A DNA stretch of 63,391 nucleotides, the filler included, from Octopus bimaculoides (taxonomy: Eukaryota): assembly GCF_001194135.2 (NCBI RefSeq). It is 6 parts of 6 records of this genome, joined end to end, with 100 filler letters (N's around TTAATTAATTAA, not from the genome) between each part and the next. Parts side by side here need not be neighbours in the genome. Positions count along the whole stretch, not along the records: positions 1 to 19,594 come from NC_068988.1; 5 more parts are not named here. One strand, given 5' to 3'. Of the stretch, positions 1 through 63,391 are shown one piece after another (within the stretch, counting starts at the first letter, position 1; the number at the start of each line of letters is the position of its first letter). The notes beneath the pieces were generated by a model, which was not told the DNA's origin, did not search any database, and saw nothing but the letters and a program-made list of their open reading frames with translations. The position numbers and the translations under genes were made by a program.

Positions 1-14562: not shown

Positions 14563-14814
14563 CATATATATACGACGGGCTTCTTTCAGTTTCCGTCTAC
14601 CAAATCCACTCACAAGGCTTTGGTCGGCCCGAGGCTATAGTAGAAGACACTTGCCCAAGGTGCCACGCAGTGGGACTGAACCCGGAACCATGTGGTTGGT
14701 AAGCAAGCTACTTACCACACAGCCACTCCTACGCCTATATAGCAAGCCACTTACCACACAGACCCTCCTACGCCTATATAGCAAGCCACTTACCACACAG
14801 CCACTCCTACGCCT
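14311..14814 (-). mobile_element. tRNA-derived SINE, family 1 (octopus OR/OK-like), full length, with triplicated 5' head
   Basis: Minus strand: A box TGGCTGTGTGG, B box GGTTCAGTCCC, CORE-like CACCTTGGGCAAGTG, internal (TA/CA)n, 3' domain CCCCGTAACTTAGCGGTTCGGCAAAAGAGACCGATAGAATAAG, and (GAGTAAAA)n tail. Confidence 0.9.
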
Positions 14815-17174
14815 TTTACAAATTATATTGAGATAAATAATCGCGTGTAATTGTCTTTACTTCTTCCGGGAAATTGTTTGAAAAAATGTTGAAATAATTG
14901 AAATAACGTAACTACCCCGAAGCAAGGATTGCGTGGCCGTTCCATCTTTGTTGTATAATTTCACTATTCCGTTCTATCATGTGTTGATTGTCCCCGCATA
15001 TGTGTATTGTCCCAAATATGTTAGCCCCTTGTCGGTAATAAAGAAATACTTCCTGAAAATTGCTTGAACAAGTATTGATTGCTGTCCTTTTTGTTCGCAC
15101 GCCGGTCAATGCTGCCCAAGTTTATCAATAATCAAATTACTCCAGCTATAAATATGTCATTTTATTTCTTAGGTAAAACACATCAAATAATCTATAATAA
15201 TCTAGTATATTTACTTTCTGTTATGTTCGGAGGGCACATTGGTATTCCGGAACGGATGCTCTAATTTAGAGCATCTCCAGAACCTGTTGAGATGCCTTTG
15301 TTTTTGTTCATTATAGTTTAGTATTAAAAAGATGTTACTCTATTCGACTATTTAGATCGCTTTTGGACATTTGGCTGGATGCCTACTGAAAGAAATAATT
15401 ATTCATTGCTACAACAATCTATTTGTATAATAACTATACAACGAGATATAATAATAAACCGCATTATGGTTTTAAGTTACTTTGAAAGATCTACCATAAG
15501 AATATGGTGACTTAATCGAAATGACATGCCGATCAGTTCAGCGGAATATGTAAGAATTCGAGGTGTCATGGCCTTATCTTACTAGCTTAGCTTTCAATTT
15601 CGAGTTCTATAGAATTGACATTATCCTATATGAGGCAATCCAAATCTATTATATTCGGTCAAAGTTTATATGCAATGTTATTCGATATATTATCCAACTC
15701 TATTGGTGTCACGTACTTTGTCAGTTTGTATAATTGAGTATGAATTTAAATAATCGTAATTTACTACAATTACTTTCTAGATACTTTGGTGAATATTTAA
15801 TTTGAAATTGTACAAGCCCATCTTACGTCTATACAAGGCGCATATGACAGCGCATTACAGGCGTAATGGAGAATCGTTTGTATAACAACACTATTCTAGG
15901 CAGTATCTATAAGGAAGATACGTAACATACACCTAACCCTTACAAATAGCTATCAATGCATATATCTAATATCAGTACAGTACACAGTTTCTGCTGTAGA
16001 AGCTGGATATAATGAGTTTATCATTAGCTTTCTGTGATAAATTTTTAAATAACCCATGATATAAGCTCTCATTCTGAGAATAATTCTTCAAGTACACATA
16101 TCGCACGCCGTTAAATTGGAGACGACAGGGACTGGACGTTATGATGGTATGTCAGCCTGCGCAATGCAACAGATAAGTCCAGAGTAAAGATAGGTTTGAT
16201 ATTGTTCCAACTGGCAAATGAAATTACATTAGCTGTCTTTCTTATTCACATTACATGAATTATTAGATATTTCTTGTTGGTGTGCATGCAATAATAACTA
16301 TAGAGATTTAGAGAAAATATTATATCGCAGAGAATTTATACCGTTACATATATATCAACTGATAAACTATAGCTTACGCTGATATATACATGCACACATA
16401 CATATACACGTACGCACACACGCTTAACCACACACACACATGTATGTAAATGTAATGTAAGTGTCTGTATGTATTTATGCTATATGTACGTATATATGTG
16501 TGTATGTTTGCACATGTTGAGCAAAATATGGATTCCTAGAACCATGTGGCTATCGCAGAATGATCTTGTAGAGAACCCTTGTCTCACACACTATAGCAAT
16601 ACACTACGAAGGCGTATAATGGAGATTTTTATGCGACCGATTTCCAGGAGATACAATCGAAGAATTTATTTTATGAAGAAAAGTATATAAAATGATTTGA
16701 GACACAATGAACCTCTTTTGAGCACCTGCAGCTCAGTCTTGTTTTCTTCATTTAATCCCATCAAACACCTATCAATGCGGTTATGGTAAGAGGTTGTATG
16801 CCCCCTCCCATTTTTCAGCACCAAAGATACGAAGCTTCGTTGGATATGTGTGGAACGATCTTGCTCTGAATCTCCTATATCATGCCAGCCAGTTTTGGTA
16901 TCTACACTACTCTACAGCTTCTGCTCTCATACACACATGCAATATCTACATGCTCTCATACACACGCAATATCATTTATATGAACACACACGCATAGATA
17001 CACGCACACACAATGACATATCGACATATAGGGACTCACACACACACGCGCGCACACACACATACACACACACAATACCCATCCTCTAGAAACCACATGC
17101 TAGTAATGTTACACGCTACTGTGATTAACTAGTTAGCTCCATCCTCCCAAGCACATGAGCGCATTCTGTTATTC

Positions 17175-17345
17175 ATTTACCTATTTCAGTCATTTGACTT
17201 CAGCCATGCTGGTGCACTGTCTTAAACGGTTATAGACGAAGAAATCGATCAATTCCAGGACTTAAAATTTGTTAGCCTAGTACTTATTGTATCAGTATCT
17301 TTTGCCGAACCGCTATGTTACGGGAACATAAACACACCAGCATTG
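17175..17345 (-). mobile_element. Family 1 SINE, 3' part
   Basis: tttcagtcatttgact..ccatgctgg...tagtacttatt...ttttgccgaaccgctatgttacggg..ataaacacacc matches 14335-14480. Confidence 0.8.
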
Positions 17346-17463
17346 GGTGGGGAAGAACATATAACTGCATGACGGGGGTAGTGCCCGTCACCACGGCACC
17401 AGCTACACACACACACACACACGCACGCACACACATACGCAGGAACACACATACGCACGCATA

Positions 17464-17510
<47 letters not shown>

Positions 17511-17514
<4 letters not shown>

Positions 17515-18436
17515 GAGGTCACAAAAGAGACGGAGGGTACTGACCAGCGCCAGCTATGGCTAGAGTCAAGAGTTAAAACAACTCAAATGTCATAAAGCAA
17601 TGTATTTAATGACTGACAAAGGGAGGTAAATTCCTAGGGTACAAAGTCAAATCGAACGATTTGAGATTTTGATGCATAGCATCTTAATTCTCATCAGCGA
17701 CTCTTAAAGAATAGGGCTGACAAATCATCACACCAAGCTGACATACCATCACACAGTCCAGTCCCTGTCGTCTCAACTACTTCTGTCTGTCATGCAAGAA
17801 AATCCGTTGAAATCCTGTGCTGATTTCCAAAGTGGTAACATTGAAAGCAACAAATTAAATGGGTGGTTTAATAGCAATTTGAACCTAGATGCAAAACTGA
17901 TAGAGGTTATAAAATTGACGAGAGGTACCGACCAGCACCGACCAAATATAAGCTGGGAACTTACCCCCCTTTGTTAGTCAATAAGTACAATGCTTTGTGG
18001 CTTTTGAGTTGTTATAACTCTTGTTTCTAAAAATGTTTGATACTGGTCAATACCCACTATCACTTTTGTGATATCTACTAATTTTGCCTGAATGTTCAAA
18101 TTGCTAATAAGCCACTCATTTAATTTGTTTACACTTTTACCGCTTTCAAAAACAGCAAATATTTTCAATGTTTTTTTCTTATAAAACTGACAGAGAGAGT
18201 TAAGAGTCGCTGACGAGAATTAAGAGACTCTGCATGAAAATCCGAAATCGCTCGTTCGATTATGTACGCTGGGAACTCACCTGCCTTTGTCGATCATTAA
18301 GTACAGTGCTTTGTGACTTGTATTAACTCTTGTTTCTAGAAATAGCTGGTTCTGGGCAGCACTCTCCGTCACTTTTGTGCCCTCTATTAATTTTGCCTTT
18401 AGATTCACATAGCTAATGAGTCACCCATTTAATTTT
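17511..18436. pseudogene. Inverted array of four decayed exon-like units (A+, B+, C-, D-)
   Basis: 17511-17707 is the diverged reverse complement of 18200-18388. 17783-17952 is the diverged reverse complement of ~18040-18199. Donor-like AAAGG(G/C)(A/G)G|GT(A/G)A motifs lie at 17626 (+), 17964 (-) and 18280 (-). Substitutions look codon-patterned. The parent gene is unidentified. Confidence 0.55.
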
Positions 18437-19638
18437 TTGTATATATATATANNNNNNNNNNNNNNNNNNNNNNNNNNNNNNNNNNNNNNNNNNNNNNNNN
18501 NNNNNNNNNNNNNNNNNNNNNNNNNNNNNNNNNNNNNNNNNNNNNNNNNNNNNNNNNNNNNNNNNNNNNNNNNNNNNNNNNNNNNNNNNNNNNNNNNNNN
18601 NNNNNNNNNNNNNNNNNNNNNNNNNNNNNNNNNNNNNNNNNNNNNNNNNNNNNNNNNNNNNNNNNNNNNNNNNNNNNNNNNNNNNNNNNNNNNNNNNNNN
18701 NNNNNNNNNNNNNNNNNNNNNNNATATATATCCAAGAAAGTTAGGGGTTGTGAATACAACCCACTAAGGAATAATATCTATCCTATATATTGCTGGAAAA
18801 ATACCTAATTATTATTACACTAGTGTTTTTTCATTGCATTAACAAGTGCAATAAATGGGTGCGGGTAAAAACATATTTTCCCATTAATTTATATAGCAAT
18901 AAGACAATGGTGGGGATAGGTGGGATTCATCAACTTGCAGACATTGTATTGTGTCAAATTACTTGTTTCTTTGTGTACTAAAATAACAATAATAACAATA
19001 TACAAACGCATGTGATATATTATGCAATATCAGTGATTAGAAAATGACATATACTGACAGAAAATGGGATAATGACTTATAGCTGTTTCAGTTTAGCAGT
19101 GATGTGCCTCATACTATCTATATCACTCCAGTCGACTGAAGTACTTAATAGATGAAATACAGGTACATGGATGATTCTCTAGGCCTCTTCAGACATTTTA
19201 TAAAGTTCATAAAGTTAAGTTAAAAATATCCAAATATAAAATATTAAAAAAATAAAACCCCACATATATATGCATACTTAAACATATACATAATCATACA
19301 TAAATAAACATAAATACATATATATATACATTTAAATGTACATACGCAAATCCATACATGCACAGAAATGAATCGATTATGATTTTTTATTATATACGAG
19401 GAGGACAGACACACATATATATATACACCCAAACGTACGTACGTACACATATGTATACACAGACATTTCCGAACAGACATGTTCATTGGTACATACGCAT
19501 TAGTTGCGTTTGGAACGGAGGACTGGTGCATTGGTTGACATCGTTATAATTCCAACAAAAATGTCTGAACCTATATTTATATATATATATATATNNNNNN
19601 NNNNNNNNNNNNNNNNNNNNNNNNNNNNNNNNNNNNNN

Positions 19639-19650
19639 TTAATTAATTAA
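19639..19650. other. Assembly linker TTAATTAATTAA inside an N gap (also 47340-47351, 52698-52709, 54208-54219, 62158-62169)
   Basis: The same 12-mer, with stops in all six frames, sits between N runs five times. It is not biological sequence. Confidence 0.92.
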
Positions 19651-20593
19651 NNNNNNNNNNNNNNNNNNNNNNNNNNNNNNNNNNNNNNNNNNNNGTATAT
19701 ATATATATAGTATACGTATATATATCTATATATGTATATATAAGATAGATGCACTATCTTCCTATCCACCTCTCTCTGCGTCCATCTAGTTATCTACCTA
19801 TTTGTCTGTTTCTTTAGATAGATAGATAGATTGACAGTCAGATAGATAGACAGATAGATAGATAAATAGTTAGATAGATGGATAGACAGATAGACAGAGA
19901 CAGACAGTTATACACACAGCGATAGAGACAATAAAGGAAGCAGACAAACGTGACAGTTGTGAAAACATTACAGATGTCTGATCGTTATTATTTTGATAAA
20001 TGCCTACAGATATAAATATGTGCGTGTGTGTATTACAGTATATACGAGTGTGTTTGTCTATACAACTATGGATATATATATGTCTACGTCTGTATCTGTA
20101 TATACACGCGCGCGCGCATATGCACAAGTATGTATATTTAGACTTCATTAGTAGTACATACATGTGTCTACATAATATACACGCATATATATATATATAT
20201 ATATATATTTACACACCCACCTACACACACATATATGCTCGTATGTAGACGTATGCTTACATATATATATATGTATATATGTGCATAGCTAGTGAATAGA
20301 TACATAAGTATACACACACACACATACGTTTAGACACACTCGCCACATTATTATCTATGCGTTTGTGTACGTGTTTGTCCAAGTCTCTTAACATCTCTTT
20401 TGTTCATAATCATTTTCACGTCGTTTTTATCTCTTTCAACAGCTTGTTATTCTTAATATCACTTTAGATTCTCTCTCTTTCTCTCTGTGTGTGTGTGTGT
20501 GTATGTATATATATATATCACACACAAACATTCACTCACTATTTCTGCCTGTTTCCTTCTCTCTCGATCATTTTCATTTTCATTCTTTATGTT

Positions 20594-20624
<31 letters not shown>

Positions 20625-22009
20625 TGGTATGTATATGCGTTTCTGTTTACAAGAAAGAAAACGTATTTGATTGAATATAATCTATTCTCTTCAAAATCGA
20701 TTGATGACTCATTTTGTTGATACTCGATGTTTCCTGCCCACCATATACCTGTTTAGCATTGTTTGGTGAATGAGTGACGCTGTGTCCAGCACACATCTAC
20801 GCCGTTTCTCATCTTTCCATGCCATTTTGACAAACATATTGCCGGTCAGAAAATATGGTCAGTTGATTACCACGTTGTACTGGAAATCACCTAATTTTGA
20901 CCTTTAGCTATCAAAGGACAACTAACTTTGATGCTTAGGCCTAATGGCTATTGAGTTGTGAAGGCAAGCCTTCATCTACCATATTCTACAAAGTTGCCTG
21001 GTTGCTGCTTTTTAAATATGTTGTTTTCCTTTACACAGAAATGTTTCATACATAATGCCACATGTTCGGTCACGTGAGCCGCCTTGATCGTGGCAACGTC
21101 GAACATCTCATAAGCATAAAAACATAGTCACGTAGCGTCGTAGTATTGCACTAGAAAGACAGATACAAATGAACTTGTTTCACAAATAAAAATGGACGCT
21201 ATCACGGCGCCGCCGTATCATCGTAAGTTTACCTTACATTAATTTTGAAAACGAGAAAGCCAGTCTTCTCTTTGCAGGATAATCGATCTTTCAAAGGTGA
21301 ACTTGTAATACTTGGCCAGTGCATTCTAGACGAAATTAATCTCAAAATTAAATTTACTAAGAATCTAAGATAATGGAACCGCATCAGCATTATTATGATG
21401 TTGTTTAACCACATGGACGATAAAGAATAATGCTGATTCATCAAATTCTATGTTGTACACTTTTATCTGTCAAACTTGGAATTATTTCTTCCGAAAGTCC
21501 TAAATCTTTCGAGAGAATTTAACAGATTTAGTTACCAAGATTTCAAGATACTAATGAACTCTATGGAGTCAGTGTTGTAATACGATGATTTCCACCAAAT
21601 GAAAAATGATGATATCTCTTTGTTCCAACTTTTAATTGGAAGTAAATCTAGATAAAGTTGAATAAAAAGACCTCCTGGAATTTTTCATTTTCGACCTCTC
21701 TCTGAAAATGTACGAAACTCATTGTTTTTTATGATACATAAAGTGACGGCTTGGAATTATCGTACAATACGAACTGTTCTCCCACCACCAATAAACCGAT
21801 CTGGAAATAATAGATATACCTCAGATGTTTAATAAAACATATCCATCACCGGTAACTTAAGAATAACCTATCACCCAAACATGACACTAGACTTAGTCTC
21901 CCGATTATACAACAATTACAGAAACCTGAACGAATCGACTATATACGCTCACAAAACGACGGCCATTCTTATATAATGATTAGAAACATGGCACATCGAA
22001 TAAGAGAAA

Positions 22010-22260
22010 CTTCCGATCTGTGGTGGGAAGCGAATGAGGACGCTTGGCAGGATTATGGATTACCATGGGTTGGGTTTCGTATCCAAATAATGACTGATTC
22101 AAGAGCGTCAGCTCAGACTGTTTCGCCATCTTGCCTAGTTTCCCGTTTACTGTGTCCTCTCTTCACTGAGGATCCGGCTGGGCTGAAGGTTTGTGTTGGT
22201 CGACCACATGCCACATGGTCAAGGCAGATGAGCAGAAAATGGCATCGCGGAAATGCATAC
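22010..22260 (+). mobile_element. RTE-clade LINE 3' relic
   Basis: Frameshifted reading RIMDY..GFVSK / ERQLRLFRHLA*FP / DPAGLKVCVGRPHATWSRQM matches the RTE C-terminal pattern RQLRLFGHVARFP...GW.RPRGRP..TW.RQ. Confidence 0.75.
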
Positions 22261-23303
22261 AGCCAGCACCACACACACAACACACACGCTATTACACACG
22301 CAGACACACTTGCGTGCACGTCCATACCCACACGAATACCTTCGCTTCCACTCTCCGCTCTTAATACTTTTTCTTCTCCCATTCCATTCCGGTCATTTCA
22401 AAATGTGAATCGTTGGCGACTTTTCTCCGCCATCTTCCTTTCCACTTGGACTTTCCTCTGTCTCCTCTTCCTGAAGAAGAGTTTTGCTCGAAACGTAAAA
22501 CCACCTTTCTTTCCTTCCCTGAGCGTCTGCTAATACTTTGCATGTACCACGTACTCGCATTGTTTTTTTTTTCCTTCGTTTTGTTTTTGATTAACCATAT
22601 ATATATATATATATANNNNNNNNNNNNNNNNNNNNNNNNNNNNNNNNNNNNNNNNNNNNNNNNNNNNNNNNNNNNNNNNNNNNNNNNNNNNNNNNNNNNN
22701 NNNNNNNNNNNNNNNNNNNNNNNNNNNNNNNNNNNNNNNNNNNNNNNNNNNNNNNNNNNNNNNNNNNNNNNNNNNNNNNNNNNNNNNNNNNNNNNNNNNN
22801 NNNNNNNNNNNNNNNNNNNNNNNNNNNNNNNNNNNNNNNNNNNNNNNNNNNNNNNNNNNNNNNNNNNNNNNNNNNNNNNNNNNNNNNNNNNNNNNNNNNN
22901 NNNNNNNNNNNNNNNNNNNNNNNNNNNNNNNNNNNNNNNNNNNNNNNNNNNNNNNNNNNNNNNNNNNNNNNNNNNNNNNNNNNNNNNNNNNNNNNNNNNN
23001 NNNNNNNNNNNNNNNNNNNNNNNNNNNNNNNNNNNNNNNNNNNNNNNNNNNNNNNNNNNNNNNNNNNNNNNNNTATATAAAGGGAGAGAGAGAGAGAGAG
23101 AGAGAGAGGTGAGACTGTGAGTGGGCGAGGGGGAGAGAAAGAGGGGAAAGAGAGAGAGAGAGAGGGGAGAGAGAGAGAGAGAGGAGTGAGAGAGAGACAG
23201 ATAAACAGATTAAGAATGAAAAAAAAAAGGATATTGGTGAACAGTGAAGTAGAATGGCCGAAGATATAAAATATTTCTCGACAGGTATGTACAAAGTAGA
23301 TAG

Positions 23304-23317
23304 GTTACCATGGCAAC
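23304..23317. promoter_or_regulatory. RFX X-box motif GTTACCATGGCAAC
   Basis: Exact match to the palindromic X-box consensus GTTNCCATGGNAAC. Function is untested. Confidence 0.45.
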
Positions 23318-23810
23318 AACATCCGCATTATATGACACCACTAATTAACTGTAAAATGGTTGTCCAGACATACTCGTTTGAAGTCGGATCTGTAGACCGG
23401 CTAATTGTCTGAGTATGTAGAGAGCCGGACTAGTCTCGTTATCTATTTACTCTCCGGTTATTGTTGATGTTGTTGTTGTCGTCGCCGTCATCATCAGGCT
23501 ACCACCACCACCACTACTACTACAACTACTACTGGTTAATATTTTTATTGTGATTCTTTCTGTGCTCTTCATATTCATAGCGCGTGATTTCAATGCAACA
23601 CAGTACGCGGCTCTCGCTGCAGCGTTTTGCATGAGATGTTTGTCTATTGAATTGAACGAACTATGCATAACATGTAGGAAATACATGCATACACAAATGT
23701 AGGAATGCATACGCATGAATTTGCTTTTGGTGCTGAACGTATTCTATGTAATACACACAAACATACATATGCACACAGACAGACACGCACACAAGTATAT
23801 ACATACATTC

Positions 23811-23856
<46 letters not shown>

Positions 23857-24941
23857 GAATGTATATATATATTTATATATATATATGTGTGTATATATAT
23901 ATATATATATGTGTGCATGCATTCATGCATATATATATATTTATATATATATAAGTTTTATCGGCAGAAGTGACAAAGCGACTCAAGAAGCGACAGATTT
24001 GTACATGGCACTAAAATTATGTATACTAATCTTCAATTATATATGCGCGTGCATGTATGCGTGTGTGTGCACACACACAAATGCACGCTCTCTCTCTCTC
24101 TCTCTCTCCCACATACACACACGCATACACAGAAACGTAAACACACACATACATACGTATAAAATTCTAAACTACATAAAAGGAAACTGCATATACACAA
24201 ACACAAACTCAAACGCACAGTGACACAAACAAATACATACACACGCATATACACATACGCACACATACACACACACATACGCGCACACACGCAAGGGTGT
24301 TTTCATTTTGTTAGAAAAAGAAAACAAATTTTTTCTGTTTTGTTTTTGCCATCCTCTCAAGACCTCTCAGTCTTTATCACTTCCGGTAAAATTCAGCGCT
24401 TCCGGTAAAATTGTTCTCTCAGTTACATCCCCTCTTGCCATGACGCTCTGTTTAGAATGTTCGGAAGAATTTGTCTTCTCTTGTATTGTCTTCGTCTAAG
24501 TGGTTTCCTCGTATTAGGAACAGCATAATTAGAAATTCTTAAATTAGCTTTTGGCTGGAAATAAACAACACAAACAATGGATTGTTAGAAAAAAAGTCAG
24601 AGAGGGGTCAGAAGTTTAAAGAGCCATAGCGGTCGGTTGGTGGGGGGTGAGGCGAAAATATCAATGACTGCTTAAAACTTTCAGAATTATTTAACACACG
24701 ACATTCGTTTATTCATTCATTCCTTACGTCTTTTATTGCGCCGATGCTGGTGCACAGTTCCAGTATTTTTTTTTTATTCATTCAATTTTGTAGAATACAA
24801 TAATTCATGTCTGAGTTATTGTATCCATTTTGATTGCGAATGAAAGACTAGAAGGCAACTTCGTGTTACGAACCGGATAGATAGACATCATTCGGTGTTT
24901 TGCTTCAATCCATCGATTTTCTGCCAGCCAGTGCCTATATA

Positions 24942-24973
<32 letters not shown>

Positions 24974-24986
24974 AATATATTTATTC

Positions 24987-25025
<39 letters not shown>

Positions 25026-26351
25026 AGAATGGGCAGGTAATTAACTAGGTAGACAGCTAGTTAACTACAGTTATTCGTTAATTAGGTCGGCTGCTCAAAC
25101 CGGTCGGCAGAGGTTTATAGCTTGGAGTGTACAAGAGATTAACAGACTAATTAATCTGAACAGTCATTGATATAAACCATGAAACACATCTCTGAGATGG
25201 TTCAGACGTACTGTAGAGAATATGTGTGTGTGTGTGTGTGTGTATTGCGAGAGAGAGAGAAAGAGAGAGGGGGAGGGTGTGAGATAGGGAGGTTATCACA
25301 CGTATTACTGATATGTGAGATTGACGATAACAGACTTTTCAGAATATAGCATTTCAAGAATATAAAATTAGTGTTATCGTCAACAATTAGATAAAGAGAG
25401 AGAGAGAGAGAAAGAGAGAGCAAGAAACACGTTTGTACAGCCACACACATACACAATCAGGCACACCCTCTCATACAGCCAAACACACACACGCCGCACA
25501 TCGATGCATATATATTTGTATTCAACTTGTCGATCGATCCGTCTCACTGTTTCCTTATCTATCTGTCTATCTAGCCACCCCCTCTCTCTCTCTCAACCTA
25601 TCTATCTTTTTGCAGATCGTCTTGTTGACAAAGTAATGAACCACCCACGTGTATACATAAACACACACACATACGGACACACTGACACGCATATACCAAA
25701 CTATATACTTTATGCATATAAGCATGCATATATATGTACCTACCAACATACATACATAGTCATACATACGCACACATGCATATACGTATACATACATACG
25801 TAGGCACACACACACACACACAAGCACACAAATGTGTGTGTGTGTTAACATATTTATATACACATACTTTAAAATATATAACATGTGTGTGTGTGTGTTA
25901 ACATATTTATGTGTACGTACTTAAACGTTTGATTCTGCATATCTCAAATATGAAATTAAAGGAAAATGATGAAGCTGGCTTTGATTTAGAGAATAAAAGC
26001 ATTGACGAAGAATACGGTGGCGTGTTAATTTTAGAAAAGTAGACATTGTTGTTTGTGTGATAACTTATGAAAGAAACGATATGATGATTGATAACGAGTG
26101 GTATATTGTTGTTGTTGCTGTTATGTGTGTCAACATAATTCTATTTTGACAGACATAAAAAGACGCCTCGTTGCTTTTAAGGAAAAGACAAAACATACGT
26201 CAAAGAATATAGATGCAGAGACTAATTTTCGTGTGCACACATACATCCATCCATACATACACACATGCATGCATGTATACATACGTATATGCATACCTAC
26301 CTACCTACATACAGACAACATACATACATACATACATACATACATACATAC

Positions 26352-26560
26352 AAAGAAAATACGCTAAATTGTTGAGAAATTCTACATTTAATTTATCCAG
26401 ATTACCAGTTTAGGTTTGTACCTGTAATTACTGGGGCCCGGGGATATGCAACTCACTGCCTATATACCAAGCTTGAGAAATTAAGCATCTCAAAACCAGA
26501 AAGGAGAAAGCTGACACGAAGACTACAAATCCAATCCATCACGGGAACTGTATCACCTAA
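26352..26560 (+). mobile_element. R4/Dong-like (RLE-type) LINE C-terminal relic, copy 1
   Basis: LIYPDYQFRFVPVITGARGYATHCLYTKLEKLSISKPERRKLTRRLQIQSITGTV resembles the segment after the PD-(D/E)xK nuclease in R4/Dong ORFs. It is homologous to 44435-44655. Confidence 0.7.
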
Positions 26561-26849
26561 GTATACATGAGCATGTTTCGACATGCAAGTATATTCATGA
26601 GGCGACATACTTAAAACATGCAAATCTGCATACATACATACATACATACATACAAAAATAGCCTGTTGATGTTGAAATTTCAATGAAGGAGCCTTGGATC
26701 TGGGTTAGTAACCGGCGCCTTTTCGATTGGTAAGAAATCGAGAACTGTGTAATGCCATACATACATAAATGTGTATATGCATGTACATATATATACGTGT
26801 GCGTGTGTGTGTGTGCGCAAGAGAGGGTGTTCGTATGTAAAGTTATGAA

Positions 26850-52794: not shown

Positions 52795-53117
52795 GTTTTC
52801 TATCGGTTTTTTTGTCGAACCGCTAGATTACATATACGTAAACACCAACGTCAGTTGTCGAGCGATGGTAGGGAGGGAGAAACACAGGCACACAAATACA
52901 CACACACACACCGCCCTCACACACCTATATATATATATATATATATATATACATACGACGGGCTTCTTTTAGTTTCCGTCTACCAAATCCACTCAGAAGG
53001 CTTTGGTCAGCCCGAGGCTACAGTAGGAGACACTTGCCCAAGTTGCCACACAGTGGGACTGAACCCGGAACCATGTGGTTGGGAAGCAAGCTGCTTACCA
53101 CGCAGCCACTCCTGCAC
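52795..53117 (-). mobile_element. Family 1 SINE, head plus most of body
   Basis: atacgacgggcttc...gacacttgcccaag...gtgggactgaacccggaaccatgtggttggg...cagccactcctgcac. Confidence 0.88.
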
Positions 53118-53789
53118 TTCTGTCCTTCTGCAATTATATTCTGACGTTAATATTGGTTTAGTTCCTGTGAAATTACGTAAAGAAATTAGTGCTATTCGTC
53201 TTGGAACTGAACATTTGCAATTTATGGTATTCCTCCAACAGAGCTTTGCTAAACCGTTTTCAGATTCTTACTCGAAACTTCAAACGTGTTGCTACCGAAG
53301 GTAATCGATACACTCTCAAAAATGAATAATTCATCGATGCAAGAATTTAAAGACATTTAAAAGAAGATGTCAAAGAATCTAATACTTCGCCGAAACAGCC
53401 GAAAGTTTTGGTTGTTACAGAGCTTGCTGATTATCTAATGCCATGTGCAGAGAATTTGGTCAATGACAAAAGTGTTTTCCTCGAGCCCTTGGACTCATAA
53501 GGGCGAGTTACACTGTTTCCATGATGTGTAAGTGACCAAAATCATAATATTTCCCTGAACCGGTCCGTCGGATGGTTAGAGGCCAGTAATTCCATTTTTT
53601 GCGCGGAGATGGAGGAAGTCGATTACATCGACGCAGTACTCGACAACCACGTGATTTCCTCTTCTTCCCCAATGCGCAGCATCTTGGACAAGTGCTGTCT
53701 ACTATAGGTGAGTAACCTTAGTAGAGGGAAACTATCAGCACGGTGTAACCTGGGGCATATTACTTATAGAAACACTTTATGAAGCTAAA

Positions 53790-53957
53790 TATTGGGGCGG
53801 TGCATAATTATTGCGCCTTTTTTTTTTCAGGAAATTTTATTCAACAGAAACAAAAACAATATCTAACAAAAACGTCATTAAATGACGGTCTGACAGTCTG
53901 CCAAGCAAATGAGAAGCAGCAATTGAAGTGGATGGTGAATATGCACCAATTAGATGA
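53790..53957 (+). mobile_element. Internally deleted mariner derivative (TIR-like end plus transposase C-terminus)
   Basis: TATTGGGGCGGTGCATAATTATTGCG resembles mariner TIRs. About 100 bp later a frameshifted SLPSK(W)EAAIEVDGEYAP matches a mariner C-terminus (LP.KW..VIE.DGEY). Confidence 0.6.
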
Positions 53958-54030
53958 CAGTGCCGAATTAGATGGCGGTACCGGATTTGAAGACAGTGTC
54001 GGATTAGATGACTGCAGGATTAGATGACAG
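53949..54030. repeat. ~18-bp minisatellite, 5 diverged units (ATTAGATGACAGTGCCGA-like)
   Basis: Units start at 53949, 53967, 53985, 54003 and 54019. Confidence 0.85.
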
Positions 54031-54093
54031 AAAAGAGGAGGTGGACCTCCGCTTTTCTCAATATTCAATATCTATACACCACTTCAAACACTG

Positions 54094-54163
<70 letters not shown>

Positions 54164-54397
54164 NNNNNNNNNNNNNNNNNNNNNNNNNNNNNNNNNNNNN
54201 NNNNNNNTTAATTAATTAANNNNNNNNNNNNNNNNNNNNNNNNNNNNNNNNNNNNNNNNNNNNGACATTAAACGATGATGATGATGTAATAAACATACAA
54301 GCATACATATACATGTATACATTTATATATGCATGTATGTATCTATATATGCATATATGTATATATATATATATCTTTCTCGACCTTTATCTCTCCG

Positions 54398-54429
<32 letters not shown>

Positions 54430-54721
54430 CCCCCTCTCTCTCTCTCTCTCCATCTCTGTGCATAATATACATATAACATAAAAAAATAGATCAAAGGTTT
54501 TTCTCAAAGCATAGGTCAATTTCCCAGATTCTGTGGTGTATATTTTCCACACCTGGACAGAAATTAAGTATTTTCCTCAAGAACACAACTCTACATCCAA
54601 TCCATGAATCAAGACCACAATCCTACCAACATCAATGCAACACCCTAACCACCAAGCTATGCACCTCAGCCATATATAGCATGGAAACACATATACACAC
54701 ACAATGGGATACATATACATA

Positions 54722-54754
<33 letters not shown>

Positions 54755-55341
54755 ACACATATATATAAAGAAAATAGAATGAGGTAGAAAATGCTGAAAT
54801 AATTTTATCATGAAGAACATTTTAGTTATGGGTTTCAGTCTGCGACTTTTTCAACTTTGTGTAAAGCATGAAAAACAATTAAATTGTGCAAAAATTATAT
54901 ATATATACATATATGTATATATATATATATATATAAACATAATTATAAACATTTATAAACATTTATAAATGTATGGGAACTTTTAAATAAGTTCTCCACC
55001 GATAATGGTGCTTACATACCGAAGGGCTTGGTAAAAATTATTAATTGTTGATTTATTAATAAATTAATAAATTGATAAATCTTTACCCTTTTAATTTGTA
55101 ATAATTGTTATATATATATATATATAAATATGCATGTATGCATATATATACATATATACATATGTTTGTGTGTGCCATGCTTTGAGCCCTCACTATCCAA
55201 TGGTATCATGGAGGCACCAGTATTATATAATACAGTATGTTGTAAACATCACACCTGGTTGTAGACCATACCACTCCTGCTGGGTCCACAGAGGATTTCT
55301 TTCCGGGAGAAAGTGAGAGTGAGTGGGGAGGATGGGGAGAG

Positions 55342-55413
55342 GAAGAAGAAGAAGAAGAAGAAGAAGAAGAAGAAGAAGAAGAAGAAGAAGAAGAAGAAGA
55401 AGAAGAAGAAGAA
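55342..55413. repeat. Pure (GAA)24 microsatellite
   Basis: Directly visible. Confidence 0.95.
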
Positions 55414-55444
55414 AACTATGATACTAGTTATAATAATCTTTTCT

Positions 55445-55640
55445 AATTTTTGACACAAGGCCAGAAATTTTGAGGGAAAAGGGAAATTAGTTATATTGAC
55501 CCCAGTACTCAACTGGTACTTAACTGATTGACCCACTGATGAACTCCAAAATCGACCCTAGTGGAATTTGAACTCAGAACATAAGAAAATGCTGTTAATT
55601 ATTTTGTCTGATGCACTAACGATTCTGCCAGCTAACCACC
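55445..55640 (-). mobile_element. Family 2 SINE
   Basis: gacacaaggccagaaatttt...gaccccagtactcaactggtactta...gtggaatttgaactcagaac...gattctgccagctaacc. Confidence 0.8.
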
Positions 55641-56310
55641 TTAATAATTATAATCAATAGCTATAATAATTAATAATTAATAATAAGAAGAAGAATCGGT
55701 ATTGGTCTGTTACATTACTTATTGATCTAAAACGGATGGAAGCAAAGGTGGCTTTGTCTGGATTTGAACTCAGCATGCAGTGATTGGGAACAAATAAATA
55801 AAGCAGGGTACCTGAGCTGACACCCTAACACCTCTGCTAGGTCACCTTTATATGTGAAACTGCATGTGTGTGTTCTGCACTTAGAGTTGTGTGTATCAGT
55901 AGTTTTCTTGCTGTGTGCACGTGTATGCATGCATCTGTGTATGTATGTATGTATGTATATATGTGTGTGAAACATTTAAGTATTTGTGTATCATGTACAT
56001 GCACATGAGGCCATATTTTGCACACAAGCAATAACATACACATGACTACATGTATCAATATATACACATATACACTCATACACACAAACACACACATACA
56101 CACACATGTATGTGTAAACACATACAAATATATATATATATATATATTTACATGTCTATATTAGTATGTATGTGTGTGGAACCTGGTTTGGTTCCTGGCC
56201 TTTACCAGTTCCTGTCAAACCATCCAACCCATGCCAGCATGGAAAACAGATAATGATGATGAGGATGATATGTATACATGGATATGTGTGTACATATCTG
56301 TGTGTATAAA

Positions 56311-56357
<47 letters not shown>

Positions 56358-57215
56358 AAATGGTAAATGAGTATATGCATATATACGTACAGGTATGTGC
56401 ATACCGACATCCACCTGTATGTATAGGTGCATATCTGGGTACAGGAAATTGCAAACAGAACGTAGACGAGAAAACACACAAGCCACATAGAGAACATTCT
56501 ACTTCATCAGCTACCCACGTTTTAAGATATATATATATATATATATATATATTTACACCCATATATACATATACATACATACAAATATATATTTGTATGT
56601 ATGTTGTATGCGTGCATGTACAGTAGAAGTGTGTATGTATTTGAATGTTATGTGATACAAGACTAACATTTATTTTTGGTAATGTTTTGAGTTCTATCAA
56701 ATAATTACCAACACTAATTTCTGCAAAAAATATTAACCATTCCAAATATTAGTCTAAAAGAGAAACCGTTATAAGCAGTCAGCTGTGTCCTTCATTACTA
56801 ATGATGAAAACATACTCATCGTTATTAAATATCTTTTCTCTAATATTACCTTACATCTATACACACATACATACATTCATATACACCTACATACATACAT
56901 ACATTCATACACACCTTCACACATATATATATGTATGTATGTAACATATGTCCATACGTACCTATATGTATGCATACACACACACATAAATATTTATATG
57001 TGTGTGTGTGTATGTACAGACACACATACGTACGTATGTGTGTCTGTACCTAAATGTGAACATATGTACATACATGTGCAGAAACATTTGTCTGCAAATT
57101 AATTCCGGTCTAGTTTTTCTATTGATTAGTTTCCTAAATCCAATCTGCAAGCTACCAAAAGCTTAAGTGTTAAATGAGATTAAGGATATCAGAGAACAGA
57201 TAAATATATACATAC

Positions 57216-57270
<55 letters not shown>

Positions 57271-58112
57271 NNNNNNNNNNNNNNNNNNNNNNNNNNNNNN
57301 NNNNNNNNNNNNNNNNNNNNNNNNNNNNNNNNNNNNNNNNNNNNNNNNNNNNNNNNNNNNNNNNNNNNNNNNNNNNNNNNNNNNNNNNNNNNNNNNNNNN
57401 NNNNNNNNNNNNNNNNNNNNNNNNNNNNNNNNNNNNNNNNNNNNNNNNNNNNNNNNNNNNNNNNNNNNNNNNNNNNNNNNNNNNNNNNNNNNNNNNNNNN
57501 NNNNNNNNNNNNNNNNNNNNNNNNNNNNNNNNNNNNNNNNNNNNNNNNNNNNNNNNNNNNNNNNNNNNNNNNNNNNNNNNNNNNNNNNNNNNNNNNNNNN
57601 NNNNNNNNNNNNNNNNNNNNNNNNNNNNNNNNNNNNNNNNNNNNNNNNNNNNNNNNNNNNNNNNNNNNNNNNNNNNNNNNNNNNNNNNNNNNNNNNNNNN
57701 NNNNNNNNNNNNNNNNNNNNNNNNNNNNNNNNNNNNNNNNNNNNNNNNNNNNNNNNNNNNNNNNNNNNNNNNNNNNNNNNNNNNNNNNNNNNNNNNNNNN
57801 NNNNNNNNNNNNNNNNNNNNNNNNNNNNNNNNNNNNNNNNNNNNNNNNNNNNNNNNNNNNNNNNNNNNNNNNNNNNNNNNNNNNNNNNNNNNNNNNNNNN
57901 NNNNNNNNNNNNNNNNNNNNNNNNNNNNNNNNNNNNNNNNNNNNNNNNNNNNNNNNNNNNNNNNNNNNNNNNNNNNNNNNNNNNNNNNNNNNTGTAATAA
58001 GGAAGTCAAAACAAATAGTGATATTTTGATATCATTTACTTTAACTGAGGAAGGTTTACATAATGGATGCATTTCCAGTCATATATTGTGCAAACCTGAA
58101 GTGTACATCCCG

Positions 58113-58161
<49 letters not shown>

Positions 58162-58289
58162 TATGTATATATAATTTTAAAAAAAAAAACAAGAAGATAA
58201 GGGGTGGGATTATAATTGTCTCATAATGTTTTAAAATATATCCAGACAAAAGAATAATTCAAGAAAAATGCAAGTTCAGGCTTCCATCT

Positions 58290-58830
58290 GAAACCAGAAG
58301 CTTGAATGCTCCAGGGAATAGAGTCTCAATCTCTTGAGTCTTTCCCAGTAGCTTATATGCTGCACTGAGGCTATCTTCTTTGTGTAGCTTCGTTGGATTG
58401 CTTCAAGTTCTCCAATGAATTTTACACTACTTGGTGATTATAGCTGAGAGCAATAGTCAAATTGGCTTAGGACAAATGTCCTTCAGAAGACCATCATGGT
58501 TTCCTGATCTCTTGTTTTAAAAGTTCTAAGAATCCATCCGGTCAGCTGTCTGCATTTCATTGCCAACTTAGCAACATGCACATGGAAGGATGCATCATTA
58601 CTCATGTAAATGCTCAGGTCTCGCACTGACTGTGTCTCTGAGATTGCAATCCCTCCACTTCCAGTGTATTTAATTGGTATAGCATTTAGTTTTGCATGCT
58701 AACAGCATAGGGCTTGAAACTTTTCAGCATTAGATTTCATACTGTTCTTCTTGGCCCACTTTTATATTTCATCTCACTCACGTTGCAGGTGCATAGTGTC
58801 TTCAGGGTTTTGTATCACCTGTGAGACTGC
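58290..58830 (-). mobile_element. CR1-clade LINE relic, RT C-terminal region
   Basis: Minus-strand translation with stops: KWAKKNSMKSNAEKFQAL...VRDLSIYMSNDASF...GWILRTFKTRD...FDYCSQL*SP...LEAIQRSYTKKI...SYWERLKRLRLYSLE. This is the typical CR1 RT tail. Confidence 0.85.
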
Positions 58831-58976
58831 TGGGCAGTGGGACTTAACCTGGAACCATGTGGTTTGGAAACAAAGTGCTTACCACTCACCCATGTGTGCA
58901 TTATCGTACATGGTCTGACTTTATCTGTTGCCTGACCTGGCTATATGGTTCCCTCCTCAATAATCTTAGAGGCCAA

Positions 58977-59190
58977 GGTGGTGAGCTGGCAGAAACATTA
59001 GCATGTCGGGCAAAATGCTTAGCAGTATTTCGTCTGTCTTTACATTCTGAGTTCAAATTCCTCTGAGGTTGACTTTGCCTTTCATCCTTTCGGGGTCGAT
59101 AAATTAAGTACCATTTGCGTACTGGGGTCGATCTAATCGACTGACCCACCTCCCCAAAAATTTCGGGCCTTGTGCCTAGAGTAAAAAAAC
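58977..59190 (+). mobile_element. Family 2 SINE, well preserved
   Basis: ggtggtgagctggcagaaacattagc...ctgagttcaaattcc...gactttgcctttcatcctttcggggtcgataaattaagtacc...tttcgggccttgtgcctagagtaaaaa. Confidence 0.9.
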
Positions 59191-59454
59191 AAAAACAAAC
59201 ATGGTAACCCTGAATGAAGGGTCATGTTTCAACCCTTCCTGAATAACTGCTGATTATAAATATATATATAAATATGTGAGTGCGTAAGTGTGTGAGTGTG
59301 TGAGTGTGTGTGAGTGTGTGTGTATAAATGACTGAACAAAAGATATTTAACGCATATAAAGATGCTATAGCACTCAAGAAGATTCAGTACTCTGGAAGAC
59401 CTGTACTCCACAGCAAAAGTGTTAAAATCGCTCACCCTGGTGAAGAGAGTTGAC

Positions 59455-59710
59455 CTGAAAGAGTCCACTGCTGGTGCCATCTTAAAAAACACCCAGCACA
59501 CATTGTAAAGTGGTTGGCATTAGGAAGGGCATTCAGTTGTAGAAGTCAAGCCAAATCAGACTGGAACCTGGGGCAGCTCTCCAGCTTCCCAGCTCTGGTC
59601 AAACCGTCCAACTTGTGTCAGCATGGAAAATGGACATCAAAGGATGATGATGATGACGATGACGACGACGACGATGATGATGATGATGACGACAGCGACG
59701 ATGATGATGA
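59455..59710 (+). mobile_element. Retroelement 3' tail (RTE-type SINE/LINE end) with (GAT/GAC)n tail
   Basis: gtaaagtggttggcattaggaagggcattcag...gtcaaaccgtccaac..gtcagcatggaaaatggacatcaaaggatgatgatg. A partial copy lies at 56170-56260. Confidence 0.7.
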
Positions 59711-60585
59711 TGATATACAGATACTCACACGCATATTCATTCACACACCTTTAATATCTGCCAAATTTCCTTTATACCATGTCACCATTCTTCATCGATA
59801 TTCTTCATTTTTTTTTTAAACCTCACCTAGTCTAATCTTTTATATACATTTATATTTCTCAATACACCTACACACTTATGCTGAAATTATTTACATATGC
59901 ATTCTCCATATATTTCATATTTTAAATTCTCGTCTACACATTCATATCTATATTTGCAAAATGCAGCCCTCATCTCCATTCACCTATATTCTATTGTTGA
60001 TCCTTTACTTTCCTCCTTTATACTTTATTCTTAATAGTTTCCAACTTCTTTCCATCTTCCTTTTTTTCTGCTCATTCTTCTCCCTCCATATAATACAATA
60101 ACATATTCTAATAATGTGCTTTTATAGAAGCAGCCATCTCGGTCTACTATTGAAACCATACTAAATATAACTATTATACTATATTTGCCAATATTACATT
60201 CCTATAAGAGTGGCCGTTTTATCCTAACAGTACTTCTACACTGTATTGCCTATGAATTGCATATAACCGCACCAATCCTATCAAATACTCACTCCACCTT
60301 TTTCTTCTTCTCTCTTTATCCAATTTCCATATCTAACATCAATCTAACAATTATTTGCCAACAGACTCACTTTTTGTTAACAATCACAAACTGAAAACCA
60401 TATTGTACTCACAGTCCTTATAAAGCTACATCTTCCTTCCCACCATACTACGAGTATAAACTCCATCTCAGGAAAGTTTTCCAATAGTTATAATATTATT
60501 TACAAATCTCCAAAGTACGTAGTTATAATTAAGTTAACTTTACAATAGTACAGATTTATATCTTTCCTTTCATAATCGTTTACCT

Positions 60586-60792
60586 GTTACTGGTTTCAGT
60601 CACAGGGCTGTGGTCATGCTGGAGTACCACCTTTAACAGTTTAGTGAAACTAATCCACCTCAGTACTTATTTATTTTTAAGCATGGTATTTATTCTATCA
60701 GTTTCTTTTACTGAACCACTAAGTTATGGGATATATAAGCCCACCAACACCAGTTGTGAAGCAGTGGTGGGCAACAAACACACACATGTTGG

Positions 60793-60866
<74 letters not shown>

Positions 60867-61022
60867 TTCACAATGGGCTTCTTACAGTTTCCGTCTACCA
60901 AATCCACTCACAAGGTTTTAGTAGGCTCTGGGTTGTAGCAGAAGGCACTTCCCAAGGTGCTACATAATGGGACTGAACCTGGAACCAAGTAGCTGGGAAG
61001 CAAGCTTCTTATCATGGAGCCA
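60586..61022 (-). mobile_element. Family 1 SINE, decayed full length with an expanded internal (TA)33
   Basis: ggtttcagtcacagggctgtggtcatgctggag...atgggcttcttacagtttccgtctaccaaatccactcacaagg...gggactgaacctggaacc. Confidence 0.82.
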
Positions 61023-61332
61023 TACATGTTTTAGTAATAACAGTTCTAAATATCGCTGAAGGTTCAGGAACACGTGAGAATGAAGTTTAGCAATTTTTCA
61101 TAGCACTCCTTTTCATTTTGTATTGGAACTGTTCAGTCACTCCTTTGTAAAATATAGCAATATCTCTTCCTTTAAATTCCATGGCATTTTTCTACCAACC
61201 ACAATGTACAATATTACTCATAAATCCTGATGAATATCATCTGTTAAATGTCTGTGTAGATACCTATAAAATATATAGTCATACATACATACATACACAT
61301 ACACACACACCACTCACACGTGTGTATATTTG

Positions 61333-61474
61333 ATGGGCTTCTTTCAGCTTTCATCTATGAAATCCACTCACAAGGGTTTGGTCGGCTCAAGGCTATGGTA
61401 GAAGACACTTGCCTAAGGTGCCATGCAGTGAGATTGAACCTGGAACCATGGGGTTGGGAAGCAAACACAGCCAC
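61333..61474 (-). mobile_element. Family 1 SINE head
   Basis: atgggcttctttcagc...aaatccactcacaagg...gacacttgcctaaggtgcc...gaacctggaaccatgg...cacagccac. Confidence 0.82.
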
Positions 61475-62306
61475 ATATGTATAATACATACACATAAATG
61501 CACACAGCACAATTTGACAACGTTATTAGAACCTGGATGTAAAGATTCGTGTTTTCCCAATGGCAGGGTAAGGACTGAAAGATTTCCCTGCTCATTCTAG
61601 CTGGTTGAGCAAATGTGAGTGTAAAACCGATCAACTGAGACTATCCATGTAATTAATCGATAAATACTCCCTCTATCCGTGTTTTAAATTGGAAAACAAT
61701 GTGTGTAGTACAACTGTGCTTGCGATGGTTTAAATGTGTGCGTGTATGAATGTGTCTGCATTAATGCACGTGTATAAGTGTGTGCATATGTGCATATGGC
61801 ATGTATAAGTATGTATGTGTGTGTGTGTGTATATCACAGGTGAATGTGTATGAAATGTAGGTGGGTATATATGTGTGAATGTGTGTGTATATGATATGTG
61901 GTGGTGTACATTTATAAGTGTGTGCATGCATGCATCTGTATGTGTGTGTGTGTGTGATATAGGAATAACAAACCAATGACTGAACCACTATGGTGACAAT
62001 GATGTTGGTTTTTGCATTAACATCTAGAATTATATTAAATGTTTATACCTACATTAACACTGGAACTGTACTCTAGAGACACACAGACACACATTGCATG
62101 TAGTCTTTCTGTGNNNNNNNNNNNNNNNNNNNNNNNNNNNNNNNNNNNNNNNNNNNNTTAATTAATTAANNNNNNNNNNNNNNNNNNNNNNNNNNNNNNN
62201 NNNNNNNNNNNNNATATATATATGCATATGCATATGTATATATACTCATATATACATGTGTATATCCTTATATACACACACATATACTGATATATATTTA
62301 TATATT

Positions 62307-62349
<43 letters not shown>

Positions 62350-62511
62350 ATGTATATATACATATATATACATGTGTATATCCTTATATATAAGTATATA
62401 TATATTGATTAATTTTCATATATGTTTATATAGTTTCATCAAACGTATACATGCATATATATATATGTAATGTATATATGTATATATGTGATATATATAT
62501 GTTATATAAAT

Positions 62512-62590
<79 letters not shown>

Positions 62591-62711
62591 TGTGTGTGTG
62601 TGTGTATTACGCACGTATAATCGTGCAAACATATGTACATGCAATGTATATTCATGTTTGTGTAGTGTCTGTATACATATATTTATAGATGCATATACGC
62701 ATTTACATATA

Positions 62712-62781
<70 letters not shown>

Positions 62782-62956
62782 TGTGCTTATGTAATTATAA
62801 TGCATGTTATAATGTATATCCTTATTGACGTATGCTTGTGTATGCGGGTATGTATGTGTATTACACGCGCACACACATATATATATATAGAGAGAGAGAG
62901 ATAGAGAGTGCGTGTGTGTGAGAGAGTGCGTGTGTGTGAGAGAGTGGGAGACAGAC

Positions 62957-63033
<77 letters not shown>

Positions 63034-63391
63034 CACGCGTACATGCCTACATACATAGTGTACGTATTATGATCGATACCCTTGTATGGCTGTTAATACT
63101 TCTCTTTCTCTTTCACCTGTTCCTAACTCTTGTTCAGTACTTTTCTTTGTCTCTCTCTCCTTCCCTCCCCTCTTTGTCTCTCCCCTACGACAAATATCAT
63201 GTAAAAGCTAATCATACAAAGAGTTTTAATACACATGTAGGATATGTATATTATCTTTATAGTAAAACTGTTATATATTGTTTCAAACATAACCATGTGG
63301 TTAAGACGTTTCTTCCACAGACGTTTCTTCCGCTCGATGTTCAAAATGATTGCGCGGCACTTTGAGCAGCTGCCTTCTACTAATACGTCGT

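What the first reader, a model, noticed from the sequence alone, without database searches (positions are those of the whole stretch)
17511..18436. Four decayed exon-like units arranged as a ~900-bp imperfect palindrome (A B | C' D')
Seen: two tandem units on + face two on -, with donor spacing D to C of 316 bp. Aligned peptides NKLNGWFNSNLNLDAKLIEVIKLTRGTDQ / NKLNEWLISNLNIQAKLVDITKVIVGIDQ / KLNG*LISYVNLKAKLIEGTKVTESAAQ and HKA(M/L)YL(M/L)(T/I)(D/N)KG differ by synonymous or conservative codon changes (CTG/TTA, TTC/TTT, AGT/AGC, CAT/CAC, TAT/TAC). Units A, C and D end in a donor-like GT (B is truncated before that point), and D is joined to C by a ~90-nt intron-like spacer ending cttaactctctctgtcag. 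Stops and frameshifts show decay. Inference: serial exon duplication followed by inversion. Anchor spacing (FAV...GW...L...EG...AL..DK) loosely recalls the LOX segment before PIAIQL, which would link it to the 48981 exon; this is weak and unverified. Any transcript across it would form long dsRNA, relevant because coleoid cephalopods have extensive ADAR editing.
Basis: partly seen in the sequence, partly recalled or inferred. Interest (0 to 1): 0.7.

Follow-up and report, generated by a model that had tools for sequence, protein, structure and literature searches.

The report
Decayed non-coding inverted repeat, not exons
The four-unit imperfect palindrome is really there, but nothing shows that its units were ever exons: it looks like an old, neutrally decaying inverted duplication of a ~316-bp non-coding repeat lying between two (TA)n microsatellites, which is ordinary for a repeat-rich animal genome.

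Summary
The repeat structure at 17510-18439 is confirmed. About 1.4 units of a ~316-bp repeat on the + strand face about 1.6 units on the - strand. Copies are 72-82% identical. The palindrome axis is near 17989, with an 89-nt loop. The structure is flanked by (TA)n and, on the right, an assembly gap. A transcript would fold into a long but imperfect hairpin (z = -24).

- Differences between copies fall evenly on the three codon phases (for example 19/18/19).
- A 7-bp indel splits the two "peptide" blocks into different frames in 2 of 3 copies.
- Open frames are no longer than in shuffled sequence.
- Pfam in six frames, including the lipoxygenase family, gave nothing.
- A 5.8-billion-protein word search gave nothing.
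- An exhaustive profile search of 1.84 billion proteins gave only one spurious bacterial repeat-protein hit.
- Donor-like GGTRAGT motifs also occur in other non-coding repeats of the window.

Best reading: a non-coding unit was duplicated in tandem and then copied in inverted orientation by a fold-back type event. Afterwards it decayed, gained a 69-bp insertion, and was trimmed by microsatellite growth. Whether the unit is also dispersed through the genome as a transposon family could not be tested, because no host genome was reachable. Interest is low.

The parts
17474..17511 (.). Left flanking (TA)19 microsatellite, preceded by a (CA)n/(CGCA)n tract at 17404-17461. It replaces the first ~50 bp of copy A.
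17510..17625 (+). Copy A: 3' two-thirds of the 'exon-like' segment (…IIEVTKETEGTDQ…, then HKAMYLMTDKGR in another frame). It is followed by GTAAAT.
   Evidence: (I1, I4)
17626..17789 (+). Spacer between A and B, homologous to the D-to-C spacer but interrupted by an insertion.
   Evidence: (I5, 85% over 55 nt)
17706..17774 (+). 69-bp insertion present only in the left arm. 41 bp of it (17734-17774) match 16119-16159 on the other strand at 90%, so it is a fragment of a different repeat.
17790..17944 (+). Copy B: 5' two-thirds of the segment (MQENPLKSCADFQSGNIESNKLNGWFNSNLNLDAKLIEVIKLTRGTDQ). It ends at the inversion junction.
   Evidence: (I2, I3)
17945..18033 (-). Loop of the palindrome: the 3' block of copy C (HKALYLLTNKGG + GTAAGT + 19 nt). 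It has no partner on the left arm. The inversion junction is at about 17944/17946.
   Evidence: (I2: 89 nt between arms)
17965..18186 (-). Copy C: the only full-length 'exon-like' segment (222 nt). It carries a 7-bp block that shifts the frame between the two peptide blocks.
18187..18280 (-). 94-nt spacer between D and C (GTGAGT … ctctctgtcag).
18281..18439 (-). Copy D: it lacks the first ~65 nt, has one in-frame stop, and lacks the 7-bp block.
   Evidence: (D4, D6)
18440..18733 (.). Right flanking (TA)n, interrupted by a 272-N assembly gap (18452-18723) that resumes in (AT)n.

Best explanation
This is old, non-coding repeated DNA with no detectable function. A unit of about 316 bp first became a short head-to-tail array (copies D and C on the - strand). 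A stretch of about 1.4 units was then copied in inverted orientation directly next to it, leaving an 89-nt unpaired loop. That geometry is what a fold-back (snap-back) repair or template-switch event produces. Afterwards all four copies drifted neutrally to about 75% identity. The left arm took up a 69-bp fragment of another repeat. (TA)n microsatellites at both ends grew and trimmed the outer units at different points. Shown: the repeats, their geometry, the equal divergence of all copies, and the absence of any coding or hairpin-preserving signal. Inferred: the order of events and the fold-back mechanism. If the locus is transcribed, it would fold into a long mismatched hairpin as a by-product of its structure.
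For: Geometry:
- One axis, an 89-nt loop, and arms in register once the 69-bp insertion is removed.

Age:
- All copy pairs are about equally diverged: 74-76% in the core shared by B, C and D, and 76-82% in the block shared by A, C and D.
- Two SINE-like copies in the same window are similarly diverged, at 76%.

No coding signal:
- Differences are even over the three phases, which covers all six frames.
- The longest open frames are matched by 12-25% of shuffles for the arrays and 3.6% for unit C alone. Of 95 background windows, 22 have at least 79 open codons.
- A 7-bp indel separates the two peptide blocks in A and C.
- No Pfam hit in any frame and no protein homologue.

No RNA gene:
- No tRNA. 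Rfam gave only microsatellite noise.

No selection on the hairpin:
- Arm partners are no more alike than non-partners.
- Arm mismatches give 23 G:U against 25 A:C.

Splice motifs:
- Donor-like GGTRAGT also sits in other repeats of the window.

Copy number in the window:
- There is no other copy of the unit in the 19.6-kb piece.
Against: - Genome-wide copy number could not be measured, so a dispersed mobile family is not excluded.
- Copy C has an 81-codon open frame, reached by only 3.6% of shuffles. After correction for frames and copies this is weak.
- GT(A/G)A(G/A)T after three copies, and a pyrimidine tract plus AG before C, do resemble splice signals. Each can be explained by one ancestral chance occurrence.
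- With about 25% divergence, any microhomology at the junction that would prove a fold-back event cannot be read.
Confidence: 0.6

Rival explanations
1. It is one copy, or a remnant, of a mobile element whose long inverted arms are built of tandem sub-repeats. Candidates are a foldback-type transposon, or a tandem-repeat-bearing MITE or Helentron derivative as described in other molluscs and in Drosophila. It would have inserted into a (TA)n tract.
For: - Inverted arms made of tandem units, with (TA)n on both sides.
- Such elements are known: the Tetris foldback transposon (PMC4079207), the tandem-repeat MITE DTC84 in a clam (PMC3879986), and Helentron-borne satellite-like arrays in oyster (PMC7492417). 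All were listed.
- The window is full of other interspersed repeats.
Against: - The two outer ends fall at different positions of the unit. The right arm extends about 50 bp further, so there are no matching termini.
- No target-site duplication can be read in the microsatellites.
- No second copy lies in 19.6 kb.
- The arms are as diverged from each other as the tandem copies are. That fits an in-situ event as well as it fits an element.
- No transposase or other domain lies nearby.
Confidence: 0.22
2. One reading: the units are decayed duplicates of a host protein-coding exon with its short intron, possibly lipoxygenase-related, later inverted.
For: - Splice-like motifs bound the 222-nt segment.
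- Copies B and C are open in the same frame for 70-81 codons.
Against: Searches show the following:
- No homologue and no lipoxygenase profile match.
- No codon-phase bias.
- The frame is not better conserved than the others.
- Open-frame length is within chance.
- There is a frame break between the two peptide blocks in 2 of 3 copies.
Confidence: 0.07
3. It is a functional hairpin-RNA locus, either an endo-siRNA source or an ADAR substrate or sponge, maintained for its double-stranded structure.
For: - Strong predicted hairpin, z = -24.
- Octopus has abundant hyper-editing in inverted repeats (PMC5625713).
Against: - The arms are only 75.5% paired. The longest Watson-Crick run is 13 bp and the best 50-nt window is 84% paired. 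Hyper-editing is tied to long, nearly perfect duplexes (PMC5625713).
- There is no excess of G:U-compatible changes on either strand.
- Arm partners are not more alike than non-partners.
- No evidence of transcription is available.
Confidence: 0.05
4. It is an assembly artefact: a chimeric or fold-back join next to a gap.
For: - The region borders a 272-N gap and lies between microsatellites. The other three gaps of the piece also have (TA)n-type or tetranucleotide repeats at their edges.
Against: - Artefactual palindromes have near-identical arms. Here the arms differ at about 25% of sites and by a 69-bp insertion.
- The join at 17944/17946 lies inside a contiguous sequence, about 500 bp from the gap.
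Confidence: 0.03

Closest known systems
Fold-back inverted duplications / palindromes formed at tandem repeats in eukaryotic non-coding DNA
   Same: Two arms in opposite orientation separated by a short unpaired spacer (89 nt). The arms were copied from an adjacent pre-existing array. AT-rich, cruciform-prone (TA)n tracts lie nearby.
   Different: The event is old (about 25% arm divergence), so the junction microhomology that defines the mechanism cannot be read. The mechanism is inferred from geometry only.
Foldback transposons with tandem sub-repeats in their arms (Drosophila FB, Tetris; PMC4079207)
   Same: Long inverted arms composed of tandem units. No coding capacity in most copies.
   Different: No matching termini, no readable target-site duplication, only about 1.5 units per arm, and no evidence of other copies.
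Satellite-like short arrays carried by mollusc mobile elements (DTC84 MITE, PMC3879986; Helentron-associated arrays in oyster, PMC7492417)
   Same: Short arrays of units a few hundred bp long, embedded in euchromatic, repeat-rich sequence of a mollusc-type genome.
   Different: None of the element-specific ends or flanking modules were found here. The arrays in those elements are head-to-tail, not palindromic.
Inverted repeat pairs that form ADAR-edited dsRNA (inverted Alu pairs; octopus hyper-edited repeats, PMC5625713)
   Same: Neighbouring inverted copies of one repeat that could pair within one transcript.
   Different: The duplex here is heavily mismatched, and transcription is unknown.

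Membership tests
Protein-coding exon (host gene; lipoxygenase PF00305 proposed) | Profile or sequence match to a protein family or to any known protein | tested here: not met
   - Pfam at E<=10 for four peptides, and at E<=1 for all six frames: no lipoxygenase and no credible family.
- 5.8-billion-protein word search: 0 hits at E<=1.
- Exhaustive profile search of 1.84 billion representatives: one spurious repetitive bacterial protein.
Protein-coding exon (host gene; lipoxygenase PF00305 proposed) | Excess of third-position (synonymous) differences between copies | tested here: not met
Phase counts are 19/18/19, 13/10/10 and 18/14/13.
Protein-coding exon (host gene; lipoxygenase PF00305 proposed) | One continuous reading frame from acceptor to donor, longer than chance | tested here: not met
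   A 7-bp block in A and C puts the two peptide blocks in different frames. Open-frame lengths are within the shuffle and background distributions.
Foldback-type or tandem-repeat-bearing DNA transposon | Inverted arms built of tandem sub-repeats | tested here: met
   1.4 units face 1.6 units.
Foldback-type or tandem-repeat-bearing DNA transposon | Matching termini and a target-site duplication | tested here: not met
   The arms end at different positions of the unit, and both ends run into (TA)n, so no duplication can be read.
Foldback-type or tandem-repeat-bearing DNA transposon | Multiple dispersed copies in the genome | not testable with these tools
   - No other copy in the 19.6-kb piece.
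- The public DNA and protein collections reachable here hold no host DNA. Controls with the window's own abundant SINE-like repeat also returned nothing.
SINE or other small-RNA-derived repeat | tRNA-, 5S- or 7SL-like head, or an Rfam match | tested here: not met
   ARAGORN found no gene. Rfam at E<=1 gave only microsatellite-type miRNA noise and one E = 0.28 bacterial sRNA match.
Hairpin-RNA / ADAR-substrate locus | Long stable intramolecular duplex | tested here: inconclusive
   MFE is -382 kcal/mol with z = -24. However, only 75.5% of arm positions pair, and the longest Watson-Crick run is 13 bp.
Hairpin-RNA / ADAR-substrate locus | Transcription, small RNAs or A-to-G clusters | not testable with these tools
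   No expression data are available.
Assembly fold-back artefact | Near-identical arms | tested here: not met
   The arms are 72-79% identical and one carries a 69-bp insertion.

The most novel reading that the evidence does not exclude
The palindrome is one member of an undescribed cephalopod foldback-type mobile family whose arms are tandem ~316-bp units. Its transcribed copies would supply part of the unusually large pool of dsRNA that feeds ADAR hyper-editing in octopus.
Probability: 0.08. Interest if true: 0.4.

Novelty: new member of a known kind. Interest (0 to 1): 0.1.

Why it matters
It matters little. The result removes a false lead: a supposed decayed exon family and a lipoxygenase link. 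It also shows that peptide-level "conservation" between DNA repeats about 75% identical is not evidence of coding. The locus is one more example of the inverted, microsatellite-flanked repeats that make such genomes hard to assemble and rich in potential dsRNA. It would become interesting only if the unit proved to be a dispersed foldback-type family or an expressed hairpin.

Tried and rejected
Coding origin, rejected:
- Protein word search with an alignment of the unit peptides.
- Exhaustive profile search. Its one hit is a 2143-aa bacterial repeat protein that scored by summing seven short low-complexity stretches.
- Codon-phase test, frame control and open-frame shuffles.

RNA gene, rejected:
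- Rfam and ARAGORN.

Copies elsewhere, nothing found or uninformative:
- Exact look-ups of three window ORFs in the contig index.
- A degenerate 32-nt pattern from the unit against metagenome contigs.
- Control scans with the window's SINE-like repeat at DNA level and protein level. Both also returned nothing, so these collections simply lack host DNA and say nothing about copy number.
- A full-text search for the SINE sequence in papers.
- A profile nhmmer search of the piece, which found only the four known copies.

Selection for the hairpin, rejected:
-.

Splice motifs as evidence, rejected:
- GGTRAGT also occurs in other repeats of the window, and acceptor-like motifs are at chance level.

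Organism:
- The SINE-like repeat resembles, from my memory only, the abundant octopus SINE. This was not verified by any tool.

Full report
**Observation**

The sequence between 17510 and 18439 consists of four partial or complete copies of one unit. The - strand carries two head-to-tail copies. Copy D is 18439->18281, a 94-nt spacer is 18280->18187, and copy C is 18186->17965 plus 19 nt down to 17946. The D-to-C period is 309-316 bp.

The + strand carries the 3' part of a copy (A, 17510-17625), a spacer (17626-17789) and the 5' two-thirds of another copy (B, 17790-17944). The A-to-B period is 388 bp because the left spacer contains 69 extra bases at 17706-17774.

BLAST identities between copies are 72-79%, with E-values from 1e-12 to 7e-45. 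A profile built from the four copies finds them and nothing else in the 19.6-kb piece.

**Geometry**

The arm coordinates define one palindrome, once the 69-bp insertion is allowed for.
- Left arm: 17510-17944.
- Loop: 17945-18033 (89 nt), which is the 3' block of copy C.
- Right arm: 18034-18439.
- Axis: about 17989.

The right arm reaches about 50 bp further into the unit than the left arm, whose outer end is replaced by (TA)19. On the right, the structure runs into (TA)n, a 272-N gap, and (AT)n again.

**Is it coding?**

Every test says no.

1. Differences between aligned copies fall evenly on the three codon phases: B-C 19/18/19, C-D 13/10/10, B-D 18/14/13. The three phases are the same classes for all six frames, so this rejects a coding constraint in any frame.
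2. The other five frames give 48-58% identity and 44-70% positives. The apparent conservative changes are what 75% DNA identity gives in any frame.
3. A 7-bp block (CTCAAAW) present in A and C but not in D puts the NKLNGW and HKALYL blocks in different frames in two of three copies.
4. The longest open frames are 79-89 codons. For the arrays, 12-25% of dinucleotide-preserving shuffles reach these lengths; for copy C alone, 3.6% do. Of 95 background 316-bp windows in the same piece, 22 have at least 79 open codons.
6. A word-indexed search of 5.8 billion proteins with an alignment of the unit peptides gave no hit at E<=1. An exhaustive profile search of 1.84 billion representatives gave one hit. 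That hit is a 2143-aa bacterial repeat protein that scores by adding seven short matches of the type GKLVNVTGTISGTD. It is spurious.
7. GGTRAGT occurs nine times in the window. Three occurrences lie in a 39-bp tandem repeat and two in a SINE-like repeat. The acceptor-like pattern is at chance frequency.

**Is it an RNA gene or a SINE?**

No tRNA-like gene was found. There is no Rfam match other than microsatellite-driven miRNA noise.

**Hairpin**

As RNA, 17505-18445 folds to -382 kcal/mol, against -209 ± 7 for shuffles (z = -24).

The duplex is poor, however. Of 376 aligned arm positions, 284 pair (75.5%). The longest Watson-Crick run is 13 bp, or 22-24 bp with G:U allowed. The best 50-nt window is 84% paired.

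Arm mismatches give 23 G:U against 25 A:C pairs, so neither strand's hairpin has been preserved. Arm partners (A-D 82%, B-C 74%) are no closer than non-partners (A-C 76%, B-D 74%, C-D 76-77%).

Published work ties octopus hyper-editing to long, nearly perfect duplexes made by neighbouring inverted repeats, and reports that such loci are unusually common in that genome (PMC5625713). Even if this locus is transcribed, it would be an ordinary and rather weak example.

**Context**

The piece has no credible gene. It is 15-44% G+C in 1-kb windows and crowded with microsatellites. It has four assembly gaps, which have microsatellite repeats at or near their edges.

It also contains other interspersed repeats. 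One example is 17165-17349 ~ 14317-14488 at 76% identity. Another is 14092-14298 ~ 7649-7853 ~ 6049-6251 on the other strand.

The SINE-like copies are about as diverged from each other as the palindrome's units are. From memory only, that SINE-like sequence resembles the abundant octopus SINE. No tool confirmed the organism.

**Best explanation**

This is a non-coding ~316-bp unit that was duplicated in tandem. About 1.4 units were then copied in inverted orientation next to the array, leaving an 89-nt spacer. This is the footprint expected of a fold-back or template-switch repair event.

Neutral decay to about 75% identity followed. A 69-bp fragment of another repeat then inserted; 41 bp of it recur at 16119-16159 at 90%. 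Microsatellite growth trimmed both ends.

The structure and the lack of constraint are shown. The order of events and the mechanism are inferred.

**What stays open**

It remains unknown whether the unit, or the whole palindrome, is also dispersed in the genome. Dispersal would make it a foldback-type or tandem-repeat-bearing mobile element of the kind described in Drosophila and in bivalves (PMC4079207, PMC3879986, PMC7492417).

This could not be tested. The reachable collections contain no host DNA. Control scans with the window's own SINE-like repeat returned nothing at DNA level or protein level. Exact look-ups of three window ORFs found no contig.

The unequal arm ends, and the absence of a second copy in 19.6 kb, speak mildly against a clean transposon copy.

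**Verdict**

The repeat structure is real but ordinary, and the exon and lipoxygenase reading is not supported. Interest is low.

Noticed in passing
window 17165-17349 and 14317-14488: Two copies (76% identical) of a SINE-like interspersed repeat containing …TTTCAGTCATTTGACTGCGGCCATGCTGGAGC… and …TTTTGCCGAACCGCTAAGTTACGGGGACATAAACACAC…. One lies only 160 bp upstream of the palindrome. From memory it resembles the abundant octopus SINE; this was not verified.
   Followed up: partly
window 14092-14298, 7649-7853, 6049-6251 (- strand): Three copies (68-74% identical) of another interspersed repeat segment. At 14092-14488 it is contiguous with the SINE-like copy, so it may be that element's 5' half.
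   Followed up: no
window 17734-17774 and 16119-16159 (- strand): A 41-bp segment, 90% identical, is shared between the 69-bp insertion in the palindrome's left arm and an unrelated site 1.6 kb upstream. It is a fragment of a third repeat family. The similarity does not extend beyond about 43 bp.
   Followed up: partly
window 1847-1960, 5533-5619, 9591-10498, 18452-18723: Microsatellites abut or lie close to all four assembly gaps: (TATA)n, (TCTA)n/(AT)n, TA-rich sequence, and (TA)n. The assembler evidently broke at these repeats, so true lengths and local order near the gaps are uncertain.
   Followed up: no
window 14702-14814: A 39-bp tandem repeat, 2.9 copies at 93% matches. Each copy carries a GGTAAGT on the - strand, which shows that donor-like motifs occur in non-coding repeats here.
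   Followed up: partly
window 2500-3400: A block of trinucleotide and 21-36-bp repeats ((TCA)n, (CCT)n, (ATC)n, (CAT)n) with strong C-over-G skew (GC skew -0.50 in 2001-3000).
   Followed up: no
window 7-615, 4342-4455, 12227-12271: Other self-complementary stretches: a 65% palindrome-like match over about 630 bp built on microsatellites, an (AT)n-centred palindrome, and a 45-nt 89% palindrome. Inverted structure is common in this piece.
   Followed up: no
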